A stretch of 63,875 bases of DNA, filler included, from Ministeria vibrans ATCC 50519 (Eukaryota; Protista; Filasterea), in NCBI GenBank assembly GCA_943704425.1. It is 12 parts of 12 records of this genome, joined end to end, with 100 filler letters (N's around TTAATTAATTAA, not from the genome) between each part and the next. Parts side by side here need not be neighbours in the genome. Positions count along the whole stretch, not along the records: positions 33,153 to 41,131 come from CALSCP010000985.1; 11 more parts are not named here. One strand, 5' to 3'. A model generated the notes under the pieces. It saw only the letters and a program-made list of their open reading frames with translations. It did not search any database and was not told where the DNA came from. The position numbers and the translations under genes are program-made. Shown here piece after piece: positions 1 through 63,875 of the stretch (the stretch's first letter is position 1; every line of letters starts with the position of its first letter).

Positions 1-95
1 CCCGGCTGGTACTCGCCAGCAACACACGTGTCGCACGCCGTCTGTCCTTCGCTGCCGGCAAACGTCGTCGCGGCACAGTCGGTGCGGTGACCACC

Positions 96-190
<95 letters not shown>

Positions 191-3100
191 TTGTAGGTTA
201 CCTTGCCGGTAAGCGTGTCGGAGAATCGGTTTTTCCCTGCACCCAACGATCGAAGTCAGCCCACAACGTTTGTGAGCGGGGCCGTTGGCAGCGCGTTCTC
301 GGTGATATGGCCGTGCCAGGCGGAGCCGCTTCTTGCCTGGCTCGTTACCAACGAGAGCGCCATTGCAACCACCTCTCATTTTACCTGGTGTGGTTCTGTC
401 TGCGGTGGTTGTCGCAATGGTGGTGTCTGTGTGCCTACTGCGGGCGGTGGCCAAGATCGCTGCGCCTGCCGCCCGGGCTTCACTGGCGACGGTTGTCAGA
501 CGGCCCCTCTTCCGGGCTTGGACGCTAGCTGGTGGAGCAACGCCGAGTTTGACGGCGTGCCCGTGCTTACCGAGGTTCTTAATACCATCAACGAGTACTG
601 GGCAACATCGGGTGCGCGCCCCGAACTGCCTCTCGAACGCTTTAGCGGTCGTTTTCTCGGTGCCCTCTACATCAATCGAACGGCCGAGTACCGGTTTGAA
701 GTGGGCAGCGACGATGGAATGCGACTGTACGTTGGCAGCGACCATGCGCCCATCGCCTCCTTCTGGGGACCCCGCTCGTTTCGACGTACTCTCGGTCCGT
801 GGGTACAGCTCAATGCCGGCGAGTACTATCACTTTCGCTGCGACTACTACCAGGACGTGGGAGCAGCTGGAATGCAACTGCGCTGGAGCATTCGCGACTC
901 GCCTTTGGCGACCCCCAGCAATCTTGCCGTGGTGCCTGCCTCAGCTTTTTTTCGCATCACCATGCCTCTAGTGGTGCTCTCAAGTGTCACCATCGAGCTG
1001 CTGCCAAAGTCGCAGTATGGCAACTTTAGCGTGTCGCTGAATCAGCCGCCCCTCGGCGACGTTCTCGTGTTGCTCGAGAATGGGGGTTCGCAGTTTCTCC
1101 GTCTCAGCAATTGTTCGCTGCCCTTTGACGCTACCAACTGGAACGTGCCACAAGAGGTCAAGGTGGTGCCCCTCACCGAGGACTTTGGTCTGAACCAGCA
1201 AGCGTCCATCAATGTTAATGTGGCCACGGCGAGTGCCGCGTGGCCCTTCAACTTTTACGCACCCACCATTCTGGCGGTCGACTGCGCCGTCAACGACCCC
1301 TCCTGTTTGCTGCCTGGCGAGCATGTCAACGTCACACTGTCCAAAGGCGCTCCTTTCTTTTGCTCGTCCGCCGGTGACCCTCATGTCAACACGTACCACC
1401 AACACGTACATCATTTTATGGGCATCGGAGACTACTACCTTACGCGCGACCCATCGGGCGTGCTGGCCGTGCAGGTTCGACAGAAACCTTGCGGCGGCGC
1501 GGGTGCCTCGTGTAACACGGCGGTCGCCGTCAAGTATGGCGACTCGGTCGTGTCGGTTGTACTCAACCCATACAACAACGTGCCGATTGTGCGCGTGCGT
1601 AGCGACTCGTTGCTTGCCGGCTTTGCCATCTTTAGCGAGGGAGGCGGCCGAACTTTTCGTCTTGAGCTGCCAAACGGCGCGACAATCGAAATTCAGGCTG
1701 ACCACTGGCGCGCCGATGGCTCCAGCTTTCTCACCGTTGGCGTTCACATGCCTCAGTCGTCGCACGGTTGCCTCTACGGCCTCTGCGGCTCACCCGACTG
1801 CTGTAAGTCATTCAAGGGCTTTGCTGGACGCGACGGTATTCTTTACCAGGACAACCAGGTGAACACATTTGGTGACAGTTGGCAGGTGCCAGCGAACGAG
1901 AATCTTTTTTCGTGGCCTGATAACCAGGCGATCATCGGCAACATTGCAGGGCTTCCGTGTCAGCAACCGCCGTCCCACTGCGCGTTGTTTCCGTGCGCCA
2001 CCAATTTTACCGGCACCGACGAAGACATTGCTGACGATGTGGCAATGTTTTGTCTTGAACATCCCACCGCATGTAACTTCAACGACACCCTGCCGTCAGG
2101 TCCATTGCCGTCGAGCACCCCTTGTGATCCCATCCTGTATTCGAACGCCGTCGACATTTGTCGTGCCTTCTTTAACACAAGTACATTTGCCATTGAGTGT
2201 GGTGCCAGCGGCGTCGACACTCACACGTGGTTTGAGACGTGCGTTGACGATGCCTGTCTCGCCTCGTCGCTTGAGTTTATTATCAGCTTTGCAAGTGCCT
2301 TTGACGATTTGTGCACAACGACAGGCGTGCCTCCCAACTGCCCTCACCAGTGCTCCATGAATGGTGTCTGCGTGTCGGGCACGTGCGTGTGCACACCACC
2401 CTTTGGCGACTACGACTGTAGCCAAAACACGACCGCTCACATGCCGACATGTACCGAGGTTTTCCCCGAGCCCTTTGGTGACATTCGTGTCGGTGGCACT
2501 GTCAAGTACATTGGTCGCGATTTTTACTCGCACCTCTCGTTCACCTGTGACTTTGGCTATATCAATGTTGCGGCGCTGGTGATCAGCGAATGGATTGTAC
2601 TGTGCCCCGTACCGCCCGTGCCCTTTGGACAGCTGCCTTTTGAGGTGCGACTCTTTGCTGATGGTGCCGAGCTGTCGTCTTGCGAAGCGCGCACCTTCAA
2701 CGTCGTCGGCTGCGGCGATGGTGTGGTTGCGCCACCGTTTGAAAAATGCGACGACGGGTTTCCACCTGACACTCAACGGTGCACCTCTGAATGTCAGTGC
2801 CAGGCGGGCTGGTATGGACCATTGTGTGCCACCAATCCGAATGATTGTCCTGCCGTGAACCCGTGTCAAAACGGTGCGACGTGTGTCGACGGGCTTGACA
2901 AGTTCCATTGCGCTTGCCCTCCCGGCTGGTACGGACATTTGTGCGAAGTGGAGCAGGATCCCTGTGCAAGTTACCCGTGCCTCCACGGTGGCACTTGTGT
3001 TGTATCCGGGACGTCATTTGTCTGCATTTGTCCACCATTGCACACTGGTGAGCTGTGTGACACATGCGAACAGGGTGTTTGTCTCAGCAATCCCTGCCAA

Positions 3101-6100
3101 AACGGCGGCTTTTGCGACGAGACGGTCAATGGCTGGCGTTGCACATGCTCGCCCGGCTACACGGGGGTTGCGTGTGAGACGGAAATCAACGAGTGCGAGT
3201 CGTCGCCATGCGTCAACGGCGCCAGCTGTGTCGACCATGTTGCCTCGTTCTCGTGCACCTGTACCTGCGGCTATGAGGGTCTTACGTGCGCCACCAACAC
3301 CAACGAGTGTGCAACTTTTCCCTGTGCCAACGCAGGCACCTGCACCGACCGTGTGTGCGGCTTCTCGTGTGCCTGCTGGGCGGGTTTCACAGGCTCCATG
3401 TGTGAGACCAATGTCGATGAGTGTGCATCATCACCCTGTACAAACGGTGGTACGTGCAGCGACAGTGTCAATCACTTTGCATGTATCTGCCCACCCGACT
3501 TTACGGGTGTTCTGTGCGAGTCAAACATTGACCAGTGTGCCTCGTCACCCTGTGCGAATGGTGCAACCTGTGCCAACGTGGCCACCGCGGCCGGCTACAC
3601 TTGCAACTGTGTGGCGGGCACCACAGGTGTGGACTGCGAGAGCCACGTCAACGAGTGTGCATCGTCCCCCTGCCACAATGGCGGCACTTGCTCCGACGGA
3701 GTCAGCTCGTTTGTGTGCGCCTGCCCATGCGGTTGGGTGGGGGCCAGGTGCGCATCGCCGTTAAACGAGTGCGCATCGACACCTTGCCAAAACGGTGCCA
3801 CGTGTATTGATGGTGTGTGCGGGTATACATGTCAGTGTGTGCATGGATTCTTTGGAGGCGACTGCGAGACAGACATTGATGAGTGTGCGTCGTCTCCGTG
3901 CGAAAATGGTGCCACATGCGAGGCCGCCATTGGTGGCTTTTCGTGCACATGCGCCTGTGGCTATGCGGGCGCAACTTGTGCCAATGACGTCAACGAGTGC
4001 GCTTCCGCACCTTGTCACAATGGTGGCACCTGCGTTGACGGCGTGTGTACATTCACGTGCGTTTGCATCGACGGCTACACTGGCAGCGAGTGCGAAAGTG
4101 ACATTGAGGAGTGCCATTCGTCGCCTTGTGACAATGGTGGCACGTGCACAACAACGGCAGGCGCACCCAACACATACATGTGCGAGTGCCCTTTTCCTTT
4201 CACTGGCGCGCAGTGCGAGACTGACAACGATAAGTGCCTCTCGACTCCCTGTCAGAATGGCGCTACATGTCTGCGATTGCCAGGAGCGGCCGTTGGTCTT
4301 GATGGCTCGTACGCGTGCCTTTGTGCTCAGGGTTACACTGGCTTGGAGTGCGAGACCGACATTGATGAGTGTGCGTCAACCCCGTGCGCCAATGGAGCCA
4401 CTTGTAATGATTTTGTTGCCTCGTACAGTTGTGAATGCGCTTGTGGGTGGTCTGGGCTCCACTGCGACGCGTCTATCGACGAGTGTGCGTCGACTCCGTG
4501 CGTTAACGGCGGCACGTGCATCGATGTCCTATGCGACTTTTCGTGTGTGTGCCCCAGCGGATACTTTGGCAAAGATTGCAGTGGTGACGTGGACGAGTGT
4601 GCGTCGAATCCGTGCCGTAATGGCGCCACGTGCAACGCAGGCGTGGATGTGTTTACATGCGAATGTGCGTGCGGCTGGACTGGAACGCTTTGCAGCGTTC
4701 CTATGGACGAGTGCGTTTCGACTCCGTGTATCAATGGCGGTACTTGCATTGATGCTCAGTGTGATTTTGCGTGTGTGTGTCCCAGCGGATACTTTGGCAA
4801 AGATTGCAGTGGTGACGTGGACGAGTGTGCGTCAAGCCCGTGTGACAACGGCGCCACGTGCAACGCGGGCGTAAACGTGTTTACATGCGACTGTCTCTGT
4901 GGCTACGAGGGCCCAACGTGTGCGGTGGACACCAACGAGTGCGCCTCAAGCCCGTGCGCGCATGGAGGCACTTGCAACGACAATGCTTGCGGCTACGCGT
5001 GCTCGTGTGCCCCTGGCTATACCGGTGTGTACTGCGAGAGTGATATTGACGAGTGTGCTTCCTCGCCGTGTCACCACGACGGCACCTGCAGCATGGCGGG
5101 CACGTCGCCCAGTAGCTTTGAATGCGTTTGCGCTGCAGGGTACACTGGCGTCGCGTGCGAGACGGACGTGAACGAGTGCGAGTCGTCACCGTGTGCCAAT
5201 GGCGGCACTTGTGCAGAGAACGCAATCAGTTCGATTGTGTGCCAGTGTGCCTCGGGGTTTGTCGGCGACCACTGTGAGACGGACGTAAACGAGTGCGTCT
5301 CAAATCCCTGTCAAAATGGCGGCACATGCCTTTCCGATGTTGATTCGTTCAGTTGTGTGTGTGTGTGTGGCTATGAGGGCCCGACATGCGTCACGGAGAC
5401 AAATGAGTGTGCGTCCAACCCGTGTCTCAATGGCGCGGCTTGCGTTGATCTGGTGTGCGGATACCAATGTACGTGTTTGCCAGGCTTTACAGGACTCAAT
5501 TGCGAAAGCAATGTTGAGGAGTGTGCCTCGCTTCCGTGCCAGAATGGCGCGACGTGCGTCGATGCAATCAATACGTTCAGTTGTGCGTGTGATTGCGGCT
5601 GGTCCGGTACCCTGTGTGACATGGCCATTGACGAGTGCGCGTCGAACGCGTGTCTGAATGGCGCCATTTGCGTGGACACCGTGTGCGGCTACTCGTGCCA
5701 GTGTGCTCCTGGCTACTTTGGCGCGCATTGCGAGACTGATGTGGACGAGTGCGCATCGATGCCATGCGAACATGGTGGCTTTTGTAGTGTGCATGCGATC
5801 AACGGTTTCAGTTGTACTTGTCCCCCCGGCTACACTGGGGTTGCATGCGAGACGGACGTGGACGAGTGCTTGTCGTCGCCGTGCGAAAATGGTGGCACGT
5901 GCACCTCAGCGTCGGGTGGTAGTGGCACGTTTGTATGCGACTGTGCCGTGTCGCATACGGGTGCTCGATGCGAGAGCTCTGTCGATCCATGCGCATCTAG
6001 TCCGTGTCACGGTGACGCAACGTGCTCCAGCTTGAACACTCTCTTTTCCTTCACCTGTGGCTGCCCTTGTATGTTTACGGGCACTGTGTGCGACATACCG

Positions 6101-9100
6101 CTTGCGGTAGACGCGTGTGCTTCGTCTCCGTGTGCCTTTGGCTCAACGTGCGTTGCGTCCGGTTGTGGCTTTGAGTGCCAGTGTGCCGTTGGTCAGGGAG
6201 GTGCTCTTTGCAGCGACGCTGCTTGCCTCGTCACGAGTGTAACACAGGTAGCTGTGAGCATGGCGGGCGGTACCGGCGAAGTTGACGTGTTACTCACCGG
6301 ACCCGTGGGGGGTGACGTTCTTGTGAACATTGTCAACAACTTGCCGCAGGCGATTCGTGTCTCGCATTGTTCGTTGCGATTCAACGCGAGCAACTGGCAC
6401 ACAGCACAGAGAGTGTCGGTGTACGCGACAGGCCAGACCAGTGGGGTATTCAACTCCTCGTTGGACTTTGCCGTGGATTCGACGGCCTCGGCGGCGCCCT
6501 ACCACTCGCTCATCAACGCCGATTGCGACTGTTTTGCCACACGAGTGTACATTAGTGGCACGTCTCAACCGATGTTGCAATGTCGCAGCAGTGGTGATCC
6601 CCACTTTACGACATGGGACGGCGCACGCTACGACTTTCAGGGCAGTGGCATTCATTACATGGTACGCTCTCCCGACGGCTTGCTTGCCATCCAGGTGGCC
6701 CATGTTGCCTGTGGCCAGAGCGGTGCGGCAGCGTGCAACCAAGCGGTTGCAGTGCGTCATGGTTCGGCGGTAATTGTCGTCTCGTTGGTGGGCAGCCAAC
6801 CGTCGGTGGTGATTCACGGCGACACTGCCGCGAACGGCCTCGCGCTCGTAAACGAGTCGTCGGACCGATTCAAGATTAGTCTGCCCAACGGCGGCCGCGT
6901 CGCCGGTAAGATTCGCTACAACATTCCCAGCGATTTCTACTATATCAACCTTGACGCGCGCATGCCTCGTTCCCTCGCCGGCTGTCTCTACGGCTTGTGC
7001 GGCACCGCCGATGGGAACAGCGCCAATGAGTACACGGACGCGTTGGGTGTGGTGCACCCGCAGAACGACACGTCGGGACTTGCTTCGTTTGCCACGTCGT
7101 GGTCCGTCGTGCAAAACTCTTCGGAGGATCTCTTTTTGGGTACTTCGGCGTTGCTGCCAGTCTTGCCGAGTCTCACCTGCTCCACCGCCAATGCACCAAC
7201 CTTCCAGTCGTATGTGTGTCCCGTGGGTGGAGTAGAGCCATTTGACGAGGGTGACGTGACGCCGCAGCAGTTGATATTGTGCGAGCAAGTGCCCTCGGCC
7301 TGTCCCTCGGGCATTGCCCCCGTGACACCGTTGACACCCAATGTCACCCTTAGCGAGTGCGACGCCGCGTCAAAGATTATCGACCAGATTGTTAGCGGTT
7401 GTCGTGCGCTCATGTACGAATCGAGTCTTGCACAAGAGTGTATTGCGCTCGGCCTGGTCACCCAGCCCTACTACGACTCGTGTTTGACTGACGGCTGCCT
7501 GAGCGGTGGTCTCACGTTCAGTGTGGCCAGCGCTGGTGACATGCAAGAAGACTGTGAAGATTTGATGGCACAGCCGGCGCAGGATCAGACTGCGCTAAAT
7601 GCAGCTGATCCCTGTTCGTCGAGTCCCTGTGCCTCGGGGGGCACTTGCCACGACTGTCCTCTGTCTGGGTTCCACTGCGAGTGCCTGCCCGGCTTCGAGT
7701 TACCGACTTGCTCGCCGATCGACTTTTGTGCCTCGTCACCGTGTCACTTTGGCACGTGCGTTCTCCATCCGGGAGTTGGATTTTCCTGTGCATGTATCGC
7801 TGACTACACCGGTACGTTGTGCGAGTCTGAGATTGACGAGTGTCACTCGACGCCGTGTGCCAACGGCGGGACGTGTTTCGATGGTGACGGCGTGGCGGGC
7901 CACACGTGTGCGTGTCCTGCTGGCTTCACTGGCACCGAATGCGAGTCGGACGTTGATGAGTGTGAGTCGTCGCCATGTGTGCGCGGTACGTGTGTTGACG
8001 AACCGGCCAATGCGTACCAATGTGCATGTCCATCGGGCACGACGGGCGTTGCATGTGAGTCGGATATCGACGAGTGCGCCTCGTCGCCGTGCATCAATGG
8101 CGCCACCTGTGACACAATCCGTCCGGGCACGCACTTTTGCATCTGCTTACCTGGCTACACGGGTCTTGCGTGCGAATCGGTCATTGACGAGTGTGCTTCG
8201 TCACCCTGTCAAAATGGCGGAACGTGCGGTGACGGTGTTGACAAGTTTGTGTGTGTTTGCGCCGCCGGCTATACCGGTGAGACCTGTGAGACGGACGTGG
8301 ACGAGTGTGCATCTTTTCCGTGCGTCTCCACTGGTGGCACTTGCGTCGATTTGGTTGACGGCTATCGCTGCGAGTGTGCTCCGGGATACACTGGAAATTT
8401 GTGCGAGTCAGATGTTGACGAGTGTCTATCGTCGCCGTGTCTCAATGGAGCGTCGTGTTTCAACACGGTGGGCGACTTCATTTGCGACTGTGTTGACGGC
8501 TATCTGGGGGTTGTGTGCAACTCGACTATGGACACGTGTCTTTCGTCGCCGTGCAGTGCGCTGGGATCTGTCAAGTGCAGCACCTTGCACGACCACACCG
8601 TGTGCCAGTGTGAGGCGGGCTACACGGGCGTTGCATGCGAAACGGACATCGACGAGTGTGCTTCGTCGCCGTGCGGCCCAGGCGCCACTTGTCTGGACGG
8701 CACTGGGACTGGAGTGTACACATGTGACTGCCCGACGGGTCTGATGGGTGCTTTGTGCGAGAGCAACGTTGACGAGTGTGTGTCGCAACCGTGTACCAAT
8801 GGTGGTACATGTATCGACCAGCTCGATGGTTTTGCCTGCGTGTGTCCGTGTGACTACCACGGCACCACCTGCGACACATTTGCACCGTCGTGTGCATCGT
8901 CGCCGTGTCTCAATGGCGGAGTGTGCTCGTTGTCGGGCGCGTGCAGTCACACGTGTACTTGTGTTACGGGCTTCACGGGCGTCTCGTGCGAGACGGACAT
9001 TGCAGAGTGTGCCTCGGCACCCTGTGTCAACGGTGCGACGTGTGTTGAGGGGGCGAGTGCAACGCACAGCTGTGTGTGTGCTCCAGGCTTTTCAGGCGAA

Positions 9101-10642
9101 ATGTGCGAATCGGACGTGAACGAGTGCGAGTCGTCGCCGTGCGGAGTCAACGGCGCGTGTACCAACATGGCGGGCACCTTTCAGTGTACATGTGATTTGC
9201 TTTTCACCGGCACCACTTGTGAGAGTCCCTTTGATCCGTGTACCTCATCGCCGTGTGCTAACGGTGGCTCGTGCTCCTTGACAGGCGGCAGCGTCATGCA
9301 GTGTGCGTGCGCACCGTCATACACGGGTCCCGATTGTCACAGCTATGTAGACTCATGCGCGTCGTCGCCATGCTACGGCACGGCTACTTGCATTGAGAGT
9401 GGCATGGGCACCTTCATGTGTGCGTGCCCCACGGATCGCACGGGTCCTCAATGCGAAACAGGTGTGCTTCCACCTCTCGAGTGTCTCCTGCAGTGTCCCG
9501 ACCAGTGCAGTGGGCAGGGCGAGTGTGTGCACGACCAAGTGGCGAACACATGCGGGTGTCAATGCAATGCCACCTACCAGTTACCTGCGTGCACCCATGT
9601 GGTGGTGCCACGCGTTGACTTTATGGGCACCACATCGGGTCGTGTTCCTTTCCCCATTGTGTACTTTTTTGGCCATGGATTTATTCGTGAAACGTGGGGG
9701 AGCTTTTCGTGTCGCTTCTTCTCGTGGGTCGGCGCTCAGCCGGGCGAGTTTCACGACGTGCCTGCTGTTGTGCTCAATCAGTTCCAGGCGTTTTGCTTTG
9801 TACCTCCCACCAACGCGATTATTCCTTGGGGTCCCGTGTCGGTGTCGCTCCACTCAAGTGTGGGTGGCATTGCGTCTCGACGACGTGTCACGTCGCGCGA
9901 GAATCTTCTTACCTTTGACCATGTTGGCTGTGGCGACGGCCAACTCTTGCCGTGGGAACACTGCGACTCTCAGCCCAACTGTTCGCCTCACACGTGCTTT
10001 TGTTTGCCAGGCTATGAGTCGCCTCCGTCCGCCAGCTCGAGTCAATTGTGCTCGGTGGACCCGGTCGACGAGTGTCTTTCGTCGCCCTGTCGGAACGGTG
10101 CCTCGTGCACTTCGTCGGGCCTCGTGTACACGTGCGCGTGTGCCGACAACTTTGCGGGCAGCGACTGCGCCGAGTGTGCACCGGGTTTCTACCCGCCTGG
10201 CGTGTGCAACGTGGATCCTGACGAGTGTGTGTCGGATCCATGTGAGAATGGCGGCACCTGCACATCGCAGGGACTCAACATGGCCTGCGCATGCACCAAC
10301 ACGTTCACGGGTACCATGTGTGAAACGGAGGTGAGTGGCTCGCCCAGCGGCCTTGGTGTGGAGCCCACGGTCATTTTGCCGGCCATTGTTGCCGTGGGTG
10401 TCGTCTCTTGCGTGGTGCTTCTGGCCATTTTTGCCGTGAAGAAGCACAACCGCGCGGCTCTCGAGAAGCAGCGCGTGGCGGACCTCATGACGGCCAATGC
10501 GGCCATGGCGGTCGACGAGGCGACCATGTTGAATCAGTCCAGTGGAAGCTCGTCATCGTTCCTGGGATCGGAAGAGGACGACGAGTGGGCGGGCACCTTC
10601 TCGACGACCTACGAGTCGCCGTGGGCCTTTACTGCCGTGTAA
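1..10642 (+). CDS. Giant single-pass EGF-rich surface protein, 5' partial: IPT-like, EGF, PA14, Ig-like, VWD(GDPH)+Cys-rich, IPT, 29 EGF, Ig-like, VWD(GDPH), 16 EGF, IPT, EGFs, TM, short tail
   Basis: Exon 1-81 joins in phase 0 through a GT..AG intron (82-196, CT microsatellite) to a 10.4-kb exon. PA14 motif GSDDGMRLYV; two GDPH VWD starts (~1373, ~6593); about 50 EGF repeats (D-x-D-E-C-x-S-x-P-C-x-N-G-x-T-C); hydrophobic TM segment ~10366-10437; C-terminus FTAV. Confidence 0.9.
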
Positions 10643-11078
10643 TAATATCTTAACAACAATAAAATTATTAAAATAATACATTTAATTTAATCCTAATAAT
10701 AATTTTATTGGAACTTCAAAAATGTTCCATTTATCTGAATTGTGTTAAAATTCTAATACAGTAATGCTCTTTTTCAATACAGTTTATCTTCACTGAGGTG
10801 AGATGATTTGACGTAAGAATAATACAACTAACCTGGTTGGTTTCCTGTGTGAGTTTGTGTGGCCACCTGTGCGTAAGTGAGGAATCTCATTAGTCAATAG
10901 TCAAATAAGTCAATTTATTATTACCCCATAATCCATATCTACGTGACTATGTCCTCTGGAGTTTTGGATGGCTCTGCACGCAAGGTGAAAAATATTTATT
11001 ATTTTTATTCATCATAAATCAATATTCATAATTTTTTTATTTTTTTTTCTCAACCTCCACTTGAAGTAAATTCTCACC

Positions 11079-14644
<3,566 letters not shown>

Positions 14645-14842
14645 TAGAGACTGCGCTGAGAAAGATAGAGAGAAGAGAGAGAGGGAGAGAGAAATGGCGT
14701 GTGTGAGTGAGAAAATGTGAGTAAAAAACTATTGAAACAAAAATACTTTTCGCTTTCTAACTGGTGACCATGTTGAATAATAAAGATTTTGAAGTTTACT
14801 TTATAATATTATTATAGTAGAATAGAATAATAATTATTATTA

Positions 14843-15124
14843 TTACATAGGATGAGAAAGAACAAACTCTTTCGCCTCGGGATTAAGACGGGAAGTGGAT
14901 ATGTCGAGAGTGGGAAGAGGGAAGATGTGAGAGGGGCGACGGAGAGAGCGGGGCAGAGTAAAACCACGATTGGAGGCGAGTGTAGGGCCACGAGGGAGAC
15001 GATGGACAGCACTGCAGTTGTCGGACAAAGGGGCAGCTACTGAGGTGGCGGCGGCAGTTGTGGTGACGGTGGTGGCAGTGGTGGAGAAAGGGCGATGGCG
15101 GAGCACAAGGGATTGGTGGGTTGG

Positions 15125-15155
<31 letters not shown>

Positions 15156-15729
15156 GTGGGGAGAGGGAAGTGGTGGGAAGGAGGCGGAAGGGACATGGGG
15201 CGAGCGGTGTTGGCGTGGCGGTGGGCTGCACTGCTCGAGAGGGAGTTGGCGCGCCATCGGCTGGTTGGGGCGGTGGCGGAAACAGCGGTGGAGCCAGTGG
15301 CAACGGACGAGGAGGCGAGGGGCGAGGGAGGCGGATCGCGGAAAACCATAATGTAGCGATTGTCGCCGGAGCCAAAACTGCGATGACCCAGGCCCAAATG
15401 CTGGGCGACAAAGTGGACGATTTTGCGGTCTTGGGAGGTGAAAGAGGGAGGAAAGACATACTCGTATGGGCGTTGGGGGTCGTTGCAGAAACTGCAGAGC
15501 TGTTCGTATATATAATGTGTGTGTGGAGTGCGGGGCATTTTAGAGTAGAGGTCGTCGAGAGAGGCGGAAGAGAGAGAGGAAGCAGCGGGAGAGGAAGAGG
15601 GTAAGGAGAGATGATTTGGAGAGGCAGATGTAGCGGAGGGAGCAAGAGTGGAGGTAGGGGGAGAGATAGTGGAGAGGGGGAGAGAGGTGGAAGCGGCTGC
15701 ATCAGCAGAAGTAGCAGCAGCAGCAGCAG

Positions 15730-15760
<31 letters not shown>

Positions 15761-17452
15761 GGATGATGACGAGGATGAGGCGGGTGCGCTCTGGCGCTTG
15801 TACTCGACGCGAATACGACGACCACCAATATCCAAGCCCTGGAGGCGGGCGGCGGCCTGGTCTGCCTCGTCTGTAGTAGAGTAGGCGGCAAAAGCAATGC
15901 CGCGGAAGTGGCCCTGTGAGTCGACGTGGTAGATGACAGGCTCGCAAGGACGGGGGATTGCCATGGGAGGAGGGGGAGAGAGAGAGCTGGGGGAAGGAGT
16001 AGAGGGGTCTGTGTCGATGAAGGAGGCGACTGTAGTCTCTTCTGGAATGCTAAAGCTGCGCGAGCGGAGGGGCAGTGGCGATGCAGAGCGGTGATAGTGG
16101 TGGTGGTGGTGCAGGTGAGGATGGAGGGAGGAAGGGGAGTGCGGAGGCGACTCGCTCTCTTTGCCAGTGCCGAGAGCGTGGAGAATTGATTCGAGCTGGG
16201 CAAGCGGCAAAGTGAATGGGAGGTTCTTGAGAACCAAAACGCGGTTGCGGGCCTCCTGGCCACTGGCGGCGCGGCGGGGGTCGATGCCAGGAGTCACGCG
16301 CCAACACCGCTCGACACCCACTGTCACAGGGCAACTGGTGGTGGTGGTGGTGGTGGTGGTGCTGCTGCTGCTGCTGCTGCTGCTGCTACCACCACCGCCA
16401 CCACCACCACTATCACCACCACCACTACTACTACTAGTGATGGTGGTGGTGTCGAGAGTCATGCCGTTGACTCGGCTCACGGCGCGCTCTGCGTCCTCCA
16501 TGCTTGTGAATTGGGCAAAGCCAAAGTCTTGATCCTCGCGCAGGTGACTGACACGAATGGGGCCCGCCTGTGACTCAAGCAGACGCAGCAGTGGAGCGTA
16601 GTCGGTGAGCGTGCCCAGGCCTGTCAACAAGACGGCGTCCGACGCGGGTGGGGGCATGTATTCGGTGGGCGGAAGGCTTTGCGACAAGGCCTGGTGCATG
16701 GTCGACAAACTGACGTTGGGCGAGCGGGACGACGAGGGGCGCTTGCGAGGGGACGGGCCGGCGTGGTCGCCGACGGAGGGGATCGCTGTCGCTGAGCGAG
16801 CGCGGGCCAAGAGCAGCGAGCTCTTCCGCGACGCCCACTGCGCCTGGGGTGAGCTGGGCACGAGCGCGGTGTTGTCCGCCGACGCCGCCTCTGCTGCCTC
16901 TGCTGCTACGGCAGCTGCGGCCGCCGCATAGGCGGCAGTGTCGAGCGTGATATCGTCGGTAGAGAGTTCGCCGTTGCGCGTGGCCGCCCGCTCTCTCCGG
17001 GTGTAGGAATCGAGGCGAACACGGCGACGGTGTGTTTCCGAGCGCGAGCGTGACCGTCCGCCCGACTCTTTGGAGACGTCCTGGACTTGCGTACGCGACT
17101 CGGCTGGGAAGTGTACGGGGCTTTTAGAGGGATGGACGACCGACGCACCGAAGCTAACGGCGAGGGAAGCGTCAGTCGGAGGCGCACGCGAACTCGTGCG
17201 GTCAGCGCCACAATCGCCCGAGTGCCAGTCGTCGTGACGCGACTGATCCGGCCCCCCTCGCCGGCGATGCGCGTCGCTCCTGGACCGGCTGCGTCCGCCC
17301 CCGCCGCCCTGCCCGTGCCTGCCCCCCGCGTTTTCGCATTGGCCGCCAACCGCGTGGCTGCTCCAACTCCGACTGCTGTCCGCCAAGTGCCCCGCCGACT
17401 GCGCCCCTCCCGTCTCTCCAAACGTCACCGTTTCAAATGATAACTCCTCCAT
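14843..17452 (-). CDS. RRM + R3H RNA-binding protein (Pin4/Cip2-like) with SUZ-C-like and PAM2 motifs
   Basis: RNP motifs FGFAQF and LVLKNLPF...FRGIAFAAY...GGRRIRVEYK; R3H FPPSFTSQDRKIVHFVAQHLGLGHRSFG; RLPRGP..RGF; C-terminal SRLNPEAKEFV. Confidence 0.85.
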
Positions 17453-17609
17453 GTAAACAATCCCCTGTGACAGTCAGCGAAAGCACCGACGTCAGTCGAG
17501 GACGGGACAATTTTTATAATGTGCATTAGTGGATATTTTGACGATCGATTTAGACAGAATAAATCACAGAAATCACTTTTTAAATTTTGTTTTTCGGCAT
17601 TCGATCAAA

Positions 17610-17682
17610 ATGTACCAGCAAAAACCATGGATGGGCCAGCCGGCACCACCAGGATACGTTGCTGGTCTAGGTCGAGGGTATG

Positions 17683-17720
<38 letters not shown>

Positions 17721-19603
17721 NNNNNNNNNNNNNNNNNNNNNNNNNNNNNNNNNNNNNNNNNNNNNNNNNNNNNNNNNNNNNNNNNNNNTTTTTTTTCTGA
17801 TGGGTTGTGGTTGTGTGAAATGTATTGTGTGTGTTGTTGTGGCACTCAGCGCGACTGGCTTTACGACGCGATCGGACATTGGGCCGGCGCGGGATGCAGG
17901 GGAGATCACAGACGACCGACGGCGGCGGCCGGCGCATCTGCTGGCGCAGCTGCAGGACCAGAAGCGGTCGGAGGCGGCGGCGGAGGAGGCGGACGACGCA
18001 ACGCTCAACGACGCCAACTACGACGCCGAATACGGCTACGGCGGCAGCCTGTTTAGCAAGAACGCGCCGTACGAGGCGGACGACCAGGAGGCGGATGCCA
18101 TCTACGACGCGATTGACGCGCGAATGGACGAGCGACGTCGCGAACATCGCGAGAAGCGCATCAAGGAGGACCTCGAGAAGCTGCGGGCCGAGCGCCCCAA
18201 GATCCAGCAGCAGTTTAGCGACCTCAAGCGCCAGCTCAAGGACATTTCGGCGTCCGAATGGGACGATTTGCCCGAGGTGAGTGGTGTGCGCGCCACGAAA
18301 CGCCCCAAGACAAGCACGCACGCCGAACGCTTCACGCCCGTGCCCGATTCGGTGATTGCGCGCACGCGCGACGCCAACGCGACCACCACACAGATTGACC
18401 CGCGTACAGCAGTGAGCGGTGGGCTCACGACGCCTATGGGGATTGCCGCGACGCCCATGACAGACCTGTCGACGATTGGTGACGCGCGAAACTCCATGTT
18501 GTCCATTAAGCTGGACCAGGCGAGCAGTTCGGTGTCGGGACAGTCTGTGGTGGATCCCAAGAGTTTTCTGACAGACTTGCAGTCGCTAACGCCCAAGTCG
18601 AATGCAGACGTGAGCGACACGGCCAAGGCACGGCAGTTGCTCGAGAAGGTGCGCGAGACAAACCCGCACCACGCACCCGGATGGGTAGCGTCGGCGCGCC
18701 TTGAAGAGGTGGTGGGCAAGCTGGGAATGGCACGCACCATTGCGTTGAAGGGTTGTGAGAAGTGTCCGCGCAACGAAGACATGTGGATGGAGGCGGCGCG
18801 GTTGCACACGCCCGAGAGCGCCAAGGCGATTGTGGCGCAGGCAGTGAGCCAGGGCCGCTGTCCGCTGTCGGTGCGGCTGTGGATCAAGGCGGCGGATTTG
18901 GAGACGGAGGTGAAAAACAAGAAGCGGGTGTTGCGCAAGGCGCTCGAGGCCATTCCGGAGTCGGTGCGGCTGTGGAAACTGGCAGTGGAGCTGGAGGAAG
19001 TGAGTGATGCGCGTGTGATGCTCCAACGCGGAGTCGAGTGCTGTCCCAAGGCCGTTGACCTGTGGCTCGCTCTGGCACGTCTTGAGTCGTATGAGAATGC
19101 CCAGCGTGTGCTCAATCAAGCACGTGTTGCCGTGCCCACCGACCGGCTCGTTTGGTTCACAGCGGCCAAGCTCGAAGAGGCTCACGGAAACGTCGAGATG
19201 GTCCCGAAGCTCATTGAGCGCGCGTTTAAGAATCTCACAGCGAATGGAGTGCAGATCAATCGAGAGTCGTGGATGGAAGATGCCGAGAAGACAGAGCAGG
19301 TGAGGAAAAAAGAAAAGAAAAAGGGTGATGGAGAGAGGGGGAGGGAATGCGTGAGTTTGAGGACGGAGTGATTTTGTTATGTGTTATGGTTTTTCCTCTT
19401 TCTCACTTTGTGTGTATGTCTGCTTGTGTCTGTTCTGTGTGTAGAGTGGGAGTCCTTTGACAGCGCAGAGCATTGTGCGGGCGGTGATTGCAATGGGTAT
19501 TGACGAGGAGGACCGTCTGCACACTTGGTCGTCTGACGCCGAGTCTTTTATTGCTCACTCGGCCTTTGACTGTGGCAGAGCTGTTTATGCTTTTGCCTTG
19601 CAA
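17610..19603 (+). CDS. PRPF6: Pre-mRNA processing factor 6, N-terminal portion
   Basis: [52 protein letters not shown], HAT repeats; truncated at the contig end. Confidence 0.97.
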
Positions 19604-19835
19604 GTAAGACATTGCATATTTGTGTGTATAAAGGAGAGAGAGAGAGAGCGAGAGAGAGTGAAAGAAAAAAGAGAGAGATTGAGAGAGAGTATGGGAAAGA
19701 AAAAGAGTTTGTGTGTGAGTGAGAAGGAGAGAGAGAGAAACAAAGCGATAGAGAGAGTTTGTGAGAGAGTTTGAGAGAAAGAGAAACTAAGTGATAGAGA
19801 GAGTTTGAGAGTTTGAGAGTTTGAGAGTTTGAGAG

Positions 19836-19923
<88 letters not shown>

Positions 19924-20023
19924 NNNNNNNNNNNNNNNNNNNNNNNNNNNNNNNNNNNNNNNNNNNNTTAATTAATTAANNNNNNNNNNNNNNNNNNNNN
20001 NNNNNNNNNNNNNNNNNNNNNNN
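19924..20023. other. Artificial contig spacer (N44-TTAATTAATTAA-N44). Same spacer at ~22755, 24121, 28415, 31879, 33053, 41132, 44328, 46630, 49942, 62750
   Basis: Identical linker with stops in all six frames, flanked by N runs, occurring 11 times. Confidence 0.98.
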
Positions 20024-20799
20024 TTTTCGCGCAATGGGACGCTTGCAACAACGTTAAACCCATCCCATGGCCAGGAGCGGGTCTCAAAAGGAGAACTGGC
20101 TTTGTGGAGTGAAAATGAAAAACGAACTTTTCTAAAATCTGTTGAGAAAACTATAGTTGCTTAGAAATTGCTAATCTGTGCGCCTCAATGCTACCGCACC
20201 ATGTCCATATCCATCATGCTTCATCTGCGGCGTGATAACTCGCACGATAAGCTGTCGGGCCAAAATCTCCGTTGCGCCCCCAACGACCAAAGCCCAACCC
20301 TCCAGTCTTACCTTCTCACTTCTCAGTATTTGAATCCTAAACTGATGATTGGAGCGTTATGTCATAAACCGAATTAGAAAATAATTATTGTTTATTGTGT
20401 AAACTGTAAAAACCCAAGTCAGTTATTCATATCCGATCGGCTATTTTCATTTTCACTCCCAACAGGCCAAAACTGTCACGGACACACCGCCCAGTCACTC
20501 ACTGGTTCACAATACTCACAATTCACAATTCCACATGACCAACTCGCCCAGCCAAGACGCACCAGCAGCACTTTGGTGTCAGGAACGGACAGGCCGAAAA
20601 GATCAGCGACCTCGCCCAAGTCGGAAATATTTCCCGGACTGTCCGGATCCTCAAACTGAGACAAACTCATTAACTCAACCTCAAAGTCGTCGACTCGTCG
20701 TCTACGCTGAGTATCGCAAATGAGTCGAATAAATTTGACTTTGTGATCGCGAATTCGTGATTCTAAATTACTTCTAATTTCAAATTATTGTTCGTCAAC

Positions 20800-22660
20800 A
20801 TGCCTCGCCCAGGCGCTTCTGCATCAGAGGACGCCTCCAAACGACTGCAGGCGAAATCGGCTGCCGAGTTTTTCGCCGACAACAAGACAATTGCGGGTAG
20901 GACGAAGAAACGCGCACCGTTCGCGTTTTGGGTTTGTCTGCGCGTCACTTGGCGCCCGCCTCTCTCTCTGACTCTCACACCCTGTTGTGCTTTCCTCTTT
21001 TCCGTTCCTCCTCGCACCGGCGTTTGGCTCGATAGGGTTTGATAACGTACGAGTCTGGTCAAAACAGATTGTTTTCCTGACTTGACCCTTTTCGCTTCTC
21101 TGTTCGTTTCCCTCTCAGGCTGGCAAGTCTCTCTTCACCACCATCCGTGAGTTTGTGGAGAACTCTCTTGATGCTGCCGAGTCCCAAGGCGTCCTGCCCA
21201 ACGTGTCTGTCTCTATGTGCGCAAATCATAAATTAATAACACACTCACACTCAAACTGTCATTCCTTTTTGGCATTTCTTAGAGATGAGCTCTCCGACTC
21301 TGCGTTCAACAGCCTGATTGGCCTCGACGGCGTCACTGAACGTAAAAACAACACATTGTACAAAGATCATAAGAAGGCAACGCCGGCAAAGAAGGTGCGT
21401 ACTCGAACATGAGTCTGTGAAGGCGTTGACACTTTGTGTTTCTAGCGCAAAGCGGAAGAGGACGATGCAGAAGCAGAGAAGGCGGCTGTTGCATCAGGGA
21501 CTACGGGTGCAGACAACATGGAAGTAGATCCGTCACAGGGCGCCTCATCGACTCCGACGAAATCTGCACGCAAAGACAAGGAGAAGCCTGTGACGCACTA
21601 TCGTGTGACTGTTCGAGTATGTATCAGTTTTTTTGTTAAAAGTGTCGTGAATTCAATGTGTCTTTTTGTTCTGCAGGACAATGGCTGTGGCATGAAATAC
21701 GAAGATATTCCAAACATGTTTGGCATTGGTATGCGTGTGTGTGCGTGAGTGTGAGTGAGTGAGTGTTATTGTGCTTAGTGTGCTTGGCGTGATTTGTATG
21801 TTTGTGAGTGAGCGGGGGGGACAGAAAGAAGCCAAGTGTTCACATTGTTTTCTCGCGTTTTTCAGTTTTGTCTGGCACAAAGTACGGCGTGAAGCAAGCG
21901 CGCGGTCGGTTTGGACTGGGCGCCAAAATGGTACGTGTTTCTGTAACCTAGTGTACTTTTTGATTAACTGTACATGTGTGTGCAGGCGCTGATTTGGTCG
22001 AAAATGAGCACCGACATGCCAATTACCATTCGCAGTGCAACGGACAGCGCATCGCCTGTGACACTTTGTGTTCTTGACATTGATATCCACCGCAATGCGC
22101 CTCGTGTCAAGGAGCATCGGCGCGAGCCGAATGTGGACGGGTGGCAGGGAGCCGAAGTGAGTGTGGTCATTGAGGGCAATTGGTCCGCGTACAAGGTACA
22201 CTAGGCGTAGACTTGCTCATTTTGCTGCTAACTTTCATTTGTACAGCGTCATGTGTTCCAGTACATGCAGAAGATGGCTGTCATCACCCCCTATGCTGAG
22301 TTTCAGCTGCGTCTCAATGCCGTTCAAGATGAGTCAGTCGTTTCTCACTCAGCTGCCCTTTGCTTGATGTACTGACACCACAGTTACACGCATTACGTTA
22401 CAGCAAAAGCTTTCTTGTGCACTATCCACGTCGCTCCGAGTTTATTCCCCGCGCTCCCATTGAGGTTAAGCAGCATCCGTCGTCAGTCAACCTCATTGAC
22501 ATTCATCGTCTCGCAAGGTGAAAACAGACAATAAAATTGTATTGTTGTGCTTTGTCTTATTGTGTGTTTGGGGTTTGCAGTGGGAAGAAGATGACACTGA
22601 AGAACTTTCTGTGCAAAGAATTTTCCTGCATTTCAACGGGACTCGCCACTCAGATCATCC
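20800..22660 (+). CDS. TOP6B: DNA topoisomerase VI subunit B, 3' partial, about 12 short introns
   Basis: Spliced product [107 protein letters not shown]; these match the GHKL motifs of plant-type TOP6B. Confidence 0.93.
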
Positions 22661-22694
22661 GTAAGAGAACGCACATGATACTACAAACACGCGA

Positions 22695-22754
22695 GAGAGT
22701 GCGCAAGTCACTGACTTGAGAGTGCGCAAGTCACTGACTTGAGAGTGCGCAAGT
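22695..22754 (+). repeat. 23-bp tandem repeat (GAGAGTGCGCAAGTCACTGACTT) x~2.6 at the contig end
   Basis: Direct inspection. Confidence 0.85.
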
Positions 22755-22920
22755 NNNNNNNNNNNNNNNNNNNNNNNNNNNNNNNNNNNNNNNNNNNNTT
22801 AATTAATTAANNNNNNNNNNNNNNNNNNNNNNNNNNNNNNNNNNNNNNNNNNNNTTCTTTTTTTCTCTCTCTCTCTATCACTTTTGCTTCTTTCTCCCTC
22901 CCTTCTCCTGATTCTCTTAC

Positions 22921-23826
22921 CTGCAGTTGATGGTAATGTCCTCAGCATTGACGCGCTTCTTGAGTCGGCCCATCTTGGGGTGTTCGCCACGACCGCGAAA
23001 CAGCCCCGGCGGCTCAATGCGAAAGTTGGCAATGCGCTCGCGACGTCCGTCCATAATGCAGTACCCATACTCCTCCACGAGCGCCTCGTTAGCGTCCTTG
23101 ATTGCCTTCTTCTCCTCCTTACTCATCGCCTTCTTCTTCTCCCGCTCCGAATCAAAGTGCGCTGTCATGGCACTAAAGTCGCACTTGTCCAAATCCGTAA
23201 TCTTCTCTCGCTCCTCCTCATTCATTGTCTTGCGCCAGTCCCGCCAGAAATTCTGCTTGAACACATCCTTTTCAAGGTAGGCAGTGCGTGCCATGGCCGC
23301 GTAGAATCCCGCCACCTGAAAAAAAAAGGTCAGTACGTCTTAGCCTCTCGAGAGAGTTTGTCTGACCTCCTCGGCATCTTGTGAGAGTGCCATGGGTTTT
23401 CCGTCGTAAATCAGCTTAACATTGGTGGGTAGACGCACATAGTCAGGCGCAAGTAGCACACCTTTGTGCTCCAGAAACTTCCAGCGCACTCCCTCCTCAT
23501 ACTGAATGTCGTCTTCCCACCACTTGTGGACGTCCTTGAGCTCTTCGATTCGACGCTCCGCCGCCTTTTCGGCCGCTGTCTTCTTCTTGGGCGCCTCGTC
23601 GCCCTCTTCCTTCTTGGCCTTTTTTCGCGCTGGCTCCTTGGCCTCAGCCTTCGCTTTGGCCGCTGTCTTCTTTGCGGGTGTCGCCTTCTTCGTAGGCGTC
23701 GCCTTCTTCTTGGGCGTCGCCTTCTCCTTCTTCTTGGGCGTCGCCTTCTCCTTCTTCGCTGGCGTTGCCTTCTTCTTAGGCGTTGCTGCCTTCCTTTTCC
23801 TCGATGACGACGAGTCCGCCGTGAAG

Positions 23827-23861
<35 letters not shown>

Positions 23862-23929
23862 GTCGTCGTCGTCGTCGTCGTCAAAAGCGTCGTCCTCATC
23901 ATCATCATCATCATCACCATCACCATCAC

Positions 23930-23965
<36 letters not shown>

Positions 23966-24088
23966 TGTCTTCATCGTCGCTCTCCTCTGCCTTCTTCCCC
24001 TTCCTTCTCGCTGGCGCCTTCTTCGCAGCCTTCTTAGGAGTGGGTGCCTTAGCTTTTCTACCAGGCGACTTTCTTGCAACCGGACGCT
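22921..24088 (-). CDS. TOP1: DNA topoisomerase IB, internal fragment with Lys/Ala-rich and acidic N-terminal region
   Basis: KWWE, WKFLEHKGV, YDGKP..LS..AEE, F.QNF..DWRK, IANFRIEPPGLFRGRGEHPKMG. Confidence 0.96.
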
Positions 24089-24350
24089 AAACAAACAAAA
24101 AAACGACAGTTTAAAAAAAANNNNNNNNNNNNNNNNNNNNNNNNNNNNNNNNNNNNNNNNNNNNTTAATTAATTAANNNNNNNNNNNNNNNNNNNNNNNN
24201 NNNNNNNNNNNNNNNNNNNNCAATTAATTATCACTTTCACAACCTTTGCACAACAGACGAGTCGAAGAGAACGGGTGTGGGTGTGGAGGGGTGAAGTCGG
24301 ATTGAATGTGTGTGTGGAAGGAGGTGCATGGGGAGGAAGGGGGCGAGTGT

Positions 24351-24445
24351 GTACCTTTAATCCAGGTTGGTCGTGTTGGGTAGGTGATGTTTGCTGCGTC
24401 GGCACAGTAGACGCTCAACAGCGCCACGACAAGGAGCCCGCGCAT
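24351..24445 (-). CDS. First exon of a putative secreted protein (signal peptide), rest not on this contig
   Basis: MRGLLVVALLSVYCADA signal-like sequence followed by a GT donor. Confidence 0.4.
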
Positions 24446-25069
24446 AGTGACTGTTTGAGAAAGTATAATCGAGGACGCCAGAGGGAAAGCGAAATTTAAC
24501 TGATCAGTGAAGAGTGGTGTGTTTTTAACATGGGATAAACGAAAATCCAAATAGGAAAAAATACAAAAAAAGATCGCGGTAAATTGGGATTGTCCAAAAG
24601 CGATTGAGATGTAAATGCGCATCATTTACACATTTCGGCGGAGGTTCTTGCTCGATTGTATCACCAACGTCATTGATTGTGTGCGGGCTTTGTCGGGCAA
24701 GCGGTCCACGCAGCCATTGCAAGGGGGGGGGAGGTGAGGGGAGTACGGAGTAGATTGCACGGAAGTTGACTCTCCCGATTTGGATTTTGCTTTTAGGTTG
24801 CAAGCGGAAAGGCCGTATTCAAGACGGTACCTGCCTGCGTGGTACGTGTTGACGGTGTTGTAGTTGTTGGTGGCCGTTTGAGAATAATGGCTTCAGCGAG
24901 GGCGTTGAGAGGAGTATTCACTTTCACTTTTCGTATGTCGGAAGTTAGTATATATTTTCTTGTTTTATTATTATCATTAATAATAATAATCATTATGCAA
25001 TTTTTTTTTGTGACTGTATCATTGCTAACTGGGACCTGGGTTGTATGGTTTTTATGTTTCACACAGTTT

Positions 25070-26284
25070 TTATGTCACTTTTTGAAAGCCCGCTCCTTGC
25101 TCTCCTGCATGGAACACACTGGCCATGTTGTTCAATGTATCGCCTGTGGATGGGTGGTCGGGACCAACAGACTTCTCACAGATGGTCAGAGCACGCTCAT
25201 AGTACTCAAGAGCACGACTGTAGTCTCCTTGTGCCCGAAACACAATGGCCATGTTGTTCAATGTGCCGCCTGTGGATGGGTGGTCGGGACCAACAGACTT
25301 CTCATGGATGGTCAGAGCACGCTCATAGTACTCAAGAGCACGACTGTAGTCTCCTTGTGCCTTGAACACACCAGCCATGTTGTTCAATGTGCCGCCTGTG
25401 GATGGGTGGTCGGGACCAACAGACTTCTCATGGATGGTCAGAGCACGCTCATAGTACTCAAAAGCACGACTGTAGTCTCCTTGTGCCTCGAACACAATGG
25501 CCATGTTGTTCAATGTGCCGCCTGTGGATGGGTGGTCGGGACCAACAGACTTCTCACAGATGGTCAGAGCACGCTCATAGTACTCAAGTGCACGACTGTA
25601 GTCTCCTTGTGCCTCGAACACAATGGCCATGTTGTTCAATGTGCCGCCTGTGGATGGGTGGTCGGGACCAACAGACTTCTCATGGATGGTCAGAGCACGC
25701 TCATAGTACTCAAAAGCACGACTGTAGTCTCCTTGTGCCTCGAACACAATGGCCATGTTGTTCAATGTGCCGCCTGTGGATGGGTGGTCGGGACCAACAG
25801 ACTTCTCACAGATGGTCAGAGCACGCTCATAGTACTCAAGTGCACGACTGTAGTCTCCTTGTGCCTCGAACACAATGGCCATGTTGTTCAATGTGCCGCC
25901 TGTGGATGGGTGGTCGGGACCAACAGACTTCTCACAGATGGTCAGAGCACGCTCATAGTACTCAAGTGCACGACTGTAGTCTCCTTGTGCCTCGAACACA
26001 ATGGCCATGTTGTTCAATGTGCCGCCTGTGGATGGGTGGTCGGGACCAACAGACTTCTCATGGATGGTCAGAGCACGCTCATAGTACGCTAAAGCACGCG
26101 AAATCTGCTCACGATCGTGGTACACAATGGCGATAGTGCACAGCAGGCCAGGTGAGGTAGCTGCAATTGGCTGGTGCGACGCAATTTCCGCGCATAGAGG
26201 AAAGTCGAAAAGGGCGCTATCGTCCTCCTCAAAAAGCTCCTCCAGATCAATATCCGCCCGCAACGACCAGTCAACATGCCTCAT
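25070..26284 (-). CDS. Tetratricopeptide repeat protein (42-aa kinesin-light-chain/NLR-type TPRs)
   Basis: About 8 copies of GPDHPSTGGTLNNMAIVFEAQGDYSRALEYYERALTI.EKSV; first in-frame ATG at 26284. Confidence 0.88.
   Translation of the reverse strand: MRHVDWSLRADIDLEELFEEDDSALFDFPLCAEIASHQPIAATSPGLLCTIAIVYHDREQISRALAYYERALTIHEKSVGPDHPSTGGTLNNMAIVFEAQGDYSRALEYYERALTICEKSVGPDHPSTGGTLNNMAIVFEAQGDYSRALEYYERALTICEKSVGPDHPSTGGTLNNMAIVFEAQGDYSRAFEYYERALTIHEKSVGPDHPSTGGTLNNMAIVFEAQGDYSRALEYYERALTICEKSVGPDHPSTGGTLNNMAIVFEAQGDYSRAFEYYERALTIHEKSVGPDHPSTGGTLNNMAGVFKAQGDYSRALEYYERALTIHEKSVGPDHPSTGGTLNNMAIVFRAQGDYSRALEYYERALTICEKSVGPDHPSTGDTLNNMASVFHAGEQGAGFQKVT
25121..26090. repeat. 126-bp near-identical tandem coding repeat, ~7.7 copies
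   Basis: Units begin at ~25121, 25247, 25373, 25499, 25625, 25751, 25877, 26003 and differ at only a few sites. Confidence 0.97.
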
Positions 26285-26653
26285 CCACGCCCCCCGGCAA
26301 ATCCTGCCGACGCAACAGCGACTCCATTGCACGCAGAGACTGTCGACAGTCAAGTTTGAACTTGTCAAAAGGTTTGCCACCCCACAACACGGACAACTTG
26401 CGCTGCGAGAGTAAACGATTCCGCGAACGCCGCAGCCGACTCGGGATCAAGACGCTCAACGAGTAGGCAGAGAATATCAAAAGAAAGCGAAGGTAAAAGG
26501 TGTGTGAACACAATTATATTCACAACTTCACATCACAATTCACATTTCACAATTCACACTTCACACTTCACAGTTCACACAAATTTCTCAAGTATCACTC
26601 GTCTGTACTCAGTGTCCTCTGACTCCCCGTCTCTCGCTCCCAGCGTCTTGTCT

Positions 26654-27365
26654 ATGTCTGATCCTGCGTACGACACATCCTTCGCCCCATCACAACTAAC
26701 CATCACCTCACTCTCTCTCTCTCTGTCTGTCTGTCTGTCTGTCTCTCTCGCCCCAGCCCCAAACGTGCCCGCATTGCCTCGGATGACTCCTGCCGGCTGA
26801 CCGCCAGCAAGATCGCGTGTCCGCCGACCGAGCAAGACCTGATCAATCTAACCGACCTGCCCATCGACGATCTGCCGCGCAAGTACCGCCGCACCCACGC
26901 CAACCGCGTTTTTGTCAACCGCGAGCTGTCTCTCTGCGACATCCAATGGTTTGGCTTCGACATGGACTACACACTCGCCGGTACACATTCTTCTTTTTTT
27001 TTTCCATTTCAAATGCTATTAATTTTGAATTTTCGTTTTTTTTTCCCGTAGAGTATGTCAGTGAGACGTACGAAGCACTCTGCTACGATCTGACGGTCAA
27101 GCGACTTGTTGTGCACGGCTACCCTGCTGAAATCGAGACGCTCTTCCAGTACAATCCGTCCTTTGGCATCCGCGGTAGGTGTCACTCTCCCTAACCCTTT
27201 GTCTCTCTACCACTTTGTCTCTCTCTCTCTCTACCACTTTGTTTCTCTCTCTCTATCATTTTCTCTCTCTCTATCACTTTCTCTCTCTCTCATCACTTTG
27301 TTTCTTTCTTTCTTCCTCTCTCTCTCTATCACTTTGTTTCTTTCTTTCTTCCTCTCTCTCTCTCT

Positions 27366-27401
<36 letters not shown>

Positions 27402-28257
27402 CTCTCTCTCTCTCTCTCAAACTTTCTCTCTCTTAAACTCTCTCAAACTCTCCTTCCCTCCAGGACTATTCTTTGACAAACTCTATGGAAACCTGGTGAA
27501 GATAGACGAGGACGGCAACGTCATGCGCGCCATGCATGGCTACGTTGTGCTGACCCAGAACGAACTCGATGTCCAATACCCCAGCTCGTTTGTCCATTCG
27601 GACGAAATTGGACAGCGTTACTACGTCCTCAACACGCTCTTCAACCTCCCAGGTAGCCCCCTCCTAATCCTAATGGATCATTCCCTAACAACAGCCTCGT
27701 TGTGTTGGTTTTGTAGAAACTGCGCTTCTCGCGGACCTGATCAACTACTACGACAACCAAACGGCGCTCTTCACACGCACGTCGACGGGAGTCCAGCGCG
27801 ACAACATCTTTCTCAGCTACGCAAACATCTTTTCAGACGTTCGCCAGTGTATCGATTACATTCACCAATTCGGTATTGCTTTTCCTAATAACCCTATCCC
27901 CCTCCCTCACCCTTAACTCGACTTCTTTTGCAGGTAATCTTAAGGCACTCACAGTTGCTGACCTTCCTCGCTACGTCAAAAAGACCCCCCGTCTGCTCGA
28001 CCTTCTCCGCGAAATCCGACGCAACGGCCGCAAAACAATGCTCATCACCAACTCAGGCTACGAGTACACCGAGAAGCTCATGACGTACCTCTGCGACTTC
28101 CCCGACAACCCCGCAAGCAGTCCCCCCTCGAATTCCTCCTCCTCCCAGAGCTCCGTCTCTGCCACTGCTACTGCAACTGCTCCCGCTTCCTCCAACTGGA
28201 GAAAGTTCTTTGATGTCATTATTGTCGACGCCAAAAAACCTCTCTTTTTCGCGGAAG
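26654..28257 (+). CDS. NT5C2: Cytosolic purine 5'-nucleotidase (HAD-IG family), 3' partial
   Basis: KYRR..NRVFVNR.L, FGFDMDYTLA, GL.FD.LYGNL.K.D, LNTLFNLPET, LITNSGY.YT, W..FFDVIIVDAKKP.FF. Confidence 0.93.
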
Positions 28258-28316
28258 GTAAAAAAAAACAAAAACAAAAACAAACAAACAAACCTTGATC
28301 GCTATCATAATAATTA

Positions 28317-28407
<91 letters not shown>

Positions 28408-28555
28408 TATTTTTNNNNNNNNNNNNNNNNNNNNNNNNNNNNNNNNNNNNNNNNNNNNTTAATTAATTAANNNNNNNNNNNNNNNNNNNNNNNNNNNNNN
28501 NNNNNNNNNNNNNNGTAGTGATTTTTGCGCTGCTCTCATTTGGGGGTCTTATGGC

Positions 28556-28591
<36 letters not shown>

Positions 28592-28632
28592 AACAAAGTG
28601 AGAGAAAGAGAGAGAGAGTAACGTTTGAGACG

Positions 28633-28882
28633 TACCCTGTGGAACACGAAACCCCTGGTGCGCCTGCAGTTCCTCGGCGACGGCGCTCTGTGCGATGTGT
28701 TCCATTGCCGAGAGGCGCGTCACGTGGCTCAACGTCAGGGGTGGCGGTGGCTGTAATTTGCTCTCTCGGGTGGTGATCAGTTCTGTCTGAAATGCCAAGT
28801 CGGGATGAGCCACACGAACGAGAAGCGAAGACAAGCATGCCCCAATGAGCAAGCCACACAGGCTAGCCTTGAGCTTGCTCAT
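28633..28882 (-). CDS. First exon of an unknown protein with an N-terminal signal/anchor
   Basis: MSKLKASLCGLLIGACLSSLLV hydrophobic start, then a GT donor. Confidence 0.45.
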
Positions 28883-29059
28883 AAAAAATAGATGATTAAT
28901 GAGTGCTGTGTGACTGTGTCAACACTCAAAATTATTATTGGAATTTGGCAATAGTTATTCACATTTCAAGTTTTGGCAAACAAACTATTTACTCCCTTTC
29001 TTTCGCCTCGCCGCGACCCCTACTTACACACATACTCGCCCACTGAAAACTTTCCTGTC

Positions 29060-30034
29060 ATGACTATTACGACATTTGTCGAAGAGTTTGCGCAATCCAT
29101 CCTCGAACAAAAAGACATCCTCCGCCACGCTATGGCGGGCGCTGCGAACTTTCCTGGCTCCTCTGAGGGCGCAGTGGTAGTGTTGAGGCGCGCTGGCGCG
29201 ATTGTCCAGTCCAAGGCCTCCGTCTTGGCGGGCGCAGCGTTGCTGGACGACACGCTCTGCGACGACGCCAAAAAGTCGTTGAGTACCAACGTGGTGGAGG
29301 CTGCAGCGACCATGGTCACGTGCGCAACACGCGTGGGAGGCTCTGCGACGCTGCGTAGGGTGATTCGCGATGCGCTCGACGCTATTTTGGACGATTTGGT
29401 GTTGTTTGTGGCGCGGGTGGACGCGCGTGACGATGCGATGCGTGCCACGACTGGAGCCGTGTGGGAAGGCTGCCGCAGCCTCGCGCAGTTGCCCACAACC
29501 GATGCGGGCGCCTTGTGCACGCTTCTTAGCGACGCGCTCTCGCTAGTGCGTGATGCTGCCTCAGAACTCACGGAAACTGCTGAAGAGAATGCTACTGGGG
29601 TACACGCCGACGGTAGCAACAGCAACGGCACGGACGAGATGCTCGAGGAGGATGAGGATGACTTCAACTTTGCGGACGTACACTGTACATGGAGCGGCGA
29701 CGACGAGCGTGCCATGCTGTCCGCACTCTCAACCTACATTGGCACAGTTGTGACACTAGTCGAGTCACTGGCTCACCCTTCCGACACAGAACGCTCCTTG
29801 ACCGCCCTGAGCACAAGTGCGGTTGACACAGCCGCCACGGCAACCATGGCCATCCCAGAGGCAGTCGATGCGCTTGTGTCACTTGTCTACGCTGACTTTG
29901 ATGCCGCTGAGATTGCCGCAAAAGCTCACGAGCTCTTACAAACTGCACTGGCTCTCGTCAATGCTGCTCCCGTCTGTGACTCGGAAATCCGCGAACGTCT
30001 CACCGAAGCCGCTCAGGCGATTCTGACGCACTGA
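29060..30034 (+). CDS. Grap2/cyclin-D-interacting protein family (GCIP/CCNDBP1-like)
   Basis: Helical protein with TGAVWEGC..L, LVRDA..EL, an acidic linker, and VD.LV..VY. Confidence 0.7.
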   Translation: MTITTFVEEFAQSILEQKDILRHAMAGAANFPGSSEGAVVVLRRAGAIVQSKASVLAGAALLDDTLCDDAKKSLSTNVVEAAATMVTCATRVGGSATLRRVIRDALDAILDDLVLFVARVDARDDAMRATTGAVWEGCRSLAQLPTTDAGALCTLLSDALSLVRDAASELTETAEENATGVHADGSNSNGTDEMLEEDEDDFNFADVHCTWSGDDERAMLSALSTYIGTVVTLVESLAHPSDTERSLTALSTSAVDTAATATMAIPEAVDALVSLVYADFDAAEIAAKAHELLQTALALVNAAPVCDSEIRERLTEAAQAILTH

Positions 30035-30379
30035 GAAATCGTATGTTTTTATTTGTCAATATACAGTGTATCAAAAACAATACTCCCTTGAGAGAGTCAG
30101 AAAGTCAGAGGGACGGGAGAAAGAAAAACAAGCAATAAATAGGGTGTGCTTGTTTTCTAATAGTGGCGGTCTGGCTGTGTCTTTGCGTGGTGACTGTATC
30201 ATGAATAAATATTAAATGGGTTGTATTCTTTTTCTTCTAATAGTTTAGTTTGTGGTGACTGTCTCGTAATATATAATCATTGGGTTATAAAAATTACGAC
30301 GAGTAATGTTCTTCAGTTCTTACTTCTTCTAATAGTGAATAGTCTTATTATCACAAAATACCGAAGTAATATCAGAAGT

Positions 30380-31737
30380 ATGACAGACGGCAACGAGGAC
30401 ATGCCTGTGTCTGCGGGATGCAACGTCGGCCTTGACGGCAGTGCGGACCCCAACGACGTGCTGGAGCAGGTGAACTTGGCGTCGCTGACGGACTCGAAGC
30501 AGCGGGCGGTTCGCATTCGGGCGTACATCCGCGAAGAAGACGCCCGCTTGCGTGCAAAGTACTCGTGGTAACGAATTGAGTTGAGACGAGCGCAGTGGGA
30601 GTTGAGACAAAAATCATTGTTGTCACTTGGGATTGTTTAGGCTGGCGTACCAAAACACTCTCGGCGTCGGCATTTGGCTGTTCTCTCTGGCAGGCATTGT
30701 CAGTTTGTCATGGTTGTACGCGACAGAACGCCTTTCGGCACTTGTTACCGTCGTGGGAATTGCTTTTTGTGGAAGGTTCGCAAAGTGTCGTTGTTTGTGT
30801 TGTGTCATTGTGTTGTTTGTGCATATCTCAACTCGCAAGCGGAAACTACACTCACCAATGGGCAACTTCAACGTCGAATAAGCTTGGTGATTGACATGTT
30901 TAGTGTTTTGCGATATTGAACGTGAATAACTTTGTGTTTTGGATTGTGTGTTGTGATGTTCTGTCTTTGTGACGACATTTTTGTGTTTCACATAGTTTGT
31001 ACATTCGTTGTGAAGCCTTGCACCGTATCGATATTCAGCTAAAACGGACTCTCTTTTGCGGCCTACTTGCCTTGGGCACGATCTTTCTCTCGCAGCTTCC
31101 TTCACGAACTAGAGCATGATCTCATTCACGATCAGTACTTGAAAGGCCACAAAGCCGCTCAAAACGTTCTACTTACTCTCATTTGGTTCTGCAAACTCGG
31201 TAGATCAAAATCTAACACACCCTTTCCCACCTACCCACCTTTAAAACGCACCGATATAGGAGCGCATCCATGGGAACGCAAGAAACTACATCTACAGCAC
31301 CATCGAGTGTCCGGACAGCCGTCCGACGTCGAAGAGCGCCTCATTGGTTTAGGAATGCCTTTTGGTCTTACTCGCCTTTTCATTATGCTCAATCCGTGGG
31401 CCTCCTATTTTGCCGTCAAAGGTACACACGACGTGACGTGAACATAACTTCCCTCATTCCCTAACCCTAGCCCTAACCCTAACCCTACCCTCAATGACAA
31501 CCCGATTCTCAGCCCTAGGCCTATCATAACCCCAACCCTAACCTTTGCCCTTAGTGGCAGGTCTAATCTCAATACTAACATCAGCTCTCCGTCATCCTTA
31601 GAAATCAAACGCGATAACTCCGCACCTAAATTCCGCGCTCGTGATATGAGCAACCGTTCACTTCCCACTTACATTCCCTATCAGTTGGGCTCATTAATCT
31701 CGTTGGTGCTTTTCTTTTTTCCCATTTCTTATGAAGG
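30380..31737 (+). CDS. Membrane fatty-acid desaturase-like protein (His-box enzyme), 3' partial
   Basis: LRAKYSWL.YQN.LG, TM helices, SFLHELEHDLIH, PW.RK.LHLQHHRVSG..SDVEERLIG. Confidence 0.8.
31458..31545 (+). repeat. Degenerate intronic (CCCTAA)n telomere-like repeat
   Basis: ccctaaccctagccctaaccctaaccctacc...cccaaccctaacc. Confidence 0.6.
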
Positions 31738-31770
31738 TCCGAAAAACTAATAATAATAATTTTAATTAGC

Positions 31771-31878
<108 letters not shown>

Positions 31879-32018
31879 NNNNNNNNNNNNNNNNNNNNNN
31901 NNNNNNNNNNNNNNNNNNNNNNTTAATTAATTAANNNNNNNNNNNNNNNNNNNNNNNNNNNNNNNNNNNNNNNNNNNNAAAAAAAAGAGAGAGAGAGAAG
32001 AGAGATTGTGAGATATAC

Positions 32019-32247
32019 CGGCAGTGGTGACGGCCGCATCGGATCGCCAGTAGATCTTCTTGTCGCGCTTGTCCCTGGGGCGACTGGAGGTGATGCCTCG
32101 AACGTGACCGTCGATGTGAAGTTCGACTCGGTACTTATGACTGTCGTCTCCAGCAAAGCCGTAGCCTTCAAGGACTCGGACGCCCAGAACCGACGAGTCG
32201 GTAGTGCCTGTAGCAAGAGCCATTGCAGAGATAAGAAAGGTGATCAC
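32019..32247 (-). CDS. First exon of a putative secreted protein, possible C2-like beta domain
   Basis: Hydrophobic N-terminus then LGVRVLEGYGF...YRVELHIDG; GT donor. Confidence 0.4.
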
Positions 32248-32344
32248 TGACCTTATTTTCTTTTGGAATTTCCTTTCGTTTCGAATAATGGCAAATATCA
32301 GTCAACCGCTTGTCAATTCAAATTTTAATTTTTTGCACACTTGG

Positions 32345-32956
32345 ATGGTCTCAAAAACTAAGGCCGTCACGTATGGGTGCGTGTCGACCGTTGGCTTAGC
32401 GCTCTCCTATCCGTTTCTCCCACTGAACTTCTTTGAAATTGGTAAGAGAATGAAACGGGGCAACGTCAAGCCAAGGGTGGCTGGTCTTGGAGAGAGGCGC
32501 TGTGGGAAGCATGGATTTGAGCGGGAGCGCGGCTGCTGGCGAGAGTCGTGCGGCGCAAGAGAATCGTCTTTGAATACTTTTTCGTTTTTTTTTCGCTGCA
32601 GACCCCGAAGTCGTGCGGACCTGCAAGCACCTTGCGGCCGGGGGGGTTGCTGGGGCGGTCTCTAGGACGTGCGTGTCGCCATTGGAGCGATTGAAGATTC
32701 TTTTTCAGGTCAGTCAAAGAGAGAGAGAAACACAAAAAGGTCCAATTTGTCGCGAGTCGACACAAAACGTTCTTTTGCGTCTCCGTTCGAAACGCTGTAG
32801 GTTCAGCCCGAATTGGAAAAGAAGGTGTGGAGGGAACTTGTAAGAATATACCGGACGGAAGGCCTGCTTGGCTTTATGAAGGGAAACGGCACCAATGTCA
32901 TTCGAATGGTGCCCTACAGTGCAGTGCAGTTTGCCGCCTATGAGCGGTACAAGAGA
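32345..32956 (+). CDS. Mitochondrial carrier (SLC25, adenine nucleotide/CoA-type), 3' partial
   Basis: [57 protein letters not shown]. Confidence 0.92.
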
Positions 32957-32982
32957 GTACGACCAGCTAAAGATACATGTTT

Positions 32983-33052
<70 letters not shown>

Positions 33053-33175
33053 NNNNNNNNNNNNNNNNNNNNNNNNNNNNNNNNNNNNNNNNNNNNTTAA
33101 TTAATTAANNNNNNNNNNNNNNNNNNNNNNNNNNNNNNNNNNNNNNNNNNNNTTTTTTTTCTTTTTTTTTTCCAG

Positions 33176-33349
33176 GTGATGAGCGTCATCAAGACACACT
33201 ACGACTCACTCACGCTCAAACTGCAAGACGGACTGGACCGCTTCAGCACATTCAACGAAGGATCAGACGACGCCGAGGCGGCTCTCATGCGCCAGACAGT
33301 CCGTCTGGTCGTACAGGACTGTAAAGACAACGTACTCGAATCTCAATAG
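33176..33349 (+). CDS. ARMH3: Last exon of an armadillo-like helical domain protein 3 (C10orf76/DUF1741-like)
   Basis: V..VIKTHYDSLTLKLQDGLDRF..F.E resembles the conserved NYDTLTLKLQDGLD C-terminus. Confidence 0.75.
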   Translation: MMSVIKTHYDSLTLKLQDGLDRFSTFNEGSDDAEAALMRQTVRLVVQDCKDNVLESQ

Positions 33350-33371
33350 TACACTCAACACACATACACAT

Positions 33372-36320
33372 TCATCGATTGGTCATTGAGCGTCGCTTAA
33401 GCATAATAAAGGCAAGCAGTCGAAAGAGCACAATGAACCCCACTACTCCAGCAACCGCAATCCATTCGTTGGTCAGCGGTGCGCCAAATACTACACAAAC
33501 AAAGCAAAATTCAGTCGGCATCACCAACAAAACAGCTGCAAACTCTTGTCTTTGTACGCTTGAGCCAGAGTTTGCCCTCTTGAGTATGATCAAACTCATT
33601 AATCAGCTGTGCTGTGGTTGCATACGACATGGGCGTGCTCCAGTAGATCCAGCGAAAATACACCGGAATGTTCGGATAAAGACTAAGCAATGTGTCAAAT
33701 CCATGCATCCGTTGAAATGGCCCCTCACCACTTACCACATGACACCACCAAAGACCAACGAAACGACATTGGCAATTCCCGCAATGCCCAGCGCCAGTTC
33801 AATTGTGTCAAAGGCCGCTCCCATCAGCTCATTCAGTGCCAGATACGCATTCATAGACAGCGCATTTACAAGAAACGCAAACCAGAACGATCCTAAGAAT
33901 TTTGTTCAAAATGAAATCGGGAGAGATAGAGAGAAGATAGAGATAGAAGAGAGAAGAGAGAAGAGAGAAGAGAGCAAAGTAATAGAATCAAAGTGATAGA
34001 AACAAGTGACAGAAGTGATATATATGCAACGAGATAAAAGCAAAGTGACAGAAACAAGTGACAGAAGTGATAGATATGCAAAGTGATAAAAGCAAAGTGA
34101 CAGAAAAAAGTGAATAAATGCAAAGTGATAGAAACAAAGCAATAGAGAATTTTTGATTACCAGTCCATTTTTGAAGCTCATAAATAATGATTGTATAGCC
34201 CATACAAATGGGAATGGAAAGCGGAAGAAAGCATATCAGATTGGTAAAGAAATAAGCGCTCACTACACAAGTCGATTAAATTAATACACAGAAAAACGAC
34301 CGATTGCAATACAAATACCAGAGTAGTAATCAGCTGCGTGTTCACGAGAGAAGATGTGACGGTCTTTGATGAATGTGGGCACTGAAAAGAACGCAAACAC
34401 ACTGAAGACGTCCAACTAAAGAGAAATAATAATGAGGGCCACGATTTTGTGCTTCACTCTCTTCCTTTTCGACAAGAGTACCATAAATCCAATTGCAAGA
34501 GTGAGCTGAGCTTGAACTGTGACTGTGATTGAACGGAACATCAGTCCCACCATCAGCGCAATAAACAAATATCCTAAGCAGACCATTTGAGAACTACGTT
34601 TATTTGAAGATTGCCAAAATAGGGTTGCACTTGGTATCAAAGTGATAATAGTACTATCATTAGATTTGACGTGTACATATAATAGTTTGATTTAGGGCCT
34701 CTGCCACAGTCTGCCAGCAAATTTCTTCCTGTGCGTGTTTGCGTACCGAATAACGATTGAAGGGCAATGACTGGATTTCGAATGTAATAGAGAATGGTGC
34801 GTTTCGAAAGGACTCTGAGCTGAAGGAAGAAGGAAGATTTCTGACGGGCGGGCGGAAGAGTAGAAAGGGCAGAATGAGATGGAGTCTCCGACTGGAACGG
34901 GAGAGACTTGCACTTGTCCTTCCAGACAGAAGAAAGCTGAGTGACATAGAGCGAGTGGGCGAGAGATGTCTCACGCGGACGAGAGCCAATCAAAGCACTG
35001 GTGTGACTGTCGTCGTTGTGTGGAGATGCATTAATCTGTCCATTGTCCACATACACGTCAGCACAGTCATCATGATCGTCAGCACTGTCCAGTGTGCCGC
35101 TGTTCGGTCCTATCCCCGACACAACGTCCAACAGGAAGTCTGCTGGGTTCCATCCGCTCGGACACACTTGCTGATGGTGTGTGGCGAAGAACTCAGAGGC
35201 GTCCTTGGCTGCACCGTGGTAAACCAGTTTGCCCTAGAAAGCACATAATTGTCAGATGCGACGTCACAATGTGCGCAGAATTACGTCTGAGAGGAGGATG
35301 AGCGTAGAGATGCGGTTGAAGATGGACGAGCGAGGTTGGTGAAGCGTGCAGAGCACTGCGGTGTTCTGGGTACGACAGAGGTCATGCAGAAGATTCATAA
35401 GCAAGAGAGCAGCGTGTGAGTCGAGACCCGACGTAGGTTCGTCCGCAATAAGCACAGCCGGCTGTGTGAGCAGCTCGAGACCAACGGAGACGCGTCGTCG
35501 CTCTCCGCCAGAGATGCCCCGGATAAAAAGACCCCCCAAACGCGTGTGGCGGCATTTGTGAAGACGGAGATCACGGATGACCTGGTCCACGCGCCGTTGG
35601 CGCTCCAGTTTCGTCAGTTTCGACAGGCGCAGCTGAAAAAAAAAACGTACGTTACTACGAATGCATTGTGTTGTTTCTCACAACGACTGACAAAAAAAAA
35701 ATGAATTCACCTCAGCAGCAAAAGTAAAGGTCTCTTCGACAGTAAAAGTCTCGAGAAGGGCGTCGTCTTGCGAGACAAAGCCGACAATGCCGCGAATTCG
35801 AGCAGCGCTCACCTCTGCGCCGTTCAGCATCAATTGCCCTACACGACACGACACGATATGACAAACGACCCCCTCTCGAGCAATTCCGTGCGTCTCAGTC
35901 GCATGACCTACCTTGAATCTTGACACCAGGCGCAAGCGAGCGGCCCGACACGACGGAGAGAAGTGACGTTTTGCCTAAGAGCACAAAAACGCGTTTGGGC
36001 GAAGGAAATTAAACAGTGCAACGAACCGCTTCCTGAGGGCCCGAAGATGGCGGTGACTTCGCCAGGGCGTGCAGAGCCACTGAGATCATCAAGTACCACC
36101 TTGGACGAGAGCGTTTGTCGTCGTACGAGACTTTTCTACGAGAAATCCCGTGTTTTTTCCAATTTGATTAATTGACTGGACGATAGGAAACTCCTAAGCG
36201 CACCTTGGTCGCCACAGACATGCTCACGTTGGACCAGGAGAGGGACACGCTTGGGCGAGGAGGAGGATCGGCTGCGGCATGCCGGTCAGACTCGACAAGC
36301 AGTGGCTGAGACGCAGACAT
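33372..36320 (-). CDS. ABCG (white-like) half transporter, multi-exon
   Basis: Walker A GPSGSGKTSLL, GFVSQDD, signature GISGGERRRVS, Walker B DEPTSGLDS, TLHQPR, NPADFLLD, C-terminal ABC2 membrane domain. Confidence 0.95.
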
Positions 36321-36517
36321 AGCAAAAACAGTGATGAGTGATCTAACTATAATTAAAATTTTGGTTTTTACAGGTTGATTTGAACTAGTGGTCACTTGCG
36401 CATTGTGGGTGCGTTTTTTTTTTGGCTCTGCGTTCTGTTGCTTCTTCCCCTACTTTCCTGATCACAGTGATTTGTAATGTCTCAGTGTAGTAGTGTAGTA
36501 CATATACTTCAATTGCA

Positions 36518-37630
36518 TCACTTAAACTCCAGTTCAGCGGCAAGCAAGAGATGATCGGACGGCTCGGAGGCGGTAGGAAACGAGTCGATGTGTTCGACAT
36601 CGTCGAGGGACGGGAGCGGGCGCACCCCGCACACATCAAAGCCCTGAGTCATGATGTAGTCGAGAGTGTCAACAAAGATGGGATCGTTCTTCACCTGTGA
36701 CTTGTTTGTGAACTCGGGCTCGGAGCCCGTGGCAGCCACATAGGCGCTTTGAAAGGGATTAGGAAGATCGGGGGTCCAGGAGTCGTCGGTGAGCGAGCTG
36801 GTGGGGTAGTCGGGGTGGTCGGGTGCAAGAGAGCCAGTCGTGAGCAGGGTATACGCCGAGTCGCGCGGCTTTACGTTGAAGTCGCCGGCAAAGACACAGG
36901 GAAGACCACCCGCCTGACGAAGGAGGTTCTGTGCAGACAGCGCTGTGTGGGCAACCATGACTTGCGGAGACTCGAATACACAGGGCATGTGGTAGGTGCC
37001 AACGCAAAACTCACGCAGTCGATCGCTCTTGAGCGCCTTGAGACGCACCACAATCATTTGATTCTTGCGAGACTTGGTCACTCGCCATGCTTCGTCATCC
37101 ACGACAGCGGCACGGGCGGGCGGGGAGGCGGCAGGCGGCTGTGCAAAGAGGCGCGAGAGCCAGGTGAGCGTCGAGGGGAGCCATCCGGACGGGACACTCG
37201 GCGGGCGCTGGGGGTAGCCCTGCTTGGTGTCGGCGATGCAGGTGGTGGACGCCGTCACCACTTCGTAGTGGTCGCGGGGGTACGCAAGAAGCACGCCCAT
37301 GTAGCCGCTGAACTGACTTCCTGGCGAGAAGGACAACAGCGCAAGTTGATCAGACACTTACACACGAAAGTGCGCCAAAGTACCGTAAGATGCGCTGATG
37401 ACGTCGTATTTGGCCTTGGAGAGGTGTGCAAAGATGTTGCCGTACCACATGGTGCTGACTTCCTGCAGGCAGATGATGCTGCCGAGCTGTATTTCCTGGT
37501 CGATCATTTTGAGGACTCTTGGCCGTCGCGTGTCGGGCGAACAGTCAGCGGCCACGCACGACCGGAAGTAGCCCGCCGAGCACAGGTTGGGCGACAGTAC
37601 GTTGTACGTGGCAACACGAATGCGAGCCAT
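36518..37630 (-). CDS. Endonuclease/exonuclease/phosphatase (CCR4/nocturnin/angel-like)
   Basis: ATYNVL, ICLQEV, GDFN, EPEFTN, TLDYI, PSDH motifs; one intron near 37307-37380. Confidence 0.9.
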
Positions 37631-37793
37631 CACGAACAGGAAGTTCCAAAAAAATAAAAAAGGATTGATGATTGATTATTTCGAATGAATAGGTTTAAGA
37701 AGTTTATTGTGAGTATCATACTGGAAAAATCGAAAAATAAATTCATGGACGAGAAGACGTGTCGAGGGTGGAGATAGAGAGCAATTGTGGGTA

Positions 37794-40700
37794 TTAGGGA
37801 GAAAGGGAGGGCGTGGAAACCGGCGGAGGAGCACTGACCACGCCATTTTCGTCACGGTACAGCAGAATGTCGCCCTCGTTGGGCGGGACGTCCCAGTCTC
37901 TCCAGATCCGACCTGCTAGGAGTGCCTGCCTCATGCCGGGGGAAGCCATTGCCTGTAGTCGTCGTCGTAGGTCGCGCACAGAGATGACAGTCTCGCCAGG
38001 CGCAAACCCTTCGCGCGTGGGTCCCAGTGCGTGCACCAGAAGCTCCGTCAGCTGGCTCTGCGATTTGTCATCGGTTAGGTGTCCATTCGCATGTGGTAAG
38101 GAGCTGGTGAGGATCTGGCGCGCATAGCCTGACATAGGTGCGGCCAAATTTGCGCCAATGTCGTCCTTGACGAGCGCACCTGAGTTGCAAAAGTCTGCAA
38201 TGACGAGCACATTGCAGCCCTGCCACGAGACTTGCCCACTCAAGAGCCCACGAAGTACATCCAGATTAAAGCACGACCTGCGGCCATCGGGCGTCTCAAT
38301 CGCATCGCTCAGCACCAGGCCACCGCCTCCGCCGCTCACGCCATGGCCAATCAAATGCACAATCAGCAGTGAAGCTCGACCAGCGTGCTTCCCCGCCTCC
38401 CTCGACAGCTCCAGAGCCGCCTCCTCAATGCGTGTTCGTGTCACTGCCTCCCACTTACCAGTGGCATCCACATCAGAAACAGAGCGCACGTTAAACTTGC
38501 GCTGTCGCCACAGGTCAGACACGAGAGCGACGCTGTTGGCGACACCGGGAAGGTCCTTGTACTTGTGAAGCGGTGATTCATTGGTGCTGCGGTACTTGCT
38601 CACTCCAACCACCAGTGCAGCAGCATGGGTGTAGCCTGGTGGAAGTTCCACATCTACGAAATATAACCAAATATGAGCAGAAAAAAAAGAAGCATTGATA
38701 CATTTCTTACGTCCTGGGGCCACCCACCACTGCTCCAATCGCTCGTTGCACACGCGTGCTTCCCCCGCATGTGCCACCAGTTTTGCAACCACATCCTCCG
38801 GTCGTCGATGCGATTCACTCGCTTGTGCCACATCCGCTGGTGAGAAGAGGGGTGCATTGGTCTTGAAGGGATGGGCGGGCACAAGGACGGGTGTGCCTCG
38901 CCAGCCCCAACGCAGCGAGCGAGTGCCGTTGCACACGGCAACACAAATGCGATCCAGAGTACACTGCACTCGAACGGCGTCACTGTCGTCGGTCAACTCA
39001 ATGCGCACAAACGACTCGTTTGCGTTGAGTCGCAAGCGCAGGGGAATACACCCCTCCATTGTCATAGCATCGGTGCACCGCTGAGTCGCACGGATGGGAA
39101 CCGTAGAAAGCGACTCGCGCCACAGCGCCACCATGAGAAGGTGAAAGGTGGCGAGGGAGACGGGTAGCAACTCGGCGTGATTGAATTGGTAGAGGAACAC
39201 CTGAGCGGGAAGAGAGACAGGCGCATCGAGAAAGGGTGCGTGGGCGGGGAGGAGCATGGGCACAACGAGTTGCTTGCCGCGACGCAAAGCGAGGCTGAGT
39301 CGCTCGAGGCAGAGCATAAACGCAGGGACGTCGGTGACGTCGGCACCAGCAAGGAGTGGAATGAGCTCGGGTTTGGGAGGCCAGAGCATGCGGCTGATCC
39401 TTTTAAGCAACGAAAGCGACTTGGGAGCCGCTTCGCTGGGTGCAACAAAAAGCGTTTTCGACTGACTCTTTGCAGCGGTCCAGACCAGCCACTCGGCAAC
39501 TTCGGCTGGGAAACCACACTCTGACTCGCACTGCGCTGCTGTCAACTCAGCGAGGAGTCGAGTGGTACGCAACAGGTCACACGCATTTCCCGCCGCTTGG
39601 ACCTCACGCAACATGGCCAGCGCACGCTTGCTCTTTGCCCGTCCCCACTGCGCCATCACCACCGAACACAGCAACTCCAGTGCCCCAATCAGACGTGGCA
39701 CGTCAAACACAATCGTGTCGGTGTCGCACACCCGCTGGCTCGTTGCATCTGCACGACACACCAGAATGTCTGCAGCACTCTCTAGATAGGGCACGAGACC
39801 GTCGCGTATTGCGTCCGCAGTCGGCATCATGCCACCGAGTGTGATGTGAGGGGTGTTGTTGAGCTCGAGTGACTTAAGCTCGTTCACACTGGACATGAGT
39901 TGAACGTTGCCCAGTCGCGCCCATCGGCCAATCAGATCCTGCGCTGCCACCAACTCCAACGGAAGCTTGCGATTACGCACAGCCTTGTACATGGCTGTGC
40001 TCACCGCCGACAGTCCGAGACGGGCCCTGCTGCCCACTTGGAAGAAGGCCACATCGGGTGTGTCGGGCGGCATGACAAGATGATTGTCCAGCGCTGACCC
40101 GACCAGACGGAGAATCTCACGGGAAATACAAAGGAGGCGATCGGCGGGGACTGTGTTGTTGGGGAACGTGTCGACGTGTGTGCCCACAATTATCACGCGG
40201 AAGTACGACTCGTCCGTAGTAGGCACCTGGTGGGCAATGATGTGTGCCCACTTTGTGAGGTGCTCGTACTGGCGTTGGGCAAGACGCGGGGTATTCATGA
40301 CGGAGAGGTCAAAGACGAGGACGTAGACAGACTCTGAACCCATAAAGAGAGCCGGAAGAGAGTCGTACATCGACTCGCCTACAAAGTCAAATGTGGAAAA
40401 ATGAGTAAAAAAATAATCAAATTTTTGGTCATATACCTGCAAAGTCAAATGCGTCCATGTCGACGTGCTCTCCGCGAACCTCATTTGTCAGCGACCCGGT
40501 CATTGTGGGAGATGCGACAAATGGCAGTGGGGGATCAGAGTCGGTGATGGTGGTTGTGCCAGATGTAGGTCGTGGTTGAGCAGGAGTGGAATCAAGTGTT
40601 GTGTGGGCGGGGGAGGAACGAAACGTCGATGGTCCAGCGCCACCTTCGTCCTCATCGCCTTTCACATTTTCTTCGCCCTCGTGTCCTGCAAAGAACCTCT

Positions 40701-41131
40701 CCAGACGCAACTCGTCCAATGGAACAGTCTCAAACACACCCGCTCCCGCATTGTAGACCATTCGCATTTTGTGCATGCGAGTGGCAATGGAACGGTCTTC
40801 CTCGTCAGGCAACTCTTCTCCGCGCAGTGCAGCCACCAGAGCCGTCTTGCCCGCCTCAGTCGCACCCAGGAACAGCACTTTGATTGAGCGACAGTTCACT
40901 GAGCCACGTTTCATGGCAGCTGTGTATGCAAGGTTGTAGGGAAGAGCACTGCAAGATAAACGAGTGAATCGAGACAAAATGGTTGTGGATAAACTTACGC
41001 CAACAGCTCAGAGATGGACCATTCGGTGCGAGTGCCGTCTCTAGCGTGGGCAACAAGGTGCTCACTGGTGAGCTCAATCTTGACGGGACTATACACGTTT
41101 CAAATAATTATGAAGTCAAGAGGTGCAAGCG
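37794..41131 (-). CDS. Roc GTPase - COR-like region - caspase-like (peptidase C14) fusion protein, 5' partial
   Basis: Roc: KVLFLGATEAGKT, FDFAG, FM....VYVLVFDLS, VIIVGTHVD. C14 fold: ALVVGVSKY, DLPG, LIVHLIGHG, VIADFCNSG, ARQILTS. Introns at ~40952-41000, ~40380-40436 and ~38655-38711. Confidence 0.82.
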
Positions 41132-41231
41132 NNNNNNNNNNNNNNNNNNNNNNNNNNNNNNNNNNNNNNNNNNNNTTAATTAATTAANNNNNNNNNNNNN
41201 NNNNNNNNNNNNNNNNNNNNNNNNNNNNNNN

Positions 41232-41339
<108 letters not shown>

Positions 41340-41362
41340 TACTTCTCTTTGTATCTCTGTAC

Positions 41363-42359
41363 CTTCTCGATGACGTTGGAGGAGAACTTTTGGACGGCAA
41401 GAATGGCAATGGAGGAGAGGAATCGACGGATAATGGCATCGCTGAAGGAGACATTCTTGAGGTCGAGCACGTACTGCACGACATAGTTGCCAAAGGGATC
41501 CTGCACAAGGGTAAGAGCGCTCGCCGTAATCTGATTCACCAGCTGAAGCTTCTGTGTCTCGGTCGCATAGTCAATGCAACGTTGCATGACACAGCAGCCA
41601 TGACGATGGGTGGCAACCTCAACACAGTGGAGCGCCACGGCGTCGTAGATGAACTGGTTGTCGACAGGACTGAATCGTTGCAGACATCGCTGAATAACGT
41701 GGTTACCATTGAGGTCCTTGATCAGACGCACCACATTGTCCTTCAGAGCATCCACGACAAACTTCATCTGGCGTGGCTCCGACAAACATTCAATCGTCTT
41801 CTGGACCGCTCGCGTGCCATGCATGTTTAGCGAGATGCTCACTAGCTCCGAAGCGACCTACAACCACAGAGGGGAGAAAGAAGGGAGGAAAATACAAAGT
41901 GAGAGAGAGAGTGAGAAAGGAGAGGGATTGAAACAAAGTGATAGAAGAGAGAGAGGAAAGAAACAGTTTGTGGGTGTTTCCTTTTTGGGTGTTCCTATAC
42001 CTTCTCCACGATAAGAGTACGTTGATCATCGTTGCAGAATTCAACGAGCTTCTGACAAAGGTAGTTGCCAAACGGGTCGGTCATGAGTTCAACAATGTGT
42101 TCGTAGACCTCAAGGAAGATAGTCTGGACGTTGGCCTCGCACTGCTCTTCGAGTTTGCGTTGGAGGTAGCGACAACCGTGTTGATCTTTGCACAAGGAAT
42201 AAATTTTGCCCACGAGCTGGTCAAGCGAGTAGTGTGTCATGCCATTGCTCCCCGCGCGCTTGTGTCCCTTCACAGGCGAGCCCACAATGCCACTGAGCAG
42301 CTGACCAATGTCTGTGCCGCTGGTGGACGACGACAAGCGCTGTCGTCCGTTGCGTTGCT

Positions 42360-42405
<46 letters not shown>

Positions 42406-43356
42406 CTGCTGCTGTTGCTGAGAGTGCTGGCGCTGTTGGTGGTGCTGTGGTTGCTGGAGACCGCCGCCGTAGTCGTCGCCAAGACTGTTCATGGACGAAC
42501 CACCACCCGAGTTACTACCACGACCAAACTGACCATTGGAGTTGCTACCGCTACCACCGCCACCGCTACCGCCACCACCGTAGGAGACGTGTGAGAAGTT
42601 GCATCGGTCACCGTGGCGACAGAAGCCCTGCTGAAAGTAGCGACACGCAGGGGAGGGCTTGGATGAGCCACCTCCGCCGCCACCATGATGCATGCCATGA
42701 CCATTGTTGCCAAGGCCCAGGCCACCGCCACTGCTACCGCCACCGCCGTACATACCTGAACCGCCGCCACCAGCACCAACGCCACCGCCAGCACCATTTC
42801 CAAAAGCACCCAGAGAATTGGCGCCAAAGCTCGAGCCGTAGGCATTGGACGAGCCATTGGATGGATTTCCATTGCCACCTTGTGACGTCGTGACGCGATA
42901 GGGCGGGTACTGAGTGCCACCAACGCTTGGTTGTTGCTGCTGTTGCTGTTGGAGGTGAAGAGCGGTGACTGCGACGGCGGTTGACGGCGAGCTGTTGGAG
43001 TACATTTTGGCGTTTGCAAGCAAATGAGCAAGCTGAGCCTGTTGCGCCGAGAGTTGCTGTTGCTGCTGCAATTGTTGCTGTTGCTGCTGCAATTGTTGCT
43101 GTTGCTGCTGCGAAAGACCCAGCGACGAGGGCGACGATGTGGCCCATAGACGCTGGACGAGCTCCTCTTGGGAAAGATCTTGGAAGCCACCCTGAGCATT
43201 GGGCGACGTCTGAAGCGACATGGCAGCAAACGACTCGTCGAGGGCCTGCGAGCCAGTCAATGAGCTTCGGTTGGCACTGAGGATTTGAGCGAGGAACGGG
43301 TCGAGCTGCTGCTGTTGCATCAGGTGTTGCTGAGGATGTTGCTGCACCTGATGTTG

Positions 43357-43395
<39 letters not shown>

Positions 43396-44274
43396 GTGGT
43401 GGTGGTGGCTAAGATGTTGAGCCTGCTGATGTTGCTGCTGTTGGGCTTGCTGCTGTGTCTGCTGCTGCTGCTGTTGTTGTTGCTGTTGTTGTTGAAGCAG
43501 CTGCTGTGGATCGACGGTAGTAGACACAGAGGAGGCGTTTGTGGCAGCGGCAGCGGCAACGGCAGCAGCGGTCGTTCCAGCGTCAGAAGAGTCTGTGCCA
43601 GTAGCAGAGCTGACGGTGCCGGTGACAGTGTTGGCGGGCGCCGTTGGAGAACGTGGTGACTTTGGGCTGCTTGGCGCTGTTTCGTCGTCGAAGACGAGAC
43701 GCTCGTTGAATTGCGGTGGCAGACCGGGTGTCGAGGAGGACGAGGTGAAGGAGGAGAAGACACCGAGGTCGGTCCAGGCGTCGGGCGTGGTTGGGAGGTC
43801 GCTGCTCGAGGGGTTGTGATGGGAAAATTCGACAACGGGATTGTTCCAGATTCCTGTCGCGCCGGAGCCTGCAGCGACACCAGCACTGCTGGGGCCGCTG
43901 TTGGATGTGCCGGTTGAGGCGGCAGTGGGAATGATGATGCTGGTGGCGGACGGGGCTGTGGCAAAGAGTGGAGCGTCAAAAGTAGGCGAATCCATACGTA
44001 GCGCTGCGACCCCCGTCGCCTCCTCTTCGTCGTGGATGGCATCGCCCGGTCCCACAAGCGGGAGGCTTGCAAGGCTGCTGTTGTTGCTCATTGCGGCTGC
44101 GGCGGCTGTTGCTGCTGTGGCTGCTGCTGCTGCTGCTGTGGCTGGTGTTGTTCCTGCTGCTGCTGCGACTGCTGCTCCTGGCGACGCCACACTGTCGGAT
44201 GCTTCCGCTCGCTTCGTGATGTGCGCGTATGTGGCACCAGACATGTACAGGTCCAGCAGTCGGCCAAAGAGCAA
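41363..44274 (-). CDS. Pumilio-family RNA-binding protein (Puf4/Puf5-type) with CCCH zinc finger and polyQ region, 3' partial
   Basis: CRYFQQGFCRHGDRCNFSH; Puf repeats KDQHGCRYLQ, DPFGNYLCQ, NMHGTRAVQ, DLNGNHVIQ, HRHGCCVMQ, DPFGNYVVQ, QKFSSNVIE. Confidence 0.93.
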
Positions 44275-44698
44275 AAGGATAAGCCAAGCGAGGCTTTTTT
44301 TTCCTTTTTTTTTTTTTTTTTTTTTTTNNNNNNNNNNNNNNNNNNNNNNNNNNNNNNNNNNNNNNNNNNNNTTAATTAATTAANNNNNNNNNNNNNNNNN
44401 NNNNNNNNNNNNNNNNNNNNNNNNNNNTTTGGAGAAGTCTCGAGGCCTCCTTCGCCAACTTGCCTATTTAAATTTGGGGTTTGGGTCCGTTTTTTGAAAA
44501 ATTTAAATAAGAGTGATGAGTTGGGCCTGGAGTCCATTAAAAATAATTCACTTTTTTTTTTATTCAACTTTAGACTCCCCTGCGTGAGTTATCCCCTATC
44601 ACGGATCATCCCAGCCACGCACCCCTCCGCTGGCTCGCCCCCCATCCTGCCGCTTTGCTCTCTCTCACTCATTTCACTTACTCGACCACTGTAAAAAA

Positions 44699-45592
44699 AT
44701 GGCTCCCGTCGTATTGCAACGCATCATCGCCTGCTCCATCAACAAGCTCACCTCTTCTGGTACGATTCGTCGCTGCATCTTGGGAACACATAAATTATAA
44801 CAAAAAAAAAAAAAGGAAAAAGAAGGAAAAAAAAGAAAGTTTGCGCAAACTCGGAAAAATATATATATTTGGAGCGAGAAACGTCGTTTGTTGGACAGTG
44901 TTCCTATTACGAGATGCGCAGTGCTTTGCACAAAGATGAGAACCGAGATGGCGCTTTTGCTGTGTAAATCTGTTGGAAAACAAATTTGAACTTTTCTTTT
45001 TTTAACCTTTTCCGGTTTGTTTTCAGCAGTACCTCAGCGCGAGCGGTCCCTTCGAGAGACGCTGTTGATCCGTAGAACATACACGCAAGCGTCGCTAACG
45101 CAAGCGGTAGACACTTTTCCAGTGTGTGACGAGCGGGAAACATTTGGTTGCGATGCAGACGACTCAGACGTCTATTCGCACGACGAAGACATGCATCAGA
45201 TTGTGGAGACGATTGTAGGCGACGACGATGACGATGACGAAGTTGATGGTGCTGCGTGGGCTCGCTATGACCGCGATGACGCATTACAACAGTCGATGGA
45301 GTGTTCGTGGAGCCCAAGTTCACATAGTGACTCACACTCCGATCCCCGCTGCGATTGGAGCGCATGGCCATCCACCTTCGACTGGCAGCGACCACAGTCA
45401 TCATCCTCTCCATCAAGAGCACCCATTGCCGCGTCATCCTTGAAACGTGGCATTGCGTGCGTGTACAATAGCGCACAGACGATGTGTCATGATGACACCG
45501 ACCTCATCCATGGCAACGCCTCAGACGACTCCCATGCAACATCACTGTTTACTAGCCACAAAAGGCTTCGCACCGTTGAAGTAATGATGTAA
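44699..45592 (+). CDS. Small acidic disordered protein with an IER/SERTA-like N-terminal helix pair
   Basis: Spliced (intron from 44760 to ~45029) MAPVVLQRIIACSINKLTSS(A)VPQRERSLRETLLIRRTYTQA, then a low-complexity acidic tail ending HKRLR. Confidence 0.55.
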
Positions 45593-45713
45593 TAATTGAA
45601 AGAATACAGGAATCGTGATTTCCTCATTGTGCCATCATAAAAAAGAAAGAAGAAGAAAAAAGACCTTTCTCAAAAATAATAATAATAATAATAATAATAG
45701 AAATACTTCATGG

Positions 45714-46127
45714 CTAGGCTACACTTGAGTCGTCAGTCCAATCCATATTCTTCAGGGCAGACTTGACATTGCGGGGGACACCACTCCACGTGCGCATATA
45801 ATCGGCCTTTTTGCCCTTCTTGCTCTTCTTGCTACCAGTCGCACTGACAGCGCCGCTGCCACCAACAGACGCCCCTGTGCCTGCTGTCGCCGCGCCGCCA
45901 GATGACTCTGTTACACCATCGTCCTCCATCTCCATTCCACTGGCATTGCTGAACGCCCCTGGTGCCTCTACACTCTCGCCGTTCAGTCAGTGTCCCCTCT
46001 TATCACGTTGTTTCTCTTGCTTGTCTCTCTCTTTCTCTCACTTTGTTCCCTCACAATCACTTTTTTCCCTTCACACTTTGTTTCCCTCACTTAGTTTCCT
46101 CTCTCTCTCTATCACTTTGTTTCTCTC

Positions 46128-46184
<57 letters not shown>

Positions 46185-46590
46185 CCTCTCTCTCTCTATC
46201 ACTTGTTTCTTTCTCTCTCTATCACTTTGTTTCTCTCTCTCTCTCTCTTGAACTCTCTCTCTCTCTTGAACTCTCTCTTGAACTCTCTCTCTCTTGAACT
46301 CTCTCTCTCTTGAACTCTCTCTCTCTCTCTTGAACTCTCTCTCTCTTGAACTCTCTCTTGAACTCTCTCTCTCTTGACTCTCTCTCTCTTGAACTCTCTC
46401 TTGAACTCTCTCTCTCTTGAACTCTCTCTCTCTTGAACTCTCTCTCTCTCTCTTGAACTCTCTCTCTCTCTCTTGAACTCTCTCTCTCTCTCTCTCAATG
46501 TGTATATACCGTGAACAGCACTTCTTGCGCGCTTCTTAGGCTCAGTCTTTCCCGTCGGCACTGGTACTTCCTCAGACTTCTCAGGTGCAC
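45714..46590 (-). CDS. C-terminal exons of an unknown protein with basic NLS-like stretches
   Basis: Two plausible exons (..PKKRARSAVH; EAPGAF..KKSKKGKK..WTDDSSVA*) separated by a CT-rich intron. Confidence 0.45.
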
Positions 46591-46597
46591 TCTACAC

Positions 46598-46629
<32 letters not shown>

Positions 46630-46771
46630 NNNNNNNNNNNNNNNNNNNNNNNNNNNNNNNNNNNNNNNNNNNNTTAATTAATTAANNNNNNNNNNNNNNN
46701 NNNNNNNNNNNNNNNNNNNNNNNNNNNNNAAAGCTATACAAAAAGGGACGCATTGAATGACAATGAGATGA

Positions 46772-46874
<103 letters not shown>

Positions 46875-46885
46875 TTAGTCTAACT

Positions 46886-49820
46886 TGGACGCGATTGGGA
46901 CTTTCATCGGCAAAACGGTAGACAAAGTGAGTGAGAGTGCGGAATTGGTCAAGAGAACCCCAGGCGGCACACCACATCTCCCAGTCAGCCTTGGTGAAGA
47001 GGGCGCGGTCATCGAGGGGCACGCCGTACGCGAAGTGAGACGTGCTGTTGGAGGACAGGTAAAAGTGCAGTTCGTCCGTAAAAACCTAAAAAAAGGTAGA
47101 ATGAAGGAAAGAAAGAAAGAGCGAGAGAGAATAAAAGAAGAAAAAGCGAGAAAAGAAAGAAAGTGTATGTTTGTGATAAACAAAAAAAGCATAATGAAAA
47201 GTTTAGAGACATTTCTTTTTTTCTTTTCTTTCTTACTGAATCGGGAAACAAATTGAGTTTGAGCACCTTATCAAAAAGCAGATTATACTTTAAGGAAAAG
47301 GTCGAATTCGCTGTGTCATATTGTCTCTTGTAGTGACTATCCGCTTTGGCCATTTTCAGCCAATCAGAGACGTAAGAACGAGATTGTTTCATTGCCTAAA
47401 ATTTGCAGTAATAAACACAGTCAGAAAACAAACATGAATTTTTTTTACCCATTCTGCTTCTTCAGAACGATTCGCAAACTGAGCAATAACGGAGTACGCG
47501 GCCAACCCAACAATTCCCTTTGCGGCTAAGTTGACATTGTGCGGAGAAGGACCCGTAAAGTCATCGGTGCAAAGTTGGTTTCCTGGGTCGGGAAGAGTCC
47601 TATTTGCAAAATAAACAATAATAAGTAACAAAACAATGAAATTGACACAACAAGTCGTTGTCTGTACATGCATGTGTGTGTGTGTGTGTGTGTGGCACAC
47701 AGAGTTTCATTGAATAAGTAAATGTTTCAGTCTTAAGAGAGACTCTTTGAAGAATACATAAATGTTATTGAGAGAGTTATTGAGAGAGTCTAATTGACGG
47801 AAGAGTGTGTTCCCTCGTTTAAGTCTCAGTTGAGTTTACAATACATTTTTGCAAGTAAATCTCATTGAGTTTGCTATGCAATTGCAATATGTAATTTTGT
47901 AACAAGAATTCAATTTTGCGTCACATGTGTGTGTGGGAAGCGAAATACAAAAAAAAAACACAAAAGCAGTAATAATATTTGTTTTGTTTTTTGCGTACGA
48001 ATCCAAAAACTTTGCCCAAACGTCCAATAGTGGCCAATACTTGTCCAGATAGGCCACAGAATGGTTATTTTGCTGCTGTGCAACTGCTGCAAGCATAATC
48101 AAAAGGTTTCCAGTCTCTTCCATTGGCATATTCTCTAAAACAAATAATAATGTGTTTCAAATAAGGTCCAACAGTACTTTAAAAAGGAACGCAATAACAA
48201 ATTTAATGATCAAAAAAGTATAATACACACTCAATCATATACTCAAAACGTGGAAAGAAAGAGCAAAAACAACAACGACAAAAAAAAAACTTTCACACAC
48301 ATGCGTGTCTTTCAACCTTGTTTGGACGGAGGTAAATCGCACACGGGCCATTGTCCCAGATGGTGTGGAGCATATTCACGATTGTATTTGACGTCCGTTT
48401 CGTTGTTTGCGTACGCCAACACGGGAAGCATCAATTTGCGGAGAATTTCGGGCGATTGGAGTGCGAGAGGCATAGGAGCAAACGGATAAATAACATCGAC
48501 AGTGGACACATCGCCATCCGATGAGATTTCTTTGATAAACACCCAAATGTCATTGCGTTGGTCGTTCCACACCACTTTAAGAGCACCCGTTGATTGACGA
48601 TGCGCCAAACTAATCAGCTGAGCATATTCAGTTCCGTTCGTGTCCTTTTGCGTCTTTTGACACTTGCGAATAATGTCCGCGTCAGTCTTGTCACACTCTG
48701 CGAGTGTGTGAGTGTAATTGGCCGATGCGGCACTGATCATTGACTCAGCTGTGCTGTATTTGTGGCGCCACCTAAAAAGAAAAGGGATGAGAGTGAGAGT
48801 GAGAGTGAGAGAGAGTGAGAGTGAGAGTGAAGTTGGCCGAGTGAGTGACAGACCAAGGACAGTTTAAAATACAGTCAAAACTGTGTGTAACAACAATAGA
48901 TGAGAAATAATAATAAAATATGGAAAATATAGAAAATGATACGCAACCACAATCAATTACTGCCTGCCTCTCTATCATTGATACACTTACAGTGGTTCAA
49001 AATCGTGTCCAAAATAACGAATTGCCTTGAGGTCATCGTATGCAAAAACAATGCGACGCACAACAGGAGTGGCACGGACAGCACTGCCCAACTTCCAATT
49101 GTACGCCAAAACAATCCAATCGTCTTTGCATGCGCGAGGCATTCGGGTGTCAAAGGGAGGCAAAGGGGAGTCGGAGAGGAACGAGGCGCGTGCTTGGTCA
49201 GCGAATGCCGCAGTCGCAGTGACGTGTCCGTCGTCGGGTGTTGCGACGTACGCGTAGCCCCAGTTGATGCGGATGGCGTCACCTGTGCGCCCCAGAATGT
49301 TTTGCGAGGAAGTGCCCACGCGCATTGCCGTGTGGCCAGGCACATTGACAGTTCTATGCACAACAGGGAGTGTGTGAATCAACGCAGTCAGAGTACTCCC
49401 ACTTACGCCCACTCGACTTGCTCGCCCACATCATAGACACCCAGTTCAGCAGTGTTGTCGTAGTACAGGCTGACATCGTGCTCGCGGCCGTCCGACGAGG
49501 CGACAGAGAAGGTCAAGTGTGTGACGGGCATTGAGAGCGCCTCCAGGTCGTCCATGAAGGCACCAGTCGAAAACGTCACATTCACGACGACTCCCGCGCC
49601 CGCAAACACATAGCGGGTTTGCGTGGGATACACATCAACGGAGAGCTGCGGCAGAGGCGCTGGGGTCCACGCTGCGCCGTCTTCAGGGCCCATAATGCGG
49701 AAGACAGTTCCGTCAACCCGCACAGCCGCTGTAAACGCCGTAATCGCACCGCTCCAGTGCGACGGCCACTCGTCAGTCAGTTTGTCGGCTGTTGACCACA
49801 CTGACATGTACGGATCGTTC
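46886..49820 (-). CDS. Glutaminase GtaA-like / DUF4965-DUF5127 six-hairpin protein, partial at both ends
   Basis: DPYMSVWS, VRVDG..FR.MG, KEISSDGDVSTVDVIYP, APHHLG.WP, MPMEETGNLLIM, QLCTDDF.G, LKYNL..DK.L, PLDDR..FTKADW. Confidence 0.88.
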
Positions 49821-49838
49821 TAAATTGCCCGCGAGAGT

Positions 49839-49941
<103 letters not shown>

Positions 49942-50264
49942 NNNNNNNNNNNNNNNNNNNNNNNNNNNNNNNNNNNNNNNNNNNNTTAATTAATTAANNN
50001 NNNNNNNNNNNNNNNNNNNNNNNNNNNNNNNNNNNNNNNNNACAAGAGGCGTATTGTCCGGACGTGGCTCAAGAGACTTTCGATATGCCTAAAAGCAGAC
50101 ACACAAGAGAGGAGGGACAGAGAGACAAAGTGATAGAGGGGGGCAGGAGGAAGAAAGAGACAAAGTGATAGAGAGAGAGAGAGTGGAGGAGAGAAAGAGA
50201 CAAAGCGATAGTGAGAGAGACAAAGTGATAGTGAGAGAGTGGAGGGAGAAAGAAACAAAGTAAT

Positions 50265-50302
<38 letters not shown>

Positions 50303-50333
50303 GGTAACAGCTATTCTTCTACAAAGTTGCTAC

Positions 50334-50557
50334 CTCTTCTTCTGCTCTTGCTTGCACGTACATGGCCGCCATTCGAGCGCGGTCAGGACCTGCATTGTCT
50401 CTCACTGCCTCTACCGTAAAAAAAAATCATATTCTAGGACCTTCCACGTATGTTCAGCACCGTACCAGTTGGGTCTGTATATGATGTCGCCGTTGTCGTG
50501 TCACTTCGACTAGCCAAAGACTCTTTGCTGACACTAATCAATCCGCGGTTGCCATGC
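50334..50557 (-). CDS. SPAG8: Displaced internal exons 2-3 of the SPAG8-like gene (exons 50466-50557 and 50334-50410)
   Basis: HGNRGLI..TTATSYTDP and ..AMYVQARAEEE splice in phase between the exons at ~56550 and ~56209. Confidence 0.75.
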
Positions 50558-50576
50558 CTACCGAAAAGAATCAGGT

Positions 50577-50669
<93 letters not shown>

Positions 50670-50764
50670 TGTTTCTTTCTCCCTCTTCTCACTGTGTTTC
50701 TCTCCCTCCTCTCTCTCTCTCTCTCACTCACTTTGCTCTTTTTTTCTATCTCTCTCCGTTGAAA

Positions 50765-52682
50765 GCCTATGCTCGGTCACGGCGGCAGTTATGTATTGCC
50801 CAACGGACAAGGTGAGCCTGTGTGGCCGTTGCGACGAGGAAGTCCACAAGGCGAATGCCATTGCAGGCGACCACCAACGCGAGTATTGCGCCGACATTCG
50901 TTGGTACATTGATGGTGCACGCCACTTCTTTCACGAAGTCTTCAAAGAGGTACGACTACGTGTCGCTCTCAATGGTCGTGAGCGCCCACTGGTTGCACTG
51001 CCACTGGTGGGCACGGGTAAAGGTGGAGCAGGACAGGCCACAGGCGGTGTGGCTGCCAATCTCTTACCGGCGCTCTACGCGGCCGCTGAGCAGTTTGGCT
51101 TTGACATTGCACTCGTGACCAACGCCCGCTCGAAATTTGCTGCAGTGCAAGTGCTGCGCCAAACGCAGCATGTCAAGGAGAACTGGAACGCATGGGGTCA
51201 CCTTAACGATGAGCTGCGCAGGGAAGCGGACGAGCTGGCAGGTCACGCACGACGAGGTAATCTAGTGCTGTTTTTGGGCAGTGGCATCAGTTCGGGGGCG
51301 GGACTGCCGATGTGGAGTGAGCTCATTGAGGAGCTGGCGCGCGTCGCTGGCATGGAAGAGGATGAGATTGTCGTGCTGCGCTCTATGAATCATCTGGATG
51401 CAGCACGCATTGTTGAGCTTCATTTGGGAGCAAACGAGTCGCTGAATCGTCTTGTGGCGCAAAAGGTCACAGTCTCGGTATGTACACTTGCGAGTTGTCT
51501 TCTGGCGGGACTGCCTGTGAAGGAGATTGTCACAACCAACTACGACACAATGTACGAAATGGCATCGCGTGGTGCCGGTCTGCGCACGGCCGTGCTCCCA
51601 TACAGTCCCGCCAGTGACTGCGACCGGTGGGTGCTCAAGATCCACGGGTGTGCCACACACCCTGAGGACATTGTGCTCACCCGTGAAGACTACCTGCGCT
51701 ACTCAACGCGTCGCTCGGCCCTCCAGGGTATTGTTCAGTCGCTTCTCATCACACGCCATATGCTCTTTGTTGGCTTCTCGCTGCGCGACGATAACTTCCA
51801 TCGCATTGTCGACGAGGTCCGCCGTGCCCTTCAAAGCTCAACTGGTCAGGGTTCAGCAAAGGTCACTGCAAGACAGCCTCACACGACACACGACACACCA
51901 GATCACCCGACCCGCAAGAAACCAGCATCGGCGTCACCCACAAGAACAACGTCCAACTCAGCGACAACTGAGTCCTCTACTGCGGGTGCGGCGGTGCCTA
52001 TTGAACAGACCACTACACCCAACTCAACTGCCTTTGGCACTTCCCTCACCCTCGTACGCAATCGCATCGCAGACATGCTCTGGCGCGGCGACCTCAACAT
52101 GGTTGCCATGCAAGAGTCAGACGAAGTTCCTCGCAGCACCACTCTGACCACCACTCCCACTTCTCCTACCACCACCACTACTACTACTACTACGACTACT
52201 GCTCCCGCTACTCCGCTGACTCCCCTCCACACTCCCACCCGCAAACCTTCCAGTCGGTCTCTCATTGCCGACCCCACCCCCAGTGCCATCGCCTCCTCCG
52301 CTCGTCTTCTCGAAATCTTCCTTGACTATCTCCTCTCGTGCTCCACCTCCACTGCGGCGTATCTCCTTCAGCCCCAGTTTGACTCGGTTCTCTCCGAACC
52401 GCAAAGAGTCCTCCGAACTGCAATTCTGTAAGTGATGTGCACACACTAGAGTACCGCTTTTTCTCTGTTACTTACAAAGCTCTGTTTTTTATCTGCAGTC
52501 GATTTGCTGCGGCCGTGCCCTCGAATGCACGCGAAACCAAAGAATGGAGTCTGCTTGAGAATCTCTTTCGTGCAATGGGCGCCGAGGAACGCACAATTCG
52601 CTCAGACCAACACACAACGACGCCCGACAATGAGACCGAGTCGGCCAAGGAAACCGAAGCAAAGCGATGGCTCTCACTGTGA
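50765..52682 (+). CDS. B-box zinc finger + macro-like + SIR2_2 sirtuin-like NADase protein, 5' partial
   Basis: AVMYCPTDKVSLCGRCDEEVHKANAIAGDHQR; VALPLVGTGKGG; VLFLGSGISSGAGLPMW, IVTTNYD, LKIHG, IVLTREDY, LFVGFSLRD.NF; last exon ~52499-52682. Confidence 0.85.
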
Positions 52683-52811
52683 GCATGTTTGTATATATAT
52701 ATATATATATGTGTGTGTACATTGTTACGTAATTATTACACTATTTATATATCATTAATAATTATTGTTGTTCTCCCTTCGCTCTTTTTGATTCTTTCCC
52801 CCACTGTGACG

Positions 52812-55175
52812 TTACACAGTGGCATGTGCGATGGTAAACGCACTCATGTGCAGAGCAAACCACGCGTAAAAGTGCAAACCTGCCGCACGAAAGAGGGTGC
52901 GGGTGTCCGGGGAAAGATCGTCGTCATAGCTGATCTGAGCAAGAAACCGGCCCGACTCAAGGGAGCGCAGGTGGTCTGTGGCAGCGTGGCAGGTGGCGGG
53001 AGGTGGGGCAGGAGAGGAGCGGGTGGCATCGCGCAGGGCAGTGACGACAACAGAGTGTGGGGTGCGCACGGACGGAAGAACAGTGGCGCACGGGTTGAGG
53101 AGATAGCAGCGCACGACGGGATGTGTGAGTTCGGCAAGGTGGAAGAGACACTCGGCGACAAGACGTGAAACACTTGGAGGCTGCTCGCAGGCGGTCGCAA
53201 GACGATTCAGAAGCGAGCAGACCAGCTTGCCTTCGGTAAAGGGCAGTGCATCGAGTGTGCGTGCGCGCGCTGCACTCGCAGTGTGATCATCTGCTTCGCC
53301 AATGAGATACTCTGCGGGATCGTCTGACAAACCGTTTGGCCACTTTCGCGTGGCACAGCGAGTCTGGATGACTCGTCGGCGGGCAGTGTCAATGGTCTGT
53401 GGAAGTGTCGAGGGCTCGATGAGAGGCACGGTGGAACGAGGCGCAGTGCAGAGGGCAAGCCACTGACGAGTGGCGAGTGTGCGCACATCGGGTTTAAGCA
53501 GAGACTCGTCTTGACGAAGATGCGACGGAATGTGAAGGAGGGTCGGGAAGAAGGCAAAAAGTTGCACTTGTAGTACGTCCTCGGAGTGAAGACGCAGCAC
53601 AGTAGCAATGAGAGACAGGGCGGCGGAGGCGAGTGGAAGATTGACTGAGGAGACACGCGACACAATGGTATCGAGGACTGGTTCGTATGCAGAGGAGCGA
53701 GAGTGCTGTAAGGGGGGAGGGGAGTGGAGGAGAGAAGAAGAAGAGGGTGGTGGAGAGGCGGGAGAGGCGGACGATGTGGCACGCGTGGACGGGGACGCAA
53801 TGTCGTTGGTAGAGTCGGAGACCATGACGGACTGGCCGCGTCGAGGGCAGTGTAGGAGAAAGCGAATAAGTTGGAAGGCAAAGGGGCGCACTGACGTGTG
53901 CTGGAAGAGCAATTCAAGACGGCCAATGGCACACGCGACAACTTCCGGCTTGCTTCCGTAGATGGCGGAGCGACAGCTCTTATGCAGCACTTTTGAGTAA
54001 AATAGCGTTGGAAAATCCGTCACAAGTGTGTGAGATGAAGGCAAAAGCTCGACAAGTCGATTGCACCAGGAAAACAGAGACTCGGCAAGACAAGGCTCAC
54101 GAGCAATCGACGAGCGCTGACTCGAACTGGGAGTGCTCTCACCGCTGTGGTTATTGGACGTCGTCGTGTGAGTGTTGTTGCTGGAGCGGCGCCGAGGCGA
54201 TGCTGAATGACTCGGTGGAGGCGGGAACAGTTCCGTAGCGAGCTGTGCAAGAGTGGTGGACTCGAAGAAGTGTGTGAGAGCGGTGCAGAGTCGATCGCAA
54301 AGGGCGCTTGAAGAAGCACTGAGACGCTCGGCCACGAGAGCCGCGCCATGGTGCTCGCCCGAGAGACTATTTTTCATCAGCTGGTAGACAGTCTCGCGCG
54401 ACAATACCCCCAATGCGTCAGTGTGAGCAATGTATTCAACGACAAAGCGCACCAGCGCATCGGACTGTGGAGAAAGCACCAGTTGGTCAGAGCTCAAGAA
54501 CAACTGTGAGAGCTCCGGGGTCGAGGCAAAGGAGAGCGAGACAGACTTGAGTACACGAAGACATTGGCCTGGTCCGCAGTGCTGAGAGGGAACAGCTGCT
54601 ATGCTCTGCGAGAGCAGACGCAAAGTGCACGACTGAGTCAAGAAGGGAGGAGAAAAACACACACACACACACACACACAAACAATGAGTGGGTTTTTTTG
54701 TCTTCCTTTTCCCTTACTAGGACTGTTCGTTGTCGGTCGTAGGAAGCATTTCTGGTTGCATCGACGACAAGAGAGAAGAATTCGAGGAGCGAGTCGAGGA
54801 GAAGGAAGTGATCTGCTTTGGGAATGGCAACGAGACGCTCCAGGAGACCCGTGTCGCACACCGCGTCGAGCTGGGAGGCTAGCGAGACTGCAAGAGCCAC
54901 GAGGTACTCGCGAAACCGACGAGTGTGCACACGGTAGTCGTTGGACGAGGCAAGGACGCTGAGCGACGACGCGTCAAGGTCTTCGAAATGCGTAGCGATC
55001 AGTCGCTCCAGAAGATCCTGCGGCGTCGACGAGCCAATGCTGCTCGACTGAGACCGTGCTACAGAGCCTAGGCATGCACGCGAAGGAGGGGGGGGGTTAT
55101 AAAATGTATCGCATGAAAACTGATTGTGTGTCACAGAGTGACATTCACAATTGAACGACCCACCAAAAGCAAAAG

Positions 55176-55218
<43 letters not shown>

Positions 55219-55468
55219 GCTTGTTTCGACTGGAAAGACAACGAGCTGGCTCCCGATTCACGCCGAGAGGGCACTACAGCGCATGATGGGTACCTTTGCG
55301 AGAAACAGCGTCCTTTCGCTCGAGCGGTACGTGCCGGGAATCGGGTGGAAGTGTCGCGGCGGCTGCGGCTGCTTTGGACGCTGCTGGAGGCGACGACGGC
55401 GCGGGAGTCGTTCTCGCGGGGACCCGTGGAAGTCTTCGGGGCGTTGACGACGACGGGGGGGAGTTCAT
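52812..55468 (-). CDS. FHF complex subunit FHIP/FAM160 (RAI16-like)
   Basis: Helical protein with LFSWCN.LV, AALSLI..VL.LHSEDVL..LF, FTEG.LV.SL..RL...HLA...HPVVR.YLLNP; the 5' exon structure is uncertain. Confidence 0.7.
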
Positions 55469-55846
55469 AACAAGAAATTGACTGATGTCTGAATTCTGAT
55501 TGAAATTTGGTTTGTTTACTGACTTGTTGTTGTTGATTGAATTGTACTTTCAACTTACACCAAATCAAATTAATTCATTTCAGGACTTCTGTTCAAGATC
55601 TTTGTATACGAATTTGCAATATAATTATAAATTCATGATGTTTGCTAAATGCTGTCACGTAGTTTGGGCAAAATAAGCAAATTGAAAGGCGACAATTAAA
55701 ACTCTACAATGACATTTGTAATACGCCTGAGTTACAAATTACGATTTTTTCACAGATGTACATTTACAAAGTCATCTACTTACGATATTTTTATTCTTAA
55801 GACGGTAAAGCTTCCCTTCAATTAATGCACGGTTCAAAGGGATTCT

Positions 55847-56699
<853 letters not shown>

Positions 56700-56817
56700 G
56701 TTTGACTGATTGTGTGTGAGACTAAATTGTTTCATTGATGAATGCTGGTTGATTTTTGTTTGTTCTCGATTCTCTATTAATTTTTTTTATTCATTCGTAC
56801 TTTTGGTAATTGCCGGC

Positions 56818-57487
56818 ATGCCTTTCCCGAAAGAGCACATGGACACCCTTGTGTTTAGTGTAGTGCCTCTTGCCGTGTGCTATTTTTCGGATCTTCTTCT
56901 TTCGCGTGTGCATGGCAAGTTCACTTCAGCACTTCTGGACAACGCCAGTCACGGCCTTGTTGCTTTCACCATCTGGATGGCAGGTGCCTCGTCAGCCTCG
57001 TCGTGGCAAGAACGAGTTGTGTCGGCGACGTGTGCTGCTGCAATTGCCTGTGCAATGGACGCCGATCACTTTTTGATGGCAGGCAGTTTGCATCTCCACG
57101 TACAATTCATCTTCACTCGCGCCCCTCTCTCAACCCTGCGTGTCTCTCTTGCAGGATGCAACGCATTTGAGGTCACGGCCGCCCGCCCATGCACTTCTCT
57201 TTGTCGCTCTTGTGGGAGTTGCAGCCTACGTGGCGGGACTTCACTTTTCAGGGGCGCTTGCGGTGCGGTTTGCGCTGATTGCCGTCACAGGCGTTCTCTC
57301 GCACCAAATCAAGGACGGCTGGCGCCGGGGCCTCTGGCTATGGCCGCTCGCCTCTACTCCGCCCATTGCCTACCCGCTCTATCTTCTCCTCGACGGCATT
57401 CTTCTGCCTCTCTCACTGTCCTATCTTCTCGCACACACTCCCCCCACAACTCGACACTATTCTTCTTCTTTCCTCACTGTAGTCTGA
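56818..57487 (+). CDS. TMEM267: Transmembrane protein 267 (C5orf28-like)
   Basis: DNASHGLV...W, MDADHFL.AGSL, A..L..RP..H, SHQIKDG.RRGLWLWP. Confidence 0.88.
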
Positions 57488-57519
57488 ATCATCCACAATC
57501 TACCTGGACTGTACAAAAC

Positions 57520-57732
57520 ATTGCCCCCAATAGTTACAAATCGTCAATACATCTGACACGTCGTCTCAATACATTGTCCCCAGTTGTTGCAAATCATCAA
57601 GACATCCGTCGTCTCAATACAGCTCGTCAATACATCTGACACGTCGTATCAATACACTGTCCCCAGTTGTTACAAATCATCAATACATCCGTCGTCTCAA
57701 TACAGCCCCCCTCCAGTTGTTACACGTCGTCT
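57520..57732. repeat. Composite minisatellite (~83-bp unit x2 with sub-repeats)
   Basis: tcgtcaatacatctgacacgtcgt.tcaatac..tgtccccagttgtt.caaatcatcaa repeated at ~57541 and ~57624. Confidence 0.8.
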
Positions 57733-58049
57733 ATTTTCTTCACAAATGCAATTGGTGCGTCTCCGCGAAAGAAAACAAACTCCAAACTCCAATTTTGAGC
57801 CTATAACAAACATCATTGAGTCAAACGAATTCGAAAGCACCCCAATTTGACATTATTTTGATTTGTGTTACCAAAAGTGCCTTTTGCACATTGGGCCACA
57901 TTTGATGGGCCAACCGCTGTGCAAACTCAATCAGACTCTATTATAAATGATTAAAAGAACCCCCCCCCCAAGACACAAAAAATGAGTAACAACTACACGG
58001 TTTTCTTTTCTATTGGATACGATTGAGTCAAAGTGCGCAGAGTTTTCGT

Positions 58050-60190
58050 TTTCTCTCAAAGATCTGACAAGAGAAGCCACAAAAAAAGCAAAAACGGATT
58101 GAGGACCGGAGGCAGAGTGGTCGAGCCAGAGGTGACAGTGCGGAAGATCATGGTGGTTGGCCAGTGTCAAAACATAGTGCGACTGGAAGGGAGGTGCGAG
58201 AATGAGTGTGTGAGTGAGTGGAGACACAAGGTGTGGGCAAAGGGGTAAGGCCATCTGTAGCGGCTGTATTAGGGTTAGAGCTACACTTGTAGTTACACTG
58301 TGCGTACCTCTGACTGAGTCTCAAATGCTCTTTTAAGCGTTTCTCGGCCCTCCCAATCTGCACTCCTGAGCACATTGGACACATTCCCATCAATCACAAT
58401 GGGCACTTTGAACGCTGATTTGTGTGCACGCACAAACGTTTCTTCCTTTGATATTTCTTCAATGGTCGGACACTCAATCGCGTCCTCAAATCTCAATTCA
58501 GTCGTTCCTACAAAAGCAATAATAATTAGAAGAAGAAGAAGAAGAAGAAGAAGAAGAAGAAGAAGGCATTATTATTACTATAATAATATAAATTGATATT
58601 AAATCATAATGAAATTTCTCTCTCCTATTATTTTGTTCTGACTGTGTTTTAGTGCAAAATTGAGAGTTTCCAATTGCGACGAAAGAATCGAATAAAACAC
58701 TCGTTCGGCTCTTTGAACATTCAAAGTGTGTAAACTAAAAAAAAGACAATAACAATAACTATAATAATAGCAAATAGAACTAGAGTTATTCGTACCGAAT
58801 GAGCATATTTGAACGGTAATTCGAATAAATGTTGATGAGAGAAAGTGGAAGAAACGCACAAAAGACTGAAAAGGTCTCAGAGCCAATGAGAGAAGAGCAG
58901 ATTACTCCAAAGGCAGTGCCTAAGAGAAACAGAAGAGTGGCATATTGAGAGTGACTTGTGAGAGTAATAATAGAAACAGGAGAAGAAAAAAAGAGAATAA
59001 AAATAGTAATATTATTATAATAATATAATAATAATAATAATAATAAAGCAAATACAATAGGAGAAAATGGTAATAAAATAAAAAAGAAGAAGAAAATGGG
59101 TTACTGACCGACCACCGCAGACGCAATTGCTTGTGACGTGCATTTGGCAGTGACGTCTCCCAGATTGTCGTGTAGGGTCAGACTGCACACGCAATAACAA
59201 TGATAGTCATTATGATATTGCATTATAGCACATCATATTCGAATACCTTTGGTTCATGTGTGCTCGTGTGGCTGAACTTGCAATCCACGAGACGTTTTTA
59301 CCCGCATTAGAGAGAGCCGCAAGAGGGAGAAACAAGTGTGGGACCAGTGGTGTGATAAGCTCAACACAAGTCGATACCTACATTGTTAATGTGTATTTGC
59401 GTTTGTGTTTGTGTACGCTCTTTCTTCGCTTTGGACTTTTGGCTCTTGGTGAAAAAACGAACCTGAAGCGCAATGGTAGCGAGGAAGCGCTGTCGTTTGG
59501 GGTCTGAGTCGAATTTAGAGGCAAAGAACATGCCGTAAAGGACGCCACCAAGCTGACCAAGTCCGTCTTTAAGAATCCAGTTGATGGCGGCGGCGAGGGG
59601 AATTGCCCCTGCGCCGAGTCCAACGGCAAAGAGCATGGACTGGGTTGATAGCACTGCATTGATGTGTCACCCACTGTTTGAGTGTTGTTTCGTTTCGCTT
59701 GGTTTTTAGGGTCTTACCGCTCGCCATCGTGCCTGAGGAGTACTGTACAAACTGCCAGGCGCTGTAGGGAAGGTAGTTGTTCGTGACTGATCGCGGATAG
59801 TCTGCAAAAAGAACAAAAGCAAAACAGACAGACGTATGAGCATATTGCGCGCAACGTGGGCGGGAAGGCACCTTTGGGGAAGAAGAGTCGAAAGAGGACG
59901 TGCTCCCATGTTTCGGCGGAGGGAGAGGGGGCGGGAGCGGCGCCAGCAGACGCGGTGCGGCGCAGGAGCGGCAGAGACTGGCGCGCCACAACATCCCCAT
60001 CCGACGCAATCGCATTCCACTGGTCATCGCGCCCCAGGACTTGCTGGTACACTACGGCGGCTGTGGCGGGTGTGTGTGTGTGTCGAATGAGAGCAGAAAA
60101 CGCGCATGTTTCAAAAAACGATTGTTGTACCTTTGCGACTTGGATTTGTCGCCGTTCGTCGTTGAGCAAGCCAGAACCGTTGCCCACTCA
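58050..60190 (-). CDS. Root UVB sensitive (RUS/DUF647) family protein, multi-exon; ends approximate
   Basis: FFP.DYPRSVT..YL.Y..W, VLSTQSML.AVG, AAINWILKDGLGQLG, FDSDPKR.R, N.GK.V.W.A..ATRA, NLGDVTAK. Confidence 0.9.
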
Positions 60191-60455
60191 CTCCCCCTAC
60201 TCCTCTCTGGCACCGTAGCAAGCTGTGCAGTGTTCTCGTAACAGAGAACATAAAGGAGAATTCAAACAGTGAATTTTGATTGTTGAATGTTGATCGATCG
60301 ATTTATTCCAGAGTAATTTAGGTTTCACACACACAGTTTTCGCAGTCGCTCCTTGAATCCTTGTCACTTCACAGTTCACACTTGTGAGTTGTAACTCTTT
60401 CATCTTTGACACACACACACATACATTCATACATACAAACTGACACTTTTTAACT

Positions 60456-60469
60456 GTTACCATGGAAAC
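60456..60469. promoter_or_regulatory. RFX X-box motif GTTACCATGGAAAC at the 5' end of RSPH10B
   Basis: Fits the palindromic X-box consensus GTTRCCATGGNAAC and sits at a ciliary gene. Confidence 0.6.
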
Positions 60470-62749
60470 TCTGGTTCGTTCATGCCGCCCACCCCGCTGC
60501 GTTCTCAATGTCTCACCATCCTCCCTTTTTTATAGAGCCGCGTACTTATTGGGTTCGTGAGCAGCGACGCACAGTTTGACGACAAGGGCGGCCTCGAAGG
60601 ACCCATTGAAAAAGTTGAGTTTCACAATGGAAACACGTACGCCGGCGAATGGCATCAGGGCGAGATGCATGGTCGCGGTGCATTTACCTGGAGTGAAAGG
60701 GGCATTACTTACAAGGGGGTGTTTAACGAAAATCATGCCACAGGTGTCGGTATGTGTGTCCAAAATGTCTCCCACAAAGTTTTGATCTTGAAATTTTTTC
60801 GTTGATAGGCACTCTGTTGTGGCCTGACGGATCGCAGTACCACGGCGACGTTGTGGATGGCATGCGACATGGCTGGGGGGTATATGTGTCGGGCCAGCTG
60901 ACATGCTTTTATGCTGGCGACTGGGCCAATGGCCATCGTCACGGCCGTGGACAGCTCCACCACTTTGCCAGCAAAGATGACCTCCTTGATGCGGTCGCCG
61001 AGCTCGTCCAACAAGCGCACGACACGCCCTCTGTAGATTCTGTTGTAGACGACGACGACGAAGAAGACGACCTTGTGGAGAGCGCAGAAGAGAGCAATGA
61101 CGAAGAAGCAGCATCAAACGCTCCCTCTGGAAACGACGCACACTTTTTCCCTTCACTTTCACGCTTTACACTCCCATCCACCGCATTCGGTCGACGAACG
61201 CCCACCGGCGAGACAAGCTGCTACGACGGCGAGTGGTGCAACGACCAGAAAGAAGGACAGGGCACCATGACGTACCGAAACGGAAATATGTATGACGGCG
61301 AGTGGCACGCCAATCAGCGCCACGGCCAGGGCACCATGGTCTGGCACACGCGTCTCGAACGGTACGCGGGCCACTGGCGCAACGGCAAACAAGACGGTGT
61401 GGGCGAGCACATCTGGATGTTGGCACAGTGCTCGTGCTCAGACGATGACTTTGCGTTCCATTTGCACAACCGCTACATCGGTGAGTGGAGCAACGGAGTG
61501 CGCAACGGACGCGGAACCTTCTTCTACGCAGACGGCGCGCAGTACTCGGGAGAGTGGCGCAACGGCCGCAAAGAGGGCTCTGCCTACTATCTCTATGCGG
61601 ACGGGCGAATGTTCTCGGGTGAATTTGCAAATGATCAAATGTGCGGCACACCAGCTCATCCGTTAAACGAGAAACGTGACGCAGTGCACTTGCTTGACAT
61701 TGCGGATATCACGTGTACACTGCTGAAGCTTAATGACAGCGAGGCCCGATACGAAGAGAAGGCGCTTTGCAATGCGGTGGTGCGTCACATTGTGCTCTTG
61801 CGTCGTGTCTACACTCGCTATGCATCCACGAGTACATTCTTCCATCGTACTACGTCTCCGCTAGTGCTCTCGCGCTTGCAGCTGTGGCGTCTCCTGCTCG
61901 ACTGTCGTGCTACTGCTCAGCACACACTCGCTGCTCTCGATCGTACCATTGCGCTGCGCTTTTCCGATACAAACACTTCCTCACACAGAGGAAGTGATTG
62001 TAGTACTATGAGTGTGTACCTTGCGCGTTTCCGAGACCCACACAACCCATCGCATGTGTTTCTTCTGCGCGAGTTCATTGACGCGCTCATCCGCATTGCT
62101 GTGCTCCTCTATGCCTCATTACTGCGCCCCACCACACACCATCCGAGTGCGCTGCTCGCATCCTGTCTCACGCACTTCATTGACGTCCATCTGTCCCCAC
62201 TTCCGTCTCCCGGCGGTCTCCTTTTCACCAGTGCGTCACGTCTGCGCTCCCTTGCGCCCCTCCAAAACTCCCTTTACGCTTTCTTCCAAGCCTCGTCCAT
62301 GTCCACCGAAAAGTCTCTCGTAGGCGCCCCCAACGACCGTACCCTGACCCGTCGTGCGCTCCTCCGTCTGCTTCATTGCTCTCCATTGGTCCCTGCACTC
62401 ACCACGCAGCAGACTATTGCGCGTCTTTGGCAGTCACACGATTGCGGCAAGCACACTGACGCACTCGACACCGACATTGAAATGGTCTACCTTGAATTCA
62501 TCGAAGCACTCCTCACACTCACAGCAGATGAAGAACAGCCCACTCGTACATGTACAGCAGGCTCTGACAACTCCGCAAAGGAGACGAATAGCCTCCCAGT
62601 ACTGGGCCCCACACTGGGTCTCACACTCGACGCACAGGCAACCGCCATTGTCCATGTCGCTGGCTATGCCAATGCGGCTGCAATGCACCTCCTGCGCGAC
62701 GCCACCGTCTTTCTTGGCTCTCGCGGTGCCTCTTGTACTCACTTGCTGT
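60462..62749 (+). CDS. RSPH10B: Radial spoke head 10 homolog B (MORN repeats), 3' partial; start codon uncertain
   Basis: About 10 MORN repeats (Y.GEW..G..HG.G), G.H.W...LHNRY.G.W, then VVRHI..LRRVY..Y, QLWRLLLDC, H.P....LLREF. Confidence 0.82.
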
Positions 62750-62849
62750 NNNNNNNNNNNNNNNNNNNNNNNNNNNNNNNNNNNNNNNNNNNNTTAATTA
62801 ATTAANNNNNNNNNNNNNNNNNNNNNNNNNNNNNNNNNNNNNNNNNNNN

Positions 62850-62893
<44 letters not shown>

Positions 62894-63070
62894 AAGAAAC
62901 AAAGTGATAGAGAGAAACAAAGTGATAGAGAGAAACAAAGTGATAGAGAGAAACAAAGTGATAACGGAGGGAAAAAGAAACGAAGCGACATATTAAGAAT
63001 GATTGAGTAACTAACCTTTTTCTGTCACTGTTTTTTTCTTTTTTCTCTCTCTTTGTGTTTTCGTATCAGA

Positions 63071-63806
63071 CCTTTCCTTCCCGATCCACTTTGTGGCTGT
63101 CTTCTGCGCATCTGGAGAAGCAACACGGGACACGCGCCTCACTACTGTCGCTGCTGCAGAAGGCAGTGCGACATTGTCCACAAACGGAGGTGCTGTGGCT
63201 TATGGGGGCCAAGGAAGAGTGGCTGGATGGCAATGTGGCGGGTGCGCGCGCCATTCTCGCAGAAGCGTTTAAAGCGAATCCAAACAGTGAGGTGAGTGTG
63301 CAGTTGGTTTCTGATTGCAACAAAGAAAGACAGCTTGTCATTGGCGTTAGGAGTCCTAATGGTCTTTTTTTCTCTCTCTCTCTAATTGTGTGTGTGTGTT
63401 TTAGGACATCTGGTTAGCTGCGATCAAGCTTGAGAGTGAGATTGGCGAGTACACGCGTGCACGTAAACTGCTGGAACGTGCTCGAACCAACGCACCAACT
63501 GGAAGAGTGTGGATGAAGTCAGCCAAGCTGGAGTGGCAGGTCAGAACATTACTTACTGACTGTGTAGCTGGGGTTGTGTCTGTATTTGTCGCCTGTCGAT
63601 CTCTCTGTGTCTGTCTGTCACTTTTCAAACCGACTTTTTTCTTCTCTCTCTTTTTCTTTAGCTCAATGACTTAGATGCGGCCGAGTCCTTGTTATCGCGC
63701 GCAGTTTCTGTTGAGAATGGGTTCCAGTCGTTTGACAAACTGTGGATGATGCGAGGACAGATTGCGCAGTGCAAAGGGGACACCAAACTTGCAATCCAAC
63801 TCTACC

Positions 63807-63808
<2 letters not shown>
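63071..63808 (+). CDS. PRPF6: PRPF6 middle exons, continuing the gene at 17610-19603
   Basis: [71 protein letters not shown]. Confidence 0.95.

Positions 63809-63875
<67 letters not shown>

Follow-up and report, generated by a model that had tools for sequence, protein, structure and literature searches.

A spliced gene of Ministeria vibrans predicted to join a Roc-COR GTPase to a caspase-like protease, with a WD40 propeller upstream in related loci

The Roc-COR-caspase domain layout was previously known from bacteria only. In Runella (Johnson et al., bioRxiv 10.1101/2021.06.07.447441), a Roc-COR protein with a CHAT caspase-like protease activates a bacterial gasdermin and kills the cell, and its toxicity requires the catalytic His and Cys. 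Other bacteria encode systems in which LRRs, an AP-GTPase (Roc) and COR are followed by a variable effector, caspase being among the effectors, and these proteins have been interpreted as counter-invader systems (Kaur, Iyer, Burroughs and Aravind, eLife 2021, PMC8195603). In brown algae and further SAR eukaryotes, ROCO proteins have a C-terminal peptidase and one repeat per exon and were proposed to be immune receptors that evolve by exon shuffling, in a paper that nowhere uses the word "caspase" (Front Plant Sci 2024, PMC11378527). The characterised eukaryotic Roco proteins act mostly in signalling and trafficking, and the best-studied of all, the Roco protein of C. tepidum (CtRoco), is a monomer with GTP and a dimer when nucleotide-free, the reverse of a simple picture of GTP-dependent dimerisation (PMC6337361). 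How Roc-COR controls an attached output domain is debated, even for LRRK2.

The gene described here lies within a window of 63,875 nucleotides (the whole stretch of DNA that was analysed) made of joined parts of the M. vibrans genome. It occupies 41088..37794 of the minus strand and is truncated at the edge of its piece (Table 1). The original prediction, made from the sequence alone, read one frame from a Roc GTPase through a COR-like region into a peptidase C14 fold after removal of short GT-AG introns. All the motifs it named, including LPGVANS, ARQILTS and GDILL, were found at their minus-strand places, and the single spliced frame was borne out by contigs of two RNA-like runs set against a DNA run.

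Table 1. Features of the gene in order of transcription; positions count along the window.
Feature	Position	Strand	Remark
Upstream intron, 3' end only	41089..41131	(-)	truncated by piece edge
Exon: last, degenerate WD40-like blade	40999..41088	(-)	open frame into next exon
Intron A, 50 nt, GTAAGT..TTGCAG	40949..40998	(-)	skipped by RNA-like contig
Exon: linker and N-terminal half of predicted Roc	40437..40948	(-)	P-loop, candidate switch I Thr, DFAG
P-loop GATEAGKT	40866-40843	(-)
Low-complexity Ser/Thr/Pro/acidic insert, ~65 aa	40495..40689	(-)	in G domain, between switch I and G3
G3 motif DFAG	40446-40437	(-)	Gly codon completed across intron B
Intron B, 58 nt, GTATAT..TTGTAG	40379..40436	(-)	splits Gly codon of DFAG
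C-terminal half of predicted Roc	39963..40378	(-)	Pfam Roc match, G4 motif
G4 motif GTHVD	40184-40170	(-)
COR-like domain, ~417 aa	38712..39962	(-)	structure model and profile alignment
Intron C, 57 nt, GTAAGA..TTCGTAG	38654..38710	(-)	between COR and protease; in frame, stop-free
Last exon: caspase-like Peptidase C14 domain	37797..38653	(-)
Predicted catalytic His (IGHG)	38345-38343	(-)
Predicted catalytic Cys (DFCNSG)	38189-38187	(-)
Asp at Cys-2	38195-38193	(-)
Ser in place of metacaspase pocket Asp (LPGVANS)	38534-38532	(-)
Stop codon	37794..37796	(-)

Splicing was assessed by comparing two RNA-like runs (X1 and X13) with a DNA run (X4); the RNA status of X1 and X13 is the tool's guess and is based on the spliced contigs themselves. 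Intron A was skipped exactly by an X1 contig with 91 nt on its shorter side, its joint occurring in X1 only, and contig 30 of X4 spans the interval unspliced. The joint of intron B (40377/40436, cut +1) was present in X1 and X13 and absent from X4. For intron C, the joint 38653/38711 was found in X1 (side of 77 nt) and in a 421-nt contig of X13 with flanks of 197 and 224 nt, and X4 contig 26 again runs through unspliced; the DNA run held none of the three joints. All three introns have the ends CT..AC on the plus strand, that is GT..AG on the gene strand, and the frame is kept at each joint, namely between the WD40-like exon and Roc, between the two halves of Roc, and between COR and caspase. 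On the question of a single transcript, for which cDNA had been proposed as a check, in-frame spliced contigs join the parts, but the longest has 421 nt, so that no single molecule spanning the whole gene was seen. Upstream of the blade exon the sequence is AT-rich, with an acceptor "tatag" at 41093-41089 and stops in all three frames, and at 41089 the RNA-like contigs of X1 diverge from the window, their further sequence being different.

The ORFs of homologues break exactly at intron positions. An 896-aa ORF in the window reads through intron C because this 57-nt intron is in frame and without a stop, and the homologous ORFs end at the same position because their intron carries stops; the database ORF P0014, like the window ORF, runs on past the last part of COR to the caspase. 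A fourth in-frame intron (~39371-39460, a stretch of 30 aa missing in most homologues) was considered and rejected, since the stretch is GC-rich, offers no GT..AG pair of sensible size and has no RNA joint, and a related stretch is present in the homologous locus L004. Other contig joints, with ends GC..GC, TG..AG or TG..GG and some of them also in DNA, were put down to chimeras of paralogues or of assembly. The neighbours of the gene are an EEP-family gene, which follows ~160 nt downstream on the same strand, and an ABC transporter, and an in-frame ATG occurs at 40914. Altogether, the feature is a single expressed, spliced eukaryotic gene and a member of a small multi-copy family. The domain scores given below come from searching and folding the spliced model one exon at a time.

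After the blade exon, the gene is predicted to encode a Ras-like, GTP-binding Roc domain in which the G1, G3 and G4 motifs are all present. An intron and an insert of ~65 aa interrupt this domain, and Pfam was searched on each exon apart; Roc was the top match on the N-terminal half (profile positions 1-41, 17.6 bits) and also matched the C-terminal half (positions 56-119, 19.1 bits), both below the cutoff of 27. The read-through ORF of L004 reached 25.6 bits against the same Roc model (PF08477, cutoff 27). Five aligned family members have GxxxxGKT, the candidate switch I Thr and DFAG without variation, and the G4 motif is likewise conserved in the family. The best PDB sequence matches of the family profile are the Roc domains of LRRK2, and the family consensus GTHLD (GTHVD in the window) aligns with GTHLD of LRRK2; the non-family matches of the profile among 1.84 billion representative proteins all carry Pfam Roc or COR-A. 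The insert, which is present with variable sequence in all five aligned members and is covered without a joint by RNA-like contigs (X1 record 8, X13 record 14), could impair the GTPase function.

Directly C-terminal of Roc, the models predict a COR domain with a helical, winged-helix N-terminal part and an alpha/beta C-terminal part. For the middle 350 aa no match, COR-A included, was found in Pfam or NCBIfam, and a family profile of the C-terminal half of Roc with COR found no protein outside the family aligning to its COR part among 1.84 billion representatives, so that the domain was assigned by structure and by hhalign. The AF2 model containing the region is of moderate confidence (pLDDT 69, pTM 0.48). 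In Foldseek the top 15 matches were all Roco proteins, including a COR domain alone (3dpt), with a probability of 1.0 to 6hlu, 3dpu, 3dpt and LRRK1. Alignment by VIA-align to the C. tepidum COR gave Z scores of 10.1 (3dpu_B) and 9.7 (3dpt_B), compared with ~6 for unrelated folds, and the 3dpt_B alignment matched 283 of 299 residues over model residues 139-555, covering the whole COR of CtRoco. By hhalign, the family aligned with P0023, a protein with Ras, Roc and COR-A matches, at a probability of 95% and an E value of 2.6e-8 over 424 columns that run through the COR region. The guess that the middle of the protein is COR-like was thus upheld by two methods.

The last exon has the clearest domain match: Pfam Peptidase_C14 (PF00656) was hit with an E value of 3e-8 and 34.1 bits (cutoff 21.4), and the L004 homologue with 32.4 bits. 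The Pfam check suggested in the original prediction therefore came out positive for C14, below cutoff for Roc and blank for COR-A. Weak matches to Pfam CHAT were also seen. The sole NCBIfam match was caspase_w_EACC1 (2.5e-12, 46.7 bits, cutoff 140), which is the nearest NCBIfam model for 13 of 14 family members without their belonging to it, and the top ESM Atlas clusters for the protease were all bacterial, in line with the proposed likeness to prokaryotic caspases. The AF2 model (pLDDT 85.5, pTM 0.88) places His103 after a strand at 95-102 and Cys155 after a strand at 147-154, and its fold matches MALT1, AtMC4/9 and caspase-4/9 with Z scores of 18-19 and an rmsd of ~3 A over ~205 residues. 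In the profile alignment the family His and Cys stand opposite the catalytic His and Cys139 of AtMC4 (6w8r is the C139A mutant). The His/Cys dyad, which had been called intact, is predicted to be so within a C14 caspase-like fold; the His, the Cys, the Gly after the His and the Asp at Cys-2 are invariant in 14 sequences of 43-80% identity, indicating that catalysis is under selection. The predicted substitution of Ser for the metacaspase Asp also held, as the Ser, found in every aligned member, stands opposite the Asp of "VNDV" in AtMC4. The gene is for this reason filed as caspase-like C14 and not as a metacaspase. With the Asp at Cys-2 kept and the second pocket Asp replaced by Ser, the protease probably departs from typical metacaspases in its P1 preference. 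A predicted dimer of two copies of the protease domain reached a best score of 0.26, the mark being 0.32, a result that weighs neither way on dimerisation.

The region missing at the N-terminus, correctly described as cut off by the edge, corresponds in related loci to a WD40 propeller. The window itself holds only the last WD40-like blade, which agrees with the final blade of locus L001 at D, T and W but is only 24% identical to it, weak evidence if taken alone, and the propeller of the window gene is inferred from the paralogous and orthologous loci. Four loci have sufficient DNA upstream (L001, L002, L003 and L005), and each has a WD40 array immediately before the rest of the gene, on the same strand; the propeller has ~8 blades, one per exon, and the genes of L001 and L003 seem to start with it. 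A caspase ORF follows COR in L001, L002, L004, L005 and L006. The full protein of the related loci runs from a WD40 beta-propeller through a Roc GTPase and COR to a caspase-like protease of the C14 type.

A single sample (ERZ23497376) has at least four diverged copies. Between the 97.7% identical copies L001 and L005, WD40 blades 3-7 showed 15.5 non-synonymous and 1.5 synonymous changes (dN/dS 3.2), whereas dN/dS was 0.31 for Roc, COR and caspase together (Fisher p = 0.0026 against WD40); this contrast comes from one sequence pair and 17 substitutions. The replacements in WD40 sit at SxD and GHxx loop positions, which form the top face of WD40 propellers. The family is narrow: homologues of the COR part were limited to a few fragments among 1.84 billion representative proteins, scans with two catalytic-site motifs of the family gave no relative in 185,579 prokaryotic species genomes, and its conserved motifs had no match in JGI metagenome contigs, such motif scans being very specific and hence excluding close relatives only.

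Taken together, we lean slightly towards an NLR- or apoptosome-like receptor built on a Roco GTPase, with sensor, switch and protease in one chain and the Roco GTPase in place of a STAND ATPase. The fast-evolving WD40 sensor of the relatives is what makes the protein look like a one-protein immune or cell-death receptor. The propeller would bind a ligand, for example a pathogen or altered-self protein, and in its absence would hold the receptor off. Binding would alter the nucleotide state of Roc-COR together with its monomer/dimer or oligomer state, and this change would release the fused protease domains or bring them together. The protease would then cut itself, an executor substrate or both, with cell death or an immune response as the outcome. 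This control of the protease by Roc-COR is an inferred mechanism. A wider claim, which we hold more doubtfully, is that marine protists possess a class of Roco-GTPase receptors for innate immunity or cell death with a built-in caspase and a diversifying, exon-modular WD40 sensor, cleaving an executor that may be a gasdermin-like pore former.

The same domains could also make up a regulatory Roco protease with an ordinary job in trafficking, the cytoskeleton, the cell cycle or life-stage and stress signalling, and with no part in immunity or death. Its caspase-like domain would then have particular substrates to process, a role that many metacaspases have apart from cell death. This would agree with the record of characterised Rocos (LRRK2 and the Dictyostelium Rocos have trafficking or signalling roles and not immune ones), with the general use of WD40 propellers as protein-binding platforms, and with a window that contains no link to infection and in which the neighbouring genes encode an EEP-family protein and an ABC transporter. 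However, so narrow a family is unusual for a housekeeping gene, nor does the reading sit well with several copies diverged within one sample, with an excess of replacement over silent change in the blades against purifying selection elsewhere, or with nearest architectural relatives that are bacterial conflict or death systems. We therefore judge an ordinary job rather unlikely, though a serious contender. Less probable still is that the caspase-like domain cleaves itself once, freeing WD40-Roc-COR, or is a non-catalytic scaffold, the GTPase module being the output in both cases. Self-processing is common among clan CD proteases, caspases and metacaspases included, the S1 pocket has Ser for Asp and so departs from typical metacaspases, and the NCBIfam and Pfam scores are modest; yet the four invariant residues in 14 sequences, as well as the cutting of a separate substrate by the Roc-COR-CHAT protease for which there are experiments, speak against it.

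An artefact, in which neighbouring WD40, Roco and caspase genes or a bacterial contaminant were read as one, is close to refuted. Prokaryote-style gene callers do divide the related loci into separate ORFs, the nearest sequence relatives of the protease are bacterial, and a shorter protein could begin at the in-frame ATG noted above. These points are outweighed by the in-frame GT..AG joints in spliced contigs, which are absent from the DNA run, by the exact match between ORF breaks in homologues and intron positions, by the two ORFs (P0014 and that of the window) running from COR into caspase, and by the lack of a prokaryotic relative in the catalytic-site motif scans.

If the wider claim is true, such a receptor would act as a "one-protein apoptosome", and eukaryotes would have a third way to regulated cell death, based on a GTPase. 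The family adds a candidate receptor type to marine protists, in which virus-driven cell death is ecologically important and receptors are almost unknown, and it links bacterial and eukaryotic death machineries, since the module of the bacterial Roc-COR-caspase/CHAT devices here lies in an expressed eukaryotic gene with introns. A Roco protein with a simple protease output would also be easy to assay, with GTP state, oligomeric state and cleavage in one small system. If its job is ordinary, the gene would still be a clean case of a new domain architecture among eukaryotic Rocos.

Compared with LRRK2, LRRK1 and C. tepidum Roco, the predicted protein has the same Roc-COR tandem, a THxD-type G4 motif as in LRRK2, and the COR fold. 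It differs in lacking a kinase, LRRs and ankyrin repeats, in its protease output, in a WD40 region that is N-terminal and not C-terminal, and in the disordered insert of ~65 aa inside Roc. With metacaspases and the paracaspase (AtMC4 6w8s, AtMC9, Yca1 and MALT1) it has in common the fold (Z 18-19), the aligned catalytic His and Cys and the Asp two residues before the Cys (cf. the DSCHSG and DxCR motifs). The pocket Asp is changed to Ser, however, the sequences resemble each other weakly (E 2.4e-4 for the family profile), neither a metacaspase prodomain nor p10-type features were identified in the protease, and its nearest sequence models are bacterial caspase types.

NLR/STAND receptors have WD40, TPR or LRR sensors, WD40 serving as the sensor in Apaf-1 and in fungal NLRs of the HET-E type, where the repeats are under diversifying selection. 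The likeness is one of outline: repeats as the sensor, a switch driven by nucleotide, and a protease of the caspase type, which in those systems is activated by assembly. The gene is nevertheless outside the STAND/NLR family: no NB-ARC or NACHT was found in any Pfam scan of its exons, the switch being Roc-COR, a Ras-like GTPase with COR. Its domains stand in the opposite order, since the sensor comes first and the effector last, and the protease is fused and not recruited via CARD.

The brown-algal and SAR ROCOs are likewise eukaryotic Roc-COR proteins with a C-terminal protease and one repeat unit per exon, and the single-blade exons and loop replacements seen here recall the receptors with exon-modular LRRs that were proposed in brown algae. 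Their peptidase, however, is of the trypsin-like PA clan (IPR009003) and their repeats are LRRs, in contrast to a caspase-like domain and WD40. The bacterial LRR-Roc-COR systems offer the same series of repeat sensor, Roc-COR switch and C-terminal effector, with multiple paralogues per genome, but are prokaryotic, are known from computation only and use LRRs, while the present gene has WD40 and spliceosomal introns; judged from its domains, it shares the logic of bacterial AP-GTPase conflict systems without being one of them. The Runella protein, compared by description, also combines Roc-COR with a C-terminal clan CD protease and a His/Cys dyad, and there proteolysis is the output that triggers cell death. 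It is bacterial and of the CHAT type, and its gene adjoins that of its gasdermin substrate, whereas the gene here is eukaryotic and intron-bearing, is predicted to have an N-terminal WD40 region and is closer to Pfam C14. The locus had been put forward as an undescribed system; this does not hold for the Roc-COR-caspase combination, which is known from bacteria (PMC8195603; bioRxiv 10.1101/2021.06.07.447441), but the eukaryotic, WD40-fronted Roc-COR-caspase family appears to be new.

The genome piece analysed covered window positions 33153-41131, together with fetched relatives, and each exon of the gene was searched and folded separately, the two Roc halves being queried apart. No part of the sequence was flagged as resembling human DNA. 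The motifs quoted in the original prediction were all found in place by reading of the ORFs and the DNA. The change of frame between the 182-aa and 896-aa ORFs is explained by intron B, which falls within the Gly codon of DFAG, the G3 motif. Intron C is in frame and without stop codons by DNA reading, and came to light through the eight database homologues, seven of which terminate exactly at its position. The final 14 nt of intron B are a near-repeat of the 14 exon nt preceding its 5' splice site (40437-40450), ATTTGACTTTGTAG vs ATTTGACTTTGCAG; this might be a trace of intron origin or an alternative acceptor.

Features of the gene, its neighbours and one related locus (window positions unless another locus is named)
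Feature	Position	Strand	Basis
ORF, 182 aa, other frame, overlapping the 896-aa ORF	40977..40429	minus	ORF calling
ORF, 896 aa	40484..37794	minus	ORF calling
Intron A, GTAAGT..TTGCAG, upstream of the P-loop exon	40998..40949	minus	DNA reading and contig joints
Intron B, GTATAT..TTGTAG, 58 nt	40436..40379	minus	DNA reading and contig joints
Intron C, GTAAGA..TTCGTAG, 57 nt, within the long ORF	38710..38654	minus	Homologue ends and contig joints
Ser/Thr/Pro-rich low-complexity, disordered insert in Roc G domain, ~65 aa	40495-40689	minus	Family alignment, RNA contigs
30-aa coding insertion in COR	39371-39460	minus	Homologue comparison
Endonuclease/exonuclease/phosphatase (EEP) family gene	36518-37633	minus	Pfam PF03372, E 1.4e-7
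ABC transporter gene, several ORF pieces	33372-36100	minus	Motifs and Pfam match of its pieces
Walker A-like GPSGSG piece of ABC transporter	35908-36099	minus	GPSGSG motif
ABC signature and Walker B piece	35264-35590	minus	Pfam ABC_tran, E 9e-8
CAP-Gly domain gene	L001 5217-5537	plus	Pfam, E 6e-22

Transcript evidence came from public runs containing the gene sequence, which carry the labels algae, seawater and marine metagenomes. Four of them were aligned to window positions 37700-41131: X4, a DNA run, X20, and X1 and X13, whose status as RNA is a computed guess. Contigs were found that omit exactly introns A, B and C, with ends reading CT..AC on the plus strand. The intron A joint was found in X1 only, and those of introns B and C in both RNA-like runs. 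None of the three joints was present among the X4 contigs on 37700-41131, and X4 contigs span introns A and C unspliced. One X13 contig of 421 nt spans the intron C joint, with 224 nt on the caspase side and 197 nt on the COR side, and an X1 contig connects the Roc exon with the upstream exon 40999-41088. The contigs are short, none being as long as the gene, and the reading frame is maintained across all three joints. The WD40-like exon, Roc, COR and protease are thus one spliced gene, and the short GT-AG introns and the single Roc-COR-C14 frame proposed in the original prediction are real. Since the X1 contigs depart from the window sequence at 41089, just past a 'tatag' acceptor, into other letters, at least one further exon lies beyond the piece. 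This, and the WD40 repeats upstream in relatives, agrees with the earlier view that the N-terminal region is cut off at the piece edge.

Pfam Roc was the top family for both Roc halves, at 19.1 and 17.6 bits against a cutoff of 27. The score is lowered by the intron split, by the separate searching of the halves and by the ~65-aa insert between switch I and G3; the homologue at L004, a related locus on an environmental contig, reached 25.6 bits with its intron read through. GxxxxGKT, one switch I Thr and DFAG are unchanged in all five aligned members. The best PDB sequence matches of the family profile were LRRK2 Roc domains, and the family consensus GTHLD (GTHVD in the window) aligned with the GTHLD of LRRK2. 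Among 1.84 billion representative proteins, this profile recovered only family fragments and four weak matches (E about 1e-4), which carry Pfam Roc and/or COR-A. The insert, unusual in its place inside a Roc G domain, occurs with variable sequence in five of five aligned members (its counterpart in locus L001 lies at about 2170-2440) and is retained in the RNA contigs. Possible roles are those of a loop for phosphorylation or regulation, or of a site cut by a protease.

The middle region matched no model in Pfam or NCBIfam, and no protein from outside the family aligned to it in the same profile search. For the long exon, an AlphaFold model built on an alignment of eight sequences was of moderate quality (pLDDT 69, pTM 0.48), with pLDDT 65-95 across most of residues 140-555. 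Its top 15 Foldseek matches were all Roco proteins (C. tepidum CtRoco LRR-Roc-COR, LRRK1, RocCOR, the isolated COR domain 3dpt and LRRK2). VIA-align gave Z 10.1 to 3dpu_B, 8.4 to LRRK1 and about 7 to LRRK2, and Z 9.7 to 3dpt_B with 283 of 299 residues aligned to model residues 139-555; unrelated folds begin near Z 6 (Rag GTPases, by the G half, ESCRT-II winged helices and GGDEF domains). In hhalign, the family profile aligned with P0023, a database protein that matches Ras, Roc and COR-A in Pfam, at 95% probability (E 2.6e-8, 424 columns), the alignment extending from Roc across the whole COR. On these model and profile grounds the region, previously described as COR-like, was accepted as a divergent COR domain. 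The 30-aa insertion within it also occurs in P0001, a 97% variant, and, more diverged, in L004, but is missing from the six other homologues; it maps to about residues 308-338 of the model, a loop predicted with low confidence.

The last exon alone matched Pfam Peptidase_C14 (E 3e-8, 34.1 bits vs a cutoff of 21.4) and, more weakly, CHAT. Its sole NCBIfam match, to the bacterial 'caspase, EACC1-associated type', was far under the model cutoff, and the same sub-cutoff match was given by 13 of the 14 family members. All top neighbours in the ESM Atlas were bacterial C14 clusters, which is a lead to the relationship of the protease, not proof. The AlphaFold model of the protease (14-sequence alignment; pLDDT 85.5, pTM 0.88) was matched by Foldseek at probability 1.0 to caspases, MALT1, the bacterial GSU0716 protein and Yca1. 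By VIA-align it superposed on MALT1, the Arabidopsis metacaspases AtMC4 and AtMC9 and caspase-4 and -9 with Z 18-19 and rmsd ~3 Å over ~205 residues, scores so closely tied that the fold picks no sub-family.

His103, Gly104, Cys155, Asp153 and several further positions are invariant in the 14 protease sequences (43-80% identity). The family profile aligned with Arabidopsis metacaspase-4 (E 2.4e-4), His to His and Cys to Cys139, and the C139A mutant entry has Ala in the catalytic Cys column. The dyad therefore occupies the canonical places, and the His/Cys pair is intact as predicted. The predicted exchange of the metacaspase Asp for Ser also holds, the family Ser lying opposite the Asp of 'VNDV' in metacaspase-4. 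The Asp at Cys-2 is kept and the second pocket Asp is lost, which, read against the pockets of TbMCA2 and MALT1, suggests that the P1 preference may be unlike that of typical metacaspases.

The first eight homologues found were ORF fragments of environmental assemblies, and the libraries searched held no annotated full-length family protein. Homologue contigs show a uniform order of Roc N-half, Roc C-half with COR, intron and caspase ORF. In every one of the four loci that extend far enough upstream (L001, L002, L003 and L005), WD40 repeats in series directly precede these parts on the same strand, each small exon being one blade; the partial exon 40999-41088 of the window aligns to the last, degenerate blade, a weak match by itself. 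In L001 and L003 the gene appears to begin with the propeller, the sequence before the ATG looking non-coding or belonging to the end of another gene. In one sample the diverged copies number at least four (L001, L002, L004 and L006), and the downstream neighbours differ, being a CAP-Gly gene about 157 nt past the caspase ORF in L001 and the EEP gene in the window. The copies therefore represent a dispersed gene family or several related organisms. Each of the four runs contained, besides near-identical contigs, many of 90-99% identity for 37700-41131 (in X1, 61 at 99+%, 36 at 95-99% and 45 at 90-95%), which indicates that every sample contains several closely related paralogues, alleles or strains.

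Loci L001 and L005 come from two samples and share 97.7% identity across 4.2 kb. Their WD40 blades 3-7 differ by 15.5 non-synonymous and 1.5 synonymous changes (dN/dS 3.2, Nei-Gojobori), and dN/dS is 0.52 in Roc-N, 0.35 in Roc-C with COR and 0.23 in the protease (WD40 vs remainder, Fisher p = 0.0026 on raw counts). The switch and effector parts are thus under purifying selection. The WD40 replacements adjoin the conserved Asp of SxD and occupy the GHxx turn, and the loops at these places form the top binding face of the propeller. The WD40 excess of replacement change, counted on 17 changes in a single pair, is suggestive but falls short of proof.

In the window, the EEP gene comes next downstream, on the same strand, after a spacer of about 160 nt that points to a compact eukaryotic genome. 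It is read as two abutting ORFs that differ in frame, and a short intron is therefore probably present there too. The ABC transporter gene, with hydrophobic pieces downstream of the nucleotide-binding part, looks like an intron-interrupted half-transporter with the nucleotide-binding domain first. Positions 33890-34260 are AT-rich (GC about 0.39-0.40), with strong AT skew and long low-complexity Leu/Ser/Phe minus-strand ORFs, and are probably intron or intergenic simple sequence in or beside this gene.

The GTP-binding site, the protease dyad and the order WD40-Roc-COR-caspase are conserved in a multi-copy family. In the mechanism we propose, the propeller would act as sensor and autoinhibitor, and Roc-COR would turn ligand binding into an altered nucleotide and oligomeric state. 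The fused protease would thereby be released or brought together, and may then cut itself and/or an executor. Nucleotide control may run in either direction: CtRoco is a monomer with GTP and a dimer without nucleotide (PMC6337361).

The original prediction is confirmed as an observation and supported in part as an interpretation; its suggestion of an undescribed system is overstated, as bacterial Roc-COR-caspase/CHAT proteins are known. A literature search on ROCO with metacaspase and AP-GTPase with caspase found no eukaryotic Roc-COR-caspase. For SAR ROCOs, a brown-alga study describes LRR exon shuffling and a peptidase (IPR009003) at the C-terminus, with no mention of caspase (PMC11378527). 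Kaur et al. described bacterial proteins of LRR, AP-GTPase (their Roc), COR and a variable C-terminal effector, with at least 24 effectors, including TIR, caspase and trypsin, and up to 11 paralogues per genome (PMC8195603). Johnson et al. purified the Runella gasdermin-activating protease, labelled Roc-COR-CHAT, which cleaves gasdermin and whose toxicity requires the catalytic His and Cys (bioRxiv 10.1101/2021.06.07.447441). With these precedents, one of them experimental, the kind of system is known and is common to the bacterial proteins and the window gene, whereas the latter is eukaryotic and has a different sensor, and it is this variant that appears to be new.
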